Virus record (IMG/VR): IMGVR_UViG_2671180417_000023
Reading direction: 5' to 3' (one strand)
DNA from: a virus
Taxonomy: Duplodnaviria; Heunggongvirae; Uroviricota; Caudoviricetes
DNA: 3,692 bases
The translations under genes and the position numbers were made by a program. The notes beneath the pieces were generated by a model that ran no database searches, was not told the origin of the DNA, and worked only from the letters and a program-made list of their open reading frames with translations. Shown here one piece after another: positions 1 to 3,692 of this stretch (positions are counted from its first letter, which is position 1; the number at the start of each line of letters is the position of its first letter).

Positions 1-1335
1 CGATGTGTTTACGGGAAAAAAATCGGCCCAGATCCGCGAAATTTTAATCAGCGAGTCAGCTTGGGAAGAAATGACCTGCTTATTCGCACCTTCCCTAACG
101 CTGGCGGCGGAAATATTACCGATCGTGGTGAAGGATTCAAACATGATAAGACATCACTCGCACGAGATGTAGCCACCGGCGTTCTGGCCCGTTCAATGGA
201 TGTGGATATTTATAACCTGCACCCAGCACACGCAAAACGCGTTGAAGAAATCGTGTCAGAGAATAAGCCGCCCTTTTCTGTTTTTCGCGACAAATTTATC
301 GCCATGCCCGGTGGGCTGGATTATTCCCGCGCCATTGTGGTGGCTTCCGTGAAAGAAGCACCAATCGGCATTGAGGCCATCCCGGCACGCGTGACTGAAT
401 ATCTCAACAAAGTGTTGACCGAAACCGATCACGCTAACCCGGATCCGGAAATCGTGGAAATTGCCTGCGGTCGCTCATCAGCACCGATGCCGCAGCGCGG
501 AACAGCAGAAGGAAAACATGGCGATGAAGAAAAGCAACAAACATCGGACACAATGGCTAATGAACAGGCAGCGCCTGAATCAGTGGAAGAAATTCCAGTT
601 AAACATAATGAGGACACGCAATCACTGGAAAATGTCTCATCTGTAGAAACGAAATACCAGGAACTGAGGGAGGAACTCAATAAAGCCAGGGAAAACATCC
701 CCCCAAAAAATCCAGTCGATGCCGACAAATTACTGGCTGCCTCGCGTGGAGAATTCGTTGAAGGCATCAGTAACCCTGCTGATCCGAAGTGGGTGAAGGG
801 GATCCAGACTCGCGACACTGAGGACCAGAATCAGCCCAAAGTGGAACAAATTGCCCCAGAAGCGGGACAAAACAGCCCGGATACGCAACAAAACGGGCCA
901 GAAGAGCAACAGCCAGGGCCAGTAATGCAACAGGAAGTGGAAAAGGTTTGCACCACATGCAGTCAGAACGGTGGCGGCCATTGCCCTGACTGTGGTCCAG
1001 TAATGGGAGATGAAACTTACGCTGAAACTTTTGGAGAAAATGACGCCGCTGATGGAGAAGACTCAGCACAAACTGAGGAGAAGATCATTCAGGAAAACTC
1101 TGTTGATGCCGCTCAGGAGGGCGAAACCGTTGTTCAGAACGAGCCAGGCAGTGATACGTCCGGCGATGACGCCAATTCTGAGCCAGTAACTCTCGACTGG
1201 AAAAGACAGCTCGTGATTGCCGCCGTCTATGGTTTGTGCGCCAACCCCGCATGTATAGCCACAGCGCCAGCAATCCCTGATATCGCCATCATGATTGCCA
1301 ACAGGCTTGAAAATTTCGAAGGTGATAAATCATGA
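1..1335 (+). CDS. Hypothetical phage early protein, 5'-partial (444 aa within window); acidic low-complexity central region with a CxxC-x7-CxxC motif and a hydrophobic C-terminal tail
   Basis: Frame 1 is open from position 1 (no stop in 1..60), so the true start lies upstream of the window; the TTG at 61 is only the first in-window start. 445 uninterrupted codons to TGA at 1333-1335. Same strand as the Red genes, and its stop overlaps the gam ATG (ATGA at 1332-1335). No family recognised by eye. Confidence 0.8.
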
Positions 1336-1628
1336 ATGCCTGGCTTATCCCCGATCGCATTGAAGAGCAGTCATGGGCACGACACTACCAGCAAATTGCC
1401 CGTGAAGAAACTGAAGCTGAGCTGGCAGACGACCTGGAAAAAGGTCTGCCCCAACACCTGTTTGAATCGCTATGCATCGATAATCTGCAACGTCACGGGG
1501 CCAGCAAAAAAGCTATTTCCCGTGCATTTGATGACGATGTCGATTTTCAGGAACGCATGGCAGAACACATCCGCTACATGGCTGAAACCATCGCCCGTCA
1601 CCAAATTAATATTGATTCAGAGGTATAA
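1332..1628 (+). CDS. gam: Host-nuclease (RecBCD) inhibitor Gam, short 98-aa form
   Basis: Translation ([26 protein letters not shown]...LFESLCID...QRHGASKK...[10 protein letters not shown]...DSEV) matches phage lambda GamS along its length as I recall it, with scattered substitutions. AAGGTGA Shine-Dalgarno at 1319-1325, 6 nt before the ATG. An in-frame TAA at 1326-1328 rules out a longer N-terminal (GamL-like) form. Lies immediately upstream of bet, as in lambda. Confidence 0.9.
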
Positions 1629-1633
1629 AACGG

Positions 1634-2419
1634 ATGAGTACAGCACTCGCAACGCTGGCAGGGAAGCTGGCTGAACGTGTCGGCATGGATTCTGTCGACC
1701 CACAGGAACTAATCACCACTCTTCGCCAGACGGCATTTAAAGGTGATGCCAGCGATGCGCAATTTATCGCATTGTTGATCGTCGCCAACCAGTACGGCCT
1801 TAATCCCTGGACGAAAGAAATTTACGCCTTCCCTGACAAGCAGAACGGCATCGTTCCGGTGGTTGGCGTTGATGGCTGGTCCCGCATTATCAATGAAAAC
1901 CAGCAGTTTGATGGCATGGACTTTGAGCAGGACAATGAGTCCTGTACATGCCGGATTTACCGCAAAGATCGCAATCACCCGATCTGCGTTACCGAGTGGA
2001 TGGATGAATGTCGCCGCGCACCATTCAAAACCCGCGAAGGCAGAGAAATCACCGGACCGTGGCAGTCGCATCCCAAACGGATGTTACGGCACAAAGCCAT
2101 GATTCAGTGTGCTCGCCTGGCCTTCGGATTTGCTGGCATCTATGACAAGGATGAAGCCGAGCGTATTGTCGGAAATACTGCATATACTACAGAACGTCAG
2201 CCGGAACGCGACATCACCCCGGTTAACGAAGAAACCATGTCGGAAATTAACGCCCTTCTTACTTCCATGGAAAAAACGTGGGATGACGACCTGTTGCCGC
2301 TCTGTTCCCAGATTTTTCGCCGCAACATTTACACATCTTCAGAACTAACACAGGCTGAAGCTGTGAAGGTTCTTGGATTCCTGAAACAGAAAGTCACAGA
2401 GCAGAAGGTAGCAGCATGA
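1634..2419 (+). CDS. bet: Red-beta single-strand annealing protein (Bet, RecT/Red-beta family)
   Basis: 261-aa translation ([66 protein letters not shown]...) is near-identical to lambda Bet as I recall it, with a few substitutions in the C-terminal third. GAGG at 1620-1623, 10 nt before the ATG. Stop TGA at 2417-2419 overlaps the exo ATG. Confidence 0.97.
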
Positions 2420-3096
2420 CACCGGACATTATCCTGCAACGTACAGGGATCGACGTGAGAGCTGTCGAACAGGGGGATGATGCGTGGCACAAATTACGGC
2501 TCGGCGTCATCACCGCTTCAGAAGTTCACAACGTGATAGCAAAACCCCGCTCAGGAAAGAAATGGCCTGACATGAAAATGTCCTACTTCCACACCCTGCT
2601 GGCTGAGGTTTGCACCGGTGTGGCTCCGGAAGTTAACGCTAAAGCGCTGGCCTGGGGAAAACAGTACGAGAACGACGCCAGAGCCCTCTTTGAGTTCACT
2701 TCCGGCGTGAATGTTACTGAATCCCCGATCATCTATCGCGACGAAAGTATGCGCACCGCCTGCTCTCCCGATGGTTTATGCAGTGACGGCAACGGCCTTG
2801 AACTGAAATGCCCGTTTACCTCCCGGGATTTCATGAAATTCCGGCTCGGTGGTTTCGAGGCCATAAAGTCGGCTTACATGGCCCAGGTGCAGTACAGCAT
2901 GTGGGTGACGCGAAAAGATGCCTGGTACTTTGCCAACTATGACCCGCGTATGAAGCGTGAAGGCCTGCATTATGTCGTGGTCGAACGGGATGAAAAATAC
3001 ATGGAGGTTTTTGACGAAATGGTACCGGAGTTCATCGAAAAAATGGACGAGGCACTGGCTGAAATTGGTTTTGTATTTGGGGAGCAATGGCGATAG
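2416..3096 (+). CDS. exo: Lambda-type 5'-3' dsDNA exonuclease Red-alpha (Exo)
   Basis: 226-aa translation ([68 protein letters not shown]...GFVFGEQWR) is near-identical to lambda exonuclease as I recall it. AAGG at 2405-2408, 7 nt before the ATG. The ATGA overlap with the bet stop matches the lambda arrangement. Confidence 0.97.
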
Positions 3097-3144
3097 CCAG
3101 TAGCAACGAGGTGCAAATGATATGACAATTAAGGAATACTACCG

Positions 3145-3396
3145 GTGTTCGTTCTAATCCAGCGCGGGCAGTCTTTCGTCGATGCCAACAACTATCCGGT
3201 TGAAGTCTGCAAAATCACTCTGACGCAGGTAATCTTCCGAAGGCTGGATGGGAGAACCAGAGCCGCTTCAATTAGCGCATTTAATGCAGAATTTGAGCGA
3301 ATCGATCACAACGAACTACACATGATTAAAGCAGAAATTGAGAAGGAAAAGCATATTGCCAGCCTTCGCAAAATGCGCCGCACATCAATCAACTGA
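3145..3396 (+). CDS. Hypothetical small protein (83 aa), unknown function, with a basic helical-looking C-terminus
   Basis: ORF with a GTG start at 3145, preceded by AAGGA at 3131-3135 (9-nt spacer) and bounded upstream by an in-frame TAA at 3130-3132. Stop TGA at 3394-3396 is followed directly by an intrinsic terminator. Same strand as the operon. No family recognised; coding status is inferred from position and signals only. Confidence 0.55.
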   Translation: MFVLIQRGQSFVDANNYPVEVCKITLTQVIFRRLDGRTRAASISAFNAEFERIDHNELHMIKAEIEKEKHIASLRKMRRTSIN

Positions 3397-3398
3397 CA

Positions 3399-3418
3399 AC
3401 CGCCTTCGGGCGGTTTTT
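3399..3418 (+). terminator. Rho-independent terminator (GC stem, UUCG tetraloop, U-tract)
   Basis: Sequence aCCGCC-TTCG-GGCGG-TTTTT: a perfect 5-6 bp GC-rich stem around a TTCG loop, then a run of 5 T, starting 3 nt after the ORF83 stop codon. Confidence 0.8.
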
Positions 3419-3449
3419 CGATGATTAAACAATTCAACTGGAGAATAAA

Positions 3450-3692
3450 ATGAACGACATTACAAAAACAAATGAAATCTTGTTAACCAAAGATATTCTG
3501 GAACGATATAAAATTTCACGAAGCACTCTGTATTTCTGGAGTACTCCAGACAGAAAGCCAAAGTCCCTCAGCAAACCATTTCCTAAACCAACAATAAAGG
3601 GAAACCCCAATCGTTGGTGGCTTTCTGATATTCTGGAGTGGGAAAGAAATAATGCTCAGGTTAATGGCGCATCAACTAACCCTTCAAGATAA
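3450..3692 (+). CDS. AlpA/excisionase-family helix-turn-helix DNA-binding protein (putative Xis or prophage regulator)
   Basis: 80-aa ORF with GGAG at 3440-3443, 6 nt before the ATG, and TAA at 3690-3692. The motifs LTKDILERYKISRSTLYFW ... PFPKP ... NRWWLSDILEWERN match the characteristic AlpA/Xis pattern (RSTIYRLI...FPKP...RWxxSEVxEWL). Its position downstream of exo corresponds to the xis side of a lambdoid early-left operon. Confidence 0.7.
   Translation: MNDITKTNEILLTKDILERYKISRSTLYFWSTPDRKPKSLSKPFPKPTIKGNPNRWWLSDILEWERNNAQVNGASTNPSR

Follow-up and report, generated by a model that had tools for sequence, protein, structure and literature searches.

A nuclease-less RecE-family gene interrupted by IS5 upstream of gam in a lambdoid prophage

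What kind of gene lies directly upstream of gam in the early-left operon of this lambdoid prophage, and is it still a working gene? We analysed a window of 3,692 nucleotides, in which all features described below lie on the + strand. Its frame 1 is free of stops from base 1 to a TGA at 1333-1335. The original prediction had taken this frame as a single gene of more than 444 aa entering from upstream and filling the slot of the small lambda genes kil and cIII. It described a large acidic protein of no recognisable family, possibly a DNA mimic with a role in host takeover or anti-defence.

The remainder of the window is readily assigned. It includes gam, a lambda-type RecBCD inhibitor (1332..1628; PF06064, E 4.8e-65, positions 1-98 of 98; PHROG 259), bet, coding for a RecT-family single-strand annealing protein (1634..2419; PF03837, E 8e-33; annotated Bet in the E. 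coli ML35 prophage and in PhiR5_2), and exo, of the lambda exonuclease family with a YqaJ domain (2416..3096; PF09588, E 4e-30, in line with the ML35 and PhiR5_2 annotations). These are followed by a small DUF4222 ORF (3145..3396; PF13973, E 2.8e-15; PHROG 285) and by an excisionase-like helix-turn-helix ORF (3450..3692; PHROG 1553 excisionase, E 4.5e-26; called an HTH regulator in the ML35 annotation), which ends with its stop at the window's final codon. As had been proposed, the stop of the upstream frame overlaps the start of the full-length gam in an ATGA at 1332. The frame lies in the early-left operon and is coupled translationally to gam.

An IS5 end joined to a phage gene

Although the frame is indeed open over 1-1335, it is not one gene. 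Comparison with known elements showed it to be a chimera of the last 94 bases of IS5 and the 3' 1241 bases of an early-left-operon gene of a lambdoid prophage. Bases 1..94 correspond to the right end of IS5, downstream of the transposase gene and in the same orientation, and are identical at 92 of 94 positions to the IS5 (insH, IS5D) copy of phage RCS47, the match terminating exactly where that copy ends. The 16-bp terminal inverted repeat of IS5, CTTATTCGCACCTTCC, lies at 79-94 and is directly followed by CTAA (95..98), which can be read in the sequence itself and is the four-base IS5 target at the site of insertion. IS5 is known to prefer YTAR/CTAA targets. At the same spot the intact gene reads GGTG-CTAA-CGCT, i.e. 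it has a single CTAA, and the CTAA of the window, which covers the right junction alone, is presumably one half of the 4-bp target duplication.

By chance, the IS5 end is in frame and without a stop, so that the first 31 codons of the ORF are IS5 sequence that reads through into the phage gene. The latter comprises 690 codons when intact; the window takes it up at base 95, within codon 278, and follows it through codon 690 and the stop (95..1335), which is the 3' 60% of the gene. In its full-length context the ORF is therefore disrupted, by an IS5 cut at codon 278, an outcome that the original prediction itself had named as counting against it. The N-terminal region of about 140 aa that had appeared ordinary in composition in fact consists of 31 IS5-derived residues and a conserved helical domain. 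This is the six-helix core (109..507; aa 283-415 of the intact protein), the best-conserved part of the family.

Of 5426 complete E. coli genomes, 2429 carry the IS5-end sequence of the window in multiple copies. None of the 5426 contains the exact IS5/gene junction, and neither do the GTDB species representatives. Since the window includes neither the left junction of IS5 nor the first 831 bases of the gene, the event may have been an IS5-mediated deletion instead of a simple insertion. In other genomes and contigs, too, IS elements have repeatedly disrupted genes of this type. One IMG/VR contig (L049) has the same 3' end as the window and carries intact gene sequence at its start.

The intact gene and its relationship to RecE

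The E. coli ML35 prophage differs from the window by one mismatch in 3598 bases and carries the gene intact. In this and other intact relatives (PhiR5_2, phiSTEC1589 and 75/02 Stx), the gene has 690 codons, is preceded by kil and a 128-aa ORF, and is followed by gam-bet-exo. It is annotated as "RecE family exodeoxyribonuclease", and is annotated across many E. coli and Shigella genomes. The gene therefore does not replace kil, which persists as a separate gene just upstream. Compared with lambda, where kil and cIII lie upstream of gam in the same operon, these prophages carry a further, Rac-like element in the interval from kil to gam.

By its profile and BLASTP matches, the intact gene encodes a 690-aa protein that belongs to the RecE (exonuclease VIII) N-terminal-region family. 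What had seemed an unrecognisable protein is strongly homologous to Rac RecE outside the nuclease part. The intact protein matches positions 1-598 of the 877 of the exoVIII profile NF007259 (E 7e-223, 742 bits), and the window ORF positions 253-598 (485 bits), both scores being below the curated equivalog cut-off of 1269 bits. By BLASTP, the intact protein aligns with residues 43-578 of K-12 Rac RecE (E 4e-179) at 51% identity over the whole alignment, a figure that rises to about 90% in the core and in the part that the window contains, and the alignment ends before the nuclease. Its sole Pfam match is PF06630 (E 1.4e-12), which lies upstream of the IS5 cut and hence outside the window, and the window ORF itself matches no Pfam family. 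There is no Pfam match in the intact protein to PF12684, a PD-(D/E)XK-type nuclease, though its paralogues P0125 and P0136 do match. PHROG 607 ('exonuclease VII', sic), a profile of 883 positions, is also matched by the window ORF, from 266 to 617 (E 4.7e-129). As the profile is unmatched beyond about 617, the nuclease activity for which it is named is impossible for this protein.

The intact protein thus consists, in order, of the PF06630 domain, a helical region, the six-helix core, an acidic disordered region containing a linear motif and a four-cysteine knuckle, and a two-helix tail. It shares with the first ~563 residues of Rac RecE both the knuckle and the motif RGEFV.GIS.P.DPKW, and the upstream gene order is also alike (kil, small ORFs, then the gene). 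However, Rac RecE continues into a PD-(D/E)XK nuclease (residues ~564-866), where the present protein has a tail of about 45 aa instead, and Rac recE is followed by recT, whereas here the next genes are gam, bet (lambda Beta-type, with the RecT Pfam domain) and lambda exo.

At the DNA level, the central part of the gene is 88-90% identical to Rac recE, and this similarity stops about 250 bases before gam, at what is, from the alignment, a mosaic joint. The first 250 aa are highly diverged from Rac RecE (dS 2.6). Every region of the gene is under purifying selection (dN/dS 0.07-0.33). Judged by this constraint and by the conservation of the tail and linear motif in proteins with only about 25% overall identity, the intact gene is functional.

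Nuclease-less relatives of the RecE of Rac and Gifsy-1, encoded in the early-left operon of lambdoid phages and with unknown roles, have been described as 'RecE-2' (PMC12315714, Genome Res 2025). The intact gene fits the description of 'RecE-2' given in that paper. The paper calls 'RecE-2' distantly related, whereas the central part of the protein considered here closely resembles that of Rac RecE, and the copy in the window differs further in being cut by IS5.

The acidic region, the linear motif and the cysteine knuckle

The acidic D/E/Q/P-rich stretch noted in the original prediction is present at 508..1182 (aa 416-640). It contains 52 D+E and 16 K+R, giving a net charge of -36 over 225 aa and a pI of 4.1. 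Its supposed disorder is also borne out by AlphaFold2, which predicts most of it to be disordered (pLDDT below 50 over aa 415-456 and 513-641). The region varies by indels among close relatives, is the least constrained part of the protein (dN/dS 0.26-0.33) and is not conserved in distant family members. In true RecE, the homologous stretch is the linker to the nuclease.

Within it, an island of conservation at 745..792 carries a near-invariant short linear motif, RGE[FY]V.GISDPxDPKW, which occurs in 32 of 150 family representatives, spans several C-terminal types (tail, PD-(D/E)XK and DnaQ-like) and has a local pLDDT of 83-86. The CxxC-x7-CxxC arrangement was likewise correctly spotted (949..993) and occurs in 12 family representatives. 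Four phage copies and Rac RecE all keep its four cysteines but differ in the intervening residues, a pattern that would suit a small zinc knuckle, which it probably is.

The C-terminal tail and the modular family

The hydrophobic tail had also been noticed (1183..1332, aa 641-690; GRAVY +0.42). It takes the place of the RecE nuclease domain and is predicted by AlphaFold2 to form two helices (646-660 and 670-688, pLDDT 60-72). The window sequence matches a motif found at the very end of these proteins, [LI]x[IL]AAxxG[LM]CANPA x6-8 [DE][IL]PxxA, with the consensus ...AALQGLCANPA... followed by ...IPDIAIMIA.... The residues L, A, A, G, N and P are invariant in 22 representatives that share just 21-65% overall identity, and the motif stays invariant in proteins from other genera at about 25%. 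Each of the 22 tails also hits the C-terminal end of PHROG 26058, with E values from 0.0049 for the tail of the window down to 2e-16 for others, and the dN/dS of the tail is 0.20.

The same N-terminal region precedes PF12684 or PF16473 domains in distant representatives. A pattern-based sort of 83 long representatives gave 22 with the tail, 16 of the RecE-nuclease type and 13 DnaQ-like. No other recognisable C-terminal class of the family is as large as the tail type. In E. coli/Shigella-type phages, gam always directly follows the tail-type gene, and in most of them bet and exo do too. Near distant tail-bearing relatives (8 GTDB-species prophages and 13 IMG/VR contigs), none of gam, bet, exo or recT was detectable by BLASTP within 1.8-6 kb downstream or on the + strand upstream. 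Pfam, applied to two of these distant loci, identified what follows the gene as small ORFs, an excisionase (L008) and an integrase. The role of the protein therefore cannot depend strictly on the Red proteins.

Other readings of the tail were considered. That of a transmembrane helix was rejected on inspection, as the two short helices are broken by N, P and D, and is also contradicted by polar and charged residues in the tails of distant homologues. The reading as the remnant of a separate small gene was likewise set aside, since a phage tblastn finds the tail solely at the ends of these large ORFs. A word-index search for the tail did return short ORFs, most of them annotated as partial exoVIII or located on very short contigs; those on long contigs are a 54-aa Enterobacter ORF and a 79-aa Serratia ORF.

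State of the copy in the window

With its first 277 codons the copy in the window has also lost the gene's start, and it is very probably a pseudogene fragment. It retains the whole core domain, the disordered region, the motif, the knuckle and the tail, and the frame is open not only across the junction but for 44 further codons into IS5, as would be expected if an active IS5-RecE hybrid or an N-terminally truncated protein were made. However, the IS5-derived part contains no ATG, neither of its alternative candidates (GTG at -71 and TTG at 61) has a Shine-Dalgarno sequence, nor does the first in-frame ATG at 196, and there is no promoter-like site in 1-1400. Moreover, an in-frame junction is expected by chance in one case out of three. 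An active product of this kind is thus very improbable, although the fragment may yield a truncated protein at a low level.

Possible functions of the intact protein

Taken together, the data are probably best explained by a nuclease-less RecE-family gene cut by IS5, which would code for an accessory recombination protein where intact and is a pseudogene here. The N-terminal region of RecE has no known function (PMC11611040).

The region is variously fused to a 5'-3' PD-(D/E)XK nuclease, a DnaQ-like 3'-5' exonuclease or the tail, a pattern suggestive of a module by which DNA-end processing is positioned or regulated. In Rac RecE, it is dispensable for nuclease activity and raises linear-linear recombination. 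We propose, tentatively, that the intact protein might serve the phage recombination module as an accessory or scaffold without catalytic activity, in which protein contacts of the core domain, linear motif and tail would position or regulate DNA-end processing.

A narrower proposal, which we regard as unlikely, is that of a nuclease-recruiting adaptor, in which the tail, perhaps with the linear motif, would bind a separate nuclease or DNA-end factor and so do in trans the job of RecE's fused nuclease. In Red phages this partner would be lambda Exo/Bet, and in other settings an enzyme of the host. The strongly conserved tail occupies the exact place of unrelated nuclease domains (PF12684, PF16473) in paralogues, and the constant proximity of gam, mostly with bet and exo, in E. 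coli/Shigella-type phages fits the same idea. The distant tail-bearing proteins in prophages lacking BLAST-detectable recombination genes nearby speak against it, and in particular weaken the version in which the tail is an adaptor specific for Red Exo/Bet. They also leave room for a recombination-independent role, such as the anti-defence or host-takeover function originally envisaged, with the long acidic region acting as a DNA mimic. Like Ocr, ArdA and lambda Gam, the last being the product of the very next gene, the protein is acidic, phage-encoded and early, and it is translationally coupled to an anti-RecBCD gene. However, there is no sequence or fold similarity to these mimics, which are rigid folded carboxylate arrays, whereas the acidic region here, for all its charge, is predicted to be disordered, and it is prone to indels, the least constrained part of the protein, unconserved in distant members and homologous to the linker to the nuclease in RecE. 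The mimic idea is thus unsupported, and nothing points to an anti-defence role, as PADLOC and fold searches gave no match and a PDB sequence search with the intact protein and the tail profile returned nothing meaningful. We consider this function improbable.

Finally, the gene could be a decaying remnant of recE that lost its nuclease when the gam-bet-exo cassette recombined in, and be functionless even when intact. The mosaic joint with Rac recE shortly before gam and the frequent strikes by IS elements are what such a history would leave. It is, however, contradicted by purifying selection everywhere, including the tail, by the invariance of the tail motif across genera, and by the tail type being the largest recognisable C-terminal class. 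Tail conservation and dN/dS values already largely refute this scenario, which we judge extremely improbable, and we retain an accessory role in recombination as the preferred reading for the intact protein.

Significance

The window contains a damaged copy of a gene already catalogued, and the nuclease-less form is already in the literature (PMC12315714). As first posed, the finding matters little, being a broken copy of a gene widely annotated in E. coli and Shigella. Of some value is the observation that these proteins of 680-700 aa, which lack a nuclease domain, customarily carry the label 'exodeoxyribonuclease VIII', a source of error when the functions of prophages are inventoried.

RecET direct cloning makes empirical use of the N-terminal region of RecE, because it boosts linear-linear recombination. 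These N-terminal two-thirds have long been a small puzzle, and the tail and the linear motif provide concrete handles for finding their partners. It is conceivable, if rather doubtful, that the tail-type RecE relatives form a distinct class of early-left-operon hubs whose tail and linear motif dock onto conserved host proteins such as a nuclease, SSB or RecBCD. If true, this would mean that a host nuclease is hijacked for phage recombination or that a host factor is neutralised, and it would explain the purpose of the N-terminal two-thirds of RecE.

An open reading frame made of IS5 and a RecE-family gene

On the + strand, frame 1 is open from base 1 to a TGA at 1333-1335 and encodes, in the same orientation, an acidic stretch (508-1182, + strand; net charge -36 over 225 aa, pI 4.1), a CxxC-x7-CxxC motif read in the translated frame (949-993, + strand), and a tail that is hydrophobic by its composition (1183-1332, + strand). 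The stop codon overlaps, through an ATGA, the start at 1332 of a full-length lambda-type gam (+ strand; PF06064, E 4.8e-65), which is followed 3' on the + strand by bet, exo, a DUF4222 ORF and an excisionase-like ORF, in that order, according to Pfam/PHROG matches. The original prediction had correctly described the open frame, the acidic stretch, the Cys motif, the hydrophobic tail and the gam overlap, but had taken the frame for a single gene. By megablast against phage genomes, the query 1-1335 breaks at 94/95: the part 95-1335 matches genes labelled 'exodeoxyribonuclease VIII' directly 5' of gam in several Stx and related phages, and the part 1-94 matches P1-like phages. In RCS47, this 94-base match lies directly downstream of the IS5 transposase gene insH and stops precisely at the point from which the host gene interrupted in this phage continues. 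Window 1-94 corresponds to the last 94 bases of IS5, with 2 mismatches to the RCS47 copy, and finishes with the IS5 terminal repeat CTTATTCGCACCTTCC (79-94, + strand), followed by CTAA, the usual IS5 target.

The 1-1335 ORF is a chimera that joins IS5 to the final 413 codons of a RecE-family gene lacking the nuclease part. Since the split falls at 94/95 and window base 95 lies in codon 278 of the intact gene, the ORF begins with 31 codons of IS5 sequence whose frame matches by chance. Among 5426 complete E. coli genomes, 2429 carry the IS5 part in multiple copies; the exact IS5/gene junction occurs in none of the 5426, nor in the GTDB species representatives. The IS5 transposase reads towards the phage genes, and gam-bet-exo now lie downstream of the IS element and not directly in the pL operon.

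The frame continues without a stop for another 44 codons into IS5. The IS5-derived part contains no ATG, and its GTG/TTG candidates lack a Shine-Dalgarno sequence, as does the first in-frame ATG of the gene part (196); nor could we find any sigma-70-like promoter in 1-1400. The window copy is most probably a pseudogene fragment. Beyond the window lie the second IS5 junction and the first 831 bases of the gene.

The intact gene and its neighbours

Compared with a prophage that lies beside sapC in E. coli ML35, the window from position 95 to its end has a single difference in 3598 positions. The gene is intact, with 682-690 codons, in ML35, PhiR5_2, phiSTEC1589-Stx1c and 75/02 Stx. The order in intact relatives is N ... 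kil, a 128-aa ORF, the RecE-family gene, gam, bet and exo, so that kil is present upstream as a separate gene and is not replaced, as had been proposed. The left part of this arrangement is similar to that of Rac (kilR, ydaE, racC, recE, recT), and the right part is that of lambda Red; phiSTEC1589 also carries a YdaE-like zinc protein 3' of kil. Most E. coli matches end at window 3418, which therefore marks a module boundary. The end of the window is the exact stop of the excisionase-like ORF (3450-3692; compare 9356-10791 of the relative locus L003). In ML35 an integrase on the opposite strand overlaps the 3' end of this ORF; the PhiR5_2 integrase is encoded on the same strand as the ORF.

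Relation to Rac RecE

Against the NCBIfam exonuclease VIII equivalog, the intact protein of 690 aa scores 742 bits (E 7e-223), far under the cut-off of 1269, and matches only profile positions 1-598 of 877. By BLASTP, its residues 51-635 align with residues 43-578 of K-12 Rac RecE (E 4e-179, 51% identity). In the window part, the folded core is close to 90% identical to RecE, which also keeps the Cys4 motif (CNACGQTGGDNCPDC). The RecE nuclease domain comprises residues 564-866 (PMC11611040), and the BLASTP alignment ends before it; no PD-(D/E)XK Pfam domain was found in the intact protein or in the window ORF. An alignment of L003 5169-7600 with K-12 recE gave 88-90% DNA identity in the centre of the gene, a very diverged 5' third (dS about 2.6), and a similarity that fades about 250 bases before gam. 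The gene is a mosaic relative to Rac recE, a pattern suggesting that nuclease-type and tail-type genes have recently been exchanged.

The window ORF belongs to PHROG 607 (E 4.7e-129, profile positions 266-617 of 883), which is named 'exonuclease VII'. Nuclease-less proteins of 680-700 aa (L003 5169-7241; family proteins P0001-P0119) are likewise named 'exodeoxyribonuclease VIII' or 'RecE family exodeoxyribonuclease' in GenBank/RefSeq. Such names describe an activity that these proteins cannot have. The gene itself is not new: databases list it already, with an enzymatic name that misleads. RecE relatives without a nuclease domain have also been described as 'RecE-2' in the early-left operons of lambdoid phages (PMC12315714), a description that fits the intact gene.

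Selection and predicted structure

Pairwise comparisons of intact copies, with each other and with Rac recE, gave a dN/dS of 0.07-0.14 for the core (aa 278-415) and of 0.26-0.33 for the acidic region; that of the tail, from phage copies only, is 0.20. With values of 0.07-0.33 across regions, the intact gene is conserved and under purifying selection throughout.

An AlphaFold2 run on an alignment of 23 family members confidently predicted three folded parts: a mixed alpha/beta region (1-87), a helical region (145-265), and a second helical region with pLDDT above 90 (290-410). Confidence is low for 415-456 and 513-641, with islands at a helix (458-476) and at residues 487-510. The tail is predicted as two helices (646-688, pLDDT 60-72).

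C-terminal types, tail and linear motif

The family is small: when 1.84 billion representative proteins were searched exhaustively with HMMER, only 209 relatives appeared at E up to 1e-3, and every member with a recorded source comes from Enterobacterales. Distant members have mainly the core in common (query 264-425). A pattern-based sort of the 83 representatives of at least 450 aa gave the same tail as the window gene in 22, a RecE-type nuclease end in 16, a DnaQ-like 3'-5' exonuclease end in 13, a fourth conserved ending with a YLxGRLRRL motif in seven, and another ending in 25. Pfam confirms the nuclease ends in tested examples (PF12684 in P0125 and P0136; PF16473 in P0123, P0145 and P0152). 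The DnaQ-like fusion (PF16473, Rv2179c-like), whose nuclease polarity is opposite to that of the 5'-3' PD-(D/E)XK nuclease, also occurs in P0157, P0159, P0161-P0163, P0169, P0174, P0202 and P0229; PMC12315714 reports DnaQ-like nucleases in these modules. One protein of 756 aa (P0193) has a partial RecT-family match near its C-terminal part (PF03837 positions 145-193), which could reflect either fused genes or an artefact of a frameshift.

The tail has the consensus LTYxQQLTIAALQGLCANPAxxxxxDDIPxMAxxLA. All 22 proteins that carry it, with no more than 21-65% overall identity, keep L, A, A, G, N and P without exception, and each of these tails hits the C-terminus of PHROG 26058. This tail is therefore not junk. 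The otherwise variable acidic region also contains an almost invariant 16-residue motif, RGE[FY]V.GISDPxDPKW (window 745-792, aa 495-510), found in 32 of 150 representatives and across several C-terminal classes, including tail, PD-(D/E)XK and DnaQ-like. Conservation of this kind is typical of a motif through which a protein docks onto a conserved partner.

Genomic context of the tail-type genes

All IMG/VR tail-type proteins that are at least 48% identical to the one encoded here are directly followed by gam, with which they overlap by 3 or 25 bases, and in most cases then by bet and exo; the tail/gam joint is present in 79 of 5426 complete E. coli genomes. Loci L057, L061, L062, L064, L065, L068, L069 and L079 are also of tail type (about 56-62% identity) with gam next, and no bet or exo was detectable by BLAST after it. 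This subgroup may carry a different annealase.

More distant tail-type proteins are found in Buttiauxella, Citrobacter, Lelliottia and Cedecea prophages and in 13 IMG/VR contigs. In the eight GTDB loci the gene is flanked, near the end of the prophage, by a small CxxC ORF on one side and a long ORF on the other, and Pfam confirmed an excisionase (L008) and integrases in two loci tested. By BLASTP with the window's own Gam, Bet and Exo and with K-12 RecT and the RecE nuclease region as queries, we could not find any of these in the flanks of the 21 distant loci. The CxxC ORF, of about 65 aa, is directly 5' of the distant tail-type gene and often overlaps it (L008 5762-5959; L009 5082-5282; L010 5091-5315; equivalents in L012-L014). 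It has no Pfam match, and its position resembles that of the zinc-binding YdaE of Rac. In the Buttiauxella prophage (L008 7449-7987), an Rrf2-family regulator and a DUF1187 ORF lie between the tail-type gene and xis, in the slot where E. coli phages have gam-bet-exo.

The RecE-family gene has been cut by IS elements repeatedly and at differing positions (IMG/VR contigs L038 and L075; also L050 and L073). Positions 1-30 of L038 are presumably an IS1 end, after which the gene starts from residue 48, and positions 1-99 of L075 are an IS3-family, IS1203-like end followed by residue ~549. Shigella and E. coli also carry tail remnants of 75-97 aa annotated as 'partial exodeoxyribonuclease VIII' (P0255, P0281, P0244), one of them on 62 contigs; in Shigella such remnants are spread over dozens of contigs.

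Possible role of the nuclease-less protein

The gene was originally predicted to encode an unrecognised acidic protein, perhaps a DNA mimic with an anti-defence role. This interpretation holds only in part, since the protein is homologous to a characterised one, RecE, and the gene is disrupted in its full-length context by IS5 at codon 278; the object was already known, and the window copy is damaged. A DNA-mimic or anti-defence function is improbable for the intact protein, whose acidic part shows little conservation, is predicted to be disordered and has a linker as its counterpart in RecE. That the gene is purely a decaying remnant is hardly credible, being contradicted by the selection and conservation data.

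Tentatively, the intact protein could be a non-catalytic accessory of the recombination module, because nucleases with two unrelated folds recur as fusion partners of its N-terminal region, the gene sits in the position of a recombination module, and the corresponding part of RecE influences which type of recombination event takes place. A sharper and rather unlikely version of this reading is that the tail and the linear motif recruit in trans a nuclease or other DNA-end factor; as no phage recombinases lie beside the distant relatives, any partner would at least sometimes be a host protein. The conserved tail and the linear motif represent reasonable leads on the role of the N-terminal region of RecE.

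Follow-up and report, generated by a model that had tools for sequence, protein, structure and literature searches.

A DUF4222-family gene related to rgdR in the exo-xis slot of a lambdoid prophage

The DNA analysed here (the window: one stretch of 3,692 nucleotides from IMG/VR record IMGVR_UViG_2671180417_000023) is the leftward early region of a lambdoid prophage. Its features are collected in Table 1; exo, the open reading frame under study (the ORF) and an excisionase-like gene follow one another in this order, all on the + strand. A first-pass annotation, made from the letters and a list of reading frames, had described the ORF as a small gene directly downstream of exo, and this placement was borne out, with only 48 nt between the end of exo (position 3096) and the GTG. 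The downstream neighbour was also matched by the NCBIfam model Xis_Gifsy_1 (4e-7), under that model's cut-off.

From position 95 to 3692 the window agrees, at 100% identity, with a prophage that E. coli ML35 carries inserted beside sapC, and the ML35 integrase gene lies on the opposite strand, just past the window's end. In ML35 the excisionase-like and integrase genes (L003:15356-16791) are convergent and overlap at their 3' ends by 37 nt, whereas xis and int of lambda are co-directional. Bases 1-94 of the window match neither the ML35 prophage nor contig L024 of IMG/VR, a near-identical relative; over these bases the two are alike. The window's source therefore has a junction, mosaic or from assembly, within its RecE-family gene. 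The RecE-family gene of the window (L003:11169-13241 in ML35) immediately precedes a complete set of gam, bet and exo, with an overlap into gam, so that two different recombination exonucleases are encoded in one operon.

Table 1. Features of the window, with positions counted from its first letter.
Feature	Position	Strand	Basis
RecE-family gene, 3' part	61-1335		PHROG 607 match, 9e-129
gam	1332-1628		Directly upstream of bet
bet	1634-2419		Between gam and exo
exo, lambda-type exonuclease, upstream neighbour of the ORF	2416-3096	+	Pfam YqaJ 4e-30; RefSeq 'lambda exonuclease family protein'
Mobile module: ribosome-binding site, gene and hairpin	3117-3418	+	Common to phages with different flanks
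Shine-Dalgarno-like AAGGA, 9 nt before the GTG	3131-3135	+	Read from the sequence
CDS assigned to the DUF4222/RgdR family, 83 aa, GTG start, TGA stop (3394-3396)	3145-3396	+	ORF list, Pfam PF13973, PHROG 285, RefSeq
R7-G8-Q9 codons, counterpart of the RgdR RGD (residues 20-22)	3163-3171	+	MAFFT and hhalign
Predicted SH3/Tudor-like beta-barrel, residues 10-53	3172-3303	+	AlphaFold2 model
Predicted long basic C-terminal helix, residues 55-82	3307-3390	+	AlphaFold2 model
Intrinsic-terminator-like hairpin, 7-bp stem, TTCG loop, T-run	3398-3418	+	RNA fold
Excisionase-like HTH protein, 80 aa, downstream neighbour	3450-3692	+	PHROG 1553 excisionase 4.5e-26

The ORF encodes a protein of 9.7 kDa with a pI of 9.73. 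The GTG start (position 3145) and the reasonable ribosome-binding site (AAGGA) of the first reading were retained; the AAGGA is also kept in the copies of the Stx2a phage, TL-2011c and POCJ13. Homologues from other genera, at 35-53% identity, have ATG at the aligned start codon, which supports the GTG as the true start, and distant homologues carry purine-rich, ribosome-binding-site-like stretches at the same distance before the aligned ATG. Fifty-one close copies taken from phage and viral-contig collections collapsed to 15 distinct DNAs, every one intact with a GTG start. Across the 15 distinct alleles pN/pS was 0.14 in the frame of the ORF vs 1.2 and 2.8 in the other two frames, and the variable sites were distributed over the three codon positions as 10/8/29. 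The ORF is a real conserved gene under purifying selection. Loss of the frame in related phages had been named beforehand as the observation that would count against a gene; the frame was kept in all 51 close copies and thus in nearly every copy seen, the exception being a further one, in a Stx2a lineage.

In that group of Stx2a phages (Stx2a_JNE082642 and its relatives; L074:2455-2700) a deletion of 11 nt after codon 16 shifts the frame and brings in early stops. To judge from the aligned sequence, an in-frame ATG just before the deletion would allow at most an N-terminally truncated product that lacks the RGQ residues. A related copy in Stx2a_1447 is annotated as a pseudogene. As the frameshifted allele is maintained in one lineage of Stx2a phages, that lineage can dispense with the gene.

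Directly 3' of the TGA lie the hairpin letters AACCGCC-TTCG-GGCGGTT (3398-3415), with a T-run to 3418. The computed fold has an energy of -15.6 kcal/mol (z = -3.8), and none of 200 shuffles folded as well (0/200). The hairpin was missed by a simple consensus terminator scan, probably because the stem takes up two T's. The strong terminator named in the first-pass annotation thus stands as to hairpin and T-run; 'strong' is plausible as judged from the fold. The hairpin is invariant across four phage lineages and similarity stops right after the T-run: matches in Stx phages begin at about 3117 and end at 3418, where most E. coli matches also end, and the stretch so delimited has different flanks in different phages. 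A promoter scan of the + strand between 2900 and 3145 found no sigma-70-like site, and from this we infer co-transcription of the ORF with the Red genes. Two other descriptions of the stretch were considered and set aside. A moron would consist of its own promoter, gene and terminator; the terminator-like hairpin is present and the promoter was not found. An RNA element instead of, or beside, the gene was sought in Rfam, which returned no match in 3000-3692 at E <= 1.

The translated ORF was matched by the Pfam family DUF4222 (PF13973) (56 bits, where the cut-off is 27; E 2.8e-15; residues 4-54 aligned to positions 2-53 of a 53-position profile) and by PHROG 285 over its whole length (E 8e-34; residues 1-83 on profile positions 1-82 of 83). 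The identical ML35 gene carries the RefSeq name 'DUF4222 domain-containing protein' (WP_001563186.1), and the homologues listed carry PF13973 and the same name. By these sequence comparisons the product belongs to the catalogued DUF4222 family, as a divergent member. The earlier statement that the protein has no recognisable motif gave way to the clear Pfam and PHROG matches; nor is the ORF an uncharacterised orphan, its family being catalogued, named in RefSeq and provided with a characterised member, RgdR.

A profile search gathered 822 homologue clusters at 90% identity, and the matches listed come from many genera of the Enterobacteriaceae. Of 5426 complete E. coli genomes, 221 carry the allele group of the window, in every case chromosomally. 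No sequence-related solved structure was found (best E 0.67), and the ORF had no family match in PADLOC at E <= 1 and none in NCBIfam. A 3.4-kb contig binned as a Parachlamydiaceae MAG (JBKEAL010000209.1; L019) carries a TraR gene of enterobacterial type and a DUF4222 gene, and is most likely a mis-binned or contaminating contig.

RgdR (ECs1581), the only DUF4222 protein with characterisation that a DUF4222 literature search turned up, is encoded on O-island 51 / Sp7 of E. coli O157:H7 Sakai (Flockhart et al. 2012; PMC3378721). This element was later recognised as a PICI-type satellite. The RgdR sequence (99 aa) was extracted from the Sakai genome. It scored 82 bits on the Pfam DUF4222 model, as compared with 56 for the window protein. 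Pairwise BLASTP gave no alignment between the two proteins, the identity of which is about 15-19%, and the relationship is visible at the profile level only: with hhalign, the profile of 39 homologues was aligned to RgdR with a probability of 83% (E 8.8e-6) and with RGQ placed on RGD. R7, G8 and Q9 are each conserved in at least 90% of the 39 homologues.

RgdR turns on the LEE1 promoter with or without Ler, and thereby type III secretion; it also lowers motility and increases Congo-red binding (PMC3378721). Exchange of the arginine in its RGD motif (R20C) abolishes the activation of type III secretion, and its binding to DNA is weak and non-specific, an inactive variant failing to shift DNA (PMC3378721). 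These phenotypes came largely from plasmid expression (PMC3378721). In Sakai Sp7, the 4-nt overlap of rgdR (L004:23305-23604) with the primase gene ECs1582 (23601-25733) suggests that its translation is coupled to that of replication functions.

The first-pass annotation had proposed an accessory gene to be checked for conservation and synteny, and the exo-xis slot proved to be common to several lambdoid phages. The same slot is occupied in Phi24B, phage 21, JLK-2012 and TL-2011c. POCJ13 and PhiR5_2 share the order exo, DUF4222, int with the window, and in these three the DUF4222 gene is the sole gene between exo and the integration module. The constant trait is that the DUF4222 gene is last or near-last before xis/int, with 0-2 small ORFs between; its constant neighbour is xis/int and not exo, except that in PICIs it does not adjoin int. 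The upstream neighbour varies (exo, DUF551, TraR/DksA or, in TL-2011c, a hypothetical ORF after a DUF1627 gene). The excisionases downstream differ from one element to another, and the integrases, found on either strand, represent at least four arm-binding types.

In POCJ13 (L002:~5340-5570) and the Klebsiella phage ST101-KPC2phi6.1 (L072:3753-4088), whose records have no xis annotated, unannotated ORFs of excisionase-type HTH proteins separate DUF4222 from int. The idea that DUF4222 is itself the missing excisionase was rejected on account of such ORFs. In one IMG/VR contig (L030:4306-5320) the excisionase-like gene downstream of DUF4222 is broken up into two matches with about 700 nt between them, which suggests an insertion or a recombination junction.

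In 16 of 18 distant genome loci, a gene of the TraR/DksA family lies 0-1.2 kb upstream of DUF4222 on the same strand. Phage 21, JLK-2012 and a Klebsiella phage are arranged likewise, and in the Klebsiella phage there is a 1-nt overlap between the two genes. TraR and DUF4222 are also naturally joined in frame, as a fusion protein of 153 aa (P0151) encoded on at least 10 contigs that stem from independent runs of sequencing. At three sites of the fusion (L076:916-1377, L077:831-1292 and L078:448-909) the order is NinX, fusion, DUF1233 excisionase, integrase. RNA polymerase is bound directly by TraR homologues, lambda Orf73 among them, and host transcription is thereby reprogrammed without binding to DNA (PMC9239242). 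The TraR link is the best independent hint that DUF4222 acts on the transcription machinery; the hint loses weight because the exo-xis region is home to both genes and each is also found without the other. The window has DUF4222 without TraR between exo and xis, and lambda has TraR without DUF4222.

The structure of the protein was predicted with AlphaFold2 from a 39-sequence alignment (mean pLDDT 93.3; pTM 0.77). In the model, strands at residues 10-12, 18-24, 28-33, 38-42 and 51-53 and a short helix at 43-49 are arranged as a barrel, which is followed by a long helix. The basic, helix-prone C-terminus noted from the letters is borne out by the model as one predicted helix (55-82); the C-terminal segment (residues 55-83) has 7 K/R vs 4 D/E and a pI of 9.99. 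Within the helix E57, I61, E66, L74 and R75 are invariant among the 39 homologues, and H70 is conserved in at least 90% of them.

Foldseek searches of the PDB and of the viral models of BFVD gave no match with E <= 0.001. The top Foldseek ranks were barrels of ribosomal proteins, MscS, TnsB and PWWP domains, and the viral structure library gave weak matches to uncharacterised barrels only. Structural matches of the model include the C-terminal Tudor domains of PcrA and UvrD, one of them solved with an RNA polymerase lobe, as well as CarD, PWWP, Mfd and the KOW domains of NusG/Spt5; other matched barrels sit on helicases or relaxases (UvrD, PcrA, RecD2, Dda, TraI). The RNA-polymerase-binding Tudor-like domains (UvrD/PcrA CTD, CarD, Mfd RID, NusG KOW) are 6-15% identical to the window protein and do not hold Foldseek's first ranks. 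The SH3-like barrel is among the commonest small folds. Since the barrel is generic and the Foldseek order is different, a ranking as 'RNA-polymerase-binding Tudor' depends on the method. The safe statement is that the predicted fold is a small SH3/Tudor-like barrel with a basic helix; the likeness of the model to RNA-polymerase-binding Tudor domains is taken as a lead and not as evidence, that is, as a resemblance and not as membership.

Taken together, the ORF is a catalogued domain-of-unknown-function gene at which nothing structurally or genomically unusual was found, and it is an ordinary accessory gene, probably host-directed as judged by analogy. The first-pass annotation had offered host interaction, exclusion and anti-defence as candidate functions. 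RgdR is a regulator of host gene expression, and by analogy host interaction is favoured for the window gene; exclusion and anti-defence went unsupported, with no PADLOC match and no adjacent defence genes.

The best explanation, which we hold tentatively, is that the ORF encodes a non-enzymatic, RgdR-like modulator of transcription in the early leftward operon, which probably contacts RNA polymerase. The DUF4222 gene is the final one of the early leftward (pL-type) operon ahead of the integration module; it appears to be transcribed together with gam-bet-exo and closed off by its own hairpin, which would act on those transcripts that lack antitermination. The protein would work by binding and not by catalysis, as for RgdR; its target would be the transcription machinery of the host, RNA polymerase being the likeliest part of it, and the basic helix would make weak, non-specific contact with DNA. 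As an outcome, the use of host and phage promoters may be shifted in early lytic development or on induction, and such a shift would resemble the effect attributed to the whole exo-xis region. The inferred parts of this reading are the joint transcription with exo, whatever partner is bound and whatever change in transcription follows.

The RgdR-like modulator was weighed against four other explanations. The protein could be directed at the nucleoid, by non-specific DNA binding or by antagonism of H-NS, and would then de-repress AT-rich acquired genes, including the phage's own; this we consider unlikely. Phages do encode inhibitors of H-NS, such as gp5.5 of T7, and the RgdR triad (LEE1 up, motility down, Congo-red binding up) resembles hns mutants, both of which favour such a target. 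The window protein is basic with a predicted long basic helix, SH3-like barrels include DNA binders (a PWWP domain with ssDNA and TnsB are among the structural matches), and the non-specific shift of DNA by RgdR, lost in the inactive variant, is in line with it (PMC3378721). Nevertheless, no sequence or fold match to a known H-NS binder or nucleoid protein was found, the DNA affinity of RgdR is low, and the TraR fusion points to RNA polymerase and not to DNA. A role as accessory in DNA transactions at the prophage end, in integration and excision or in recombination and replication (for example by bending DNA or recruiting a helicase), has a low probability. It would account for the position of the gene 0-2 small ORFs from xis/int and, in the window, directly after gam-bet-exo, for the 4-nt overlap of rgdR with the PICI primase gene, and for the many matched barrels on helicases and relaxases (UvrD, PcrA, RecD2, Dda, TraI). 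However, the integrases (at least four arm-binding types, either strand) and excisionases beside DUF4222 are so diverse that a specific partner is unlikely, the unannotated excisionase-type ORFs mean that DUF4222 is not the directionality factor, the gene does not adjoin int in PICIs, and its upstream neighbour is variable (exo, DUF551, TraR, or DUF1627 and a hypothetical ORF).

Inhibition of a host immunity protein, or blocking of a competing phage, is likewise quite improbable. Small proteins of early operons often have such functions (Gam, from the same operon, inhibits RecBCD), the gene travels between phages as a self-contained module, and it is dispensable in one lineage. Yet neither PADLOC nor NCBIfam gave a match, the PDB and BFVD gave no structural match to a known inhibitor, and the sole studied relative is a regulator; moreover, the N-terminus and the helix are strongly conserved across genera of the Enterobacteriaceae, where we would expect rapid diversification of an anti-defence protein. 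That the ORF is decaying or functionless and merely hitch-hikes beside a terminator is very improbable. The 11-nt frameshifting deletion of the Stx2a phages and the Stx2a_1447 pseudogene fit such decay, but the low pN/pS (0.14), the third-position bias, the intact frame of all 51 close copies and the spread of 822 homologue clusters with invariant residues over many genera speak against it.

The RgdR-like modulator can be extended to the whole family, a step that we regard as rather unlikely to be correct. DUF4222 would then be a previously unrecognised class of RNA-polymerase-binding proteins of phages and satellites, docking by the Tudor-like barrel and the R-G-(D/Q) residues and cooperating with secondary-channel binders of the TraR/DksA type. 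If true, it would explain the pleiotropic, sequence-independent control of virulence and motility by RgdR, and also part of the influence that the exo-xis region has on the lysis-lysogeny decision.

The gene is common, the one allele group in 221/5426 complete E. coli genomes including many Shiga-toxin prophages. In O157:H7, RgdR, the single relative that has been studied, governs both type III secretion and colonisation of the gut. Should the lambdoid subfamily also retune transcription in the host, a further lever on host physiology would be in the hands of Stx prophages, one that would also touch the lysis-lysogeny decision governing toxin release. The prophage of the window, with DUF4222 alone in its exo-xis region, is a natural minimal case.

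The exo-xis regions of lambda and its relatives were also compared. The first-pass annotation placed dispensable accessory genes in the equivalent stretch of lambda, and these are orf60a, orf63, orf61, ea22, ea8.5 and orf55 (PMC8614690). For the small early proteins of this stretch an action on transcription or RNA polymerase has been proposed (PMC8614690). In operon position and orientation the DUF4222 gene corresponds to lambda ea8.5 and orf55, the last genes before xis. These are not homologous to it, however: Ea8.5 matches its own Pfam family, Orf55 matches none, and DUF4222 is hit by neither. Orf55 was considered as a cryptic DUF4222 homologue (beta-strands and a helix, before xis) and rejected, with no Pfam match and an unrelated sequence. 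No homology of the ORF to lambda orf60a, orf63, orf61, orf73, ea22, ea8.5 or orf55 was found, DUF4222 being its only significant Pfam match, and lambda has no DUF4222 gene, with no wild-type lambda record among the tblastn matches listed.

Related DUF4222 genes are also found in the 75/02 Stx and TL-2011c phages, and copies 33-35% identical to the window protein in HK639 and phage 21, the latter in the same slot. The exo-xis regions of Phi24B, phage 21 and JLK-2012 hold 7-10 further genes, as against DUF4222 alone in the window. The protein vb_24B_1c (ADN68390.1) of Phi24B, a model Stx2 phage, is 92% identical over all 83 aa, and its gene lies directly before xis, within the region deleted in the Phi24B exo-xis mutant. 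Without the whole exo-xis region, Phi24B grows lytically as the wild type, lysogenisation is increased and the expression of several hundred host genes is altered (PMC10789677). The deletion removes about ten genes, and the effects are therefore not assignable to vb_24B_1c; a full-text literature search for 'vb_24B_1c' returned no paper, and the accounts of Phi24B exo-xis that were compared make no mention of it.

The TraR/DksA proteins (TraR of F, Orf73 of lambda) resemble DUF4222 in being small, early and encoded in the same genomic region. Their fold and sequence are unrelated, a zinc-finger coiled coil in contrast to a predicted beta-barrel and helix. As compared with RgdR, the window protein is without the 17-residue N-terminal extension, its C-terminal sequence differs, and the exact RGD of RgdR is replaced by RGQ, with R and G kept and D changed to Q. 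The gene of the window occupies the exo-xis slot of a lambdoid prophage, whereas rgdR lies on a P4-like/PICI satellite just upstream of a primase gene. Both proteins are nevertheless small, at about 80-100 aa, and both come from mobile elements of Enterobacteriaceae; both have an R-G-x motif where the DUF4222 domain begins, and both have a basic C-terminal region after the domain (pI 10.09 for RgdR vs 9.73 for the window protein).
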